Assembly: GCA_965237905.1 (NCBI GenBank)
Contig: OZ250172.1
Location: forward strand, 2,048,001 to 2,112,000
Length of the DNA: 64,000 nucleotides
Direction of reading: 5' to 3'
Source: Nitrospinaceae bacterium
GTDB lineage: Bacteria; Nitrospinota; Nitrospinia; Nitrospinales; Nitrospinaceae
This document shows, piece by piece, positions 1 to 64,000 of this stretch (the stretch's first letter is position 1; each line of letters begins with the position of its first letter). Both the position numbers and the translations under genes were made by a program. The notes beneath the pieces are model-generated. The model saw only the letters and a program-made list of their open reading frames with translations, was not told the origin of the DNA and did not search any database.

Positions 1-1130
1 ATCTCGAACGCTACCGGCGGCATGTCCCCTTCATGGACTTGTTCGGCAAAACCCATTATCTGCAAGCAGCGCTCAAATTAAAAGGCACTGCAGCCATTGC
101 GAAGGAAACCACCGAAATGATCCTGGCCCACTCCAGCCAGACCGGCGGCAAGTTCATGTTCAATGAAACGCTCGATGACAGTTATTCGCGCATTCTCGCG
201 ACACCGCTGCGCACTAACTGCGCCATTCTGTCCACTTGGACGCAGGGCATGAACCGTGCGGAGGTGACGTCCCTGATCAAAGATATTCCATTCAAAATGG
301 TGCGCGCCATTACCCAGACGCGCGGCAACCGCGACCATTGGGAAAACACGCAGGAGAACATGTTCTGCATGAACGCTCTGGTCGATTACAATAAAGCCTA
401 CGAAAATACCCAGCCACGGATGGTCGTCAAGGCGATGATGGATAGGAAGACTCTGGGCAAGGTGAAGTTTAACGACCGGCGCGATAAGCCGACCACGTTC
501 GAGCGGCCTATCGGGAAAAGCGATCCCGGACGCAAAACCAAAATGGTGATCGAGAAAAAAGGGCCGGGCCGCATGTACTATTCAACCCGCGTCAGCTACA
601 CACCGCTGGAAGAGCACGCCAACCGTGTCAACGCCGGCATCGAAATCCGCAAGGAGTACAGTGTCGAGCGTGACAAAAAATGGACTTTGTTGAAAAACCG
701 GTCGGAAATCCGGCGCGGCGAACTGGTGCGCGTCGATATTTTTGTATCGATCCCCACCGCGCGCAACTTCGTGGTGGTGGACGATCCCGTGCCCGGCGGA
801 CTGGAACCCGTTAATCGCGATCTCGCCACCGCCTCCATCGTTGACGCCGACAAAGGAAATTTCAAAGCCGCCGGCAGTTCCTGGTGGTTCCAGTATCCCG
901 ACTGGCATTACTTCAATGCCTCGCGCTGGAGTTTCTACCATAAGGAACTGCGCCACGACTCGGTGCGGTTTTATTCGGACTACCTCCCGGCGGGCAACTA
1001 TGTGTTGTCTTACACGGCGCAAGCGATCGCACCCGGCAACTTCGCGAAGATGCCCGTACACGCTGAAGAGATGTACGATCCCGACGTCTTCGGCAAAGGC
1101 GTCCCCTCGAAACTGGTCGTGAAGGATTAA
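1..1130 (+). CDS. Bacterial alpha-2-macroglobulin family protein, C-terminal part (5' end outside window)
   Basis: Frame is open to the window edge. C-terminal A2M motifs: WENTQEN, RGELVRVDI, VVVDDPVPGGLEPVN, ELRHDSVRFY, PVHAEEMYDP. Followed after 4 nt by pbpC, as in the YfhM-PbpC pair. Confidence 0.9.
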   Translation, partial: LERYRRHVPFMDLFGKTHYLQAALKLKGTAAIAKETTEMILAHSSQTGGKFMFNETLDDSYSRILATPLRTNCAILSTWTQGMNRAEVTSLIKDIPFKMVRAITQTRGNRDHWENTQENMFCMNALVDYNKAYENTQPRMVVKAMMDRKTLGKVKFNDRRDKPTTFERPIGKSDPGRKTKMVIEKKGPGRMYYSTRVSYTPLEEHANRVNAGIEIRKEYSVERDKKWTLLKNRSEIRRGELVRVDIFVSIPTARNFVVVDDPVPGGLEPVNRDLATASIVDADKGNFKAAGSSWWFQYPDWHYFNASRWSFYHKELRHDSVRFYSDYLPAGNYVLSYTAQAIAPGNFAKMPVHAEEMYDPDVFGKGVPSKLVVKD

Positions 1131-1134
1131 GAAC

Positions 1135-3333
1135 GTGCTGAACGGGATTTCAAAAAGAGAGCGTCTCTGGTCCGCCTTCGCTGGAGGCGGCATGATAGTT
1201 GGCGTGGTGTTCACTTTTGTGACGCTGATGAATCTTTCGTCCACCTCAAGGATATTGCAATCCATTCATGTCAAGGGCGAGCAGGTGCGTGTTCTGGATC
1301 GCCACGGCGCACCTCTTTTGGTAAGCGCTCACACGGACTGGAATCTGCACGATACGGTGCTCCTGCACAGTGTTCCCGAGTTTCTTCAGATGGCGTTTGT
1401 GCTCTCGGAGGACAAACGGTTTTACGAACATGACGGTATCGACTGGCGTGCACGATTTCATGCGCTCTGGCAAAACGTGAAAGCGATGAAGGCCGTGCGC
1501 GGCGCAAGCACACTCACCGAGCAGGTGGTACGCATCAACCATCCCCGTTCGCGCACGGTGTGGTCGCGCTGGCTCGAAGGTTGGGAAGCGCAGGACCTCG
1601 AACATCATGCCAGTAAGGCGGATATTTTGGAGTTCTATCTCAACCAGGTGCCTTACGCCTCCAACAGGCGGGGACTCATCCAGGCGGCGCGGCATTATTT
1701 CAACCGCGATCTCGATACGCTCAATAAAAAAGAAATGCTCGCCCTCGTGGTGCTGGTGCGGGCGCCGTCACGTTTCGATCTGTACCGGGATACACGGAGG
1801 GTGGAAACATCCATCCACCGTCTGGCCCGGGCGCTGGTGGACAGGGGAATACTTTCCAAAGTTGAGCACGAGAATATCCTGAGTCATCGGCTCAAACTCG
1901 AAAAGCCGAAATCTCGCGCGCAAGCCTTCCACTTTGCGCAGCAGGTAAGGAATAAACTCGTACCGGGATACCCTCATAGCAAAATTCGCAGTACCTTGGA
2001 TGCCGACCTGCAAAACACCGTGCAATCTTTGCTGGACCGCCGCCTCGAGGATTTGAAATCCCGGAAAGTGCGTAACGGCGCCGTGCTGGTGGTGAATCAT
2101 AACACGCGTGAAATCCATGCCTGGACCGTGGCGGGTCAAATGAACGAAGACATGCCGGGAAGTTTTATCGATGCCGTCACCACCCCGCGCCAACCGGGCT
2201 CGTCCATGAAACCCTTTTTGTACGCGTTGGCGCTGGAGAGCGGGTGGACTGCCGCGACGGAAATCGACGACTCGCCGCTGGTACAATCCGTCGGCCATGG
2301 CCTGCACAATTACCGCAATTACAGCAGAACCTTTTACGGTCCGGTGTCCCTGCGCAAGGCGCTGGGCAATTCGCTCAACATCCCCGCTGTCAAAACCGCG
2401 CAGTTCGTCGGCACCGATTCCTATCTGAAATTTCTGCGCACATTGGGATTCCGCTCACTCAACCGACACCCCGATTTTTACGGCGACGGACTGGCCCTCG
2501 GTAACGGTGAGGTGACGCTGCTCGAATTGGTGCAGGGCTACACCACACTGGCTAACCGGGGCACCTTCGCTCCCCTTAAAACATTGCTGGACGATCCCTC
2601 GTCCCACGCTTCCCGGCAAGTCCTGTCGCCGGAGTCCGCATCGTTGATCGCTCATATTTTGTCTGATCCCGAGGCGCGGCGGCTGGAGTTTGGGGGCGGC
2701 AGTGTGCTCAACCTGCCCGTGCAGACCGTCGTGAAAACCGGGACGTCGACGGATTACCACGATGCCTGGGCGGTCGGGTTCAACGACCGTTATGTGGTCG
2801 GCGTGTGGATGGGCAACCTCGACCAACGGGCGATGGACAAGGTGACCGGGTCGACCGGACCCGGCCTGCTTCTGCGGGGCGTGTTTGCGGAACTCAACCG
2901 CTACCGCGAAACTCATCCCCTGTACCTGAGTCCTCGGCTTGTGCAAAAAGAAGTCTGTTCAGTTGCCACCGACTCTCAACCCTGCCGACCCTATTCCGAA
3001 TGGTTCCTGCCTGGTACGGAACCGGAAGCGGCTGACCGTAATAAAACCCTTGGAGCCGACCCCAAGTTGCAATGGGTGCAACCGACGCCTGGTTTGCAGT
3101 TGGCAATGGATCCACGCATCCCGGATGCTCACGAAGCGTTCGAGTTCGTGATTGGAGGGGTGAAAGAAACCGAGCAGGTGGAATGGATGCTGAACGGAAA
3201 ACCGGTCGCCCGCACCCGTGGAGGCCGCTACCTCTGGCCCGTCGAGCGCGGTACGCATCAACTTCACGCTACAGTTCTGACCGACAGCCCCCAGCCCTTA
3301 ACCCTGTCAAAAGTTCGCTTCAACGTAAAATAA
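1135..3333 (+). CDS. pbpC: Penicillin-binding protein 1C (transglycosylase/transpeptidase)
   Basis: N-terminal TM segment; GT51 motifs EDKRFYEHDG, GASTLTEQ, ILEFYLN; transpeptidase motifs GSSMKPF, SLN, KTGTS; PBP1C-type C-terminal domain; next to A2M. Confidence 0.93.
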   Translation: MLNGISKRERLWSAFAGGGMIVGVVFTFVTLMNLSSTSRILQSIHVKGEQVRVLDRHGAPLLVSAHTDWNLHDTVLLHSVPEFLQMAFVLSEDKRFYEHDGIDWRARFHALWQNVKAMKAVRGASTLTEQVVRINHPRSRTVWSRWLEGWEAQDLEHHASKADILEFYLNQVPYASNRRGLIQAARHYFNRDLDTLNKKEMLALVVLVRAPSRFDLYRDTRRVETSIHRLARALVDRGILSKVEHENILSHRLKLEKPKSRAQAFHFAQQVRNKLVPGYPHSKIRSTLDADLQNTVQSLLDRRLEDLKSRKVRNGAVLVVNHNTREIHAWTVAGQMNEDMPGSFIDAVTTPRQPGSSMKPFLYALALESGWTAATEIDDSPLVQSVGHGLHNYRNYSRTFYGPVSLRKALGNSLNIPAVKTAQFVGTDSYLKFLRTLGFRSLNRHPDFYGDGLALGNGEVTLLELVQGYTTLANRGTFAPLKTLLDDPSSHASRQVLSPESASLIAHILSDPEARRLEFGGGSVLNLPVQTVVKTGTSTDYHDAWAVGFNDRYVVGVWMGNLDQRAMDKVTGSTGPGLLLRGVFAELNRYRETHPLYLSPRLVQKEVCSVATDSQPCRPYSEWFLPGTEPEAADRNKTLGADPKLQWVQPTPGLQLAMDPRIPDAHEAFEFVIGGVKETEQVEWMLNGKPVARTRGGRYLWPVERGTHQLHATVLTDSPQPLTLSKVRFNVK

Positions 3334-3399
3334 AAAATACCCTGCGGCAAAAACTCTCTGTTTTTACCTGTTTGTGTTTTAAAGGTTTACGTTTTCGGG

Positions 3400-3735
3400 T
3401 GAAGAAGGAGGCCCAGAGTTCCTTGTAAATGAACCGATCGGGCGATATCCTGATTTGTAAATCAAAGTGAAGCCGGATGGATTCATACCGAGGGAGAAGA
3501 CTTGGCCGTGAAATATCCCTCGATCTGGTTCACCGAAGCGGCGGGGCAGGACCCGTGGAGCATCATTGTTTCTTATCCGTTGGGGGCAACCCTCGTTTTA
3601 TTTATAGCATTGATTGCCAAGCCGCAACCGGAACTGGCTACAATGCCCAGCCGGCCGCAAGCGGGCATGCCGCCACGAACTCAGGTCCAGCCGAGACAAC
3701 GGCTCCGGCCTCAACCTACAAATGTGGGAAAATAA
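3400..3735 (+). pseudogene. Possible frameshifted remnant of a membrane sensor (Cache-domain end plus TM helix), or a 77-aa small membrane ORF (3502-3735)
   Basis: Two frames join with one extra T near 3454 to read ...EPIGRYPDFVNQSEAGWIHTEGEDLAVKYPSIW...DPWSIIVSYPLG-[TM]. The W-x6-P just before a hydrophobic stretch resembles the end of dCache domains. Confidence 0.3.
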
Positions 3736-3777
3736 CGCGTGCTATTCGTAGTGGAGTGACTCCTGATGAAAGAATCC

Positions 3778-3825
3778 TCCACTGAGGATAACTTCGTGCG
3801 GGTTCGATTCCCGCCCCTCGCACCA
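3778..3825 (+). tRNA. 3' half of a class II tRNA (Leu-type); att-like remnant, not an intact gene
   Basis: TCCAC, variable arm TGAGG-ATAA-CTTCG, T-arm GCGGG-TTCGATT-CCCGC, acceptor strand CCCTCGC, then A-CCA. No complementary 5' acceptor strand, D-arm or 7-nt anticodon loop upstream. Confidence 0.8.
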
Positions 3826-4141
3826 TCCCCAAGCGCATTATCGAGCAGTCTGAATTTCAGTTGCCGCTACTGTTTTAACCTCACTCAATACCTCCTACCC
3901 GGATAGCCATAAATTCGACTGCCTGGTAGCCCTGATAATCGCCAATGTAGAGGGTAACCCCAAGTAATTAAAGGAGTTCTGATAATAGAATTATTGAATA
4001 ACTTTATAGAAAAGAGGTCCTTATTGTTTTGAAAGACCATATTTTTAGGCTATATATAGAGGTAACCTGCCCATGAAGAGGATTTGTTGAGTGAGGGATT
4101 GGCCTAGAAGAAAGGAGGCGGCCAGAATTTGCCGGGGGGGC

Positions 4142-4169
4142 TTGACAGTAGCTAAATTTGTCGGATAAT
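4142..4169 (+). promoter_or_regulatory. Candidate sigma70 promoter for the three-gene module
   Basis: TTGACA-N16-GATAAT about 200 nt upstream of 4375. Confidence 0.35.
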
Positions 4170-4374
4170 TACGGTTTTCCAATAAAAAAAGTATTGTTTT
4201 GGCACATTTTATGTGAAAAATCATATGAAATAAGAACTTCCGCGAATTTTATGTTGTGATTTCGGTTGACCAATGCGAGCATATAATGATATGTAATACT
4301 ACACTTTATAGACATTTATGTATCATTCTAATACATCTCGCTAATGAATTAACATTTTTATGGCGATATGAAAT

Positions 4375-4770
4375 TTGAATGCCGAAGACGGAAATAAGCT
4401 CCTTGTTGATTTTGTAGAAGCTTGCAAGGACGATAATCAGGAAATAAGCCTGAACTCCCGAATTTGTGGGGGGTCGTCCGGAGCTTCTAAGAAATTTTTA
4501 AATTTAGACACAGAGGAAGAAGTAATTCGCTTTATTGGCAATGGTGGCTTGGAGAAGCCTTTATTCCAAAAAACTGAGCCTTTTAGATATGCCCCAGCCA
4601 ATGAACAACCGTGTTTAGCGTATTCCTATCTTTTTGAGTCAGGAAGTGTTAAGGGATACATATCTATAGCATATCTAGCAAAAAAGAAAGTTTGGAGATT
4701 AAAATCATTTAAAGAGCATGACCAAAAAATGCACATTAAAGCTAAAAAAGGACCAGAAAAATTACTTTAA
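4375..4770 (+). CDS. Putative MqsR/RelE-superfamily toxin-like protein
   Basis: 131 aa with TTG start. The C-terminal beta-rich segment YSYLF..KGYISIAY..WRLKSFK resembles the MqsR ending (..SFK). Lies directly upstream of an MqsA-like gene. Confidence 0.55.
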   Translation: MNAEDGNKLLVDFVEACKDDNQEISLNSRICGGSSGASKKFLNLDTEEEVIRFIGNGGLEKPLFQKTEPFRYAPANEQPCLAYSYLFESGSVKGYISIAYLAKKKVWRLKSFKEHDQKMHIKAKKGPEKLL

Positions 4771-4787
4771 AAACCAAGGGTTATAAT

Positions 4788-5483
4788 ATGAAAAAACCAT
4801 TGTTTTGCCCCGAGTGTGATTCCGATAAGATTAGGGTTGATTGGGAAACTGATCAGATATCATTGCCGGGTGGGGACAAATTTGATTATGAAAAGGAAAT
4901 TCACATTTGTGAAAATTGTGGTGAAAGGGGAGTCTTTTCGAGAAGTATCATTAAAGAAAATCATGAAAGATATTTGGCCGCACTTCAAGAAAATAACAAT
5001 CGATCTTTAGAATCGATCACGGATTATCTTTCTCAACATAATTTGAAAATGGCATTTGTTGAGCGATCCTTAAGATTGCCACAAAGAACTGTTTCAAGGT
5101 GGAAGTCAAAGGGGGTTTCCGCTTCTGGTATGGCATTAATGAGAATCATAAAGACTTTCCCTTGGATTTTGTGCGTGGCAGAAAAAGATTTTGATGAAAG
5201 ATTTTCTAAAGAAGAGCTTGTTCGTCAGGCCTTTCCTATTATTCAAGAGACCATTCGTAACCCTGATGAAATTAATTCCGTTAATACATCTCAGAATAAA
5301 CATTTGAAGGCGGCATGGTTTACACCGCAGGGTGCATTCACTATAACTGCATCACTTGTTGTGGATAGAGAAATAATTGCAATGGAAAACCCGAATGCAA
5401 TGCCTAAGCGAACAATCGCAGGGGAAATGCCACATGCAACGGAAATAGAATTTGAGATTCTTGAGGGAGATGTCAAAATATGA
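4788..5483 (+). CDS. MqsA-like antitoxin (Zn-ribbon plus Cro/XRE HTH) with long C-terminal extension
   Basis: CPEC...CENCGE zinc ribbon; HTH AFVERSLRLPQRTVSRWK; helix ALMRIIKTFP; then about 100 extra residues. Confidence 0.75.
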   Translation: MKKPLFCPECDSDKIRVDWETDQISLPGGDKFDYEKEIHICENCGERGVFSRSIIKENHERYLAALQENNNRSLESITDYLSQHNLKMAFVERSLRLPQRTVSRWKSKGVSASGMALMRIIKTFPWILCVAEKDFDERFSKEELVRQAFPIIQETIRNPDEINSVNTSQNKHLKAAWFTPQGAFTITASLVVDREIIAMENPNAMPKRTIAGEMPHATEIEFEILEGDVKI

Positions 5484-5932
5484 AATTTAGCGATATCATT
5501 GTTTGTGATGATATTAGACGCGAGATAGGGAATAAGCGAACCCTTGTAGGCGTATATTCAAATCAATTAATATTTTATACAGATCCGGAACAACCCAATT
5601 GGCCAACCCCAAAACAATTAGGTATTTATTTTAATATTATTTTGGAGGATGGTGATCCTGCTGGCTTGGATGGTTTTAAGGGGAGTGTTTCCGTTAAACC
5701 TAGTTCAAATAAAAAGACTGAGGAAGTCAAAATTGCAGACTTTCAAGGTGGACTATCTAGCAATATGGGGAAGATTGTGACAATTGATCTGTTGTCTCCT
5801 CTCCTTATCCCTTTCCCAGGCACCCTAATTTTAAGTTTTGAAGTTCAAAGAGAGGGAAAAAAAATCTCCAGTTTTAGAAAAGAGATAATTGAAATAAGTG
5901 AAGCTCCATCAAATCAACCTGCCAAAGTCTAA
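5480..5932 (+). CDS. DUF6941-like beta-sandwich protein
   Basis: N-terminal IIVCDDIRREIGNKRTLVGVY and C-terminal PFPGTL patterns as recalled for DUF6941. ATGA overlap with the antitoxin; GAGGGAG RBS. Confidence 0.7.
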   Translation: MKFSDIIVCDDIRREIGNKRTLVGVYSNQLIFYTDPEQPNWPTPKQLGIYFNIILEDGDPAGLDGFKGSVSVKPSSNKKTEEVKIADFQGGLSSNMGKIVTIDLLSPLLIPFPGTLILSFEVQREGKKISSFRKEIIEISEAPSNQPAKV

Positions 5933-5984
5933 TACTTCCTAACATCTAAAAAGTCTTTCGAGTCGACTGAACACCTTAGGAAAT

Positions 5985-6017
5985 AAAAAAGGCGGTTCCC
6001 GTTGGGGGAAACCGCCT
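5985..6017 (-). terminator. Rho-independent terminator after the csp gene (possibly bidirectional)
   Basis: Minus strand AGGCGGTTTCCC-CCAAC-GGGAACCGCC followed by T6. Confidence 0.8.
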
Positions 6018-6139
6018 GCTTTTAAATAAACATTTCCTATGTTAATCCGGCGGGCTATTTAACCTGGCCGGGATTAAGGCTGGTACCCAGTGTTGGATCA
6101 AACACCCAACACTCCAACCGGAGCGGGAAAAGGATTCAA

Positions 6140-6340
6140 CTACTTGGGCATCACGTTGTGGGCTTGGGGTCCTTTATCCCCAACGTTCATTTCATATTCA
6201 ACGGACTGGCCCTGCTTCAACGTCTTGAACCCTTCCTGCTGAATCTGAGAGAAATGAACAAAAACATCTTTGCCTTCATCCGTCTCGATAAAACCATACC
6301 CTTTGCTATTGTTGAACCATTTCACTTTTCCCTCTGCCAT
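6140..6340 (-). CDS. Cold-shock protein (CspA family)
   Basis: [31 protein letters not shown] contains the RNP1/RNP2 motifs; GGGGAG RBS before ATG at 6340. Confidence 0.97.
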
Positions 6341-6673
6341 GGCGAAATCTCCCCCAAAATGTAAATTGAAAGCACATCCTAACACAAGTCGGTTTTTTTC
6401 CCAGTGGAGACCCGACAAAAAAGGGTGGATTTTTTGCCGGCTCCTAATATCCGAATTTCAATATCACTATTACATTGAATTTAATGGGGTTATTCGTTTT
6501 TTGGGGGTGGCGAAGTGGGTTAAAATTGCGCATTGTCAGGACCTTTGTGTTCTCAACTCAGGGTTGCAGGACGACTCCCAATCCGAAAATTGATGCATCC
6601 GCCATCTGTCATTTCCTTATATAATTTGTAGGTAATATCATAAGCGCATCCATCTTTGGATATAGGAGTTCGT

Positions 6674-7321
6674 ATGACCCTCCAACTGGGTTCTCAACAC
6701 TATTCCCCGCAACGCATTTTCTGTATCGGCAGGAATTATGCGGAGCATGTCAAAGAGCTGGGCGGCCGTGTCCCCGGCCAACCGGTCGTATTTATGAAAC
6801 CGGTGTCTTGCTTGGTGTCTCCCGGACAGACGATTCCGATGCCGACGCATGGCAACAACCTGCACCACGAGGTGGAAGTGGTCGTGTTGATCGGGACACC
6901 GGGAAAGAATATTCCCGAGTCCGACGCCGCATCCCATATTGCAGGGCTGACACTGGGTCTGGATTTGACCCTGCGGGATGTGCAGTCGGACCTGAAAAAG
7001 AAAGGCTGGCCGTGGGAAATTTCCAAAGCCTTCGACCAGAGTGCCCCTCTCGGAACATTGACGCCCTATAGCGACACCCTTCCACTTGATGACATTCCGT
7101 TTCAGTGTTCGGTCAATGGTGCCGTGCGCCAAACCGGCAACAGTTTCGAGATGATGTTTCCGATTCCTCATTTGATCCATTACTTGAGCGGTATCTGGGA
7201 ACTCAAGGAAGGGGATTTGATATTCACCGGCACACCGTCGGGAGTCGGGCCTTTACAACCGGGTGACCGGGTTACCCTGCACAGCGACCTGTTAGGAACT
7301 TTCGAATGGTCTCTGGCCTGA
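6674..7321 (+). CDS. Fumarylacetoacetate hydrolase family protein
   Basis: IFCIGRNYAEH, FMKP, HHEVE, DLTLRDVQ, KAFD, GDLIFTGTPSGVG; AGGAG RBS before ATG 6674. Confidence 0.95.
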   Translation: MTLQLGSQHYSPQRIFCIGRNYAEHVKELGGRVPGQPVVFMKPVSCLVSPGQTIPMPTHGNNLHHEVEVVVLIGTPGKNIPESDAASHIAGLTLGLDLTLRDVQSDLKKKGWPWEISKAFDQSAPLGTLTPYSDTLPLDDIPFQCSVNGAVRQTGNSFEMMFPIPHLIHYLSGIWELKEGDLIFTGTPSGVGPLQPGDRVTLHSDLLGTFEWSLA

Positions 7322-7557
7322 AATCCGGTACCGATATCGGGTTCTCCAGGAATTTTTTATGATTTGATGAAGCGCGCCTGAATCGTCCTAACTCCCCTGA
7401 ACTCATTCGTTTTCGCCATGACCCCCGGCCCGGGAGAAACGACACCTCCATTTAATATCCCTGAGGGTAAAACACCTTAAAAATATGTGTTATTATAAAT
7501 TACAACTACATTAAATGTTAATAAATGAATCTTCAAAGGTACTGCTTAGGAGCCGCT

Positions 7558-9132
7558 ATGTTCTCTGAAAAAAGTGTTCATCCAAGATCGTGGTTATGGG
7601 GATATGGAGTTTTGATCCTTTTGGTTTTAATGGGAAGTATGACCGGATGCTCCAGTACGCCGGAGACCGATAAACTTCATAGTTCTGGGGAAGGGATGCC
7701 AGGAAGTGCTACGGACAAGGCGGCCTCTCTTGCACCCGGCGGGTCTTCAAACCCTACCGATAGGGTCAATGCAATCCCCTATTCTCCGGCCGACCGCACA
7801 GTTGTTCTTCGATACGCAGAAAAGGGGGAGAGCGATTCAGCGAATCTGGATCAGGCTTTAAAGCTGGTTCAAAGAGCAGAACAACTTTCTCCAGCCAAAC
7901 GGATGATGGAGGACTATTTGATTCTTGCGGCCCATTATTGGTTCAAGGGTGATACGAATCAAGTGGTTCAACAGGCCAACCAGGGGATCATGGCGAAGTC
8001 GGACAGCAAAAGGGTGAGGGCCCATATGTTTATCTATTTGGGTTATACCTACGAGAGCAAGAGTCCGACCATGGCCCGGTCTTACTTCAAGCAAGCCGCT
8101 CGGATAGACACCGGTTTTTATAAAGGCGACTACGAGTTAGGCCGCATTTTTTTCCTGAAGAAGGAATACTCCAAAGCTCAGGCTCCTCTTAAAAAGGCTT
8201 TCAATTTGAATCCGGAAAGTGCAGACGTTTATGGGAAGCTGGGTCAAATGTTTTATGACATGGACCTGTATGAAGAAGCGGCGGAGTCCCTGGAAAAAGC
8301 ATTGGCCATGAGCCCGCAAACTCACTGGATACATCTCAAGTTGGGTGATACCTATTTTTATGGATTGAAAAAAAGGGAAGAGGGCGGACGTTATTACCAA
8401 CAAGCGGTTTCAAACAACGATTCAGATCCCGAAGCGCATTTAGGATTGGCTTTTTATCATAGATACAAAAGTGAATATGAGAAAGCAGAGAAACATTTAG
8501 AAAAAGCGATGAAGTTGGATGAGAGGAATCCGAAATATAAGCGGGAACTCGATGATATGCTTTCCGAAAAAAGTGAAATGGCAAAGGGAATTCGAAAGTA
8601 TAAACAGGCCATCAGGAAAAGTCCGAAGGATCCCGATCCTGTGGCCCAATTTGGGAAATATTACCTGCGATGGGGAAAGTATGACAAAGCAGAGGAGCAA
8701 TATAAAAAAGCTGTTGAGGTGGCCTTAAAAATTGATGCGGCGCCTGTCGCTAAACCAGACCCTAACAAACCGGCGGGACCTCCAGTGATTGGGCCTTCCA
8801 AGGTACCGGAGCACGCCAACAATTTAGGATGGTTTTACTTCAATAATAAAAAATATGCTCAGGCGGAGCAAGCATTCAAGACGGTGCTAAAGGTTAATCC
8901 AAAGCATACTCCGGCCCAGTTCGGGTTGGGCCGGACCTATGAGAATCTGGAACAATATGACCTGGCCGCGTCTCACTATACCCAGGCCGCTGCCCTGGAC
9001 CCGGACAATGAGGAAGCGCAAAAGCGCCTCACCGCTTTGAAGGAATCAGGGAGATTGAATCCGGTGGGCGAGATGGTCAAAACGCCGGAGGAAAAAACAG
9101 GTAAAAAGCCGGTGATAGAGGTTAAAAAGTAA
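7558..9132 (+). CDS. TPR-repeat lipoprotein
   Basis: Hydrophobic signal ending MTGC lipobox; many TPR units (e.g. AQFGLGRTYENLEQYDLAASHY); AGGAG before ATG 7558. Confidence 0.85.
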   Translation: MFSEKSVHPRSWLWGYGVLILLVLMGSMTGCSSTPETDKLHSSGEGMPGSATDKAASLAPGGSSNPTDRVNAIPYSPADRTVVLRYAEKGESDSANLDQALKLVQRAEQLSPAKRMMEDYLILAAHYWFKGDTNQVVQQANQGIMAKSDSKRVRAHMFIYLGYTYESKSPTMARSYFKQAARIDTGFYKGDYELGRIFFLKKEYSKAQAPLKKAFNLNPESADVYGKLGQMFYDMDLYEEAAESLEKALAMSPQTHWIHLKLGDTYFYGLKKREEGGRYYQQAVSNNDSDPEAHLGLAFYHRYKSEYEKAEKHLEKAMKLDERNPKYKRELDDMLSEKSEMAKGIRKYKQAIRKSPKDPDPVAQFGKYYLRWGKYDKAEEQYKKAVEVALKIDAAPVAKPDPNKPAGPPVIGPSKVPEHANNLGWFYFNNKKYAQAEQAFKTVLKVNPKHTPAQFGLGRTYENLEQYDLAASHYTQAAALDPDNEEAQKRLTALKESGRLNPVGEMVKTPEEKTGKKPVIEVKK

Positions 9133-9280
9133 ACCTGAAAAAGTTATTGATTTAAAGAGAGTTTTGGGGATTTCTTCCGGGCTGAGAGGTGAAGTAATGG
9201 CGCTGGGCAAGCCGGTGATTCGGTTTTTCCCTTGATATACTTGCCGCGTGGGCGCATATTTATGAGAAAAAACGGGGGAA

Positions 9281-9775
9281 ATGATGAACAAGCTTTTAAT
9301 CGTATCGGCAAGTTTTCTGTTTGTTGTGGGGTCCATTTCCATAACTTGGGCTCATGGTCCGAAGGCCAGTAGTAGCTCGGGCTACCGGAGTTCCGGCCAC
9401 TCGAAGCCTCATTTTAGCAAGCCTTCCCACATGCGATCCGGTAGAGGCCATCAGCACCGCGGGTCGGTTTCACCGCAATCGCGTCGATTACCGAGGATTG
9501 AGCACGGAGTCATCCATAGCAAACCGGGTCCCCTGCAGAACAAGCCATTTTACAGTCCGCTGACAAAATCTTACAATCAAGGTTTTGGGGTCAGTCCGCT
9601 AAGAAAAGCGCTGGAAAGAAAAGGAGTACAGCAGGTCCTACGGCATTCTCATTCACCTCATCCATCCTACTTCGATAAAAATCCTGACCCTTGGTTTCTT
9701 TATGGCAAGGGCGACAAGTTCCGGCAGATGGGTCTTATCCCGCCTCGCCGGAAAGATTCTCAAGGATTGAGGTAA
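9281..9775 (+). CDS. Hypothetical secreted, His/Ser/Arg-rich low-complexity protein
   Basis: Signal peptide ending ITWA; GGGGGA RBS. Confidence 0.6.
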   Translation: MMNKLLIVSASFLFVVGSISITWAHGPKASSSSGYRSSGHSKPHFSKPSHMRSGRGHQHRGSVSPQSRRLPRIEHGVIHSKPGPLQNKPFYSPLTKSYNQGFGVSPLRKALERKGVQQVLRHSHSPHPSYFDKNPDPWFLYGKGDKFRQMGLIPPRRKDSQGLR

Positions 9776-9814
9776 TCGGTCCGACCGGTTGACGGCCACC
9801 CGAAAAGGGAAGGC

Positions 9815-10681
9815 ATGGTGATGCTTAAACGCTTACTGTTGGCTGTATTCGTCAGCATAATGGGTATAGGGATTGTGTTTGCGTCGGGATGCAGTCGCAC
9901 GCAGATGGCCTACAACCATTTCGATTGGTTCCTGCTCAAGCGAATCGATCATTTTTTTACTTTAACGTCCTCTCAGGAAACCTACCTTGAACAGAAAATA
10001 ACGGTTCTCCATACCTGGCACCGGCAACAGGAACTTCCCCTGTTGGTGGATGCTCTTCGCGAATTACAAACCCGTTTCCAGGATGGGTTGAGCCGCGAAG
10101 ATATTGATTGGATCGATGACACCCAATCCGGTTTCTGGAGAAGGTTTGTCGAGCACGGTGTGCCCGATTTCGCCCACTTTCTGGCCACGGTCCAGCCGGA
10201 ACAAGTGGCCCACCTTCAGCAATCCATGGCCGAACGTAACGATTTTCTCGTCGAGCAAACCCAAATGACCGACAAAGAGCTGAAAGCAGACATTTTGGAA
10301 TGGCTGTATGGCCTTCTGGAGGACTGGTACGGGGAATTGACTGACGACCAGCGTCGGCAGATCGCGGCGTGGGTTCAGCCCGATGCGGAATGGATTGGCA
10401 TCCGGCTGGAGCACCGTAACGCATTTCAAAAGGATTTTGCGCAATTCTTGAAGAATCAACCTCAGGAGGGAGCTGTTTACCGGTGGCTGATGGAACGGGT
10501 GATCCAGCCCGAAACCCGTTGGGACCCCGATTTCAAACAACGGCTGGACGCAAAATGGGAAGAATGGAAAGATGTCTTTTACCGGGCCGATGCCCTCATG
10601 CAACCGCATCAAAGACAACACGCTCTGGACCGTCTGGGAGATTACCTGGAAGATTTTGAAGATTTAATGCAGGAAGCCTAA
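9815..10681 (+). CDS. DUF6279-like lipoprotein
   Basis: Lipobox ASGC; YNHFDW..L...Q...L......HTWHRQQELP and WYGELTDDQR patterns. Confidence 0.75.
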   Translation: MVMLKRLLLAVFVSIMGIGIVFASGCSRTQMAYNHFDWFLLKRIDHFFTLTSSQETYLEQKITVLHTWHRQQELPLLVDALRELQTRFQDGLSREDIDWIDDTQSGFWRRFVEHGVPDFAHFLATVQPEQVAHLQQSMAERNDFLVEQTQMTDKELKADILEWLYGLLEDWYGELTDDQRRQIAAWVQPDAEWIGIRLEHRNAFQKDFAQFLKNQPQEGAVYRWLMERVIQPETRWDPDFKQRLDAKWEEWKDVFYRADALMQPHQRQHALDRLGDYLEDFEDLMQEA

Positions 10682-11015
10682 AACTTTTCCTAACCCGGCA
10701 TTCGCAAGTGGGTGCCAGGACCAATCCAGCCCTCCAATACCCCCAATTTAACCCCTGTCCTATTAATATCCGAATTACAATAATTCTCAAAAACTGTCAA
10801 AAATCGTCACCTGGCTCCATATTGATTACAATTCTGGGTCATTTCTCCTAAAGATGCGAAATTGAATAATTTGTGGAGCAAATATATGGATTTTCATATA
10901 ACTATTTGTTTCGTTTGACCAAGATTTAGTACAGTTACACTAACTGAAAATTTTTGAATTTTTTTAACAAGCTGTTAACAAAGGGTTTAAGCGAATATCA
11001 AACATTTTGTAAAAA

Positions 11016-11031
11016 TGGCACAAGGATTGCT
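11016..11031 (+). promoter_or_regulatory. Sigma54 (-24/-12) promoter
   Basis: TGGCAC-AAGGA-TTGCT matches TGGCAC-N5-TTGCW exactly, in an AT-rich intergenic region upstream of 11180. Confidence 0.8.
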
Positions 11032-11058
11032 TTATTAATAACATCCATTAAGTAAGAA

Positions 11059-11135
11059 AATTACCGGGGTTTCGAGAGAACCCTTCTTTACTTCCCCCCC
11101 AACTTTTAGAGGGGTTTTCTCGAACCGGTTTAATT
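11059..11135 (+). ncRNA. Long 5'-leader hairpin with C-rich loop (candidate regulatory RNA element)
   Basis: 17-bp stem 11071-11087/11108-11124 with two G.U pairs, a 5-bp extension, and a 20-nt loop TTACTTCCCCCCCAACTTTT. Confidence 0.55.
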
Positions 11136-11179
11136 GCAGCGTACTGTGAAATTAAACGAGCAACCTGAGGAGGTAAAGC

Positions 11180-11398
11180 ATGTTTTACCAAGTTCGCATC
11201 AAAAGACCAGATGGTACTGTGAAGAAAGTAGTTTCCGAACAGAAATTAAACCGTAGGCATTGGGAAAATTTTCAGAAGAGCGAAGAGGAAATCGGATTGG
11301 TAACGGCTTCCAAACAACAGGTTCCGACCTGGGTCAAGCAGAAGCTGGATGTCGAGTATCCGGAAACCTATTCGGATATGTTGAATTATAACGGTTGA
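11180..11398 (+). CDS. Small hypothetical protein (72 aa)
   Basis: Strong RBS GAGGAGGT; lies between a sigma54 promoter and a terminator. Confidence 0.8.
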   Translation: MFYQVRIKRPDGTVKKVVSEQKLNRRHWENFQKSEEEIGLVTASKQQVPTWVKQKLDVEYPETYSDMLNYNG

Positions 11399-11504
11399 TC
11401 GTCGTTAATCTTCTGATGTAGAGAACCTTCTGGTGAGCCCTTCCTTATCCGGGTTGGGCCCGAAACTGGATTAAAAATCGTTCCTTAGATTTTTAATGTA
11501 GAGT

Positions 11505-11530
11505 AATCCCCGGAAACGGGGATTTTTTTT
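11505..11530 (+). terminator. Rho-independent terminator
   Basis: AATCCCCG-GAAA-CGGGGATT followed by a T tract. Confidence 0.9.
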
Positions 11531-11712
11531 GGTTTGAGCGCCCAATGTATTGCCGTTATCCAAACATTTCCCACCGCCCACTTAATTTGTCCTCCCTATT
11601 TTTATTTATTATTTGTTAATATATGGGTCGCCGTGCGCGTTTGACTCTCAGTAGGCGTCCTTTGGTTGCGGCGGAAAGGGCGGCTATCTATCTGAACATA
11701 TAAGAGAACTCA

Positions 11713-12198
11713 ATGAATGACCCGGCAGATACCGAATCCATAAACCATCTTAAAGATCTCGTTGCCAGGAACCCGAAGGACGTACAGGCCCATCTGAAAT
11801 TAGGCAACGCCTTGCTCAAGGAGTTTAACGGCACCGAAGCGCTAGAGGCCTTTCAAAAGGCGGCGCGCCTGCAACCGGACAACGCTGAAGCTTATTTTGG
11901 TCTGGCCAAGACTTTCGATGCCCTCCAGCGGTATGAAGAGATGCTGGACGCCTTCAAGGAAGCCTGCTGGCTCAAACCCGATTGGCCGGAAGCTCATTAC
12001 AATCTGGGATTGGGGTACATGGTGGTGGGTCTGTATGAAGATGCCCTTGAGCCGTTCAAGGAAGCAGTTAAAGTGAAGCCGGATTATGCCGAGGCCCACC
12101 GCGTTCTCAGTCTGGTGTACAAGCTGACCGGTTTCACCGACCAATCGGAATTTCATAAAAAAGAGGCCGGTCGCCTCAATCCTGATTTTGCAGGATAA
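11713..12198 (+). CDS. TPR-repeat protein
   Basis: About four TPR units (AHLKLGNAL, AYFGLAK, AHYNLGLGY, AHRVLS). Confidence 0.9.
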   Translation: MNDPADTESINHLKDLVARNPKDVQAHLKLGNALLKEFNGTEALEAFQKAARLQPDNAEAYFGLAKTFDALQRYEEMLDAFKEACWLKPDWPEAHYNLGLGYMVVGLYEDALEPFKEAVKVKPDYAEAHRVLSLVYKLTGFTDQSEFHKKEAGRLNPDFAG

Positions 12199-12257
12199 AA
12201 GGACCGGCCCTTCCCTTAAGAAGGAATGTTCTCCCCCACCCGTTTCAACAAATTGAA

Positions 12258-12923
12258 TTAAGAAGGGGATATCAATCCCAGCGGCCAGCGCTCCGGAGTA
12301 ACCCATCGGTTGGCCGATAATCTGTTGTTAGATTCGTTGAATTCCAAATCGAACGAAGGCACTTTCTGAAAGGCCTCTTCGGCTAGTTTGAGGTTGGCAG
12401 AGATTTTTTCGGGGCCGAAGCGTTGTCCCTGTCTCAACTCATCCCGAATCGCCTGAAGCAGATGGTGTAGATTGATATGGCCCATCAAACGCGCGCCCAC
12501 GGCCGCGAGCGCCGTGCTGAGAATCATCGGTTTCTGGATGTACTCCTGGCACAGCTCGGAAATATTCAACTGAACCGGAAGCGATTTCAATCGAAAATGT
12601 TTCTTGAGATCGTGCGACGTGTGTCGGGAATTGATGAAGATAAGGGTGGAAGCATCGGTGTCCTGAGTAACGGTAGCTAGGGGGTCGGACAACAATGTTT
12701 CATCGCCAAGCAGAAGGATATCCGGATGGGCGATAGGACCCTGCTCCAATAATATATTTTTGCTGAACCGTGCATACGCGACGATTGGGGCTCCCCGTCG
12801 CTCCGCACCGTATAAAGGAAAATCCCGGGCCTGATAGCCGGCCAAGTGTGCCGCCGTACCCAGAATCTGGTTGGCGGTTTTAATCCCCTGCCCCCCGCGA
12901 CCATGAAGTCGTACCCGAAGCAT
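12258..12923 (-). CDS. 2-oxoacid:acceptor oxidoreductase gamma subunit (stand-alone)
   Basis: RLHGRGGQG and FPLYGAERRGAPI motifs; AGGAGG RBS. Confidence 0.85.
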   Translation of the reverse strand: MLRVRLHGRGGQGIKTANQILGTAAHLAGYQARDFPLYGAERRGAPIVAYARFSKNILLEQGPIAHPDILLLGDETLLSDPLATVTQDTDASTLIFINSRHTSHDLKKHFRLKSLPVQLNISELCQEYIQKPMILSTALAAVGARLMGHINLHHLLQAIRDELRQGQRFGPEKISANLKLAEEAFQKVPSFDLEFNESNNRLSANRWVTPERWPLGLISPS

Positions 12924-13487
12924 ATGAGCCTCCTTTCCGTTTGCTTTCAGCTCTTGAATCAGGTTGTTTATTTCTTCAGTTCGAAGAGTGAAGCTTTTAA
13001 AGTCAATTAGTTAATGGCAAAGTTTTCGAGCAATTGTCTGTATCTAATATGAAACCTTGGAAGAGATTTTGCCAATAAATTCGGATATGGGAAGAAAACT
13101 AATTTTGGAAATAAAAAAGGGAAAATCAGGATTGTGGAAAGTGGCTCATATATAAATTAGCCAATTTCAGACCTTTTGGTTCGGGAATTTTTTGCTTCAA
13201 ACCCGGTCCCCCAAGCTCTTTATTAATCCGAGCAACTCAATATTTTTTAAGTAATTAAACAAGTTGACTCCTCAGTAATATGCGTTAAAATTTTTTATAC
13301 CTGTTTGTATAAAAAAGGTAGTATGCAGGGAAATTGCGTTGAGATTTCATCGTTTATATACCTAATTTGGGGTATACTAGCCATCTCTATCTTCCTACGG
13401 TGAAATCAACGGACTTTTCTTTGGCCTCATTTTGTATTTAATAAGGGGCCGCATGACCCACTCAATTTTTGATTTTGGATCAATTTA

Positions 13488-14966
13488 ATGGCCAACGCTC
13501 CATCCAAAGGGATTGCCCAAACGCTTCAGGATGTTCTGAACAACCTTCAAACACAGTTGAAGGAGAAGACCAAGGCGTTGGACGCGGCGAATAAGAAAAT
13601 TGCGTCTCTGTCCGGTGGCCAGGGAGGGGACTTTACCGTTGAATTGGACGCGGAGAAAGAAAAGCGAGCCGAGGCCGAAAAACTGTTCAAGGAAGCTAAA
13701 GCTGAGATTTCCAAACTCAAAAAACAAATGAGCGAGGGTTCCTCAAACGGCCAGGGGGCTTCTTCAGCCGAGTTGACTCAGGAAATTGAAAAGCGGGCCC
13801 GAGTAGAAAAAGACCTGGCAGGGCGGACCGCTGAGTTGCTCGAGGTCAACAAAAAGCTGCTTGCCGAAACCCAGGCCCGCACGAAAGTGGAGGCAGAACT
13901 TAGAGGCAATGCCAGCGGCGGGGGCGGCATACCCGAGGCCGAACATCAAAAAGAAATCGCCCGGCGTGAAAAGGCGGAGGCGGCTCTCCAAGAGACTCAG
14001 TCGAAATTGGAAGAGACTTTAGGCAATCAGGTTCAAGGTTCCGTCGAGACTGAGGCGTTGGAACAGGAAATGACGACTCTTCTCCAATCCCAGGAAGCAC
14101 TTAAGCAGGAAAAAGCGAATCTGGAAGCTCAATTGAGTGAGGCACAGTCTCAACTGACAGCGGCACAAAATCAGCACGGTCAAGTCGGTGCTGAAACCAA
14201 GGCTCTTCAAAATGAACTGGACGAAGCCAAAAAGACCCGTGACCAATTGCAGGAAGCAAAAGTCCATCTGGCAGAAGACAAGACTCTTCTTGAAGGCAAG
14301 GTCAGGGAACTGCAATCCCAACTGGCGGAGGCCAAAAAAACAACCGAGGATCCTGCCGCCATGAGAGCCGTTAAGGCAGAGTTGAACGAGATCCGCAAGT
14401 CCAAGCAAGCTTTAAAGGCCGATAAAGCCAGACTCGAAGCGCAGGTGAAAGATTTGGAAACGAAATTACTATCTGTGCCGAAAGCGTCTGCGGCGTCTAC
14501 GGCAAGTCCGGCGCCATCATCGCCGGCGTTCGCATCACCGCGGCCCACCGCATCCACCCCGCCACCCCGACCCAGGGTGATTACTGCCGAGGATAAAGAG
14601 ATTGAACGGTTGCGGCAGGTCATCGCCAAAAATCCGAAGGATGTTAAAAGCATGCTCAAGATGGCGAAAGTGGCGTTCAAAGCCAGTCGTCATCAGGATG
14701 CCATTGAACCTTTAACAAAAGCGGTCAAGCTCCAGCCGAGAGACGCGGAACTCTATTTCATGCTGGGGGAAGCGCATTACAAGGCCCAGCATTATCATGA
14801 TGCCCTGACTCCCTTCAACCAGGCCATCCGGGTCAATCCCAAAATGGCCAAGGCGCATTACAATTTGTGTCTGATTAATGAACTGGTGGGCAATGAAGAT
14901 GCGGCACAGAAACACTATCAACTGGCCATCAAAATCGATCCGCAAATTGAGCAAAAAATGAGTTGA
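13488..14966 (+). CDS. Long coiled-coil protein with Pro/Ala linker and C-terminal TPRs
   Basis: About 320 aa of E/K/Q/L heptads, then a SPAPSSPAFASP linker and three to four TPR units. Confidence 0.85.
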   Translation: MANAPSKGIAQTLQDVLNNLQTQLKEKTKALDAANKKIASLSGGQGGDFTVELDAEKEKRAEAEKLFKEAKAEISKLKKQMSEGSSNGQGASSAELTQEIEKRARVEKDLAGRTAELLEVNKKLLAETQARTKVEAELRGNASGGGGIPEAEHQKEIARREKAEAALQETQSKLEETLGNQVQGSVETEALEQEMTTLLQSQEALKQEKANLEAQLSEAQSQLTAAQNQHGQVGAETKALQNELDEAKKTRDQLQEAKVHLAEDKTLLEGKVRELQSQLAEAKKTTEDPAAMRAVKAELNEIRKSKQALKADKARLEAQVKDLETKLLSVPKASAASTASPAPSSPAFASPRPTASTPPPRPRVITAEDKEIERLRQVIAKNPKDVKSMLKMAKVAFKASRHQDAIEPLTKAVKLQPRDAELYFMLGEAHYKAQHYHDALTPFNQAIRVNPKMAKAHYNLCLINELVGNEDAAQKHYQLAIKIDPQIEQKMS

Positions 14967-15009
14967 TCTACCGGCAACCCTCCCATCGTTTTTCGTTTCC
15001 AACCGTTAA

Positions 15010-16110
15010 TCAATATTCCTCTATTTCGTGCACCATTTTTACCGCCTTCACGGTGGCATAGACTTGCATGCCGGGTTTCAATTGCAAGTGGGCCAGTGAT
15101 TTGCGGGTGATGGTGGCGAGAATGGGCTCCCCGACGTCCAGTTTAAGATTCACCGAACTTCCCTTCGGATCCGTCGGGCCGATTTCCAGGACAGTGGCGG
15201 GGAGACTATTCAACACACTGGTCGGGGTTTCGGGTTTTCCCAGCGCGATGCTGATATCCTGCGCCAGCAAATGCACACGCAAAGGACTGCCCACCTCAAG
15301 GGATTGCTCGGGGATGTAAAGCGACTGGTCCCGGTACTGCACGCGTGTAAGACCAAACTCGGTTTCATGGTCGGCGACGGTGGTGGTTAAAACGGATCCC
15401 ACGGTTGAGGGTCCGGTTTTTCCCGCCAGATCGAGACGCGACAAGACTTCGTTGGCCGGACCCGTCGCGACACTTTTCCCGTCTTGAAGCAAAATCAACG
15501 TGTCGACCAGTTGCAGTACTTCGCCCAGGGAATGGGTCACGTAAACGATCGGCAGTTTCATTTCCTGGCGCAGGCGGATCAAGAAAGGCAGAATGTCCTG
15601 CTTGCGTTGTGCATCGAGGTTAGCCAGCGGTTCATCCATCAACAGCAACCGCGGGCTGGTCAACAAGGCCCGTCCGATCGCCACGCGTTGCTGTTCGCCT
15701 CCGGAAAGTTTCTGCGGCCGCCGATCCAGCAGAGGGTGTAGGTCCATCAAATCGGTCACCTGCTCGAATGTGATTTGTCTCTGTTCGGGAGCGATCCGAC
15801 GGTATCCGTAACTCAGGTTGTCCCGCACGGTTAAATGAGGAAACAATCGGGCTTCCTGAAAGACCATTCCGATGGGTCGGCGGTGAACGGGAACGAATGT
15901 GTTGTGCGATTCGTCCTGCCACACGTGGTCACCAAATCTCATGTCCCCGGTGGGCGACCGTTCCAAACCGGCCAGACAACGCAGAAGGGTGGTTTTTCCG
16001 GAACCGGATCGTCCGAAGATGACCGTTACCCCTTCATCCGGAAACTCCAGTTCGGTGTCCAGGCGAAATTGTTTGTATTGAACCCGGAACCGGGAGAGGA
16101 TCGTACTCAT
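15010..16110 (-). CDS. modC: Molybdate ABC transporter ATP-binding subunit
   Basis: GRSGSGKT, LSGGEQQR, LLMDEP and a C-terminal TOBE domain; ATG at 16110 overlaps the modB stop (ATGA). Confidence 0.95.
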   Translation of the reverse strand: MSTILSRFRVQYKQFRLDTELEFPDEGVTVIFGRSGSGKTTLLRCLAGLERSPTGDMRFGDHVWQDESHNTFVPVHRRPIGMVFQEARLFPHLTVRDNLSYGYRRIAPEQRQITFEQVTDLMDLHPLLDRRPQKLSGGEQQRVAIGRALLTSPRLLLMDEPLANLDAQRKQDILPFLIRLRQEMKLPIVYVTHSLGEVLQLVDTLILLQDGKSVATGPANEVLSRLDLAGKTGPSTVGSVLTTTVADHETEFGLTRVQYRDQSLYIPEQSLEVGSPLRVHLLAQDISIALGKPETPTSVLNSLPATVLEIGPTDPKGSSVNLKLDVGEPILATITRKSLAHLQLKPGMQVYATVKAVKMVHEIEEY

Positions 16111-16790
16111 GAGACGTGTACCGGCAGACGGCGGTTGAACGCATAAACAATCAACAACACCGCAAAAGAAAACAGCAAGAGGCCGCCCGAGAGTAGATGC
16201 GCTTGCGAGTATTCGAGAGCTTCGACGTGGTCGTAAATGGCGATGGACATCACTTTGGTTTTGCCGGGAATGTTGCCGCCCACCATCAACACCACTCCAA
16301 ACTCTCCCAGCGTATGGGCAAAGCCCAGGACGATTGCCGTGAGATACCCCCGCATTGCCATGGGAGAGGCGACACTGAGAAAGGCATCCCACTTCGACGC
16401 GCGTAATGACCAGGCCGCTTCCAGGTAAGTTTTACCGGACGCTTCAAAGGCTCCCTGCAACGGTTGTACGACAAACGGAAACGAATAGAGCGTGGAAGCG
16501 ATCACCAGACCGGCAAAGGAAAACGCGAGGGAAGAACCGGTAATGGACTGAAGCGGTCCGCCGATCACGCCGTTGGCGCCAAGAGCGATCAGCAGATAAA
16601 ACCCAAGCACCGTCGGCGGTAAGACGAGAGGCAGAGCGACCACCGCCTCCACCCAGACCCGTGCGCGCGAGGGCGTGTGCGCCAGCCACCAGGCGACAGG
16701 TGTTCCGATCAACAGCAAAACGCTGACCGTCGTGGCCGCCAGCTTCAGCGTAATCCAGATCGGTTGCCAGTCCATTGTGGAAGGGTCCAT
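16107..16790 (-). CDS. modB: Molybdate ABC transporter permease
   Basis: LPLVLPPTVLGFYLL and FAHTLGEFGVVLMVGGNIPG motifs. Confidence 0.96.
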   Translation of the reverse strand: MDPSTMDWQPIWITLKLAATTVSVLLLIGTPVAWWLAHTPSRARVWVEAVVALPLVLPPTVLGFYLLIALGANGVIGGPLQSITGSSLAFSFAGLVIASTLYSFPFVVQPLQGAFEASGKTYLEAAWSLRASKWDAFLSVASPMAMRGYLTAIVLGFAHTLGEFGVVLMVGGNIPGKTKVMSIAIYDHVEALEYSQAHLLSGGLLLFSFAVLLIVYAFNRRLPVHVS

Positions 16791-16806
16791 CGCACAGTTC
16801 CTTAAT

Positions 16807-17580
16807 TTATTTCAGGCCGTAGCCATAGGATTGAATCATTTTCCGTGCCGTGTCCGATTTTAAAAATTGCAGGAGTGCCCTCGCCGCCGGCTGTGATTGA
16901 CCCCGGGTTAAAAGCACCGCGTCCTGATCGATGGCATCGTAAAGGTGTTCCGGAACGATCCACCGGCTTCCCTGAATCTTCAAACGTGGATCCATAATCT
17001 GGGACAAAGCGACAAACCCGACCTCCGCGTTACCGGTGGCAACAAATTGAAACGTTTGGCCGATGTTTTCACCTTGAACCAGGGTGGGCGATACCGATTC
17101 CCACAGGTTCAATCGTATGAGCGCCGTGTAGGCGGCTTTTCCGTAAGGCGCGGTTTTGGGATTGGCCAGGGCCAGGTGTTTAAAATTTCGGCGATGTAAA
17201 ATGCTTTTGCCGTCAACGGCGATTCGCCTCGGATCGGCGCTCCATAAAACAATTTTACCCTGGGCATACGTAAATCGCGTTGCGGCTACTGCCTGTCCGT
17301 TTTTTTCCAAAAGCCGGGGACGTTCACTGTCCGCCGCGAGAAAAACTTCGAACGGTGCGCCGTGTATGATTTGGGCGTACAGTTTCCCCGTTGATCCAGA
17401 TACCGTGCGCACGGTATGCCCGCTCTGCTCTTGAAATACCGGGACCAACTGTTTGAATGGGTTCAGAAAATTGGAAGCCACCGCCACCGTCACCTCCCCG
17501 GCAAATACGGAAGGTCCGCAAAAGATCATGAATGCGAAGGTCGAGCCCATCATCCATCGTTTAAAAATTAAAACCGTCAT
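16807..17580 (-). CDS. modA: Molybdate ABC transporter substrate-binding protein
   Basis: VAVASNF, SGSTGKLYAQI..GAPF, ANPKTAPYG, GENIGQ; signal peptide; AGGA RBS. Confidence 0.95.
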   Translation of the reverse strand: MTVLIFKRWMMGSTFAFMIFCGPSVFAGEVTVAVASNFLNPFKQLVPVFQEQSGHTVRTVSGSTGKLYAQIIHGAPFEVFLAADSERPRLLEKNGQAVAATRFTYAQGKIVLWSADPRRIAVDGKSILHRRNFKHLALANPKTAPYGKAAYTALIRLNLWESVSPTLVQGENIGQTFQFVATGNAEVGFVALSQIMDPRLKIQGSRWIVPEHLYDAIDQDAVLLTRGQSQPAARALLQFLKSDTARKMIQSYGYGLK

Positions 17581-17624
17581 GTTTCCTGTTCCGGAACAAG
17601 GTTCGAGTGGGAGGTGCCGTATGC

Positions 17625-17652
17625 ATCGATATATACCACAAAGCATATCGAT
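17625..17652. promoter_or_regulatory. ModE-type operator upstream of modA
   Basis: ATCGATATAT-N8-GCATATCGAT matches the ModE dyad CGNTATAT-N8-(A/G)CATANCG, about 45 nt before the modA start. Confidence 0.75.
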
Positions 17653-17755
17653 AGGTCAAACCTAAAAATGAAGGTCTGAAGGGAAATATACCTTTAAGCA
17701 GGCGATTCCATAGCTTGGTCCGGGCGTTCGATGAGTTCCGATTTGGGAAAATTCG

Positions 17756-18028
17756 TTGCAAAGGGATTGGGGGGAAGCTACCCTGTTAATCATGGAGAAA
17801 AACTTCGAACCCTTAAAAGACCGGTTACGAATCATCTGCGACCGGTTGGACCCGGAGGAGCAGGTGTCTTTCCGTCCCTTGATCGACAACTTTACCGGAG
17901 CAACCTCGGAATTTCAGAGGATCATGCGCGATCTCGGAAAATACGGTGGGAAAATCGGCGAGGGTTCCACATTCGGCATTTACCGGGAAGTGCAAAACCT
18001 CTTCGATCAGGCCAACCGCGGGGAGTAG
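17756..18028 (+). CDS. Hypothetical small helical protein (start may be ATG 17790)
   Basis: ORF leads into acyP after a 6-nt gap; protein-like composition. Confidence 0.6.
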   Translation: MQRDWGEATLLIMEKNFEPLKDRLRIICDRLDPEEQVSFRPLIDNFTGATSEFQRIMRDLGKYGGKIGEGSTFGIYREVQNLFDQANRGE

Positions 18029-18034
18029 TCGTCC

Positions 18035-18310
18035 ATGAGTGATGCCGCGGCAGTTCATATGTTCGTTCACGGTCGCGTGCAGGGTGTGTTTTACCGGGCC
18101 AGCACGCAAAAAATGGCGGAAGGTCTGGGGTTGACCGGCTGGGTGAAAAATTGCCGCGACGGATCGGTGGAAATACGTGCCGAAGGCAACAAGGAAAAAT
18201 TGGAAGAGTTGGTTGCATGGTGCCGGCAGGGTCCTCCCTCGGCGGCGGTTTCCAATATGGATCTGAGCTGGATCGAGGCCGAAGGCCTGAGCTCTTTTGA
18301 TATTCGATAG
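18035..18310 (+). CDS. acyP: Acylphosphatase
   Basis: GRVQGVFYR, GWVKN..DGSVE, GPP.A.V. Confidence 0.96.
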   Translation: MSDAAAVHMFVHGRVQGVFYRASTQKMAEGLGLTGWVKNCRDGSVEIRAEGNKEKLEELVAWCRQGPPSAAVSNMDLSWIEAEGLSSFDIR

Positions 18311-18320
18311 AAAGGGAGTC

Positions 18321-19094
18321 ATGTTACATATTCAAAATTTGGTCAAAAGTTATCAGAATTTGGAAGCCGTAAAAGGCATCAACCTGAAGGTTCCCGAGGG
18401 CGAGGTCTTCGGATTTTTGGGACCCAACGGTGCAGGCAAAACCACCACCATCAAAATGATCGTGGGACTGCTCAAGCCCACCTCCGGGACCATTTCCATC
18501 GGAGGGTTTGATATCGGCAGTCAATCCTCCGAGGCCAAATCCATTTTGGGATATATTCCAGACCGTCCTTTCATTTACGAAAAGCTGACCGGCCGTGAAT
18601 ACCTGGCGTTCATCGCCGATCTTTATAACATGGATGCCGCCGACGCCGCTGAACGGATCCAGAAGTACCTGGATTTTTTCGATCTCACCGAGGCCGGGGA
18701 CAAACTGGTCGAAGGGTATTCACACGGGATGAAACAGAAGCTGATCATATCCGGCGCCTTGCTGCACGATCCGAAATTGGTGGTGGTCGATGAACCGATG
18801 GTGGGATTGGACCCCAAGGGCGCGCGGCAGGTCAAGCAGTTGTTCCGCGACTTGTGCCAAAAGGGGACGTGCATTTTTATGTCCACCCATTCTCTCGGCA
18901 TCGCACAGGCGATGTGTGATCGCATCGGCATCATCCAAAAAGGCGAAGTCATCGCGCTGGGGACTCTGGGCGATTTGCGGAAACAGGCGGATCAAGATCA
19001 TGAGCATCTGGAAGATATTTTCCTGGAGCTGACCGGCGACACGCACCTGGAACAGTTGAGCGGCATGATGGCCGCTGCTTCACCCGCCTCATGA
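18321..19094 (+). CDS. ABC-2 type transporter ATP-binding protein
   Basis: GPNGAGKTT, YSHGMKQK, VVDEP, MSTH, LEDIFLELT; GGGAG RBS. Confidence 0.93.
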   Translation: MLHIQNLVKSYQNLEAVKGINLKVPEGEVFGFLGPNGAGKTTTIKMIVGLLKPTSGTISIGGFDIGSQSSEAKSILGYIPDRPFIYEKLTGREYLAFIADLYNMDAADAAERIQKYLDFFDLTEAGDKLVEGYSHGMKQKLIISGALLHDPKLVVVDEPMVGLDPKGARQVKQLFRDLCQKGTCIFMSTHSLGIAQAMCDRIGIIQKGEVIALGTLGDLRKQADQDHEHLEDIFLELTGDTHLEQLSGMMAAASPAS

Positions 19095-19268
19095 GTGGAT
19101 AGTGCCAGAAAATTCCTGCTCCAACAATCCCCAAAAAAATTTAAGAAATGCGCGAAACAAGATGTCGCACTCAAAACCTTATGGTGTTAAGAAGAGACTG
19201 GACTCTTTTTTTTCTAAGTTAGATTTTGTGCGCTAAAAAGCTAAAAAATTATGCACTCCCGGAAGGAT

Positions 19269-19931
19269 TCATTGAATTGAATAACAGGGATGTCCGAAGG
19301 ACCTCCGTTGAATCGCATCCCGTCTTAATGGCAGTTCGACCGTTACCTTGGAATAATCCCTTGGTTTGGAAAGGGACTGTAATAATGCAATCACCGCATT
19401 GATTTCCATGTCGGATAATTGAATCGGAGAAAGATGGGCCACCGGGCAGATGGACTGCATGGGATTTTTTTTGCTTTCATAACCCTCCACGATATAGCAA
19501 CTGGGGCATTTCAAGGATTCCCGTAAATATTCCTCACCTGTATTAGCTCCTTTTCTGATACCAGTAGAGGTGTCCAGTTTGCCGACGGTTATCGGGAAGG
19601 TCATGTATCTCCATTCTTTGATGCGTTGATGGCTTCTTTCTTCAATGCCAAACAGGTTGGGTCCGCGGGCTTTGATATTACTTGGTTCGAATTGATGGCA
19701 TAAATTGCATTGCCCTTTTCCCGTTGAGAACCCCGAGGTACGTGTGATCCGGCCGCCAAAAATCAGGGTCACTCCCCATGAGGCAAACTCCTTGGCGCTT
19801 ACCCGTTCCGTGGATTTCGGATCAAATAGACAATCGTTGTTCCCCCAGGCCGGGTGAGCCAGAAGTCCTGAGATGAAAATAAAAAAGAATCCTGTGAGCC
19901 TAGCACCTTTATAGAAATTTATCATTTTCAT
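19269..19931 (-). CDS. Periplasmic monoheme cytochrome c (Nitrospina/Nitrospira-type with CPSCY motif)
   Basis: Signal peptide ending PAWG; GKGQCNLCH heme motif; RGPNL; EYLRESLKCPSCYIVEG. Confidence 0.8.
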   Translation of the reverse strand: MKMINFYKGARLTGFFFIFISGLLAHPAWGNNDCLFDPKSTERVSAKEFASWGVTLIFGGRITRTSGFSTGKGQCNLCHQFEPSNIKARGPNLFGIEERSHQRIKEWRYMTFPITVGKLDTSTGIRKGANTGEEYLRESLKCPSCYIVEGYESKKNPMQSICPVAHLSPIQLSDMEINAVIALLQSLSKPRDYSKVTVELPLRRDAIQRRSFGHPCYSIQ

Positions 19932-20140
19932 TTTTTGTTTTAAGGGGTCGTGATCCACCTTGTGGTTAAGGAAAACCCGGGATCTGTAACTCAAGGAATA
20001 GGAGGCCGGGTCTCAATGAAAGCCTGAATATCAGTTTAGCAATTGGTGGAAGCCCTGTCAAAAACCAGCCCTATCGTTGAAAAGAGGTCAAAACTCTTCT
20101 TATTTTGACCGCCCCATAAATGAAACAACTTTAATATTTG

Positions 20141-20203
20141 CTCCGCGTTCTCTGCGCCCTCTGCGGTGCCAAATCCCCCCGGCCCCCTTCAGGAAGGGGG
20201 GGG
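20141..20203. repeat. REP-like intergenic repeats (CTCTGCG-type run plus C-rich hairpin)
   Basis: CTCCGCGTTCTCTGCGCCCTCTGCGGT, then ATCCCCCCGGCCCCCTT-CAGG-AAGGGGG; the second unit recurs at 59514. Confidence 0.65.
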
Positions 20204-21406
20204 TTATTCAGTCTTGGGTGCTTCCCGTAAAATTCCTGATGCATCTTGTTTAGAATTGCCGCGCTTGATTTTGAGGCGCACCGTGTCGCCGAAATTACGT
20301 TTTTGCAGTTGAGCGGCTAAATCCTCCACGTCGGTCAGTTCGTTTCCGTCCAGCGCCAATAACACGTCATCTTTGTGCAGGTTCATTCTTTCTGCGTTGG
20401 ACCCTTTCTCCACTTTCAGGACCTTGAGCCCGTTCTTCAATTCCTCCAGAAAAACTCCGAGCCGGATACGATTGGGCGGCGGCACGATGTAGGACACTTT
20501 CCAACCGAAGTCCGACGCATACAATGGAATAGACACGTTTTTCATTTTCATTTCACGGTTCTTCAATGCCTTGGGAATTTCCGTGACCGCGGGCAGGATG
20601 ATTGAATAAGCATGCGGCACGCGCCGAAAGGCACGCTTGGGAATGCCGTAACCGTACTGCACATGAAACCCCCCGGCCAACACAATCAGTTTGCGGTTCT
20701 TATTCGTTTCGCTCTTCAAAAAATTCGCTACGGTTTCAGCCATCGACTCCTCCCACAGCAGGAGCATCTGGTACGGTTTGGAGACCGCCTCGGTATGCGT
20801 GTCGTTGCCGCCGAATAAGGACATCGAATAGGCCTGGTGATATTCATCTTCCGTATCGATTTCCGGCAGGCCTTCCTGGCTGGGTCCGCCGTCACGGAAT
20901 TTTTGCTCCAGGGCGCGCGAGGATTTCAATCCGATCAACGGGATGGATTTTTCTTTTAGGTACTCGAAGATGGGCTGGTACAGTCCGTAGCCCCGGCCCC
21001 AGTTCTTTCGGAACAGTTTGCGGAATTGTTTATCGGTCAAATGTCCCCGGTGCCAGCGGTTCAGATCGTCCTGAGCGGAGCGGCGGAACATTTCCATGCC
21101 CACAGAAATTTGGCCTGGAAATTTTTCCTGCAGGCGGCGAATGATTTCCAGTTGAATCCGGTGCGCTTCGAGATTGTCGTGCGTTTCACCGATATAGATA
21201 ACGCGTGACCCGGAGACGGTATCGATCATCTGCTCCACCGAAACGGTCAATCCGGTCGGCAGGTGCAGAATTTCTCCTGCTTTCAGTTTGTCCAAATTCC
21301 TATAGGGAGAACCCTGATTGGGGACTGCGTATTCCTCCGCCCCGGCGGGGGCAAAGAATCCGGCCATTAGGACCAGAAGGATGCCTGTCAGTGGGATCGT
21401 TTTCAT
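20204..21406 (-). CDS. ChaN (EreA/ChaN/TIKI-fold) family protein with C-terminal PDZ domain
   Basis: Signal peptide; IYIGETHDN..H..Q, GMEMF, LAGGFHVQYGYGIP; PDZ RLGVFL..GSNAERMNLHKDDVLL. Confidence 0.85.
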   Translation of the reverse strand: MKTIPLTGILLVLMAGFFAPAGAEEYAVPNQGSPYRNLDKLKAGEILHLPTGLTVSVEQMIDTVSGSRVIYIGETHDNLEAHRIQLEIIRRLQEKFPGQISVGMEMFRRSAQDDLNRWHRGHLTDKQFRKLFRKNWGRGYGLYQPIFEYLKEKSIPLIGLKSSRALEQKFRDGGPSQEGLPEIDTEDEYHQAYSMSLFGGNDTHTEAVSKPYQMLLLWEESMAETVANFLKSETNKNRKLIVLAGGFHVQYGYGIPKRAFRRVPHAYSIILPAVTEIPKALKNREMKMKNVSIPLYASDFGWKVSYIVPPPNRIRLGVFLEELKNGLKVLKVEKGSNAERMNLHKDDVLLALDGNELTDVEDLAAQLQKRNFGDTVRLKIKRGNSKQDASGILREAPKTE

Positions 21407-21504
21407 GGGGTTTTAGCGCGGCCTCCGAAATTGAACGAGTATTCAGGTCATTAAATCATGATATCAAAGGTTTAGGGAGAACTCCTCATCAGGAAAAGGA
21501 TGGC

Positions 21505-21533
21505 TTGACATCAAATCGGACATAGTCAATAAT
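21505..21533 (+). promoter_or_regulatory. Sigma70 promoter of rpsU
   Basis: TTGACA-N17-AATAAT. Confidence 0.65.
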
Positions 21534-21630
21534 ACCAGATTCGTGCCATTTCCCAATGTGATACCCTTTATAAAAGGGGGTTCCATAGGGGATTTCATTT
21601 TAAACGCTCTTGAAAGGGGTTGTTTTACTT

Positions 21631-21822
21631 TTGGAAGTTACCGTACATCAAAATCAGGTTGATAAAGCATTAAAAGCGCTCAAGCGGCAAATGACCAAGG
21701 AAGGCTTGTTGAAGGAATTGAAGCGGCGCCGGTTTTACGAAAAACCTTCGGTCAAAAAGAAGCGCAAACAGAAAGAAGCCAAAAAGAAAAGAAAATCGGC
21801 CATGCGCCGCAGTTTTTCTTAA
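21631..21822 (+). CDS. rpsU: 30S ribosomal protein S21
   Basis: ALKALKR..EG...E.KRRRFYEKPS.KKKRK; TTG start after AAGGGG. Confidence 0.95.
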   Translation: MEVTVHQNQVDKALKALKRQMTKEGLLKELKRRRFYEKPSVKKKRKQKEAKKKRKSAMRRSFS

Positions 21823-21846
21823 CTTGGAATCAGGCTGAACGATCCA

Positions 21847-21878
21847 ACGGCAGAGGGTTTCCCTCCGCCGTTTTTTTT
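21847..21878 (+). terminator. Terminator between convergent rpsU and rlmB
   Basis: AACGGCAGAGGG-TTT-CCCTCCGCCGTT followed by a T tract. Confidence 0.8.
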
Positions 21879-22650
21879 ATGGCTTTGGGTTCGAACCGGA
21901 CCCCGCCCGTTGCTTGTGTATTTCGTAGAACACGATGGCCGCGGCAGTCGATAAATTTAAGGAATCCAACTCTCCGGCCATGGGAATGGACACAGTGAAG
22001 TCGCAGGCTTTTTTCAGTATCGGCCGCACGCCTTTTTCTTCACCACCGATGATCAGGGCCACCGGTGTGTTGAAATCAAATTCATAACAGGCTCGGTCCC
22101 CTTCCATATCCACCCCGACAATCCAGAATCCTTTTTCCTTTAAAGTTTCCGCCCCCTGATTCAGGTTGGCAACACAGGCGATGGGAAGCGATTCGATCGC
22201 CCCGGCGGAGCATTTCGCGACGGTTTCGTTGAGAGGTGCCGACCGGTGCTTCGGCAATACCAGTCCCTGCAATCCCAGCACCCACGCCGACCGGATCAGG
22301 GCCCCCAGGTTTTGCGGATCCTGAATTTCGTCCGCCAGCACCAGAGCCGGATGGGAGCAGGACTGATAAGCCTGTTCGATCAATGTTTCCAGCTCAAGGG
22401 TTTGGAGTGGAGAAAAATAACCGACGATGCCCTGATGAGTGAGCTTTCCATATTTTTTGCGGAATGCCTCGGGTGGCAGGGTCTCCACACGGGTTTGGTG
22501 GGTTTCTGCCAATTCCAGGAGAGACGCCAGCCGAGCTGGAGGTTTCCCTTTTTCCAGGACGATTTTGTAGCATTCCCGTTTCCCCAGCGCCAGAGCCTGC
22601 TGGAGAGGGTGAACGCCGTAAACCATTTCTTGCTTCTTTTTTTCACTCAT
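21877..22650 (-). CDS. rlmB: 23S rRNA (Gm2251) 2'-O-methyltransferase, SpoU/TrmH family
   Basis: YGVHP, HQGIV, QDPQNLGALIRSA, KCSAGA, IGGEEKG, IPM...DSLN. Confidence 0.93.
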   Translation of the reverse strand: MSEKKKQEMVYGVHPLQQALALGKRECYKIVLEKGKPPARLASLLELAETHQTRVETLPPEAFRKKYGKLTHQGIVGYFSPLQTLELETLIEQAYQSCSHPALVLADEIQDPQNLGALIRSAWVLGLQGLVLPKHRSAPLNETVAKCSAGAIESLPIACVANLNQGAETLKEKGFWIVGVDMEGDRACYEFDFNTPVALIIGGEEKGVRPILKKACDFTVSIPMAGELDSLNLSTAAAIVFYEIHKQRAGSGSNPKP

Positions 22651-22865
22651 GGGTTTCGATGGCTGGTGAATTTAAATCTGGCGCAGTACCCCAAACAGGC
22701 TTGCAGGCAATTGAAACTTAATGATATAGTGAAAGTTAACGAAATTCTCTCGTATCCAAGCTTGCCGGTCGGTAAGAAATTACCACAATCCTTCCAAAAT
22801 GTGGTCTTCTAACTGAGAGATTTCAAGGATCTTGAAGCGTGTATCCCCTGTTTCCCTAAAATTAA

Positions 22866-25800
22866 ATGGCTATTTCCAAAAGAAAACTGATTTATCCGAT
22901 TTTTGCCACGCTGGTGTTCTTGGGCCTTCTGGTAATTACAGTGTTTTACATCCAGTTAAAGGACTTTGAAGCTCTGCGTGACGCAGTGGTTGAGCAAATC
23001 CACGCGGAAACCCAGAGGGACGTGCAAATTAGTTCCGCACAACTGGATTTTACGGAAGGCATCGGGTTGCAGTTGGGTGAGGTGACGCTTAAGGGTTCTT
23101 CCGTACAGCAATCAGATTTTGTCTGTAAAAAAGTTCTGGTACTGTTGCACCTGCCTCCTCTGTTGAAAGGGGAGATCAAAATCCAAAAACTCATTTTTGA
23201 AGGCCTGACGGTACAAGTCACCCGCGACGACCAGGGAGCCTTTAATTTTGGTGAACTTTCTGCCGTGGAGGCAAACCATTCCAGTGCCACTTTTCCCGAT
23301 TTGATCCGGGCGGCCATGTTGCACAGTGTGTTGGTCCGGAAGAGTGAGTTGTGGTTTGTGGATCATTCTATTTTTTCCGGTTCCAAGCCTTTGATCACCA
23401 AGATCAAAAACTTTTCCCTTTCTCTCAACAAACACTTTATGAAGTCGTCGCTCCGGATGCATTTGGATGGCGATGTTCCTTTCACAAAGCAGGAAAGCGG
23501 AAGAGTCAAGCTGGACGGAAAACTAGAGGTGCCCGAAGATTGGTCCAGCCTTTCTCAAGTGGCCGTGGAAGGAGCCCTGCAGTTCAAGGATGTGGGTACC
23601 GAGCCGTTTCAACCCTATCTGGCAAAGGTGTTCGAGCAACACCCGGGAGAGCATCTCGTTACTCTCGACACCCGATTTGCAGGCACGTTGGATGGTCACA
23701 TCCAGTTGTCCGGCTCTCTGAAGCATACGCCGCGGGTGCCGACCCTCCAACCGGGTCCTTCCAAAATATCCTCGCCCGTTCACGGAAGCCTCGACTATAA
23801 CTTTATTTTCAGCCAGGACACTGTGGAGTTCAAGCAATTGGATTACCGGTCAGAGGATTTTTTCCTGATGATTCATGGAACCTATGCCCGTTTTCTTTCT
23901 GACAAAGCCTGGCTGACGGCTACCTTGAAATCGGCTCCCTTCAAAATCCAAAACAGCACAGAATATCTCCCCTTGAAAGTATTCAGCAGGGAAATTCACG
24001 ACCGACTACACGGCTTTTTAAAAAAAGGTGAAATGGAATTCGTCTCCTTTAATATTAAAGGACCGCGGACTATTTTTGAAGGCAGGCCCAATGCGGAAAT
24101 CGAAGCCTACGATTCGGGTTCGATCATCCTGCGCCAGGTGGATTTGGGAGCGGATGCGTTGCCCTTGAAAGGTGTGACGGGGGGTATTCAGTTTAAGGAC
24201 GGGGTTGTGAACGTAGAGGTGCAGGAAGCGCATTATGAACATGTCGCGATAAAAAATTTGGTGGGTACCATCACGCACCCATTGACGGATCCTTGGGTCA
24301 CAGGAACTCTGGAGGTAGAAGGAGCTTTGGCGCCCGTGGCTCTTTTGATTGAGAAAAAGTGGACATTGCCTCCGCGATTGTCCTTTCTAAAAGATCTCAA
24401 ACGTATTCAAGGAGTCAGTCACGGCAAACTCGTCATCCAGGGCCCGCTCCATAAAATGGGAAAAATCAAGTGGTCGGGAAACGTTTCCCTCGAACATGCC
24501 GGGTTTATCACAAAGGGATTACCCGCCCCGGTTCACAATATCAATGGTAATGTTCTTTTCACCAGGATGATCTCACCGGCCACCGATTCGATAAAAAATG
24601 CAAAACCGGGACCTGTCTGGACCCTCCGGTTTGAAAATTTTAACGGGGAACTTGGAAGCCATTATTTCAGGGAGATCAACGCGGAATCTTTGATAGAAAA
24701 CGGTGTCCCGGTGAAGAAGGTGCGGGGCAAAATTCAGCTGGGCGCGCTGAAGGCCGAGCAGGTGATTTCCACACCGTTTGAAGGCAGAATCAAATCGTTT
24801 CTCAAGCATGTTCTGCTTGAAAGCGGAGAGGTTGATTTTAATTTCCAAAACACAGGGCCCGGCCCGGGAAATCAACAGTCTCAAAACCGGGGTTCTCTGG
24901 AAATCAAAAAACTGTATCTGAAACATTCCAAAGGATTCCGCCCACTGAAGAACCTGAACGCCACAGTGTTGTTTGACGACCACAACATTGACCTGGAAAC
25001 GACCGGGGGTTGGTATGGCGATTCCCCCCTTGAGCTCAAGGGTCAATTCAAAAACTATTCCAAGGACGATCCGGAGCTGGTTTTGACAGCCCGTTCCACG
25101 GATTTTTTGAGACAGGACTTTGCCGGGATCCCCTTTCTGGAAACCCTCGAGTACCAGGGTCCTGCAAAAGTGGATTTGAAATTCCACTGCACCGATAAGT
25201 TCATAAAGCTGAAAAAGAAGGTGGACCTGACCCGGGTTTCGTACCGGTACGAAAATTTTATCATCAAACCTGAAAACGTTTCAAACTCCATCGCAATCTC
25301 CGCCACGCTGGATTCAGAAGGGAAAGTTGATTTTAAGAAAGTGGTCTTCGAGTTGGAGGGAAGCCAGGTGACCGGAAAAGGGTTTTTGAAAAGCATGGAC
25401 GACCCGCAGTTTTCCATCCAGTTTGGATCGGACCATTTCAAAACCTGGCCCGCTTCGCAATACATCCGCCCTCTTCAAGGATCGTTGGGAGGCCATGCCC
25501 ATTTTCATATTTCGGCGCAAGGCAACTTCAGAAATCTGGAAGAGGCGGTGCTTCAAGGAAGCGTTCGTTTGAAGGGGATCGAGTACAAGCCCGATGATTT
25601 TCTCGTTCCCATCAAGCTCAATGCGGATATGAAATTCAAGAATAAACATTTCCAAATTCGTAATGGAAAGCTGGAGGCGAAAGGTTCCAAGATATTTTTT
25701 GGTGGGGATTATCAAGGGGGAGAAGCTCCTCATGTAACACTCAAGCTGGTGGGACCGGGCCTGGATTTGAATCAAATGGTCTCCAAAGAAGGAAAACCTT

Positions 25801-26711
25801 CAAAGGGGTTTTTACACTGGTTGGGCGAAACCCGGGTGTTTTCCAAAGGGTCGGGGGAAATTGAAATCAAACTCAACCGGTTTGCCCATAAATTCTGGAC
25901 TCTGCCTGAGGTAACCGGCAAACTCACTTTCAAGGATCAGATCCTGCAAACCAAGAACCTGACTCTCGGCCAGGCCAAGATTGATAAGGTTATGCTTATG
26001 GGTGAATTGTCTCTTGCCGATATTCAAAATCCCTCCTTTGATACGGTTCTGATCTCTCGCGGTGTTCCGATCGACAAACTGTTTGCCATGTTTGGAGATA
26101 CGTTTCATGCGTCGTTGACTGGGAATACGGTTTGGTTAAAGGCTCACATCCATGGACGGGGCGGAGATCTAAAAAAAATCACCCAAAGTTTGGAGGGTCG
26201 GTTATCCTTCAACTTGAAGGACGGTCGTATTCATACCGGAAGATTGTTAAATGGCGCGGTGAAACTGTTTGGAATTTCCGTCGACCCAAGGACGGTGGCC
26301 GAGAGAGCCGGAAAACCTAATAACGGCTATATGCAGATTTTCGGGAATTTTTCCATATTAAATGGCGTGGCGCATACGGAAAAATTTTTGTACGAGGAAA
26401 AGGGAGAACGCTTGTCCCTGGTCGGAGCCTTTGATCTCAATACCAGTCGAATGGGTACCGTGGTGGGGGTCGCTCCTTTTCGCCGGGTGGGCCGCATTAT
26501 AAAACAGATTCCCATCTTGGGCCCCATTATGACCGGTGGCAAAGAAGGGAGCCTGATCACGACCTATTATAAAGTCGAAGGTCCCTTCAACGATCCCAAA
26601 GTCGAATCGGTTCCCTTTAAATCCATCAGCGAAAAAGTATTGGGCACCCTGGAAGGGGTCATCATCGCCCCAAGCGAACTCTTTTCCAGTCAGGAACCTG
26701 TCACTGAGTAA
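22866..26711 (+). CDS. AsmA-like / YhdP-type (DUF3971) lipid-bridge protein
   Basis: 1281 aa; N-terminal TM anchor; beta-strand-rich body; C-terminal IPILGPI...YKVEGPFNDPKV (AsmA_2 pattern). Confidence 0.85.
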   Translation: MAISKRKLIYPIFATLVFLGLLVITVFYIQLKDFEALRDAVVEQIHAETQRDVQISSAQLDFTEGIGLQLGEVTLKGSSVQQSDFVCKKVLVLLHLPPLLKGEIKIQKLIFEGLTVQVTRDDQGAFNFGELSAVEANHSSATFPDLIRAAMLHSVLVRKSELWFVDHSIFSGSKPLITKIKNFSLSLNKHFMKSSLRMHLDGDVPFTKQESGRVKLDGKLEVPEDWSSLSQVAVEGALQFKDVGTEPFQPYLAKVFEQHPGEHLVTLDTRFAGTLDGHIQLSGSLKHTPRVPTLQPGPSKISSPVHGSLDYNFIFSQDTVEFKQLDYRSEDFFLMIHGTYARFLSDKAWLTATLKSAPFKIQNSTEYLPLKVFSREIHDRLHGFLKKGEMEFVSFNIKGPRTIFEGRPNAEIEAYDSGSIILRQVDLGADALPLKGVTGGIQFKDGVVNVEVQEAHYEHVAIKNLVGTITHPLTDPWVTGTLEVEGALAPVALLIEKKWTLPPRLSFLKDLKRIQGVSHGKLVIQGPLHKMGKIKWSGNVSLEHAGFITKGLPAPVHNINGNVLFTRMISPATDSIKNAKPGPVWTLRFENFNGELGSHYFREINAESLIENGVPVKKVRGKIQLGALKAEQVISTPFEGRIKSFLKHVLLESGEVDFNFQNTGPGPGNQQSQNRGSLEIKKLYLKHSKGFRPLKNLNATVLFDDHNIDLETTGGWYGDSPLELKGQFKNYSKDDPELVLTARSTDFLRQDFAGIPFLETLEYQGPAKVDLKFHCTDKFIKLKKKVDLTRVSYRYENFIIKPENVSNSIAISATLDSEGKVDFKKVVFELEGSQVTGKGFLKSMDDPQFSIQFGSDHFKTWPASQYIRPLQGSLGGHAHFHISAQGNFRNLEEAVLQGSVRLKGIEYKPDDFLVPIKLNADMKFKNKHFQIRNGKLEAKGSKIFFGGDYQGGEAPHVTLKLVGPGLDLNQMVSKEGKPSKGFLHWLGETRVFSKGSGEIEIKLNRFAHKFWTLPEVTGKLTFKDQILQTKNLTLGQAKIDKVMLMGELSLADIQNPSFDTVLISRGVPIDKLFAMFGDTFHASLTGNTVWLKAHIHGRGGDLKKITQSLEGRLSFNLKDGRIHTGRLLNGAVKLFGISVDPRTVAERAGKPNNGYMQIFGNFSILNGVAHTEKFLYEEKGERLSLVGAFDLNTSRMGTVVGVAPFRRVGRIIKQIPILGPIMTGGKEGSLITTYYKVEGPFNDPKVESVPFKSISEKVLGTLEGVIIAPSELFSSQEPVTE

Positions 26712-26737
26712 TATTGGTTTTACATTCTTGAAATAAA

Positions 26738-27007
26738 CTAGAGCGAAGTGATGTTGACGATCTGAATATCCTGTGGGGCCTTGCCCAGATGATGAGCGAG
26801 AGCGGCATGAATGGCGGCGATATGGTCTTCGTCTTGAGAATATCCCGCCGCCGCAGGGGCTTGAGCTCTGGGTGGAGGGGCGGGTGGAGCCGTGTAGGGC
26901 AGGAAGTGGACCAGCACCCTAATCACGCCGATCAAAATTCCCAGCACCAGGAAAATGACCGCCATGGCCAGAATGGAAACTTGGATCGGCTCAATGAGGG
27001 ATGGCAT
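26738..27007 (-). CDS. oadG: Na+-translocating decarboxylase gamma subunit
   Basis: One TM helix, Pro/Ala linker, HIAAIHAALAHH. Confidence 0.85.
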   Translation of the reverse strand: MPSLIEPIQVSILAMAVIFLVLGILIGVIRVLVHFLPYTAPPAPPPRAQAPAAAGYSQDEDHIAAIHAALAHHLGKAPQDIQIVNITSL

Positions 27008-27010
27008 GAT

Positions 27011-28210
27011 TTACTGCCCCAGCGATGTGGTAATTGTTTGGAGGGTTTCGACAGCGGCATGTCCGGTGCTGGCATCGCCCGACCCGTACAGGGATAAAAA
27101 CACCCCCGCCGCCACCGCGCTTCCGATCACTCCCGCCACATTGGGGCCCATGGCATGCATGAGCAGAAAATTGGATTTATCGGCTTCCTGACCCACCTTT
27201 TGTGACACCCGCGCGGCCATGGGCACGGCCGACACACCTGCCGAACCGATCAGTGGATTGATCTTCCCCTTGGAAACGATGTACATGAGCTTGCCGAACA
27301 ACACCCCACCAGCGGTGGCCATGCAGAACGCCAGCAGTCCGAGGATGATGATCTTGATGGTACTCAGGGTTAAAAACGATTCCGCCGTCATCGACGAACC
27401 CACCGCCAGTGCCAGCAGAATGGTGACGATATTGATCAAATGGGTCTGTGAGGTTTCATGCAGGCGCGCCGTCACTCCCGATTCCCGAAACAGATTGCCC
27501 AGCATCAGCATGCCCAGTAAAGGGGCGACGCCGGGAAGCATCAACACCACGATCACGGTCGCGGCGATGGGGAAAATGATTTTAACCGTCTGCGAAATGG
27601 GTTTCAATTGCTCCATCTTGACCGCGCGTTCTTTTTCCGTGGTGAGGAAGCGCATGATGGGCGGTTGAATAAGCGGTACCAGCGACATGTAGGAATAAGC
27701 CGCTACCGCAATGGGACCCAATAAATGGGGCGCCAGTTTAGCCGCCAGGAAAATCGACGTCGGCCCGTCCGCACCACCGATAATACCGATAGCGGCGGCT
27801 TCCTGCATGTTGAATCCCAGCGCAAACGCCCCGATGAGTGTCGTATAAACTCCGATCTGTGCCGCCGCACCCAGACACAAGGTTTTCGGGTTAGCCAGCA
27901 GGGGACCGAAATCGGTCAACGCCCCGACACCCAGGAATATCAACGGGGGCAGAATTTCATGCCTCACCCCGAAATAGAAAAAGTTGAACAATCCGCCGTC
28001 ATCCGTATTGGCCAGCATACTGAGTGGCAGGTTGGCCAGCAAACAACCGAAACCGATGGGAAGCAGGAGCAAGGGCTCGAACTTTTTCCAAATGGCGAGG
28101 TAGGTCAAAACAAACGCAATAAGAATCATTACTCCCTGACCGGGCTCGATAGCAATAAACCCGGTGGAGTGGAAAATTTTACTGACCGCATCCTGAAAAC
28201 TAAAATCCAT
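27011..28210 (-). CDS. oadB: Na+-translocating decarboxylase beta subunit
   Basis: [52 protein letters not shown]. Confidence 0.97.
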
Positions 28211-29997
28211 TATGAAATATGAATGAGTTCATCGCCGGTCTGGACGTTCGCGCCTTCTTGCACCAGGATGGAGTTGACGGTTCCGCTGTGAGGGGAGTTT
28301 ATCTCGGTCTCCATTTTCATGGATTCCAAAATCATTACTGTATCCCCTTCATTCACCTGATCGCCCACTTTGCATTTCAGCGCAAACACTGAGCCGGGCA
28401 GGGGGGAGGTGACGGCTTTGTTGGATCCGTTCGAAGAAGGAGCGGGAGCCGCCGCAGGTGACGGGGCGGCTACAGGAGCCGGTGCTCCTGCGCCAGTACC
28501 GACTTGCACCGAATATTGTTTCCCATTCACCGTTACCGAATAGACAGCCGAACCGCCCGCCGCTGGCGCGGGAGCCGCTGCGGATTGGGCCTGAGGAGCG
28601 GGAGCCGTTTGTTGAGCCACAGGTGCGGGAACCGGTTGCGCAGGTTCAGGCAACGGTTTGCCGCGGGTTTTGAAAAAGTTCAACGCCACCTTTGGAAACA
28701 TGGCATAGGTCAATCGGTCTTCATCGTTCTTGGCGTCATCCCCCGCTTCTTCGACAATGGTATCCCATTCCGGCACCAACAGGTCGGCGGGACGGCAGTC
28801 GATGACTTTCTGGTCCTTCGCCACTTTCTCCAACAACTCCGGGTCGATTTCCCCGGGCAGTTTTCCGTATTTTCCCAGCACGCATTCGCGTGTTTCTTTA
28901 GTGATGATTTTGTAGCGCTCGCCGGTCAGCACGTTCAATGTGGCCTGCGAGCCGACAATCTGGCTGGTGGGGGTGACCAGCGGCGGATAGCCCAGGTCTT
29001 TTCGCACGCGGGGCACTTCTTTGAGCACTTCATCCATTTTGTCGTGGGAGTTTTGCTCCTTCAGCTGGTTTTCCATATTGGAAATCATGCCACCGGGTAT
29101 TTGCGATTCGAGAATTTTGATATCCACTCCGACGAAGTTGCTTTCGAACCGGGCGTAATGTTTGCGCACTTCCTTGAAGTATTCGGCGATTTCCGCCAGC
29201 AGATGCATGTCCAGTCCGGTATCACGATCCGTCCCCTGCAGAGAGGCGACCACGCACTCGGTGGCATAGTGTGACGTTCCCATGGACAGGGTGGAGATGG
29301 CGGTATCAACCATGTCCAGACCTTCATCAATGGCGCACTGGATATTCATTCCCGCCAGTCCTGTAGTCGAGTGGGTGTGCAAATGAATCGGAATCTTGAT
29401 GGTTTTCTTGAGCTCACGGATCAGGGGAGTGGTCACCTGCGGGGTTAGCAGGCCCGCCATGTCCTTGATACACAGGATATCCGAGCCGACATTCACCAAA
29501 TCCTTGGCCATCTTGAGGTACAGCTCCATGTTGTGCATCGGGCTGACAGTGTAACTGATGCAGCCTTCCACGATGCCGCCGCATTTTTTGGCGGTTTTGA
29601 CCGCGACTTCGATATTCCGCAGGTCATTGAGCGCATCGAAAATCCGGAAGATATCGATTCCTACATCGGCGGATTGTTTGACAAACCGCTCGACGATATC
29701 GTCAGCGTAATGCCGATAGCCCACACAGTTCTGTCCACGTAGCAGCATCTGGAACGGGGTATTGGGCATTTTCTTTTTGAGTTGCCGGGAACGCTCCCAT
29801 GGATCTTCGTTCAAAAAACGGATACAAGTGTCGAAGGTGGCCCCGCCCCACATCTCCAGCGAAAAGAAGCCGACAGCATCCAGCTTTTCCGCAATTGGGA
29901 GCATGTCCTCCGTTTTCATGCGAGTGGCTAACAGCGACTGATGGGCGTCTCTTAAAACCACTTCCGTAATTTTAAGGGGATTTGATGCCGTGTCCAT
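28210..29997 (-). CDS. oadA: Oxaloacetate decarboxylase alpha / pyruvate carboxylase carboxyltransferase-biotin subunit
   Basis: [35 protein letters not shown]; Pro/Ala linker; biotin site ESMKM. Confidence 0.93.
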
Positions 29998-30215
29998 TCC
30001 GAGTCAATCCTTATGATAAAGGTTCCCCATCGTGGGGGAATCCTGATTGCTTAAAATACCGTTTTTGGCTCTAATTGAGGAATTGAAAAAATCAAACCAT
30101 GCATTGGGAAAATGAAAAATCGTATCGAGGTACGTCATTCTGCCCGAATTATTCTCCTGCAAGGAAACAGGAGAATACTAATCAATTGAAGGGTTAAAAT
30201 CAATGAAATAGTGGT

Positions 30216-31685
30216 CTATTTTCGCCAGGTCATGGGCAGAAACAGCAGGAGGATACCGAAAATTTCCAGGCGGCCCATTAACATCCATAGAATCATGATC
30301 CATTTGCCCCCTTCCGGCAGGCCCGCATAATTGGCGGCGGGTCCCACCTGTCCCATGCCGGGGCCAATATTAAACAGGCAGGCGATGGACGCGCTGAGGG
30401 CTGTGGTCAGATCCACTCCCATGAATGCCAACGCGATGAAACCCAACCCGGTCAAACCGAGAAACATTCCCGCCAACGCCACCACGTTCATCACGTAATC
30501 CGGCGGTAGGGGTTTTTGTCCTACTTTGATACGGACCACCGCGCGCGGATGAATTAATTTCTGGAGTTCGCGGAGGATGACTTTAAACAGGATGATGACG
30601 CGGATGATTTTAAACGATCCACTGGTGGAACCGGAACAGCCGCCCACCATCATGATGACCACCATCAGAATTCTCAGGTAATCGGGCCACAGGTTGAAGT
30701 CGTCGGTGGTGTAACCGGTGGTGCTATTGATGGACACGACATTAAACGCCGCCCGCCGGAAGGCATGCCCCAGACTGTCACCGTTGGCATAGGCCAAGCC
30801 CAAGGTGGTCACCGCCACTGCGATCACAATCATGGTTACGTAAAAGCGAAATTCCGGATTTTGAAAGACGATTTTTAAATTTCCCTGGATGAGATGGTAA
30901 TGAAGCGCGAAGTTCATCCCGCCCAGAAACATGAACAGCATGATGACGGTTTCAAAGTAGAGGTTGTTGAAGTGGCCGACACTGGCCTGGTGCGGGGAAA
31001 ACCCTCCTGTTGCCACTGTCGAGAAGGTATGACAGACCGCGTCGAACAGTCCCATCCCTCCCACCTTCAGCAGGGCGATTTCCACCAAGGTCAGCACCAG
31101 ATAAGTTTTCCACAAGACTTTCGCTGTTTCCGCGAGGCGCGGTTTCATGCGTTCCACCGTCGCGCCGCCCGGTATCTCTGCCTTGAATAACTGGAAACTG
31201 CCGATACCCAGTGCCGGAAAGATGGCTAACGATAGGATGATGATTCCCATGCCTCCCAACCATTGCATCAGGTTGCGCCAGAACAGAATGCCGTGGGGCA
31301 GTGCGTCGATGTCGGTGAGAATCGAGGCGCCGGTGGTGGTGAAGCCGCTCATGCTTTCGAAATAGGCATCGACGAATTCGGGACAGACGCCTGTCAGGTA
31401 AAACGGCAGGGCGCCGAAAAAGGTGATGATGATCCAGGCCACGCCGACGATGACGAATCCTTCGCGTTCCCGCAATTTCTCGATGCCAGACGGCAGGAAT
31501 TTCCAGAGAAAGAAACCGGTAACACCGGAGGCAATACAGGAACCGAGAAAGGCGGTCAGTGGCGTTCGGTGACCGGGCAGGGCAGGGTCGGCATAGAACA
31601 GGGAAACAGCTAACGGAACCAGCAGGATGCCGGAAAGCAGAATCAGCAGAATGCCGACGACATTGAAAATCGCTTTAAGGTTCAT
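30216..31685 (-). CDS. trkH: Trk potassium uptake membrane subunit
   Basis: FESMSGFTTTG, WLGGMG, TGGFS, GSTSG, NIGPG, GRLE. Confidence 0.96.
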   Translation of the reverse strand: MNLKAIFNVVGILLILLSGILLVPLAVSLFYADPALPGHRTPLTAFLGSCIASGVTGFFLWKFLPSGIEKLREREGFVIVGVAWIIITFFGALPFYLTGVCPEFVDAYFESMSGFTTTGASILTDIDALPHGILFWRNLMQWLGGMGIIILSLAIFPALGIGSFQLFKAEIPGGATVERMKPRLAETAKVLWKTYLVLTLVEIALLKVGGMGLFDAVCHTFSTVATGGFSPHQASVGHFNNLYFETVIMLFMFLGGMNFALHYHLIQGNLKIVFQNPEFRFYVTMIVIAVAVTTLGLAYANGDSLGHAFRRAAFNVVSINSTTGYTTDDFNLWPDYLRILMVVIMMVGGCSGSTSGSFKIIRVIILFKVILRELQKLIHPRAVVRIKVGQKPLPPDYVMNVVALAGMFLGLTGLGFIALAFMGVDLTTALSASIACLFNIGPGMGQVGPAANYAGLPEGGKWIMILWMLMGRLEIFGILLLFLPMTWRK

Positions 31686-33052
31686 CAGGAGAGGAACGAG
31701 GATTTTTTGCCGAATATTTTTTCGATTTTACCGATGCAGTCTGGCAGGGTCACGACAATCACCGTGTCTCCTTCGAGGATTTCGGTGGACCCGCCCGGCA
31801 CCACCATTTCGCCATCCTTTCTCAAGACGGCGCCGATGATGGATTGCTCCGGCATATTCAGTTGATTGATGCGCTTGCCGACTGCCGCACTTTCCGCAGT
31901 GGGAGCGATTTCCAGCACCTCGGCCTCGCCTTCGATCAGTTTGTACAGGTTGACGACCTGCCCTTTGCGCAGATGTTTCAGGATTTCCGAAACGGTGATC
32001 AGCCGGGGGTTGATGGTGACGTCCATGCCGATGGAATCCAGAATGGGCAGGTAATCCGGATCGTTGGTGATGACGACGGCCCGCTTGGCACCGTGCTTCT
32101 TGGCCAGCAGAGCCGAGAGGATGTTCATTTCATCATCATTCGACAGGGCGAGATACAGGTCCGCGTCTTTCATATTGATGTCGTTGAACAAATCCGGGTC
32201 CGTGCCACTGCCGTGCAGGACAGTGGTGTGTTCCAGAGCATCCGCCGCTTCGTTGGCTGTTTCCAGTGAAGGCTCGATGATGGAGACGTCATCGATAAAC
32301 TCATCCAGTTCCCGCGCCAGGTTGATGGCCACCCGGCTGGCTCCCAGGATGATAATTTTCTGGATTTCATCCACCTGCTTGTTGAGCATGGGGAGAACCA
32401 GCGGTAGAAAATCATGGTCGACCAGAATGTAAATTTTGTCTCCCCCCAGAATCCGGTTTTCGTATTTTGGAATGATCATTTTGCCTTCGCGTACGATCGC
32501 CACCACCAGAAAGGCGTTGAGCTCGCTCACTTCGCGGATTTCTTCGATGGTTTTTCCGGCCAGCGGAGCATCCTCCGGCACATCGAACCCACGGAAAAAA
32601 ATCTGGCCGTTGGCAAACTCGGCGACATTGACCGCGCCCGGTGTTTTGATGATCTTGAGGATGGAGTCGATGATGATCTCCGCCGGGTTGATGGCGTGGT
32701 CGACAAACAGTTCCTCCGGTTTGAAGACCTGGCTCTCGCTGGTGAGTTCCATACTGCGCAGGCGGGCGAAGGTTTCTTTCATCTCAAACTTATGAGCCAA
32801 AAAGCAGATCATCAGGTTGATCTCATCCTTGTCGGTGACGGCGATAACCATTTCCGCATCACGGACGCGTCCTTGGATCAGCGTACTGGGCAAACAACCG
32901 TTACCGCGGACGGCGAGCACATCCAGCTTTTCGTTGATCCGTTGGATTTTTTCGGCATCGGCATCGATGATCGAAATATCGTGGCCTTCGTGGGAAAGTT
33001 CCTGAGCCAGGTTGAAGCCCACAATGCCGGCGCCGACAATGAGAATATTCAT
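31685..33052 (-). CDS. trkA: Trk potassium uptake regulatory subunit
   Basis: Two RCK_N/RCK_C pairs; IVGAGIVG; 455 aa; coupled to trkH. Confidence 0.95.
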   Translation of the reverse strand: MNILIVGAGIVGFNLAQELSHEGHDISIIDADAEKIQRINEKLDVLAVRGNGCLPSTLIQGRVRDAEMVIAVTDKDEINLMICFLAHKFEMKETFARLRSMELTSESQVFKPEELFVDHAINPAEIIIDSILKIIKTPGAVNVAEFANGQIFFRGFDVPEDAPLAGKTIEEIREVSELNAFLVVAIVREGKMIIPKYENRILGGDKIYILVDHDFLPLVLPMLNKQVDEIQKIIILGASRVAINLARELDEFIDDVSIIEPSLETANEAADALEHTTVLHGSGTDPDLFNDINMKDADLYLALSNDDEMNILSALLAKKHGAKRAVVITNDPDYLPILDSIGMDVTINPRLITVSEILKHLRKGQVVNLYKLIEGEAEVLEIAPTAESAAVGKRINQLNMPEQSIIGAVLRKDGEMVVPGGSTEILEGDTVIVVTLPDCIGKIEKIFGKKSSFLS

Positions 33053-33103
33053 AGGTATGTGGCTGGGCTGGAGGTCGGGACCATAACGATGGAATGACCC
33101 GGT

Positions 33104-33955
33104 TTAGCGGGATTTGTTCAGGTATTTCAGGAAATCGGATTTCTCCGAAAGAATAACAGTGGTGTCGGTTTTCAGGGAATTTTTGTACGCCTCCATCGAC
33201 CGCATGAACGCGTAAAACTCCCGGTCCCGATTGAAGGCATCCGCATAAATCTTAGTGGCGCGGGCGTCGCCGTCACCGCGGATTTCCTGTTCCTTTTTGT
33301 ACGCTTGCGCAATCAAAATGACTTTTTCTTTATCGGTTGTCGCCCGGATTTTGGTGGCTGCTTCCGCACCTTCCGAGCGGTGTTTTTTGGCGTCCCGTTC
33401 ACGCTCGGCACGCATGCGGCCGAATACTTTCTGAGCGTTCGCCTCCGGCAGGTCGGCCCTTTTGATGCGAACGTCCACCACTTCAATGCCATATTGAGCG
33501 GCTTTGACATTGGTTTCTTTGGTGACCTTTGCCGTGATTTCCTCGCGGGTTTTGGTCACCACGTCGATCAAGTCATGGGTGCCCAGTTCCACCCGCAGTT
33601 CCGATTTAATGATATCGTCCAGTCGCGATGCGCCCGCGCGTTCCGTACGCAGGGTCTGGAGGAACAACAGCGGGTCCCGGATGCGCCACATGCTGTAATT
33701 ATCGATCAGCATGGTCTGTTTGTCTCCGGTGATGACATCGGCCGGGGGGGCATCGAGCACCAACAGCATTTTGGTGAAATACTGAACCTCATCAAAAAAC
33801 GGAATCTTGAAATACAATCCCGGTTCGGTGACGGTCTGTTTGTGTTCCTGGAACCGCAGGACAATGGCGTTCTGGGTCATGCTGACGGTAAACATGGATC
33901 CGTAAAGGGCGAGGAGCAGAGCCGCCAGAATAATTAAATTAATAGGTTTCATCAT
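33104..33955 (-). CDS. hflC: FtsH protease modulator HflC
   Basis: SPFH domain; GIEVVDVRIKRADLP, RMRAERER, FYAFMRSMEAY. Confidence 0.96.
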   Translation of the reverse strand: MMKPINLIILAALLLALYGSMFTVSMTQNAIVLRFQEHKQTVTEPGLYFKIPFFDEVQYFTKMLLVLDAPPADVITGDKQTMLIDNYSMWRIRDPLLFLQTLRTERAGASRLDDIIKSELRVELGTHDLIDVVTKTREEITAKVTKETNVKAAQYGIEVVDVRIKRADLPEANAQKVFGRMRAERERDAKKHRSEGAEAATKIRATTDKEKVILIAQAYKKEQEIRGDGDARATKIYADAFNRDREFYAFMRSMEAYKNSLKTDTTVILSEKSDFLKYLNKSR

Positions 33956-33971
33956 CGCTTCCTGTGTTTAT

Positions 33972-35063
33972 TTATTTTTTGGAGCCGGAGGATAGCGCTT
34001 CCCCCAGGCCTTGGTTCAGCGGAAGAATGGGAAGCACGCCGCTTTTGTTGCCGGACGTGATCACCTTTTTCATGCCGGGATAAATTTCTTCCATGGTTTC
34101 CAGGTAAATCCGTTTTTTGGTGACTTCCGGCGCCTTTCTGTATTCTTTATACTGAGCCAGGAACCGGTGGGCATCACCCTCAGCCTTGTTGATCACCTCT
34201 TCCCGATAGCCCTCGGCCTTGGCAATGATTTGAGCCGACTTACCGCGGGCTTCCGGAATGATCGAATTACGGTAGCCCTTGGCTTCATTGATCAGACGGT
34301 CTCTGTCTTCCTCGGCGCTTTTCACGTCTTTAAAAGCAAAATCTACCGGTTGCGGCGGACTGACGTCGCTGAGTTGGGTATTTAATATTTCGATTCCCGA
34401 TGCGTATTTGTCGAGAATCGCCTGCATGGATTCTTTCACCTGAATCTGGATTTCCGCTTTGGCGTTGGTTATGGCGTCGTCGATCGGCCGGTTGCCGATG
34501 GTGCCGCGCAGGGCAGTTTCCGCCACGTCGTGTACTGCCTGGCGCTGGTCTTTGATATTGAACAGGTAGTTCTTAGCATCGATGATGTGATACTGCACCA
34601 CCAGATCGATATTGACCAGATTCGTGTCACCGGTCAACATCTGGGATTCACCCGGCACATCTTGTTTCTGATTTCCTTGTTGGCGAAAACCCACTCGGGT
34701 GGCCTTGATCTCCCGGACCCTTGGTGTTGCAACATGTTCGATGGGTGAGGGGAGTTTGAAATGCAATCCTGGCGGGGTGGTCCGCACATATTCTCCGAAT
34801 CGTGTGACGACGCCTTCTTGATCCTGATCCACAGTATAAAAGACGCTCGGCACAATCCAGACGACGAGAAGAATAATGACACCCACCAGAATGGTGGATC
34901 GGTTCAACTGCGGGATTTTGATCGGAGGCATTTCGAACTGGGGACCCTGTCCGCCGCCGCCCGGTCCGCCGCCCCGTCCACCTTTGCCTCGGCCCGGATT
35001 GCGGTCCCGCGGTGGCCCTGGATCCTCAATGTCATCCCAGGACATGTCGTTTTTATCGTTCAT
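33972..35063 (-). CDS. hflK: FtsH protease modulator HflK
   Basis: Gly-rich N-terminus; GVVTRFG, MLTGD, AEGDAHRF, APEVTKKRIYLETME. Confidence 0.96.
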   Translation of the reverse strand: MNDKNDMSWDDIEDPGPPRDRNPGRGKGGRGGGPGGGGQGPQFEMPPIKIPQLNRSTILVGVIILLVVWIVPSVFYTVDQDQEGVVTRFGEYVRTTPPGLHFKLPSPIEHVATPRVREIKATRVGFRQQGNQKQDVPGESQMLTGDTNLVNIDLVVQYHIIDAKNYLFNIKDQRQAVHDVAETALRGTIGNRPIDDAITNAKAEIQIQVKESMQAILDKYASGIEILNTQLSDVSPPQPVDFAFKDVKSAEEDRDRLINEAKGYRNSIIPEARGKSAQIIAKAEGYREEVINKAEGDAHRFLAQYKEYRKAPEVTKKRIYLETMEEIYPGMKKVITSGNKSGVLPILPLNQGLGEALSSGSKK

Positions 35064-35138
35064 GAATTCATAACCCAGTAAAAGTTGCCAAGAGATGTGT
35101 TCGCCTCCTGGATCAAGCGGCCATAGTTTAACACGCTT

Positions 35139-36005
35139 TTAATGCTTTGAAAGCTTTTCGATTTCACTGACCACCTCCTCGGCTTCCTGTTCGGACAAAC
35201 CCTTGAGCTGGTGAGCGAGAAAATAGGAATGATCGATCAGACATTCGCCATCCAGAAATCCTTCCTCGGAGGCGGTGTCGTAAAGAAATTCGTAGATGGG
35301 GTTTTCCGCTGAAGTGTAAAACAATTCCATATCTTTCTGGTCAACAGTTTTGTTTGACAAAATGGTAACCGCGTCTTCTTCGATATTGAATTGCTTGGCC
35401 ACCTCTGCAATCGCCTCTTTGCGGGATTTTCCTGAATCGATTCCCTTTTGAATGGAATTTTCGATGGTGCGGTTGCGCTTGCGGAAAGTAAAGTGTACGT
35501 AAGGAAGCGGCTGTTCGATCAAAAAATCCAGATCATGGAAATACAACCGGACCCAGTCGTCGAAATCGATTTCCAATGTGTCGGTGATCCCGTACTCCTC
35601 GCTTTTTTCCGGAGCTTCACTGACCAGGCGATTGTAAATCTGGATGAACCGGCTCATGGCATCGTACACCAGGCCAGAGTAAAAGCGGTTGAGGCGATAC
35701 CAGTTGTTGGTGGCGTTGTGAGCGTTCAACAACTTTCTCAACATCAGCATCACCGTATCGGAGTCGGCATAACGGTGGGCAACCGGGAACGCTTGTTCCA
35801 GGTATCCTTTTAATTTATTTTCATCCCCCCGCATATCATTGATGGTTTTCTGCAGGTAGCTTTTGGCATGGTCCAGGGAATGGTAGATCAATTTTTCGTG
35901 GTGGATCTTCCGCTGGTAGTCCATGTACTCCTTGAGTTTGGCGTTTTGGCCTTCCTCGGGATGATTCGGTTCTTTTTGGGTGATGTCTTTGGCAAAAGCG
36001 AGCAT
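35139..36005 (-). CDS. Hypothetical protein
   Basis: 288-aa ORF with AGGA RBS and acidic helical composition; no motif recognised. Confidence 0.75.
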   Translation of the reverse strand: MLAFAKDITQKEPNHPEEGQNAKLKEYMDYQRKIHHEKLIYHSLDHAKSYLQKTINDMRGDENKLKGYLEQAFPVAHRYADSDTVMLMLRKLLNAHNATNNWYRLNRFYSGLVYDAMSRFIQIYNRLVSEAPEKSEEYGITDTLEIDFDDWVRLYFHDLDFLIEQPLPYVHFTFRKRNRTIENSIQKGIDSGKSRKEAIAEVAKQFNIEEDAVTILSNKTVDQKDMELFYTSAENPIYEFLYDTASEEGFLDGECLIDHSYFLAHQLKGLSEQEAEEVVSEIEKLSKH

Positions 36006-36218
36006 GATTTTCCTGGAAAATTTTGAGAGAGGTCATTGTGTACAAAATAGCGTTTGATTTCAAGATATTTCGTTTTTTCCTATAACGGATAGCACGATCC
36101 CACCTAAACCCTTGTATTTCAAGGGAAATTTTGACAATTTTTGAGTGCTAAAATGCTTCCCAGCGCTTATACTATTAATAAATAAGAAGTAGCGTAATTT
36201 TTGGAAGGAGAAAATCCG

Positions 36219-37427
36219 ATGTCGCATTCTAGGTTTCTTGGAACACTATTCGCGGTCCTGGCGCTCCTGGGTTTCATGGGGAGTCAAACAGCCCTGGCCG
36301 CGTATCCCACTGCGTCGGAATTTTCCATGAATAAGCAGACCCGCGGGCTTGATGGGTCTTTTCAATTAGCGGTAATGGGGGGTAGCGCGATTCCTCTGGA
36401 TATGTCTCCGGAGAAATTCCCCGAAAAGGTACAACTTGAAAAGCCTGCGGTCGAAAAACCGAAAGCAACCCCCCCTAACCCTAAGAAGGCCTCTAAACCA
36501 AAAGAGAAAAAAGTAAAAAAGGCTAAAGTCAAAAAAGCTCCGGCAAAAAAACCGGTAGAAGAAGAGGGCTTCCTCACCAAAACCTTCAAACAACTGATAG
36601 GGAGCGATGACGCCAAGAAGGACGCCGCCTCCAAGTCCCTACTGCAAAAAACCTCTGGGAAAAAGCCTGAGACTGCGAAGAACGATGAGGGTCTGCTCAC
36701 CAAAACCTTCAAACAACTGATAGGGGACGATGACGACAAGAAGAAAGCCGCCCCTAAGTCCCAACCGCAAAAAACGGCTGCGAAAAAGTCTGAGCCTGAG
36801 AAGAAAGAAGAGGGGTTTCTCACCAAAACTCTGAAAACGCTGGTGGGTGACGATAAGGATAAGAAGAAAGCCGCCCCTAAGTCCCAACCGCAAAAAACGG
36901 CTGCGAAAAAGTCTGAGCCTGAGAAGAAAGAAGAGGGGTTTCTCACCAAAACTCTGAAAACGCTGGTGGGTGACGATAAGGATAAGAAGAAAGAACAGAC
37001 GACCAAAAAAAAGTCCCTGAGTTCTATCAATACTGCTCCGACCGGAAGCACGATCCAAAAGAAAGGGGAGGAGCCATCCAAGACTGCCAAATCGGAAACC
37101 AAAAAAACCCTCAAAGACTCCTTTGAAAAGCTGATCGGGGTGGGGGCCGTTAGTGATGATGGCGGCGATTCTAAATCCGCCAAGACAGACAAACCGGCTG
37201 GAAAAATAAAAACCGCCAAGAAACAGACCAAGGCGAAAAATACGGTTAAGAAAACATCCGCTCCCGCCAAACCCAGAAAACTCACGGCAAAGAAATACGT
37301 AGAAGAAGAGGAAGAGCAGGAAGGACGAGTGAAGCAAAACTACGCGGGTGCTAAAAAAGGTAAAAATGTCCTCAAGGAATCCTTTAAAAACCTGGTTACC
37401 GACAAGAAAAAAGCAGTGCAAGAATAA
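36219..37427 (+). CDS. Secreted Lys-rich repeat protein
   Basis: AAGGAG RBS; signal peptide ending ALA; repeated EG(F/L)LTKT(F/L)K(Q/T)L(I/V)G units. Confidence 0.8.
   Translation: MSHSRFLGTLFAVLALLGFMGSQTALAAYPTASEFSMNKQTRGLDGSFQLAVMGGSAIPLDMSPEKFPEKVQLEKPAVEKPKATPPNPKKASKPKEKKVKKAKVKKAPAKKPVEEEGFLTKTFKQLIGSDDAKKDAASKSLLQKTSGKKPETAKNDEGLLTKTFKQLIGDDDDKKKAAPKSQPQKTAAKKSEPEKKEEGFLTKTLKTLVGDDKDKKKAAPKSQPQKTAAKKSEPEKKEEGFLTKTLKTLVGDDKDKKKEQTTKKKSLSSINTAPTGSTIQKKGEEPSKTAKSETKKTLKDSFEKLIGVGAVSDDGGDSKSAKTDKPAGKIKTAKKQTKAKNTVKKTSAPAKPRKLTAKKYVEEEEEQEGRVKQNYAGAKKGKNVLKESFKNLVTDKKKAVQE
36738..36993 (+). repeat. Perfect in-frame 123-bp tandem duplication (2 copies plus 10 nt)
   Basis: AAGAAGAAAGCCGCCCCTAAG... 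starts at 36738 and 36861; partial third start at 36984. Degenerate units near 36560 and 36685. Confidence 0.95.
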
Positions 37428-37455
37428 TTTCCATCCTAACGAGAAAGCTCTCCTG

Positions 37456-37839
37456 GTGAAAGCAATTCCTTTAAAACAAGTGTGGCCGCTCTTCCTGGCA
37501 GTGACCGCATTTTCGCTTATGTTGGCCCAACCCTTATGGGCTGCTGAAGAAACTCCCGTCCCACAAGTACAAAAAGAAGAATCATTTTTTGAGACGATCA
37601 AGCGGAAAGCTCAGGAATGGTTTAGTTGGGACAACAATACCGAAAAGGTCCAAAAGGAAGCTCCCAAGCCAACTGAAGAAAAACCCCAAGAACCTGCCAC
37701 ACAAAAATCGGACGGACGTAAGGCGGTCGATACGTTTAAAAAAGAAATGAACAAAATTTCCGACAACATATCCAAGTCCGTCGAACGCGACAAAAAGAAC
37801 CTGAAGAAAAAACTCGATAAATTGCTCGACAAAAAGTAA
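37456..37839 (+). CDS. Secreted Lys/Glu-rich helical protein
   Basis: GTG start; signal peptide ending PLWA; amphipathic FFETIKRKAQEWF; C-terminal coiled coil. Confidence 0.7.
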   Translation: MKAIPLKQVWPLFLAVTAFSLMLAQPLWAAEETPVPQVQKEESFFETIKRKAQEWFSWDNNTEKVQKEAPKPTEEKPQEPATQKSDGRKAVDTFKKEMNKISDNISKSVERDKKNLKKKLDKLLDKK

Positions 37840-37940
37840 TTTTTTTAAATCCCCGTTTGAGAACTCCAGAAAAACCAAATCGTTCCCTTTAGCATTGCAG
37901 TTGAAAGTTTTCCGTTGGGGAAAGGGGTGCCCGGCATCGT

Positions 37941-38801
37941 TCAGGTGACGGGATATCTAAGGTATTCAACCAGTCCGGCGCAGATGTCGCGGATGAAATC
38001 GATATCCAGCGTCTCCAATGTGTCGGTCGCCTGGTGGTAATGCGGGTTCCGGAAAAACGCGGTATCGGTCAGCATCGCGGCTTTAAAATCCTGTTCCCAA
38101 AACGCGCAGTGATCGCTCAACCGCACTTCCACAAACTGGTCGGCGCGTCCGGGAAGCACCAACGTTTCCACTCCCAGTTCAGGCGTGGTCTGCTTCAAGG
38201 CTTTTGCCAGGCCGAGTGCCAAGGACTGCGACGGTTCGTTGCCCACCACCGCGATGAAGTCTCCCGTATCCGGGTACTGGTCGGCAGGGACGTAAGGCGG
38301 ATAGGTTTGCGAACCGGGTTCGCGGGTGCGATAGCCCAGCATTTCTAGAGAGATCATGCCGGAGATGGGTTCTCCGGACTCTTTGACGCGGGCCGCCATC
38401 TGGCGGCTTCCGATGAAGCCGTATTCCTCCAACGTGAAGGCGGTAAACAGGATCGGGCCCTTCACGGACGTTCCCTCCAAACACCGCGCCACTTCCAGCA
38501 ATGCCGCGACGGCGCTGGCGTTGTCGTCCGCTCCGGGAGTGCCCTGCACCGAATCATAATGCGCCCCGAGGATGAATGTTCCTGCTGAAGGATCCGTTCC
38601 GTCCTTCAATCCGAAAATATTGTGCGATGCCGTTCCCTCAAACGGCACCTCCTCACGCGACACGGCCAGACCCGCCGATTGAAACTGGTGGGCGATGTAG
38701 CCGGCGGCCTGTTCCAGAGGCCCCGGCGTGCTGAACGGGTTGCGTTCCCCCACCAGAGTTTCCAAGTGTCTCAGGACGTTTACGTTATCGGGTTGCGGCA
38801 T
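37941..38801 (-). CDS. M28 family metallopeptidase
   Basis: GAHYDS, GADDNASAV, EEYG, LEM, SDH, PHYHQATD. Confidence 0.93.
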   Translation of the reverse strand: MPQPDNVNVLRHLETLVGERNPFSTPGPLEQAAGYIAHQFQSAGLAVSREEVPFEGTASHNIFGLKDGTDPSAGTFILGAHYDSVQGTPGADDNASAVAALLEVARCLEGTSVKGPILFTAFTLEEYGFIGSRQMAARVKESGEPISGMISLEMLGYRTREPGSQTYPPYVPADQYPDTGDFIAVVGNEPSQSLALGLAKALKQTTPELGVETLVLPGRADQFVEVRLSDHCAFWEQDFKAAMLTDTAFFRNPHYHQATDTLETLDIDFIRDICAGLVEYLRYPVT

Positions 38802-38900
38802 CAGGGCTCTCTTGTTGGAAATGACGATTTGGACGTTTCACCCTTTAAATGTAGGATAAAAAGGGTTTACAATCAACGGTTATAGGCCTAAGATACCTGC

Positions 38901-39230
38901 ATGGTCAAGGTGGAATGCTATTCAGGTTACAGAGTAAACGAACGGCCGGTGGCTTTTACCATTAACGAGTGTGATTATACGCGTTCGTTCAAGGTCCGGG
39001 AAGTCATCGACCGCTGGTTCGGCGAGACCGCGGACTACTTCAAGGTCATCGCCGACGATGAAAATATTTACCTCCTGAAATACGATGGCCGTCAAGATGC
39101 GTGGGACTTGATTTTTTATCAGGATCCGCGCCGCATCAAAGAAATACAACCTCTGGAACTGGAGGTCAAGCCGTCTTCCAAGTTTTTTCCCGGGGGAGGC
39201 GAGACCCGGCCGTCCTTTCCGATTCATTAA
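38901..39230 (+). CDS. Conserved hypothetical protein
   Basis: VECYSGY...ERP..F, EVIDRWFG...DYFKV.ADDE.IYLL small beta-domain pattern. Confidence 0.75.
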   Translation: MVKVECYSGYRVNERPVAFTINECDYTRSFKVREVIDRWFGETADYFKVIADDENIYLLKYDGRQDAWDLIFYQDPRRIKEIQPLELEVKPSSKFFPGGGETRPSFPIH

Positions 39231-39306
39231 ACAGGCAAACGCTCTGGAAATCATGAACCCGCTCCGCAAACCCCGGCTGACGGGTAACGCAAACCACTCG
39301 TAGATC

Positions 39307-39975
39307 ATGAACTTGCCCACCCACACCTCTCAAAAATTCGGCGGCCACCGTCAAAAGATGATCGAGGAGATCATCAACCGTGGCATCAAGGACCTGCGAG
39401 TGATCGAGGCGATGAACCGGGTACCGCGCCATCTGTTTGTGCGCGATTCGTTTCAGCATAAAGCCTATGGCGATCATCCGCTTCCCATCGGCGAAAGCCA
39501 GACCATCTCACAACCTTACGTGGTTGCCGCCATGTCCGGGGCATTGCAGTTGACCGGCGAAGAACGGGTGCTGGAGATCGGTACCGGCTCGGGTTACCAG
39601 ACCGCCATACTCTCCGAGTTGGCGGCGCAGGTGTTCACCATCGAGCGGGTGAAATCGCTCGGCCAGCAGGCGAAGCAATTGCTGGACAAGTTGGGGTATA
39701 CTCACATCAATTACAAAATATTCGACGGCACCTACGGCTGGCAGGAGCTGGGTCCGTACGACGCAGTGCTGGTCACCGCCGCCGGTCCCGAAGTGCCGCA
39801 GGCTCTGATCGAACAGGTGAAAGACGGCGGACGCATTGTCGCCCCCATCGGCGATGACCAGGGCCAGGAACTGAGGGTCTATACCAAGCGCGGCAAACGC
39901 CTCAGTATGAAGCGCATGGGCGACTGCTTTTTCGTCCCGTTGATCGGCAAATACGGCGTGCCGGAAGGGGAATAA
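39307..39975 (+). CDS. pcm: Protein-L-isoaspartate O-methyltransferase
   Basis: VPRHLF, LPIG..QTISQP, VLEIGTGSGYQTA, FVPL. Confidence 0.96.
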   Translation: MNLPTHTSQKFGGHRQKMIEEIINRGIKDLRVIEAMNRVPRHLFVRDSFQHKAYGDHPLPIGESQTISQPYVVAAMSGALQLTGEERVLEIGTGSGYQTAILSELAAQVFTIERVKSLGQQAKQLLDKLGYTHINYKIFDGTYGWQELGPYDAVLVTAAGPEVPQALIEQVKDGGRIVAPIGDDQGQELRVYTKRGKRLSMKRMGDCFFVPLIGKYGVPEGE

Positions 39976-40033
39976 ATCCGAGCGGCCAGGGTCATTGATA
40001 AGAGACAAGAAGTGAATCCAGGAGACGAAGACG

Positions 40034-40579
40034 GTGTTTTCCAGAATCAAAAAAGAAGGTGAGTTTGTATTCGGGCCGGGTATCCGGTCCACCTACGATT
40101 ATGATTACGCATGCCTGTCCGACACGATGAACGACGCCTACTGCTCCCAACTTCACCGCAAGCTGGAGGGTTGGCAGAAACAGCACGGCAAGTTCAACGT
40201 GATCGTGGGGATCGAAACCGAAGGCATCCGCATCGGTTATCGCCTGGCGCAGATGATGAACCTGCCATTTTACATCATGCCGCACAAACGCACCGAGCTT
40301 GAACAGTTGGGCGTCCCTTCCCTGCCTGCCGATACCCATTGGTTGATCGTCGACGACATCGTCACCACCGGCACCCATTTCATGAACGCCGTGGACCAGC
40401 TGGACATAGAAGACAAACCGGAGTCCATCACCTACGCCTGCATGATCAAGCGCAACCCCAACAATCTCGATTTCTCCGCCGTCGCGGGAAGCCGCGACAA
40501 GGAACAGCAATGGGTGCGCACCGAACGCTCCGACCTCATCGACAAACGCCTTGTCGCTCTCTACTCCGAACCGGAGTAA
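40034..40579 (+). CDS. Type I phosphoribosyltransferase, divergent PyrE-like
   Basis: PRPP-binding loop LIVDDIVTTG; VIVGIETEG; N-terminal GEFVFGPGIRSTYDYD. Confidence 0.75.
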   Translation: MFSRIKKEGEFVFGPGIRSTYDYDYACLSDTMNDAYCSQLHRKLEGWQKQHGKFNVIVGIETEGIRIGYRLAQMMNLPFYIMPHKRTELEQLGVPSLPADTHWLIVDDIVTTGTHFMNAVDQLDIEDKPESITYACMIKRNPNNLDFSAVAGSRDKEQQWVRTERSDLIDKRLVALYSEPE

Positions 40580-40739
40580 GCCTCTTTCTTTATAAACCCT
40601 TTAGAATCAAAGCTATTTTAGGGGGTTTCTTTTGCTCCCCGAACGGGGGTAATCTAATGGCAGACAGCAAAGGGATTGGCACCGTTTGCCATAGATTCCT
40701 ATATTATAATGTGAGCCCAACCAATTGGAGGACCGGGTT

Positions 40740-41396
40740 ATGCGATGGATGATCGTGATTCTAGCGTTGTTCCTGTCCGGGTGTATCGTGCATTCCCAAG
40801 GCAGGTATCAAAGGTATCAGGGGCCGCCGTCTCTACAGACCACCACCATGACGCAGGTGGATACCATGGTTGGCGCGCAACAACCGGCGGCCTACAAAGT
40901 GGGCTTTATGCAGGGTTGCGACAGCGGACGCCTTTCCGCAGGCGACAATTCCTTTCTCTTTAAAAAAGACACAAACCGCTTCGATACCGACGACGTGTAT
41001 CAGCAGGGATGGAACGACGGCTTCAACCGGTGCGTCTCTGGCGCTGGAGTAACAGCCAGCAATTATTATCAAGGCAGCTACGGTTACAATTATTATTACC
41101 CCAGTACCTTTAGTGCGGGGTTTTATTATCCCAGTTATTATTATGCCCCCGGTTTCTCCATCTGGTCGGGGTACTACTACCCCCGCAACCGGCACTACGC
41201 CTACAACCGTAATTATTACTACACCCCCTGGTACGGCGGGCACAAACACCGGGGCGGCGGATATAAAGGCTATCGCAGGGGACCTTATATCAGTAAACAC
41301 CGAGGCGGAGGCGGCTCCCATATTGGCAAACGCGGCGGCGGGGGCCATAAAAGCCGAGGCGGGGGCAGTAGAGGCGGTAGCAGCTGGATTCGTTGA
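40740..41396 (+). CDS. Lipoprotein with Tyr-rich and Gly/Arg/Lys/His-rich tail
   Basis: GGAGGA RBS; lipobox LSGC; Y..GF.QGCDSG...Y.QGWNDGF..C core. Confidence 0.8.
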   Translation: MRWMIVILALFLSGCIVHSQGRYQRYQGPPSLQTTTMTQVDTMVGAQQPAAYKVGFMQGCDSGRLSAGDNSFLFKKDTNRFDTDDVYQQGWNDGFNRCVSGAGVTASNYYQGSYGYNYYYPSTFSAGFYYPSYYYAPGFSIWSGYYYPRNRHYAYNRNYYYTPWYGGHKHRGGGYKGYRRGPYISKHRGGGGSHIGKRGGGGHKSRGGGSRGGSSWIR

Positions 41397-41411
41397 TTAA
41401 TTAATGATTTT

Positions 41412-41446
41412 AAAAAAGGCGTTCCCGTGTGGGAGCGCCTTTTTTT
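41412..41446. terminator. Bidirectional terminator
   Basis: A6-GGCGTTCCC-GTGT-GGGAGCGCC-T7 between convergent genes. Confidence 0.9.
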
Positions 41447-41489
41447 ATATTTATCAGGGGTTATTGCTGAGAGTGTTGCCGGATGAACA

Positions 41490-43031
41490 TTATTTTTTGA
41501 GAAGGTAAATCATGTTTCCGGAGCGCTTGTAGTGGCCCGCCCCCGCACCGGCGGGTTCGCCAACACCGAAGTATAAATCCACCCGTCCCAGTCCCTTGAT
41601 GGCTGACCCGGTATCCTGATCCACTACGAACCGCGACACCTTTTGCCATCCGGTGATTTCCAACTCGTCGTTCAATACCGGTTTTTCCACGGTGATGTAT
41701 GCCAGCCCGCCCGCCGGGTACCACGACTTGTCGGTGGCGATGGAACGCCCCGCTACCAGCTCGGCGCCGCCGGATCCGCGCGGTGCACTATCGGACATCT
41801 GGAAAAAGATGTAACGGTTGTTGCGGAACAGATACTTGTCGATGTTCTCCGGATGTTCGCGGAAGTATTGTTTCATCCCCTGCATCGATCCCTGGGCAGG
41901 TTCGATGACGCCGTCCTGGATCATCTGCCTGCCAACACTGTGGTACGGAAAGTGGTTGGAACCCATGTACTGGACCGCCTGCAGAGTGCCGTCCGGAAAC
42001 GCCAGATAACCCGATCCTTGGATGTGCAGAAAATAGCGTTCGAGATCATCCTTGAGCCAGGCCAGCTCCAACTGCTGATCGCTGAGCGCCTGATCGCCGT
42101 CGATGTCTTCCCGCGTCAATAGAGGCCGGTCGCGGACCCGGGTCAAATGATAGCCCGGGTTGAGGTGGGGCGTTTCCCGTTGGCTCAACGCCGCCTGTGT
42201 CTCGGGGTACCACTCCGGTTTCTGATACAGCGGAAAAACAAAGTCCTGCGTTTTTTCCCGCCGTGCCGGAATGATCGGTGTGTAGTAACCGGTAAATACC
42301 ACCGGCCGTCCTGCCCGGGGATAGCCCGCGGTGATCACTTCAAACTGTTCGTTGAGGCGGCGGTTGAACTCCTCTTCGGATATATCCTGTTCCAGCAAAT
42401 CCATGAAGGCGTGTAAACTATTGACCAGTTGCTGGCGGGTCACCTGGCGTGGGCCGATCCGGACGCGCTGGGTCAGATCGGTTTGTTCCATGACGCGCAA
42501 CTGTTTTTGGATCGCTTCCTTGAGGGAGGCCCGGCTCATGTCGTCTACCCACGGTAGGGCGGCTTCTTCAACAGATTCGTCCGGCTTTTCCAGTGTGGGA
42601 GGCGGAAGCGGTTGGGCGATTTCCTGGGAAGAATCATCCGGCTCTGGCGGTGCAGAAGGCCGGATCTGGTAAGGGGACGGGATGAGTTCTTCCGGGGTCC
42701 GCCTCCATTCAGGTGCCGTTTTCAATTCGTCCACCCATTGACGGTTTTTATCGACCGAATAATCGAAGGCATCAGGCAGATCAATAACCGGGTTTCTTTG
42801 AGAGGGTGGGCGATAGGAAGCATGGATGGTCTGGGAACGGGTTTCCTCATTGGCCACAGAAGGGTCCGCAAGTTTTGAAGGTGGAGTCGATGAAGTTCTC
42901 CCTTTGTTGTGGCTGGCCAGTCCCAGTGTGGAGCAGGCCCCCAGCAGAACACAGAGCCCTCCGCATAAAACCCATTGTCCCAGAGCGTAGAATTGTTTGC
43001 GTTGAAAGAATTTGATGGCGTGCATGATCAT
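41490..43031 (-). CDS. mltA: Membrane-bound lytic murein transglycosylase A
   Basis: Lipobox LGAC; FTGYYTP, LHIQGSG, RYIFF, QDTGSAIKG.GRVDLYFG. Confidence 0.93.
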   Translation of the reverse strand: MIMHAIKFFQRKQFYALGQWVLCGGLCVLLGACSTLGLASHNKGRTSSTPPSKLADPSVANEETRSQTIHASYRPPSQRNPVIDLPDAFDYSVDKNRQWVDELKTAPEWRRTPEELIPSPYQIRPSAPPEPDDSSQEIAQPLPPPTLEKPDESVEEAALPWVDDMSRASLKEAIQKQLRVMEQTDLTQRVRIGPRQVTRQQLVNSLHAFMDLLEQDISEEEFNRRLNEQFEVITAGYPRAGRPVVFTGYYTPIIPARREKTQDFVFPLYQKPEWYPETQAALSQRETPHLNPGYHLTRVRDRPLLTREDIDGDQALSDQQLELAWLKDDLERYFLHIQGSGYLAFPDGTLQAVQYMGSNHFPYHSVGRQMIQDGVIEPAQGSMQGMKQYFREHPENIDKYLFRNNRYIFFQMSDSAPRGSGGAELVAGRSIATDKSWYPAGGLAYITVEKPVLNDELEITGWQKVSRFVVDQDTGSAIKGLGRVDLYFGVGEPAGAGAGHYKRSGNMIYLLKK

Positions 43032-43465
43032 TAAAAAAGTTCGGCCAAGCCTTCGTTAGCGAGGGCGTCGGCGCGTTCATTTTCCGGATGCCCGTTATGT
43101 CCCCGCACCCAGATCCATTTAATTTTATGATGTTCGCTCAGTCGCAATAACTCCTGCCACTGGTCCTTGTTCTTGACCGGTTGTTTGGAGGCGGTGACCC
43201 AGTTTTTGCGAACCCAGCCGTTGATCCATTCCGTCATCCCTTTGACCAGGTATTGCGAGTCGGTGGTCAGTTCCACTTCACTGGGTTTGTCCAGCTGTTG
43301 CAGGGCGACGATGGCGGCGGTCATTTCCATGATGTTGTTGGTGGTTTCTCTCTCGCCGCCTTTAAGCTCACGGGTCTTCCCGTTCCGGACGATAATACAA
43401 CCGTACCCCCCGGGGCCAGGATTGCCTTTACAGGCACCATCGGTATAAATCTTAACTTTTTCCAT
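43031..43465 (-). CDS. rnhA: Ribonuclease HI
   Basis: [41 protein letters not shown]. Confidence 0.97.
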
Positions 43466-44014
43466 AAGGGGCAAAGGTTGCTGAAAATAATGTAATTGAT
43501 TGATTTTAAAAACATAACGAAGAATTTAATATAACATACTCTCGGCTGGAAATTAAGATGAGTGAAAAATTTTCACTCTGAAAGGGGTCGTTGAATACCA
43601 TCGGAGGCCAGCACAATGTTATACTGCTTGAGGCATTTTTTAATGAAAGGAAGGTGCCGTTTTAACCATTTGAGAGGCGAGAAATCGATCGGTTGGGTAC
43701 CGGAAGGGCTTCCTATGGAAAGGTGAATATTTGCCCTTCCCGATGCATGGTCAGGTGCAGGAATGATGCTGTCAATGGGTTGCTCTAGAAGCCGAAAAAG
43801 GCAAAAAAATAAATTTTTCGGGTTCCCAGGACCATTAACGCTTTGTTTTCAAAAGTATTTTTTGGTATTTGCCGATGGGTAGAGTTGAGGCCTCAATTTT
43901 TCAGGTTTACAGTGAAAGCTGGCTCTGGAGAGAAATGGGGAGTACGTCCAGTATTTAGTTGGAACTGGCGGAAAAGTAAGTACAATCAACAATAATTAAT
44001 TGAATGGAAAAGGT

Positions 44015-44044
44015 TTGACAAGGCCCCAGAGAGTGTTTTATAGT
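44015..44044 (+). promoter_or_regulatory. Sigma70 promoter of the oxidoreductase operon
   Basis: TTGACA-N18-TATAGT about 60 nt before ATG 44104. Confidence 0.6.
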
Positions 44045-44103
44045 TGTGCCTCGCAAATGGAATCCAAAGAAAATTAAACCTTTAAAATAAAAGGATTAGA
44101 GGG

Positions 44104-44739
44104 ATGGAACAGTATCAAGTAGTGCCTGGGCCGGAGGCTTTTTTGCCGCCTTCCGCAGCCAGCATGGGAATTGTACTGCCGGATCCGGGTGAAGCCCATG
44201 TCGAGGGCCGGATTGTTGATGAAGAAGAAGCTTATGAGCATGCTGCGCGAAAACTTTTAGGCGCCAAAGTGCCGACCCTTTTTCCTGGACCGCTGGTCTT
44301 GTGGAAATGGAACGAAAAGGCCGCCAAAAAAGCCCAGGCTATTCGTGAATTGTCTGAAGCTCTTCCTGCCCGGTTAATCCCAATGGCGGATTATCGTCCC
44401 AAGTATCCGAAGATCGATGCGGAAGTAGAGATCAATCCGAACCATCCCAACCTGACCATCTGGCATAACAAGATTGACGTGTGTATTTTTGTCGGCGTGC
44501 ATTGCCATCAGGCGAACCTGGCCTTGAAAATCATACGGGGGGGAACCGATTGTTACACGATCGCCATGTGCGCCCAGGCCGGTCATGAGGATGCCTGTTT
44601 GTCGTTTCGCGATATCTCCCTGGAAAAAATTCACAAGTTCACGGCCACCGTGGAAAGATTGAAAAAGGAAGGTGTTGAAAGCCAGGCCGAACCGTTCAAA
44701 CAGTTCAAAATGACCCGCGCCGGTAGGATAGAAGGGTAA
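44104..44739 (+). CDS. forD: Five-subunit 2-oxoacid:ferredoxin oxidoreductase, delta subunit (CODH-beta-like)
   Basis: PGPEAFLPP, MADYRPKYPKI, EINPNHPNLTIWHNKID, GVHCH; first gene of the D-A-B-G-E cluster. The for versus por assignment rests on gene order. Confidence 0.8.
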   Translation: MEQYQVVPGPEAFLPPSAASMGIVLPDPGEAHVEGRIVDEEEAYEHAARKLLGAKVPTLFPGPLVLWKWNEKAAKKAQAIRELSEALPARLIPMADYRPKYPKIDAEVEINPNHPNLTIWHNKIDVCIFVGVHCHQANLALKIIRGGTDCYTIAMCAQAGHEDACLSFRDISLEKIHKFTATVERLKKEGVESQAEPFKQFKMTRAGRIEG

Positions 44740-44848
44740 AGCAGGCGCCCCGTACTCCATACGGGTTCATTATATTCGATCAAGTTTTTACTTTTTTTAT
44801 ATAAACCGAAGTTACTTAAAATTGACTCAAGTATGAGGGAGTACTTTT

Positions 44849-46099
44849 ATGAATAAAAAGGTGGAGCCTCAGGATAGAAGAATACTGCTTTCCGAGACTG
44901 TGGAGTTGGGTGAGAAAACCGAAAAAGGCCAGACCGTTACAGACCCGAATGTTCTGTTCAACGAAATGGAGCGAGAGGCGAGCTTTCTGACCGGTTCTGA
45001 GGTCATTCGTGCCGCCATCAAGCGGGCCAATTTGGATGTCTCCGTAGCCTATCCGATCACCCCGCAGAGTGAAGCGGCGGCGTTGATTGGTGAATTGTAT
45101 GCCGAAGGCTATGTTCGTGAATATTTCCGTGGCGAGAACGAATTTGCCGTTATGGGTGAATGTGCCGGTGCCGCTTTCGGTGGAGCACGGGTGTTCACCA
45201 CCACTGCCGGACCGGGAACCCTGCGCGCCATGGAGAACTTTCCCATGTGGGCCGGGTCTCGTTTACCGATTCAAGTCTGCGTAACCTGCCGGGGCATCAA
45301 CTCTCCCCTGAGTATTCAGCCGGACACCTTGGAAATGTACTATCTGCTGGAAACGGGGATGCTGGTTTGGCACGCGGAAACTGCACAGGATCTGTATGAC
45401 TGGATTCTCGGCGGATTCATGGTCTCCGAACAGCCGGACGTGCATCTGCCGCTGGCGTTGTGTTGTGACGGGTTCTTTGTGACCCACACCAAAGACACGG
45501 TTATGTTGCAATCCGACGAGTATTGTATACCGCGTTACGACCCGTACCGCTCGCCGGTACCGTGCATGGATATGGAATGTCCTCCCTTCCGCATGATGCG
45601 CGATCCTTTCATTATGAAATCCAATTACATCAGTTATGCGACGCATGCGTCCTGGCAGCAGGAAATCCATGCGGCGGTCGAACGGTCGCGCAAGCACACT
45701 TTACCGATCATGAACGGTTCCCTGATCGAAACGGAGAATCTGGACCGGGATATTCTGATTGTTGCTTCGGGTACAGCGGTCTCTCAGGGACGCGAAGCGA
45801 TTCGCCTTCTGGAAGAGGAAGAAGGCATTAAAGTGGGTCTGGTGAAAATCAAATCCATTCGTCCTTTCCCGACAGAGGAAGTACGGGAAGCGACTGCCAA
45901 TGCCAAGACGATCTTCATTCCGGAGTTCAACATCAAGGGTTGGTTAGCACGTGAAGTCAAATCGATCCTGCCGAACAATGAGCGCGTGATTGCCGGACCG
46001 CATGTTGCGGGTGGTATGACTTTGCCTTCGGAAGTAATCGTCGACGAAATCAAAAAAGTGCTGGGTGTTGGCGGAACGACAATGAAGGCCCGCGGTTAG
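44849..46099 (+). CDS. forA: 2-oxoacid:ferredoxin oxidoreductase alpha subunit
   Basis: AYPITPQSE, TTTAGPG, DGFFVTH, IRPFP. Confidence 0.85.
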   Translation: MNKKVEPQDRRILLSETVELGEKTEKGQTVTDPNVLFNEMEREASFLTGSEVIRAAIKRANLDVSVAYPITPQSEAAALIGELYAEGYVREYFRGENEFAVMGECAGAAFGGARVFTTTAGPGTLRAMENFPMWAGSRLPIQVCVTCRGINSPLSIQPDTLEMYYLLETGMLVWHAETAQDLYDWILGGFMVSEQPDVHLPLALCCDGFFVTHTKDTVMLQSDEYCIPRYDPYRSPVPCMDMECPPFRMMRDPFIMKSNYISYATHASWQQEIHAAVERSRKHTLPIMNGSLIETENLDRDILIVASGTAVSQGREAIRLLEEEEGIKVGLVKIKSIRPFPTEEVREATANAKTIFIPEFNIKGWLAREVKSILPNNERVIAGPHVAGGMTLPSEVIVDEIKKVLGVGGTTMKARG

Positions 46100-46176
46100 T
46101 TTGGTCGCAAGATCTCTTTTAGATGATTTTAATTAAGTATTTGAAAATATAAAAATCTTTCGAGAGGAAGTTATAT

Positions 46177-47079
46177 ATGAGCAAGGAAAAAATACAACTC
46201 AGCGAAAGTCTGGCGGACATCATGCCTTCGGAGTATCAGGAGATGGTGGCCACGGCAACTTTCGGTAATGAGGACCGGAGCTGGAAAGATATCGGAACCT
46301 CCAAGGAATTGATCGAACAGCATTCACTGTGCGCCGGCTGTCCGGAGTCGATTGCGTTCCGGTTTATCCTGGCCAGTATTCCTGCGCCGGAAGATTCCGT
46401 ATTTGTCGGATCCACCGGCTGTACCAGTCTCGTATTCCCGCATGTGGGCGTGCAGAATATTCACTCCCTGTTTGGAAACCAGAACGCTATTGCGTCCGGC
46501 CTTCAACGGGCTTTGAAACTCCGTTTCCCGGATGTTTACAAAGACGTGATCGTGCTGGCGGGTGACGGTGCTACCGTGGACATTGGTCTCGATATGACCA
46601 TGCAGTCTTGGTTCCGTCAGGAAAAATTCACCACCATTTGTTTTGACAACGAGCTGTATGCCAACACCGGCGGCCAGGAAAGCGGATTGATGCAGAAAGG
46701 GTTCGTTGCCAAAATGGCTCCCACCGGCAAAAAGTTCGAAAAAGTCCGTTTGCCGGAAATCGCTTTTGAATCAGGCTGTCACTATGTCGCCTGTTTGACG
46801 GTGAGCAAGCCCAACCGTGTGGAACAAGTCATCCGCAACGCTATTTATGTATCGCGGGAATTCGGTCCGACGTATGTTCAGCTGTACACGCCCTGTATTC
46901 TGGAAATCGGAAAACAGAGTATGGAAGGTCTGGACGAAATGAAGGATTCCGAAGCCATTGGTGGACGGTTTGTTATGAAGGAATTTATGACGGACGAAGT
47001 CCGGGAGTTCTTGAAGGAAAAAAATGCCGAGCAGAAAGCCCGGGAAAAAGCGGCTAAAGCGGCTGCCGTCACGGCCTAA
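46177..47079 (+). CDS. forB: 2-oxoacid:ferredoxin oxidoreductase beta subunit (TPP-binding)
   Basis: LCAGC, STGC, GDGA..DIG, DNELYANTGGQ, YTPC. Confidence 0.85.
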   Translation: MSKEKIQLSESLADIMPSEYQEMVATATFGNEDRSWKDIGTSKELIEQHSLCAGCPESIAFRFILASIPAPEDSVFVGSTGCTSLVFPHVGVQNIHSLFGNQNAIASGLQRALKLRFPDVYKDVIVLAGDGATVDIGLDMTMQSWFRQEKFTTICFDNELYANTGGQESGLMQKGFVAKMAPTGKKFEKVRLPEIAFESGCHYVACLTVSKPNRVEQVIRNAIYVSREFGPTYVQLYTPCILEIGKQSMEGLDEMKDSEAIGGRFVMKEFMTDEVREFLKEKNAEQKAREKAAKAAAVTA

Positions 47080-47100
47080 TCCATAGAGGAGATTGTTGAA

Positions 47101-47808
47101 ATGTCTGAACCAGTAATGAAACGGATGAATATCCGCATCTCCGGTCTGGGTGGCCAGGGGGCGGTTACGGCGGCTCACCTGTTGGCCATGGCGGCCAACA
47201 AGATGGGCAAATATTCCATTTCCAATCCATTTTTTGGAGCGGAAAAACGGATGGCTCCTGCTGAAAGTTATGCACGCATCGGCCCGGAAAAAATTTATGA
47301 CCGGGGCGAGCTCGTTTATCCTGAAGTGATCATGATTTTTCATCCGCAGGTCATCACCATGCAGAAGAGCTATACGGCTCCGTTCTATTCCGGTATTAAA
47401 CCGGGAGGGCTAATCATTATTAATACCGACCAGGATCTTCTGGGTGATGAGGACCACAAGCGTTTGGCGGATAAAAATGTGGTGGTTTATAATTTTGATG
47501 CGACCACCTTGGCGCTGGAAATCGGTAAGACTGAATTGTCCACCAATATGGCGATGATCGGTGCTTGCGCCGGCATGACCCATGTGGTTGACCTGCCCGC
47601 TCTGGAGGCCGCTGTACAGGACCGGTTTGGTAAGCGATATGTCGCATCCGGCGGTACCGCCACTCTCGATGAAGCGATTAAAAAGAAGTATGCGAAAAAA
47701 GAGCAGTTGCTTGAGGCAAATAACAATACGATTAAAAAAGCCTTTGAGATGAGCGAAGAGTGGGGCAAAACATCGTCCTATGCTCCCGCTGTCTATGAAA
47801 CAGCTTAA
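47101..47808 (+). CDS. forG: 2-oxoacid:ferredoxin oxidoreductase gamma subunit
   Basis: SGLGGQGAVTAAH, PFFGAEKR, TNMAMIGA. Confidence 0.85.
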   Translation: MSEPVMKRMNIRISGLGGQGAVTAAHLLAMAANKMGKYSISNPFFGAEKRMAPAESYARIGPEKIYDRGELVYPEVIMIFHPQVITMQKSYTAPFYSGIKPGGLIIINTDQDLLGDEDHKRLADKNVVVYNFDATTLALEIGKTELSTNMAMIGACAGMTHVVDLPALEAAVQDRFGKRYVASGGTATLDEAIKKKYAKKEQLLEANNNTIKKAFEMSEEWGKTSSYAPAVYETA

Positions 47809-47854
47809 AGGTCGACGGTAGACTTTAATTTAAAACAAGAAGGAGCTATTCAGA

Positions 47855-48136
47855 GTGTACAACGTAGCGTACGTCCATGACGATAAGTGTATTGCCGAAA
47901 AAGGTTGTCGGCTCTGTATTATGTACTGCCCCGAGGCGGATACCATTATGCTGAACACCGAAACCATGAAAGCGGAAGTAGTGATTCCCCGCTGTAAAGG
48001 GTGCGATCTCTGTAAGGTGGTCTGTAGTACTCACAATGCCATTTCCATGCATCCGGTTAACCAGGTCACGGGTGAGATCATTATGGGTGCCAAGGAAGGC
48101 GAAACTGCCGGACTGGGTCAGGCGTATTCAGGATAA
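47855..48136 (+). CDS. forE: Ferredoxin-like epsilon subunit (2x[4Fe-4S])
   Basis: CIAEKGCRLCIMYCP and CKGCDLCKVVC; AAGGAG RBS with GTG start. Confidence 0.8.
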   Translation: MYNVAYVHDDKCIAEKGCRLCIMYCPEADTIMLNTETMKAEVVIPRCKGCDLCKVVCSTHNAISMHPVNQVTGEIIMGAKEGETAGLGQAYSG

Positions 48137-48154
48137 GCTCCTTCATGAAATCTC

Positions 48155-48191
48155 TAACCCATGGCTTATACGCCATGGGTTATTTTTTTTT
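48155..48191 (+). terminator. Terminator of the oxidoreductase operon
   Basis: TAACCCATGGC-TTATAC-GCCATGGGTTA followed by a T tract. Confidence 0.9.
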
Positions 48192-48255
48192 CACCTGAAA
48201 CGGGTAAACCGGAAAAGTGTTATCCGAGTTTTCCAGGACTTATAGGATAGGGAGT

Positions 48256-49017
48256 ATGGTCGATACCTTTGCCAAAGAAGTAGATTGTGTCTTATGTCAG
48301 GAACGTTTCAGTCCCGTTATTGAACCGCAAGAAGACAAAGCGTTCTACGATATCCATTGCACCTCCTGTGTCAAATGGGTCCGGATCGGGAAGTCCGACC
48401 CTGTGCGAATGACACTCCGGCGCCTCCTGAAGCTGGAAGGTGAGCCCCTGGCTTTAGCGGTTCAGAACTACCTCGCCGCGTGCCCCTGCGGCAACGAGTT
48501 CAGTCACGATGCCGGCAAACGATGCCCGGCTTGTATCCATAAAATCAAAAAAGAAATCCATCCCAATCATGCTGCTACTGCCAGCGAGTTCCACTGCATT
48601 TGGAATATTGGAAAACTCAAAGAAATCGAAGGCAAAATTTTTGAGGCTATTCTCGACCGGTTGGATTCGGAGGAAGAAAACCTCAATCAGCTGATCGCGC
48701 GGTATGAGAGCGGGGAAATCGGTCCCGGCCCCTACATGGGAGGTGTGGAAAATATTCAAGCCCGTGAAGCGACCGAGGTGGCCTTTGTCAAGACTTGGGG
48801 TATGCTCGCCGGACCCGAAATGGCTTTCCGCGCCGCAGAGGAACACGGGCTGGCGATTCACTACGGGTCACGCATTCTGGTGAGTATCGCGGCTGGACTG
48901 GAGATGGGATACGGCACCTCTATCCTGATCACCCTGTCAAATGAAGAAAAAAATATGGACGGCCCGGCAAAAAAGGAAATTCAAATCTTTCTCAAGAAAA
49001 TTGCAGGCGGGTTTTAA
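48256..49017 (+). CDS. Hypothetical protein with Cys-rich (probable Zn-binding) N-terminal half
   Basis: CVLC, CTSC, CPC, CPAC; GGGAG RBS before ATG 48256. Confidence 0.75.
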   Translation: MVDTFAKEVDCVLCQERFSPVIEPQEDKAFYDIHCTSCVKWVRIGKSDPVRMTLRRLLKLEGEPLALAVQNYLAACPCGNEFSHDAGKRCPACIHKIKKEIHPNHAATASEFHCIWNIGKLKEIEGKIFEAILDRLDSEEENLNQLIARYESGEIGPGPYMGGVENIQAREATEVAFVKTWGMLAGPEMAFRAAEEHGLAIHYGSRILVSIAAGLEMGYGTSILITLSNEEKNMDGPAKKEIQIFLKKIAGGF

Positions 49018-49100
49018 GGTTTCTGCAACTTTTTCTGGAACTTTTTGTGATTAGGAGTATCTTAATCATGAACGTCATAGTTCTCTCCCTGTTTAGCTCC

Positions 49101-49128
49101 ACGCCCCGGAAACGGGGCGTTTTTTTTG
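49101..49128 (+). terminator. Rho-independent terminator
   Basis: ACGCCCCG-GAAA-CGGGGCGT followed by a T tract, between convergent genes. Confidence 0.85.
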
Positions 49129-49135
49129 CCCCGCG

Positions 49136-52100
49136 CTATTTCTCTTTGTTATCGCTAACCTGGATTCGTATTTCTGCCCTGTTCGCCCGGATTTCAGGAA
49201 TGTACATGGCGTGTCCCAGAACCGGGAGCGCGTGGAACCGGCCCGGCGTTTCAGCGCGCAGGGTGTACCGAATCTGCCAGACCCCCTGCGGCAGTTTATC
49301 GATGAATAGCGCCACTTTACGGTCGCGCAATTCCTGGTACACCCACCGGTTCCGCCCCGTGTAATCCGAGTTGGGAGTGGGAGGCACCGGGATGGGAATA
49401 GACCTCATGCTTCTCGTTGGCGAGGATTTTCCGCCCGGGAGAGTAGAATTCTGCGAATCTCGTAAAGTCCGTTTCACGGCCGACTGTTTCAATTCCTGCG
49501 CGTAGAGTGTTTCGCCGCTTTTGATCTGTACCGCCTCCAGCCCTGCCGGTTTCAAATCTTCAAAGATCAGATATTCGTAATGGTTTTTGGCCTCAATTGT
49601 AAGAACCGTTTCGATGCGCTCGCCGCTCGTTACCGTCTCCCCGTCATTGAGCGGCACCTTGTCGTAAATGTAGCCTTTGAGCAGGGTCGGACGCCCCACC
49701 AGTTTGTAATACTGCCGCCGGACGAAAACTTCATTACCCGCCGCGTTGATGGGTTCCTCCAGGCTGAAAAATTCAGCATTCGCGGCAAAGTACAACGGAC
49801 CCTCCCCGCTTTTCCGGATCAGGCGGATGGTATTGACGCCGTCTTTGATCCGCTTGGAGTCGATCTCAAACCGGCTGGGCGCGCGTAGCACGTCCTTCAC
49901 TTTCTGCGTGGTGACGGTCTTGCCGTTGACCTGTAATTCGTATTCGATGCCGCCTTTCAGCTCGCCACTGGTTTTGAGGTATTGGTTCATCGCCAGCACC
50001 ACAATGGCGGTGTCACGCGTGTTGCTCCAGTTGGCGCCACGCCGGTTCTTGATGAGCCAGTTCATGACCGGTTCCACCAGCTTGTTTTTGGGATCGATGG
50101 TGAGCAGGGCGCGCAAGGCAAACGCTGTCGCTTCCACTCCGCCATTCGACCACCGGTAAAAGATACCGTCCTCTCCCCAATGTGCCGTCGCCATCACCCC
50201 TTGTTGGGATTTTTTCAAGCCGCGCTGGATGATGGAGGTGTCCGGCGTTTTATCGACAATGACTCCGTTCTCCAGATTCTCGATCAGCGTTTTGGCCCGT
50301 CTCTTATCTCCATAATGATGCGCCGCCAGGGCCAGCAGGGAGCGGGTATAGGCGTTGAGGCGGCTTTTATGTTTCCACAGGTTACCGAACGCCTTGCTCT
50401 GGAACTTGTCAACGCGTTTGAGTCTGGCGGTGGAGTGATACACCGAAAGTGCGTGGAGTACCCACGCCTGCAGATCGTGTTGCTCCTCCGCTTCCACCAG
50501 CTCCTTGTTGAGAAACCGGTAGGCGCGTTTGAGAACGTTGCGGTCGACTCCAATCCCCGATTGCCGAGCCAGGCTCAGTCCCCATAGTACATACGCGGAC
50601 ATGAAATGATCGCTCTCGCCTTTCTTCCACCAGCCCCAGCCGCCGTCGCTGTGTTGAAAATCATACAGGCGGTCAAGACCGCTCCGGGTCATGGCATCCA
50701 GCTCGGCAATGTTCTTTTTGCCTTTGGGATGGGTTTTGCCGCTGTGCTGGGTTTCGATGCCGCCGAACACCTTGTCCCGGATAGAGCCGGGCTTGAGTCC
50801 CTGATCCATCAGCGTTTTGGTCACGATCACCGCCGGTAGGAACCGGCTGAGCGTCTGCTCGGTACACCCGTAGGGATAATCGATCAGATAGGGCAGGGCG
50901 TCGAGCATCGTCACTGCCAGGCTGGGTGTGACCTGAACGCTGACCCGGGTCGAATCCTTTTTGCGTTCTTTCGGAATGTTGAGTTTGACAGTCACATCAC
51001 TCCCGCGCATTTTACCGGAGGCGGCGAGGAATTTTTCGATGCCGTGTTCATGGATGATAAAACTCTTCTCCATGGCGTCGCCCTGTTTGGACGATTTCGC
51101 TGAAACGCGGATTTTGGCGTGACCCGCTTGCGCAACGGATACCAGCCAATCCACTCGCCGCTCGCCATGCGCTGGAACCTTGGTCGGGCCGATCTTCCCC
51201 TTTACAGACTTGCCGGAGCGGTCGAGGTGACCGAGGACATTCAATCCCTGCGCGTTCAGGGAAGGACGGACGATCATTTCATTATCGGTATTGTTGTTGA
51301 TGATGGCGGACAGGGTCAGGTGATCCCCCACCACGAAGAAACGCGGTGCCTGCAGACGGACGATCAACGGGTTCTGCGTGCGGACCTTGGCGGTGTCGAT
51401 GCCGAACTGGTTGGTCCTGGAGACCGCCCTCGCGGTGGCGCGCCACTGGGTCAAGGAATCGGCGAACTGGATCTTGACCGTGGCTTTGCCGTCCTTCCCG
51501 GTTTTGATACTCGGTTTCCATAGAATGGTACTGCGGAAATCCGATCGCACCTGCACGGCCGGTTCCTCCTGCCCCGGAGCTGGAGATTGTCTCCCGCCTT
51601 CGCGTTTGGAATATCCTTCTTTGTTGTCGGCAAAGGATTCTTCGGCCCGTACTTCCGAAGAGGCCATGGGTGCGTTGGCACTCAGGGATTTTTTAGCGCG
51701 AGCGCTATATAGGTAATTTCCTCTCGAGCTATCCATAGCTCCACCTAAATCACCTTTACCTCCCGAGAAGCCCCCTCCCAGGACGCCATCTTTTCTCTTT
51801 TCAAGTTTTGCCAGGCGCTTCATTTGGAATGAGCTTTGTAGGCGAATGCGCTGGGCACGCTTTTGGCCGTAGAAGAATTGCCGCGGGTCCGGGGCCAGCT
51901 CCTTCTGGATGTAATAGACCGCTTCATCGACCAGTCCTACCGCCACCTCGGTGGATACAGGTTTGCCTTTGTGATTGCGTGCGGTGACGGTCAAAGTACC
52001 TTCCTCGCGCGGCTGGTATTGGTCGCGGTCGAGCTTCACCGAAACGTTGAGGAAATTTTTAATCGGCGGGACTATCACCTGCTTGCGGTCGCTGAAAATT

Positions 52101-55100
52101 TGGTGGTCGCTCACCATCACCCCGTTCAGAAAAACGTTGGGAACGTGTTTCTCCTCAATATCCAATTGAATCAGTTTCACCGTACCCGTCAGGTGCACCA
52201 GTTGATAACTGTACAGATCGTCCGCCTCCACGCTGAACAGGACATAGCGGTCGTTCGTCGGCGCAACGATCATCACCGGTGCTTTTTGCCCGGCGCGGAA
52301 GGTGTCCTTGTCGACGATGATCTCGAGGCCGCCGTGGCGGTATCCCAGTTCCGTCGTGGCGTTGTCGGCGACCCAGACGGTGGTTTCGCCTTTAACGGGC
52401 AGGGATTTCTTGTCCGTTTGGGAGGTCCAGGCGATGCGGTAATACCCCTGGTTGGCCGCCGTAAAGGTCAACGCCGCTTCGCCCTGGGCATCGGTTTTCA
52501 CGGTCCGTGTCAGGATGTCATCGTGCTGGTATCCCCTGAACTTGAGTTTCCAGCCGGGACCGCCGGGTTGTGTCGGCGGTGGGGGAAAGATGGCTTTATC
52601 CCGGCGCAATCGCTCGAGTGCTTTGCCCTGCACTTCCCTGCCATTGGGATCGAGCCAGATTTCGTACCAGACGTCGCGTGTGACGTGCACGGTGCCTTTC
52701 GTCTCAACCGGCTGGCTGTTGGCATCCAGCGCCTTGATGTTGACTTGCACCTTGTCCTGCGGACGGTACAGGTTGTGTTCGTTGTTGAGGTAGACGTAAT
52801 AGGGCTGGCGCGTCACCTGTACGGTTCCCCGGGAGATGACTTCGCGGCGTGACAGGTCGGTCACCCGCGCCTCAATGGTGTACTGCAAATCCTGATTCTG
52901 CCGCTGGCTCTGGAAGGTGAGATGGGCGTTGCCCTCCGCATCGGTTTTGATCACTTCACGTTTGATCTGCTGGCCCTGACCCCAATAGCGTTGGGAGCGG
53001 GAGAACATATCCTGGTAATACCAGGGAAACTTCGGCTGGGGATGCCAGCTATGATAAAACGGCCTTTGATAAACGACGACCTCGACATTAGCATTGGCCA
53101 CCGGACCGCCGAAATAATACTCGGCGTTGATGTCGACTTCCACCATATCGCCCAGCTGAAAGGTTTTCTTTTTGCCGTTCTCCTCCGGGGTCTGAACCGA
53201 TACTTTGAACTCCGGCAGTTTGTATTCTTCCAGCCGAAACAAGACCGCGTTGCCGATATGTTTTTTCCGTCCTTTCGTCCAGAAGGTGACGCGATATTCG
53301 CCCAATGGAGTTTTTTCTGAAAGCTTGAGAGCATCCCACGCGCTACCAAATTCGTTGAGCTTCAGTTTGCCTTTCTTGAGCTTGGAACCGCGCGGATCGG
53401 TGATTTCATATTCCAGCGTTGCATTGGAGGGCGTTTTATATACTGAGCCGTTGTAGGTGCGGGCGGTCAGTTTCCATTGTGGGGTCTCGTTGGGGCGATA
53501 GGCGGGCCGGTCGGTGGTCACATAAAGTTTCCAGGAAGCCTTCTGATGATAATATCTCTGGTTGTATCCGCTGACGAACGCCTGCTGGTCTTTGAGAGCC
53601 GCGCCCACAAACAATTCGGAATTGTTACGCTCGCCTTCCAGATTGAACACCGCGAGGCCGTCTTTGTTTGTTTTAGCCGTTTGATCGTCCCACACCCATT
53701 TGCGTCCGCTGTAGTGCCGCTCGTGCAGATGGATCCGGGCGTTGGCCAAAGGCGCTCCGTTCCGGGAATCGGCGAAATAAACCAACGCTCGTTTGCCGGA
53801 GGTTTTGAGGACCAGCGCCGACTCGGTGACCAGAACGATCTCCCGCGTTTTCTCGCCACCCCCGGTGGCCTCCAGGAGGTAGGCTCCCAGCGGCAGTTTC
53901 TTGTCGAGCTCCAAAACTTTCGACCCGGGATGATATTCTTTTTTGTTCTCGAGATCTTCGTGCCAGGATTTCACTTTTTTGACTTTGAACAGATTGATTC
54001 CGTACAGCCACGAGCTGACATTTTTTTTGTTGGGGAAATCGACATCCTTCGAAAGGTTTATCTTGTATAAAGACAAACGCACCTTGTCGATATTGCGCCA
54101 GTTCAGGTTGACCCGGATCAGTGAATCGGGCAGAAAGAAGCTGGAAGCGTTCAAATTGAGCGTGGCTTTGATAATATTTTTGACGTTGTTTCTGGCGCTG
54201 TCGTAGTGCCGGGTCTCGCCTTTTTTGAAATCGTTGAGGATGCGCCGAAAATACTTCAGGGCCTTCTTGTAGTTCTGTTCCCGGCGTTGTTGTCCGTTGG
54301 CCATAATGATGATTTCACCGGAGCCGGACAGCCATTCGGCGTAATAGTAAAGCGCGTCGTCGTACCATTCGCTGGACTTCCCCGATCCAATCACGGCTTC
54401 AAAAGATTCCGGAACGCGTTGCTGTTGATAGAGGTTGCCCTGACGCCTCAGGGCCATGGCGATCAGGTAATGGGCGTGGACACGGTCGGATTTCGTTTTT
54501 GCGATTTTAAGCGCGTTCTCTAAAAAATTAACGGGAATATAGTTTCCGTAGTACCCGTAATAAAAATAGCGTTCCCGGTTGGGCGGGGTAGCGGCGTTCC
54601 ATATGAGTTTGAGGTACCGTTGGCGGGCCAGGTCGATATCCGCCGCGCCACCCCACCAGTCCAGCGCTTTCTGGTAATGCGCCCACGCGGCGCTCCAGTT
54701 GCGGGAATTGCGCGGAAACCACCACGAGTCGCCCAAGGATTCCTGAATCTCCACCCAGAGGCGGTCCTGTTGCTCGGTTCGCACTTGATCGCGGATCATT
54801 TTCTGGAGTTTCCCCCGGGCCTGCTCCAGTTTGGAGCGGTCGGGATTGTTCGTGCCTGCCTGCGACCGCCACAGCGTATCCGCGACCCGGAAATCGACCC
54901 ATCGCTTGTCCGGTGGTGACAGATCGAGTTTCTGCGCCTTCAAGAACACTTCGTGAGCTTTGGCAAACGATCCTTTTTGGAAATACGACTCCCCCTGATT
55001 TTTGAGGAAACCATAGGCCCCTTCCTTGACCGTAGCCGCCGGAGCGTCGGACAATCCTGCTACCGATAGAAATAGGGAAATGAATATTAATTTGAGAAGA

Positions 55101-55120
55101 GCGGGTTTTCGGGAAGTCAT
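49136..55120 (-). CDS. Bacterial alpha-2-macroglobulin family protein (about 1990 aa) with N-terminal helical/TPR-like region
   Basis: Signal peptide; TDRPAYRP, EEYKLPEF, VRSDF, DSLTQWR, thioester motif YPYGCTEQ, DGGWGWW, WSNTRDT, ELRD, AMYIPE. Confidence 0.93.
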   Translation of the reverse strand: MTSRKPALLKLIFISLFLSVAGLSDAPAATVKEGAYGFLKNQGESYFQKGSFAKAHEVFLKAQKLDLSPPDKRWVDFRVADTLWRSQAGTNNPDRSKLEQARGKLQKMIRDQVRTEQQDRLWVEIQESLGDSWWFPRNSRNWSAAWAHYQKALDWWGGAADIDLARQRYLKLIWNAATPPNRERYFYYGYYGNYIPVNFLENALKIAKTKSDRVHAHYLIAMALRRQGNLYQQQRVPESFEAVIGSGKSSEWYDDALYYYAEWLSGSGEIIIMANGQQRREQNYKKALKYFRRILNDFKKGETRHYDSARNNVKNIIKATLNLNASSFFLPDSLIRVNLNWRNIDKVRLSLYKINLSKDVDFPNKKNVSSWLYGINLFKVKKVKSWHEDLENKKEYHPGSKVLELDKKLPLGAYLLEATGGGEKTREIVLVTESALVLKTSGKRALVYFADSRNGAPLANARIHLHERHYSGRKWVWDDQTAKTNKDGLAVFNLEGERNNSELFVGAALKDQQAFVSGYNQRYYHQKASWKLYVTTDRPAYRPNETPQWKLTARTYNGSVYKTPSNATLEYEITDPRGSKLKKGKLKLNEFGSAWDALKLSEKTPLGEYRVTFWTKGRKKHIGNAVLFRLEEYKLPEFKVSVQTPEENGKKKTFQLGDMVEVDINAEYYFGGPVANANVEVVVYQRPFYHSWHPQPKFPWYYQDMFSRSQRYWGQGQQIKREVIKTDAEGNAHLTFQSQRQNQDLQYTIEARVTDLSRREVISRGTVQVTRQPYYVYLNNEHNLYRPQDKVQVNIKALDANSQPVETKGTVHVTRDVWYEIWLDPNGREVQGKALERLRRDKAIFPPPPTQPGGPGWKLKFRGYQHDDILTRTVKTDAQGEAALTFTAANQGYYRIAWTSQTDKKSLPVKGETTVWVADNATTELGYRHGGLEIIVDKDTFRAGQKAPVMIVAPTNDRYVLFSVEADDLYSYQLVHLTGTVKLIQLDIEEKHVPNVFLNGVMVSDHQIFSDRKQVIVPPIKNFLNVSVKLDRDQYQPREEGTLTVTARNHKGKPVSTEVAVGLVDEAVYYIQKELAPDPRQFFYGQKRAQRIRLQSSFQMKRLAKLEKRKDGVLGGGFSGGKGDLGGAMDSSRGNYLYSARAKKSLSANAPMASSEVRAEESFADNKEGYSKREGGRQSPAPGQEEPAVQVRSDFRSTILWKPSIKTGKDGKATVKIQFADSLTQWRATARAVSRTNQFGIDTAKVRTQNPLIVRLQAPRFFVVGDHLTLSAIINNNTDNEMIVRPSLNAQGLNVLGHLDRSGKSVKGKIGPTKVPAHGERRVDWLVSVAQAGHAKIRVSAKSSKQGDAMEKSFIIHEHGIEKFLAASGKMRGSDVTVKLNIPKERKKDSTRVSVQVTPSLAVTMLDALPYLIDYPYGCTEQTLSRFLPAVIVTKTLMDQGLKPGSIRDKVFGGIETQHSGKTHPKGKKNIAELDAMTRSGLDRLYDFQHSDGGWGWWKKGESDHFMSAYVLWGLSLARQSGIGVDRNVLKRAYRFLNKELVEAEEQHDLQAWVLHALSVYHSTARLKRVDKFQSKAFGNLWKHKSRLNAYTRSLLALAAHHYGDKRRAKTLIENLENGVIVDKTPDTSIIQRGLKKSQQGVMATAHWGEDGIFYRWSNGGVEATAFALRALLTIDPKNKLVEPVMNWLIKNRRGANWSNTRDTAIVVLAMNQYLKTSGELKGGIEYELQVNGKTVTTQKVKDVLRAPSRFEIDSKRIKDGVNTIRLIRKSGEGPLYFAANAEFFSLEEPINAAGNEVFVRRQYYKLVGRPTLLKGYIYDKVPLNDGETVTSGERIETVLTIEAKNHYEYLIFEDLKPAGLEAVQIKSGETLYAQELKQSAVKRTLRDSQNSTLPGGKSSPTRSMRSIPIPVPPTPNSDYTGRNRWVYQELRDRKVALFIDKLPQGVWQIRYTLRAETPGRFHALPVLGHAMYIPEIRANRAEIRIQVSDNKEK

Positions 55121-55157
55121 AAGAATCTCCAATAAATCCGGTTACCGGTAAGTCCGG

Positions 55158-56036
55158 TTAACGGACAAAAGGGTTGACCGTGGATTCCACGGATGCCAGA
55201 TACGAACCTCCAAATAAGTTGAGATGATTGAGCAAGTGGTAGAGGTTGTATATTTGTTTTCTCTCCTCGTAACCGGGATTTTTGGGAAACGCTTCCCGGT
55301 AGGCGTCATAGAATGATTGGGGAAGGCGGCCAAACAGTTCCGTCATGGCCAGGTCGGTTTCGCGCAGGCCGAAGTGCACCGCCGGGTCCACCAGACAGGG
55401 GCGTCCCGCGCTGTCGGCGAAGGTGTTGCCCGACCACAAATCGCCGTGGACCAGCGCCGGTTGTTCGCCGGACAGATCGAGCCGTTGATCCAATTGATCG
55501 CAGAGTCGATCAATTTTTTTATCGGTAGCCACCGGGAGCAATCCCTTTTCCCGCGCCAGTTTCTGCTGGAAGCCCAGCCGGTGTTCGCGAAAAAATTCCA
55601 GGCCGTCCGTTGCCGGCGTATTGATTTGCTCGGTGGAGCCGATGAAGTTGTCGTGATCCAGTCCGTAGTGATCCTGCGTGGTGCGGTGCATGGACGCGAG
55701 GGCTTGTCCGAAGTGTTCGTAATAACCGTTGCCGGGGTTTCCTGCTTCGATGTATTCGATGACGAGAAATTGCGGATTCGGATCGTCGGGCAGGGCGACC
55801 ACTTTGGGAATGCGCGGACCGTTTTTCGCCTCGCGTAGCAGGTTCAATCCCCGCGCTTCTTTTTCAAACATGCCGTGGGGCGGGTGATCGTTATGCTTCA
55901 GAAAAACCGTCTCACCGTTGGAGAGGGTCAGGGCCAGCGTCTGGTTGATGCATCCCCCGCCGATGGACCGGCGGGACTCAATACGTACGGGTTGGGCGTA
56001 TACGGTTTCCAGCAGGTCTCGGACTTGGTTGTTCAT
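55158..56036 (-). CDS. Fructosamine/ketosamine-3-kinase family protein
   Basis: GGGCIN, FLK, DNFIG, LVHGDLWSGN, DPA, ETDLAMTELFG, YNLYHLLNHLNLFG. Confidence 0.95.
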   Translation of the reverse strand: MNNQVRDLLETVYAQPVRIESRRSIGGGCINQTLALTLSNGETVFLKHNDHPPHGMFEKEARGLNLLREAKNGPRIPKVVALPDDPNPQFLVIEYIEAGNPGNGYYEHFGQALASMHRTTQDHYGLDHDNFIGSTEQINTPATDGLEFFREHRLGFQQKLAREKGLLPVATDKKIDRLCDQLDQRLDLSGEQPALVHGDLWSGNTFADSAGRPCLVDPAVHFGLRETDLAMTELFGRLPQSFYDAYREAFPKNPGYEERKQIYNLYHLLNHLNLFGGSYLASVESTVNPFVR

Positions 56037-56039
56037 GGA

Positions 56040-56531
56040 TTATTCCATTTGCGATCGGACGTATTCAAGAATCGGAGGGCAGGTCCGGTGCACGATTTGA
56101 AACACGTGTTCGAATCCGTCATCCCCTCCGTAATAAGGATCGGGTACATCCAGGTCGCCGTCGGCCTCCGGGTCAAAGGACCGGAACAATCGGATTTTTT
56201 TCGCGGCCATTTCCGGAGAACACAGGTATTCCATCGCTTCCAGATTCGACTGGTCCATGGCGAGAATGAGATCGAACCGGCGGATGTCCCCCGCCTGAAT
56301 CTGCTGGGCACGCGAGGTCAGTTGGACCCCTTTTTTACGGGCGGTGGCCTGCATACGGGCATCCGGCGAGGCACCGACGTGCCAGTTCCCGGTTCCCGCG
56401 GAATAGATAACTATTTGATTTTCAAGGCATTTTTCGTTTATTAAAGCCTGAAACACGCCCTCCGCCAAAGGTGAGCGGCAGATGTTTCCCAGGCAGACGA
56501 AGCAGATTTGAAAGGGTTTTGGAGCGGTCAT
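56040..56531 (-). CDS. Low molecular weight protein-tyrosine phosphatase
   Basis: VCLGNICRSP P-loop; SAGT; DVPDPYYG. Confidence 0.96.
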   Translation of the reverse strand: MTAPKPFQICFVCLGNICRSPLAEGVFQALINEKCLENQIVIYSAGTGNWHVGASPDARMQATARKKGVQLTSRAQQIQAGDIRRFDLILAMDQSNLEAMEYLCSPEMAAKKIRLFRSFDPEADGDLDVPDPYYGGDDGFEHVFQIVHRTCPPILEYVRSQME

Positions 56532-56711
56532 AGTATAAATTGATTTAGGAACGATTTCCGTTTAAGATTGCCCCTGCGTATTTGCTCAGGGTGGCCGGGA
56601 CCGGGTTTGCGTCGCCGGAATCGCTCTGGGTTTCACTTATTCTATGATACCGTCCTGCCCACTATCAACCTGCAATTTTGGGCTAAAATTCACCAAAAAA
56701 GAGACTGACCG

Positions 56712-58004
56712 TTGATCGAACGTTATACACTTCCCGAAATGGCGGCCATCTGGTCGCCGCAAAACAAGTTCCGCATCTGGCTGGATATTGAAGTCGCGGC
56801 CTGTGAAGCTCTGGCGAAGCGCAAGGAGATCCCCCAGTCGGCGGTGAACACTATCAAGAAGAAGGCCGGGTTCAATATCAAACGCATCGACGTCATCGAG
56901 AAAGAAGTGAAGCATGACGTGATCGCTTTTCTGACTTCGGTGGCGGAGCATGTGGGGGATGCCGCGCGGTACATGCATTTGGGGATGACGTCTTCCGATG
57001 TTCTGGATACCGCGCTGGCGGTGCAGTTGCAGGAAGCGGCGGACTTGATCCTGGACCAGTTGAAAAAATTCCGCGCGGTGTTGAAGAAGCAGGCCAAGCG
57101 GTACCAGAATACGCCGACCGTCGGGCGCTCGCACGGCATTCATGCCGAGCCGACCAGCTTCGGCCTGAAACTGGCTAACTGGTACGAAGAGGTGGGGCGC
57201 AACATTGAGCGGATGGAACAGGCGCGAAAGAGCATCAGCGTCGGGCAAATCTCCGGCGCGGTCGGGGTGTTCGCCAGTATCGATCCTGCGGTCGAAGCCT
57301 ATGTGTGTAAAAAACTGAAACTGAAACCCGCGCCGGTGTCCAGCCAGATCATTCAGCGGGATCGACACGCGGAGTATTTCACCACGCTGGCGATCATAGC
57401 GGGCACACTGGACAAATTCGCCGTGGAAATTCGTCACCTGCAACGCACGGAAGTTTTGGAAGCGGAGGAATTTTTCTCGAAAGGCCAGAAGGGGTCGTCG
57501 GCCATGCCGCACAAGCGCAATCCGGTGGTCTCAGAGCAGATGTCCGGTCTGGCGCGGCTGGTGCGGGGCAACGCTTTGGCGGCCATGGAGAACATGCCGC
57601 TGTGGCACGAGCGCGACATCAGCCATTCGTCGGTCGAGCGGGTGATCGGACCGGACAGCACCATCCTCGTCCATTACATGCTGACCAAGATGACGCGGCT
57701 GGTCGATCAGTTACTGGTCTATCCCAAAAATATGAAAAAGAATCTGGAACAGACCGGCGGCCTGATCTTTTCCGAGCATGTGCTGCTGGCGTTGACGCGT
57801 AAAGGCGTGGTGCGGGATCAGGCGTACCGCATGGTGCAACGCAACGCCATGCAGGTGTGGGAGCAGGGCGGGGATTTTCCGGCGTTGCTGAAACAGGACC
57901 AGGACATCAAACAGCATTTGAGCGACAAAGAAATCGACAAAGCGTTCGACATGAAAAACCATCTTAAAAACGTAAACAAAATCTTTAACCGGGTATTTAA
58001 ATAA
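56712..58004 (+). CDS. purB: Adenylosuccinate lyase
   Basis: MIERY, KHDVIAF, GRSHGIHAEP, GSSAMPHKRNP, WHERDISHSS. Confidence 0.97.
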   Translation: MIERYTLPEMAAIWSPQNKFRIWLDIEVAACEALAKRKEIPQSAVNTIKKKAGFNIKRIDVIEKEVKHDVIAFLTSVAEHVGDAARYMHLGMTSSDVLDTALAVQLQEAADLILDQLKKFRAVLKKQAKRYQNTPTVGRSHGIHAEPTSFGLKLANWYEEVGRNIERMEQARKSISVGQISGAVGVFASIDPAVEAYVCKKLKLKPAPVSSQIIQRDRHAEYFTTLAIIAGTLDKFAVEIRHLQRTEVLEAEEFFSKGQKGSSAMPHKRNPVVSEQMSGLARLVRGNALAAMENMPLWHERDISHSSVERVIGPDSTILVHYMLTKMTRLVDQLLVYPKNMKKNLEQTGGLIFSEHVLLALTRKGVVRDQAYRMVQRNAMQVWEQGGDFPALLKQDQDIKQHLSDKEIDKAFDMKNHLKNVNKIFNRVFK

Positions 58005-58729
58005 TGACTAAAGAAACCATGAAACGACAGGAACAGCTTTACGAAGGCAAAGCGAAGATCATCTATGCCACCGATGACCCGAATCTGGTGATCCAGTACT
58101 TCAAGGACGACGCCTCGGCGTTCAACGGCATCAAGAAGGGCACCATCGTGGACAAGGGCGTCATCAACAACCATGTCTCCACCACGATATTCAAATATCT
58201 GGAAGAGAAGGGTGTGCGTACCCACATGGTGGAGGAACTGAACGACCGCGAAATGCTGGTGAAGCGGCTGGAGATCATCCCGGTAGAAGTGGTGTTGCGC
58301 AACGTGGTGGCAGGAAGCCTGGCCAAGCGCATGGGCCTGGCGGAAGGCACGGCGATGAAGGCGCCGATCCTGGAGTTTTATTACAAGGACGACGATCTGG
58401 GCGATCCGATGATCAACGAGTACCACATTAAAGAATTCGGCCTCGCTACGGCAGAGGAAATTGAAATCCTGAGAAAACAGGGCTTCCTGATCAACGAGCT
58501 GTTGTTCGAGTTTTTCAAGCAGAGGAGCATCCGGCTGGTGGATTTCAAGCTGGAGTTCGGCCGTCACAAGGGCGAAGTGCTGTTGGGCGACGAGATCAGT
58601 CCGGACGGGTGCCGGTTCTGGCATTGGGAAACCGGTGAGAAGATGGACAAGGATCGCTTCCGGTTCAATCTGGGACAAGTGGAGGAGAAATACCAGGAAG
58701 TCTACCACCTCATCTGCGGTGATGCCTAA
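58004..58729 (+). CDS. purC: SAICAR synthase
   Basis: LYEGKAK, FKDDASAFNG, LVDFKLEFG, DEISPD, DKDRFR. Confidence 0.97.
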   Translation: MTKETMKRQEQLYEGKAKIIYATDDPNLVIQYFKDDASAFNGIKKGTIVDKGVINNHVSTTIFKYLEEKGVRTHMVEELNDREMLVKRLEIIPVEVVLRNVVAGSLAKRMGLAEGTAMKAPILEFYYKDDDLGDPMINEYHIKEFGLATAEEIEILRKQGFLINELLFEFFKQRSIRLVDFKLEFGRHKGEVLLGDEISPDGCRFWHWETGEKMDKDRFRFNLGQVEEKYQEVYHLICGDA

Positions 58730-58774
58730 GTTCCATCAACAATTCCCCAGTTTTATAATTCCTTGCAGGCGACT

Positions 58775-59446
58775 TTAATGAGTGGTGGCCCAGGGAAGCT
58801 GTTGGATCAGTGCCTCGAGCCTGGGACCTGCTTCGATTTGGCACGACTTTGGGTATGTGAAACGGTACTTCAGAAACCACTTCAAATCGTAAATAAAAAG
58901 TCGCAGTTCCGAGATATTGCCAGCCTCTCGATAGGAAAACGAGTTACCGTTCAGGATCGTGCCTTGAGCCGGGGTGGTGACAGAACCTACGACCTCCGAT
59001 TGCATTGAAGTATGAACTTGTTTAGTTACGGTTTTCGTTCGATCAAACTCATCGTTGAGCCACCCTTGGCTGACTGATGTGACTACGTCTCTTGGTGCTC
59101 CAATAAAGCTCATTCGGGGAGTTGGGTATACGTAAAAGGTCGCGATTATTTTACAGTTAGACCAATGATCGTTGTAGTTGAAGCCCACATCCAAGCCGGC
59201 TATGTCGAAAATCATGGCAGACGATCTCTGAAAGTTACCGTACACCTCGGAAAAATTCAAACCTGACGCTTCATGAAGGAGAGGCCCAGGGCGATTGAAG
59301 TTGATCGGCTGAGCGAGCGGTTGGGTGTCCGAATTGTGGTTGAGTTGATAGGTGTTTGGGCAACCAGATAGGAGAAGCGCACCTCCAAAAATCAGAAATA
59401 CTCTAAGGTGCTTAAGACAACCGTAAAGATTTTTACAAGTTTTCAT
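58775..59446 (-). CDS. Hypothetical lipoprotein
   Basis: Lipobox LSGC; GAGGGGG RBS; 223 aa. Confidence 0.7.
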   Translation of the reverse strand: MKTCKNLYGCLKHLRVFLIFGGALLLSGCPNTYQLNHNSDTQPLAQPINFNRPGPLLHEASGLNFSEVYGNFQRSSAMIFDIAGLDVGFNYNDHWSNCKIIATFYVYPTPRMSFIGAPRDVVTSVSQGWLNDEFDRTKTVTKQVHTSMQSEVVGSVTTPAQGTILNGNSFSYREAGNISELRLFIYDLKWFLKYRFTYPKSCQIEAGPRLEALIQQLPWATTH

Positions 59447-59475
59447 AACCCCCCCTCAGTGTCTATTTTATCGAG

Positions 59476-59608
59476 GTCACCCTTCGACAAGCTCAGGATG
59501 ACATAAAGGAGGGATCCCCCCGGCCCCCTTTACAAGGGGGAGCGAAATCAAAAACCACCCCTCACTTTAATCCGTCATCCTGTGGGTGCTCCCCATGCGG
59601 GGAGAGGA
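59476..59608. repeat. Cluster of three different REP-like hairpin repeats
   Basis: GTCACCCTTCGACAAGCTCAGGATGAC; ATCCCCCCGGCCCCCTTTACAAGGGGGAG (shared with 20173); CCCCTCAC...CTCCCC-ATGC-GGGGAGAGG. Confidence 0.65.
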
Positions 59609-59657
59609 TTTTTGATTTCCTCCGGGCGTGGCCCGGTTGGGTCCAGCGTCACGCTGG

Positions 59658-59927
59658 CTACAATTCCTTGCAGGTCACTTTGGTGGGTTGCATCATACCG
59701 CATTCCATGGATTCGGTCCGCCCATTCGCGGCGCCGGCGCAGGCAGTGCTGACGCCGTTTTGGATCATGTCGTTCTTATCCATTCCCTCGACATCCTGGC
59801 AAACTTCGATCCCGTTATAGGTGATGCACACGTTGCATTGGTGTGTACTGCCGGTCCAGATCAGCGAAATGGACAGGTAACCGATTACTCCCAGAAAGAC
59901 GATAGTCAGGACCGTGCCTTTTTTCAC
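59658..59927 (-). CDS. Small membrane-anchored Cys-rich protein
   Basis: N-terminal TM and six Cys; GTG start overlaps the orn stop; AGGAGG RBS. Confidence 0.75.
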   Translation of the reverse strand: MKKGTVLTIVFLGVIGYLSISLIWTGSTHQCNVCITYNGIEVCQDVEGMDKNDMIQNGVSTACAGAANGRTESMECGMMQPTKVTCKEL

Positions 59928-60520
59928 GATTCCTCCTGAGTCCCGGGATTCATTTCGGAGACTAATGAAGTGGGTTCGATGAAGAAATGATCCCGGTAAA
60001 AAATCAACTCTTCGATGGATTCCTGGATATCGATCAACGCTTTGTGTTCGTCGCTTTTTTTAGGAAGTTTGCGTCCACTGGGATACCAGCGCCGGATCAC
60101 CTCTTTGATGGAGGTGACGTCGACGTTCCGGTAATGCAGGTATTCACTCATCTTCGGCATGTATTTGTATAGAAACCGCCGGTCTTGCCCGACCGAGTTG
60201 CCGCACAAAGGCGCCGCTTTGTAGGGAACGTATTTTTTGATGAAATCGAGAGTGGCTTTCTCCGCTTCTTCGACGGTTATTTTGGAATCCTTGACTTTCT
60301 GAACCAGGCCCGAGGCGCTGTGAGTCCGCTGGTTCCATTCATCCATCCGGCTCAGGATTTCATCGTCCTGATGAATGACCAGGGAGGGTCCCTCTTCAAT
60401 GATATTCAAATGGCTGTCGGTAATGATGGTGGCAATTTCAATAATCACCTCGATATCCGGTTCCAGTCCGGTCATTTCGAGGTCCATCCATACCATGTTG
60501 TAGGAGTTCTGTTGACTCAT
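59924..60520 (-). CDS. orn: Oligoribonuclease
   Basis: WMDLEMTGL, IIEIATIITD, THSASGL, LCGNSVGQDRRFL, HYRNVDV, HKAL.DI.ES. Confidence 0.97.
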   Translation of the reverse strand: MSQQNSYNMVWMDLEMTGLEPDIEVIIEIATIITDSHLNIIEEGPSLVIHQDDEILSRMDEWNQRTHSASGLVQKVKDSKITVEEAEKATLDFIKKYVPYKAAPLCGNSVGQDRRFLYKYMPKMSEYLHYRNVDVTSIKEVIRRWYPSGRKLPKKSDEHKALIDIQESIEELIFYRDHFFIEPTSLVSEMNPGTQEES

Positions 60521-60571
60521 GTATTGTCCAATCTAGGGTCTCGCTCCGTTTATGGAGAATGGGCGACCCGG

Positions 60572-61486
60572 TTATTGCATCAGCGAAACCATGACCGCTT
60601 TCTGCAGGTGAAGTCTGTTTTCCGCTTGATCGAAGACGATAGACGCCGGACCGTCGATGACCGACGCGCTGACTTCCTCGCCGCGGTGCGCGGGCAGGCA
60701 ATGCATGAACACGGCTGACGGCTCGGCTGCTCGCATCATTTGTTCGTTAACGGTATAGCCGGACAAATCGTTCAGCCGTTTCTGTTGTTCTTTTTCCTGT
60801 CCCATACTGGTCCACACGTCGGTATACACGATATCCGCTCCGGCTACGCCTTCCTGAACATTTTCCGTTAAAACGACGTTCAGGTTTTTCGATTCGGCTT
60901 CTTCCCGGCTCATATCGAGCGCTTCCTTGGTGATCGTGTATCCCTTGGGACTCACCAGCGAAATGTGCAGGCCGAATTTGACGCAAGCGAACAAGAGGGA
61001 AACGGCGACGTTGTTGCTGTCTCCCGCATACGCCAGTTTGAGGCCTTCGAGTTTGCCGAATTTTTCCCGGATCGTCATCATATCCGCCAACGCCTGACAG
61101 GGATGATTGAAATCCGTGAGGCCATTGATGACGGGTACCGAAGAGTACTTGGCGAGGTCCAAGACATCGCTGTGGGAAAAGGTACGGATCATAATGCCAT
61201 CCAGAAACCGGGAGAGCACCTTGCCGGTATCGCTGATGGTTTCGCCCCGCGCCAACTGCATATCCTCCGGACCTAGGAACAAACCCATTCCGCCCAGTTG
61301 AAAAATGCCGACTTGGAAGGAAATCCGGGTGCGGGTGGACTTTTTATTGAAGATCATGCCCAGGGTTTTTCCCTTGAGCGCGCGATCGAACTCCTGCGGG
61401 GATTGTTTGATCCGGTCCGCCAGATCCAGCATGCCCGTCAACTCCGCCGAGGAAAAATCCGTTAATGCGATAAAATCTTTTTTCAT
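60572..61486 (-). CDS. argF: Ornithine carbamoyltransferase
   Basis: STRTR, HPCQ, DVWTSMG, HCLP, AENR. Confidence 0.96.
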   Translation of the reverse strand: MKKDFIALTDFSSAELTGMLDLADRIKQSPQEFDRALKGKTLGMIFNKKSTRTRISFQVGIFQLGGMGLFLGPEDMQLARGETISDTGKVLSRFLDGIMIRTFSHSDVLDLAKYSSVPVINGLTDFNHPCQALADMMTIREKFGKLEGLKLAYAGDSNNVAVSLLFACVKFGLHISLVSPKGYTITKEALDMSREEAESKNLNVVLTENVQEGVAGADIVYTDVWTSMGQEKEQQKRLNDLSGYTVNEQMMRAAEPSAVFMHCLPAHRGEEVSASVIDGPASIVFDQAENRLHLQKAVMVSLMQ

Positions 61487-61608
61487 AGGTAAATTTGGGC
61501 CAAGAGGCCCGCCGAGGGATCGCTAAAAAAAGTTATTTTACACGATATAACCGTTCAGGACCATCCGTGAGAAGGAAAAACCAAGGAAATTTAGGGGTTT
61601 GCCAGCCT

Positions 61609-62415
61609 TCAGGTAAGGGCCAGGGTGAGGCATTTGTTGGCGCCGCCCGCTTTCAGGAATTCGGAGACGGGTTGGATGATGGGTGTGTATCCTTTTTTTT
61701 CAAGTAGTTGTAGGAGCTCCGGACCGGCTTGATTCAGGAATAGGACCCGATCGACCAGCACTGCGTTGCATGCAAAATGGATGGCGTCTTCTTCAGAAAC
61801 GATGATCCGGTTTTTCGGCCGGACATGGGCTTCGATGGTTTTCAGGGATGCCGCGTCGAAAGCGGCGGGATAATACATGACCTGATCGTCCAGCAGAGGA
61901 CAGAAGCAGGTGTCGAGATGATAGAAACTGGGATGGATCAGGTGCAGGGACACCACTTCCAAGTCCAATTGTTCGGCCAGAAATTGATGGGTTTCCCGGT
62001 CGGTGCGGAAGCCGTAACCGGCCCACAATAGTTTCCGGCCGGGTTGTAACAGGGCGTCGCCCGCGCCCTCAAAAAACAGGTTTTTGGGAAGACCGGTGAT
62101 GCGGGCGGAGCGGGTTTCAAACCATTCCCGGAAGAGCGGTTCCTCCCGACGGCGCTCCTCATGCTTGAACCGGCTGGGAATGAAATGGCCGTCGATCATC
62201 AATCCGGCGTTAGCGGTAAACACCAGGTCGGGAACGTGTGTTTGCGGATCGATCAAATGGATTTCGGCCTGGTGCCCGAGGGCGTGGTAAAACTCGGTCC
62301 ATTGCCGCATGGCGACGGCGGAATCGACCTGGCCGATCTGGCCTTCCATCCAAGGGTTGATCGCGTAGCGGACCCCAAAATATTCCGGAGCGCACATTAA
62401 AACACTAGGCTTCAT
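61609..62415 (-). CDS. Amidinotransferase/pentein family enzyme, similar to the ArgZ/AgrE arginine dihydrolase N-terminal domain
   Basis: LMCAPEYFGVRYAINPWM, PDLVFTANAG, FEGAGD, FYHLDTCFCPL, FACNAV, EFLKAGGANKCLTL; GGAG RBS before ATG 62415. Confidence 0.85.
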   Translation of the reverse strand: MKPSVLMCAPEYFGVRYAINPWMEGQIGQVDSAVAMRQWTEFYHALGHQAEIHLIDPQTHVPDLVFTANAGLMIDGHFIPSRFKHEERRREEPLFREWFETRSARITGLPKNLFFEGAGDALLQPGRKLLWAGYGFRTDRETHQFLAEQLDLEVVSLHLIHPSFYHLDTCFCPLLDDQVMYYPAAFDAASLKTIEAHVRPKNRIIVSEEDAIHFACNAVLVDRVLFLNQAGPELLQLLEKKGYTPIIQPVSEFLKAGGANKCLTLALT

Positions 62416-62681
62416 ATCGAACTCCAAACAATGATCTTTTATATTAGATGAGAGATAAGGAGATTTGGTTTCGCTTGGATGGCAGGAATCGATTAGATAG
62501 AAAGTGACCCTGGGAAATGAAAAGGTAAGTTTAACAAAACGAACCGGGCAAGGCCTGGAACTAGTTTCGCTGGGGCGTCAGGCACAGGCCAGCATAACGC
62601 TGGTCCGAAATTCTGAATTGCGCTTAGGAGTTTTCGCTTGCCGTTACCGGTTAGCCAGCTCCCCCTCCGGGTAGGAGGGCG

Positions 62682-63341
62682 TTACAGGTTCAACTCTTTT
62701 TCGAAGACGGTGAAAACGGAGGACTCGTAGGTTTCACGCACTTTTTTGAGATTGTTGGTCCGCCACAGGTTGGAAAAATCCGGAGGGTACATCGCGAAGC
62801 CTTTGATCTGGCCGATCATGATTCGGACATGCTGGTACCAGCCAATGTTCTTTTGTGACTTGAACAGCTTTCGTACCTTGTGCAGTACCTGGACGGCCTC
62901 ATCCGGCTTCTGATCGCCAAACAGGCAGATTCCGTAGCCGACAAAGGCCAGCCCCTCGTCGGGCCTCATCGTCGTTGCTTTCAGATACGCCTGAGCCGCT
63001 CCGGCATACTGATGCGTGGTGCTCAGCATGTTGCCAAGGTTAAACTGGACGTCGTAATGATCGGGATGCGAGGCGGCCAAGGCCTTCGCGGATTTCAGCG
63101 CCTCACCGACATTGCCTGTCCTGGAGTAAGCGATGATTATTTTGATTTGCGCGTAAACGTGGAGTTTCTTTTCGGGCCGGGTTTGCAGGAACTTTTTCCA
63201 TTCCGGAATCGACTCGGCTATGAAACCCTGCCGGTCCAGCTTCAGGGCCTCCTGCAGGGGGGCATTCCCGGCAAGCAGGGTGTGCGGTCCGAGTCCGAGA
63301 ACCCAAAGCCCAACAATGATATGGATCACCAGTTTACGCAT
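62682..63341 (-). CDS. Secreted TPR-repeat protein
   Basis: Signal peptide; TPR units such as VQFNLGNML...AAQAYLKA..MRP. Confidence 0.8.
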   Translation of the reverse strand: MRKLVIHIIVGLWVLGLGPHTLLAGNAPLQEALKLDRQGFIAESIPEWKKFLQTRPEKKLHVYAQIKIIIAYSRTGNVGEALKSAKALAASHPDHYDVQFNLGNMLSTTHQYAGAAQAYLKATTMRPDEGLAFVGYGICLFGDQKPDEAVQVLHKVRKLFKSQKNIGWYQHVRIMIGQIKGFAMYPPDFSNLWRTNNLKKVRETYESSVFTVFEKELNL

Positions 63342-63355
63342 GGGTTCTTTCCAGT

Positions 63356-64000
63356 TCAGGCCACTTCCGCCGATTGTCCCGGGAACACGGGTTCGGAACG
63401 GATGAGGGGCTTCAGCGCTTTCTCAAGCTGTTTTTTAAATTTAGTTTCCTGTTTGATGATTTGATGGACGTCCTCCGGCCTCAAATAAAATACGTTCGAG
63501 GAGGTTCCATAATTGGAATGCAGAACCGCGCGCTGGATTTCCATGTTGAGCTCGGAGAAGACCTTGGTTTCCATCATGATCGTTCCCATAATATCATGCG
63601 TTTCCACTTTGACGGCTCGGCCGATAATGGAAACCTTGAGTTTGATGTCTTTGAATTTTTCCATTTCCAATTCCGTGGTGAGGGACCGGCCCTTGTAAAG
63701 GGTCGACAAGGGCATGCCGCCGACGAAAATCTGGCGCAGGTCTTCATTGATCTGCTTTTGCAGGTAGAAGAAATTGGAAAACTCGATGGGATTCCCCGCG
63801 ATGTCGCCGATCTTGAACACATCGAATACATTGTCGTCCAGAGTATGGATGTTCGCTTCCATAATGCTGAGATGGTTGAAAGCCAGCACCGTGGCGATTT
63901 TATACAGCAGGCCGGACTGGTCTTTGCAACAGACCACCAGTTCCGAAAGTTGTTCTGCTTTAAAAAATATCTCAGATGCAAACTGCTCCTGCGATTTCCG
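63356..64000 (-). CDS. ACT-domain-containing protein, C-terminal part (GlnD-like); 5' end outside window
   Basis: Frame is open to position 64000; KDQSGLLYKIATVL...SIMEANIHT...DVF is a GlnD-type ACT domain, followed by a degenerate second ACT. Confidence 0.7.
   Translation of the reverse strand, partial: RKSQEQFASEIFFKAEQLSELVVCCKDQSGLLYKIATVLAFNHLSIMEANIHTLDDNVFDVFKIGDIAGNPIEFSNFFYLQKQINEDLRQIFVGGMPLSTLYKGRSLTTELEMEKFKDIKLKVSIIGRAVKVETHDIMGTIMMETKVFSELNMEIQRAVLHSNYGTSSNVFYLRPEDVHQIIKQETKFKKQLEKALKPLIRSEPVFPGQSAEVA

Follow-up and report, generated by a model that had tools for sequence, protein, structure and literature searches.

Known tripartite systems and the locus studied here

Toxin–antitoxin (TA) systems where a chaperone acting as third protein controls the antitoxin are known to us only with SecB-like third proteins, and it has recently been demonstrated that SecB-type tripartite systems sense infecting phage. 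The closest described systems, the SecB-type toxin–antitoxin–chaperone (TAC) systems, have been reported for three families, HigBA, HicAB and MqsRA, and their C-terminal ChAD extensions are dissimilar (PMC5105189, a study that also included ChAD grafting). Examples are HigBA1-SecB(TA) of Mycobacterium tuberculosis, MqsRA-SecB(TA) of Vibrio cholerae and MqsRAC of Escherichia coli (PMC5105189; bioRxiv 10.1101/2024.02.24.581848).

A three-gene operon with a comparable architecture was analyzed in a 64,000-nucleotide stretch of a Nitrospinaceae genome (referred to as the window, from whose first letter all positions are counted). As in the TAC systems, the genes make up a single operon that runs from toxin through antitoxin to third protein, and the antitoxin has an additional terminal segment, unlike from one system to the next. 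A patchy distribution as mobile modules is common to both. Judged by what defines a TAC in PMC5105189, the first two genes form a predicted toxin-first type II TA pair of the HigBA/HicAB/MqsRA group, as an MqsRA-like member, whereas the third gene is not SecB-like. Different from the TAC systems, the third protein belongs to DUF6941 and has an all-beta, Ig-like sandwich fold, its binding to the antitoxin tail, like chaperone dependence of the antitoxin, is a prediction, and both toxin and antitoxin are too divergent for the curated MqsR and MqsA models. The explanation that we prefer, with a probability of roughly 0.5 for the reading as a whole, is an acquired operon encoding an MqsR-type toxin, a tailed MqsA-type antitoxin and a DUF6941 protein that serves as a tail-binding, TAC-like third component. 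Considerably firmer is the part of it by which the locus is a true module of TA type in which gene 3 has a function, which we regard as very probable.

In the open reading frame (ORF) listing of the window, the operon consists of three packed genes on the + strand (4375-4770, 4788-5483 and 5480-5932). A gap of 17 nt (4771-4787) separates genes 1 and 2, and the stop codon of gene 2 overlaps the start codon of gene 3 in an ATGA (5480-5483). Like the pair encoding E. coli MqsR and MqsA (b3022/b3021; PDB 3HI2), the operon has its toxin gene first; unlike that pair, it includes a third gene and gives no direct HMM match above cut-off.

Gene 1 encodes an MqsR-like predicted toxin

Gene 1 (4375..4770, + strand) is an ORF with a TTG start that encodes a protein of 131 aa, for which 10 homologues were aligned. 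When 11 gene 1 relatives were compared by hhalign with E. coli MqsR and nine of its relatives, the two families aligned over 97 colinear columns (MqsR residues 1-97) with a score of 21.2 (E 0.0049), a value reached by none of 200 column shuffles (mean 10.2, sd 2.0, maximum 19.4); alignment of the gene 1 family to the lone E. coli MqsR sequence was not significant (E 0.24). This comparison of sequences gives modest support to a remote homology between gene 1 and MqsR over the whole domain. The C-terminal SFKE of gene 1 is aligned to the C-terminus of MqsR, where the same motif occurs. In the VIA structure comparison, MqsR (3hi2_D) ranked first for the gene 1 model (Z 8.2, rmsd 2.9, 88 of 91 residues; next chain Z 5.2), a low-confidence model with a pLDDT of 57.7 that was built from three sequences, and Foldseek placed MqsR at rank 47 (E 0.7). 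Different from MqsR (98 aa), gene 1 carries an insertion around residues 28-41. The catalytic residues of MqsR (K56, Q68, Y81 and K96) align with K66, A82, Y95 and K113 of gene 1; of these four, conservation within the gene 1 family is limited to Y95 and K/H113.

No match of gene 1 or its 10 homologues was identified to the Pfam model MqsR_toxin (PF15723, E<=1) or to NCBIfam or PADLOC models. Against the PDB, phmmer returned nothing and the profile search returned chance-level rows only, and the ESM Atlas gave nothing (best score 0.76). When PF15723 was run against the genome that contains the window, nothing was found at E<=10, and this search is to be read as insensitive because the E. coli control genome was also unmatched. 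The gene 1 protein itself is missing from a collection of 5.8 billion protein clusters, and gene callers systematically miss the toxin gene of this family. From the alignment and the structural model, gene 1 is likely an MqsR-type predicted toxin.

The silence of all curated toxin models on gene 1, together with its weak model, would fit an operon that is not a TA system, with gene 2 as a transcription factor of Zn-ribbon/HTH type and non-toxic accessory proteins encoded by genes 1 and 3. This we hold to be improbable, as gene 1 does align with MqsR and match its fold, and the toxin-first order, small gene sizes, patchy distribution and placement in an insertion are traits typical of TA systems.

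Gene 2 encodes an MqsA-like antitoxin with a variable tail

Gene 2 (4788..5483, + strand) encodes a 231-aa MqsA-like antitoxin, so assigned from a match to TIGR03830 (E 9.5e-8, 31.9 bits, under the curated cut-off of 61.8) and from hhalign against the MqsA family alignment (probability 83%, E 8.9e-6, score 40.4 vs. a shuffle maximum of 21.4). PF15731 was not listed for gene 2 at E<=1, and no relative emerged when the genome contigs were scanned with the alignment of gene 2. The protein begins with a Zn ribbon (C7, C10, C41 and C44), in which C7xxC10 and C41xxC44 are invariant among the 12 sequences compared, followed by an HTH region that reaches roughly residue 129, then by a conserved helix ending near residue 150 and lastly by a variable tail (residues ~150-231, nt ~5235-5480) with a beta-strand-like pattern. 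The order of CxxC...CxxC ribbon and HTH is that of E. coli MqsA, and residues 6-129 are colinear with MqsA residues 2-128; whereas MqsA ends at 131 aa, 102 residues remain in gene 2 beyond the aligned part.

All 17 homologues have a C-terminal extension of about 100 residues. Its sequence is not conserved among them, and the feature that is kept is the beta-strand-like pattern, in two or three segments.

Gene 3 belongs to DUF6941 and is not SecB-like

Gene 3 (5480..5932, + strand) encodes a divergent DUF6941-family beta-sandwich protein of 150 aa. A profile made from six close relatives collected 760 representatives at E<=1e-3, and 92 of 139 aligned gene 3 relatives match PF22091. By hhalign, the gene 3 family aligned with five Pfam-positive members over the N-terminal 32 columns (probability 98.7%, E 2e-16), and its Atlas neighbor cluster is named DUF6941 (score 0.94; 23% of cluster members carry the family). 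Gene 3 has the hallmark motif at its N-terminus, the size and the all-beta predicted fold of Pfam DUF6941 (PF22091) but itself falls short of E<=1 against the model and of the family cut-off of 27 bits; the PF22091 search of the window's own genome likewise misses the gene 3 locus.

The AF2 model of gene 3 (pLDDT 94.9) is all-beta and contains no helices. By both Foldseek and VIA the fold is a generic Ig-like sandwich, with TM scores of 0.4-0.47 and Z up to 8.6, a range that is commonly seen; its neighbors at weak scores include UNC119, RhoGDI, PDE6delta and, from a Pycsar cyclase, the Ig-like AGS-C domain. Gene 3 has no SecB family match. A SecB-like fold was rejected: none appears among the structural matches listed, where a distant similarity may go unlisted, and the model has no helices. 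The sequence-only reading had taken gene 1 for MqsR-like, gene 2 for a CxxC/CxxC ribbon and HTH protein running about 100 aa past the end of MqsA, and gene 3 for a DUF6941-like beta-sandwich distinct from SecB. The first agrees with the profile–profile alignment and fold match, the second with the invariant cysteines and the 102 further residues, and the third with the family profile, hhalign and the AF2 model.

A polar motif, C9 D10 D11 R13 E15 K19 (C-D-D-x-R-x-E-x-x-x-K), is near-invariant across 139 relatives. Such a motif is no less compatible with a specific ligand-binding or catalytic site than with a passive chaperone.

A scan of viral contigs with gene 3 gave a single weak match, in the N-terminal part only. 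None of 28 gene 3 relatives matched any model of PADLOC-DB 2.0.0, and among the three operon proteins the same database gave only a chance-level match of gene 2 to CARF_HEPN (E 0.017). The literature searched by the names DUF6941 and PF22091 yielded neither a function nor a TA link for the family, so that the system does appear uncatalogued, as had been supposed from the sequence.

The trio is conserved in at least four phyla

The sequence-only reading had also expected the trio to be conserved in other genomes. In at least four phyla, another 15 distinct loci show the same three-gene order (L001/L002, L003, G101, G036, G043, G011, L023, L024, L025, L027, L088-L091 and L093). The arrangement exceeds chance because the same genes recur in the same order at these 15 other loci. 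Of 17 distinct loci with a gene 1/gene 2 pair, 16 have gene 3 directly behind gene 2, often with a stop–start overlap; the exception is L087, a gene 1/gene 2 pair with an unrelated third gene. Across the window's phylum (120 genomes), members of the gene 2 family and strong matches to gene 3 were detected in the same five genomes. The trio is likely a new and widespread TAC-like variant.

These counts bear on whether gene 3 might be an unrelated passenger behind an ordinary two-gene MqsRA-type TA system. The different third gene of the L087 pair and the presence of DUF6941 in many other contexts would be expected of a passenger. We nevertheless regard this explanation as very improbable, since gene 3 trails gene 2 at nearly all distinct loci across at least four phyla, within the phylum the few genomes with one family are precisely those with the other, and independent TA families (HicAB and HTH_3 pairs) have DUF6941 in the same position.

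DUF6941 follows other TA pairs

DUF6941 genes lie directly after HicA and HicB at L026, L028, L058 and L059, and after HicB at L064. At six other loci (L029, L031, L032, L050, L053 and L067), they directly follow pairs of an unknown protein and an HTH_3 protein. The DUF6941-linked HicB proteins are 156-159 aa long and extend about 50 residues past the HicB domain; in the HTH_3 proteins of L050, L053 and L067, the extra antitoxin segment is N-terminal and not C-terminal. The first genes of these three loci, which we presume from a motif to be RelE/ParE-like, gave no family model match at E<=1e-3. DUF6941 was also found with no recognizable TA pair, at six of 18 loci in one set and at about half of L050-L067.

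The parallel with TAC is stronger than first proposed because DUF6941 follows HicAB and HTH_3-antitoxin pairs as well as the MqsRA-like pair. Since TAC systems have been described for HigBA, HicAB and MqsRA, the hosts of DUF6941 match two of these families outright (MqsRA-like and HicAB) and possibly the third, as the HTH_3 pairs may be HigBA. An undescribed three-part TA class is likely because the gene 3 family follows other TA families in many bacteria. More tentatively, and at somewhat less than even odds, DUF6941 may represent a second, SecB-independent class of TA third components, convergent with the chaperone addiction of TAC systems, and a candidate phage-sensing module; several unrelated toxin-first families (MqsRA-like, HicAB, RelE/HigB-like with Xre antitoxins and possibly others) would then have recruited DUF6941 independently across many phyla, each via an appended antitoxin segment.

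Gene 3 could also be functional in another way, with a sensing or regulatory role: by binding a phage protein, a small ligand, the toxin, a protease or the adaptor of a protease, it would turn the TA pair on or off. The charged motif resembles a defined binding or active site and is near-invariant despite the unrelated partner antitoxins (MqsA-like, HicB and HTH_3), the weak-scoring fold neighbors include ligand-binding sandwiches (UNC119, RhoGDI and PDE6delta) in addition to Pycsar AGS-C, and many DUF6941 genes have no TA pair. We still consider a sensor or regulator less likely than not: the structural matches are generic and point to no candidate ligand, and the DUF6941-adjacent antitoxins have extra segments, as do TAC antitoxins (PMC5105189).

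Proposed mechanism

Under the preferred reading of a tail-binding third component, gene 1 would act as an mRNA interferase, and gene 2 would neutralize it via the Zn-ribbon domain and repress the operon via the HTH. Gene 3 is predicted to bind and stabilize the antitoxin through its tail, in the manner of a TAC-like third component, possibly by the strand complementation that the sequence-only reading had proposed, and the two or three beta-strand-like segments of the tail may be what renders the antitoxin dependent on gene 3. The toxin would then be released once gene 3 is lost or titrated away, as might happen upon phage infection or when the element is lost. A specific role of gene 3 as a stabilizer that binds the tail is possible, its chance in our estimate lying a little short of one half.

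If this is correct, it would provide the first functional context for DUF6941, a family of hundreds of representative clusters, and would mean that an antitoxin held by a dedicated helper has evolved more than once. The DUF6941 operons form a compact set that is directly testable for neutralization, tail-dependence and phage defense.

The operon lies in an AT-rich insertion at a tRNA-Leu remnant

The operon is carried by an AT-rich inserted block (3846..5957, no strand assigned), the approximate boundaries of which were placed from GC content and from junctions in congeners. GC content is 0.335-0.385 across windows spanning 4001-6000 vs. 0.52-0.62 upstream. The left edge of the block is a 3' remnant of a tRNA-Leu(TAA) gene (3783..3845, + strand) comprising the T-arm, the 3' strand of the acceptor and CCA. 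A 25-mer (3801-3825) matches, without a single difference, the 3' end of an intact tRNA-Leu(TAA) that sits 9.7 kb upstream in the same genome (G000:2042061-2042147), and BLASTN against congeners widened the similarity to 3783-3845. Rfam matched the T-arm alone, and ARAGORN called no tRNA gene in the window. The T-arm at 3798-3814 had also been considered as part of a tmRNA; the remnant matches tRNA-Leu and the true tmRNA is located elsewhere in the genome, and the tmRNA reading was therefore dropped. No integrase or transposase ORF is present inside the block in the ORF listing. The sequence-only reading had described three tightly packed co-oriented genes, with a 17-nt gap and an ATGA overlap, in an AT-rich block beside a tRNA 3' remnant with no mobility gene, and coordinates, sequence, GC drop, the identical 25-mer and the ORF content of the block bear out each of these points.

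The block is missing from the orthologous site in three congeners. In two of them (G030 and G036), the sequence corresponding to window position ~3739 is joined straight to ~5982, and in the third (G035) a tRNA-Leu 3' copy matching window positions 3800-3845 is joined to 5958. Horizontal acquisition of the operon, with the block as an insertion, is the best explanation and forms part of the overall reading.

A promoter-like site, TTGACA-16-GATAAT (4142..4169, + strand), agrees with the consensus at 11 of 12 positions and is a candidate promoter of the operon; it counts as a consensus match only, because the region shows no excess of such sites (five found vs. 7.3 expected). Between this site and gene 1 lie two imperfect inverted repeats (4175-4187/4207-4219 and 4282-4296/4316-4330, within 4175..4330), candidate operators by their position. 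Downstream of the operon, a GC-rich hairpin flanked on either side by T runs (5990..6017), listed on the - strand with an A run preceding the stem and a T run following it, is likely a bidirectional terminator common to the operon and a convergent cold-shock gene (6140-6418, - strand).

Organization and Genomic Context of the Trio

Three forward-strand open reading frames (ORFs), gene 1 (4375–4770; 131 aa, TTG start), gene 2 (4788–5483; 231 aa), and gene 3 (5480–5932; 150 aa), are tightly packed as the sequence-only reading had described, with a 17-nt gap between genes 1 and 2 and an ATGA overlap between genes 2 and 3. We predict, at a probability of roughly 0.9, that they form a genuine toxin–antitoxin (TA)-type module in which gene 3 is a functional part. 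The surrounding block is indeed AT-rich (GC 0.335–0.385 over 4001–6000 versus 0.52–0.62 upstream), and its ORFs include no mobility gene. Consensus matches only define a promoter-like TTGACA-16-GATAAT at 4142–4169, two imperfect inverted repeats downstream of it, and a GC-rich hairpin at 5990–6017 that closes the block. A second AT-rich dip is located at 10600–11200 (GC 0.35–0.375 within a region otherwise at 0.48–0.55).

ARAGORN identified no tRNA in the window. The 3.09-Mb genome has an intact tRNA-Leu(TAA) 9.7 kb upstream, and the tRNA 3′ remnant noticed beside the block reproduces its 3′ end exactly over positions 3801–3825; a tmRNA identity was rejected, the genome's tmRNA being located elsewhere. 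The right flank (6030–7330; cold-shock/FAH) is kept in congeners. Two of them (G030 and G036) join window position ~3739 straight to ~5982, another (G035) joins a tRNA-Leu 3′ copy matching 3800–3845 to 5958, and G033 carries ~740 nt of different sequence at the orthologous place. Because of these junctions without the block and the replacement in G033, sequence comparison identifies ~3846–5957 as strain-specific cargo of a tRNA-Leu-linked variable site. The intact tRNA-Leu and its remnant constitute direct repeats (window 1–3845; G000:2042061–2051825 in the window's own genome), and the interval between them, including a PBP1C-like gene at 1135–3333, may be a second island. In congeners, no more than about 0.75–1.3 kb separates tRNA-Leu from the flank with the cold-shock gene.

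With gene 2 or gene 3 as the seed, the trio was recovered, its gene order unchanged, at 15 distinct loci other than the window, in agreement with the expectation that it would be conserved in other genomes; contig ends truncate gene 1 in G036 and gene 3 in G101. The loci comprise two metagenome places (L003, and L001, of which L002 is an exact duplicate), four further genomes from the phylum of the window (G101, G036, G043, and G011), records labelled unclassified bacterium (L023), Bacteroidota (L024), Syntrophus (L025), and Anaeromyxobacter (L027), and five more genomes of the phylum of the Anaeromyxobacter record (L088–L091 and L093). Among 120 genomes of the window's phylum, gene 2 matches and strong gene 3 matches occur in the same five genomes, belonging to four of 30 genera, and the distribution is patchy and transfer-like. 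An ORF recognized by eye as tyrosine-recombinase-like lies 1.4 kb downstream at L003. The one departure from this layout is in G602 (L087:1113–2688): behind its gene 1/gene 2 pair, whose long-tailed antitoxin measures 244 aa, comes an unrelated protein of 141 aa that contains an internal repeat and has no Pfam match, suggesting that the third position may be swappable.

Predicted Toxin and Antitoxin

Gene 1 has no match in family model libraries, PDB sequences, or Atlas clusters. The window's own product is absent from a collection of 5.8 billion protein clusters; gene callers therefore miss gene 1, and its family seems to be systematically overlooked by them. Ten homologues were identified, each placed upstream of a gene 2 relative, with invariant Y85, F87, G94, W107, and K110-S111-F112, and Nitrospinota loci use TTG as the gene 1 start codon; judged from this shared position and these invariant residues, gene 1 is a real gene. 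A profile of 11 gene 1 sequences aligned end-to-end with one of Escherichia coli MqsR and nine relatives from genomes (97 columns, score 21.2, E 0.0049, covering the C-terminal SFKE), and 0 of 200 column shuffles reached this score (mean 10.2, sd 2.0, maximum 19.4). The AF2 model, with an input of three sequences only, is weak (pLDDT 57.7), and Foldseek returned no significant match for it, with RelE and HigB2 near the top and MqsR at rank 47. Re-scoring of Foldseek's 1000 best chains by VIA placed E. coli MqsR (3hi2_D) first (Z 8.2, rmsd 2.9, 88/91 residues), followed by a runner-up at Z 5.2. In line with the original proposal, we interpret the gene 1 product as an MqsR-like, divergent predicted toxin and infer its toxicity and RNase activity.

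The MqsA family model TIGR03830 matches residues 7–124 of gene 2 (E 9.5e-8) at 31.9 bits, below the curated cut-off of 61.8. Comparison by hhalign with E. coli MqsA and eight relatives gave a probability of 83%, E 8.9e-6, and a score of 40.4 (100 column shuffles: 12.8 ± 2.4, maximum 21.4), colinear with MqsA residues 2–128. The MqsA likeness and CxxC/CxxC ribbon recognized earlier are thus supported, C7, C10, C41, and C44 being invariant across 12 aligned homologues, and so is the extra C-terminal part: past residue 129, a conserved helix-like stretch runs to ~150, followed by a tail of 40–100 residues without sequence conservation among homologues. Read by eye, the tails of 17 homologues contain recurrent alternating hydrophobic, strand-like segments, one of them at the extreme C-terminus.

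Gene 3 and Comparison With Known Systems

Gene 3 has no direct family match in the libraries searched. A profile of six close relatives retrieved 760 representatives at E ≤ 1e-3 among 1.84 billion proteins (181 at E ≤ 1e-10), and 92 of 139 aligned relatives match Pfam DUF6941 (PF22091). Alignment with five Pfam-positive members by hhalign reached a probability of 98.7% over the N-terminal hallmark motif, and the Atlas neighbour is a DUF6941-named cluster. The AF2 model from a deep alignment is all-beta (pLDDT 94.9). Among PDB structures, its neighbours are Ig-like sandwiches of a generic kind (UNC119, RhoGDI, Wzt CBD, GH2 Ig domains, Vps26/arrestin, and the Pycsar AGS-C domain) scoring in the common range (TM 0.4–0.47, Z ≤ 8.6); closer than these solved structures are a few uncharacterised BFVD phage proteins that equal it in size (134–142 aa), for example from Anoxybacillus phage A403 (TM up to 0.70, E 4e-6). 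Neither the structural neighbours nor the all-beta model suggest any likeness to SecB, and a DUF6941-like sandwich, as first supposed, is what the data indicate.

In the account of Bordes et al. (2016; PMC5105189), toxin–antitoxin–chaperone (TAC) systems combine a type II TA pair, generally of the HigBA, HicAB, or MqsRA family, with a chaperone resembling SecB within one operon, and the C-terminal chaperone-addiction (ChAD) extensions of their antitoxins are described there as sharing no similarity with one another. MqsRAC and other TACs are reported as phage defences in a 2024 preprint (10.1101/2024.02.24.581848). The trio shares this layout and partly the same partner TA families, but its third protein is structurally unrelated to SecB, and it is therefore not a TAC as defined. 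By analogy, it plausibly works like one. Gene 1 would act as an MqsR-type mRNA interferase, and gene 2 would neutralise its product and repress the operon. The appended tail (residues ~150–231) would make gene 2 dependent on gene 3, which would bind gene 2, possibly with tail strands added to its sandwich, and loss or titration of gene 3 would release the toxin. That gene 3 is such a tail-binding stabiliser is a tentative prediction, somewhat short of even odds. The gene 3 family also has an almost invariant motif, C-D-D-x-R-x-E-x-x-x-K, and in the main rival explanation, which we regard as somewhat less likely, gene 3 would serve as a sensor or regulator that works through this conserved polar motif.

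None of the three proteins is covered by a PADLOC model, nor is any of 28 gene 3 relatives. No mention of DUF6941 or PF22091 was found in the main texts of the open-access literature searched, and among the papers listed there on tripartite or third-component TA systems, only known ones occur. To this extent the trio appears uncatalogued, as had been suspected.

DUF6941 Genes Behind Other TA Pairs

Because gene 3-like queries served to seed the neighbourhood samples, these do not amount to an unbiased census. Among 18 loci with gene 3 relatives in genome contigs, six carry the trio. HicA (PF07927) and HicB (PF05534) are encoded immediately upstream at two (L026 and L028), where HicB (156–159 aa) extends ~50 residues past its domain. 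At three loci (L029, L031, and L032) an unknown protein and an HTH_3 protein precede DUF6941, L030 has the layout of L031 by BLASTP similarity, and at six no TA pair was seen. In a 400-genome sample (class of G120, a record labelled Gammaproteobacteria), PF22091 matches occur in five genomes; an unknown 130–135-aa protein and HTH_3 lie upstream at L050 and L053, and the sequence at L049 does not extend upstream.

A 401-genome sample from the phylum of the Syntrophus record (G122) contained 14 DUF6941 loci in 13 genomes, one of them a trio at the same place as L025. HicA and HicB precede DUF6941 at L058 and L059, a HicB-like gene and a HicA-like remnant at L064, and an unknown protein with HTH_3 at L067. 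At L050, L053, and L067, the first gene looks RelE/ParE-like from a sequence motif, but it is matched by no model. Another three-gene layout with DUF6941 last recurs at L060:298–1902 and L061:1168–2953; the first proteins (230–262 aa, Cys-rich N-terminal segment; mutual BLASTP E 3.7e-41) and the second (178–190 aa, Ser/Thr/Ala-rich tail) are related between the two loci and have no Pfam match. At L055:407–1953 and L057:1453–3075, a conserved protein of 354 aa, also without a Pfam match (copies 90% identical), precedes proteins that are two of the best DUF6941-like matches beyond the trio. Nothing suggestive lies upstream at the remaining loci of this sample, apart from L062:1441–3264, where a Cpn60/GroEL gene is followed on its own strand, after 163 nt, by a DUF6941-like gene, a weak hint at a protein-folding function.
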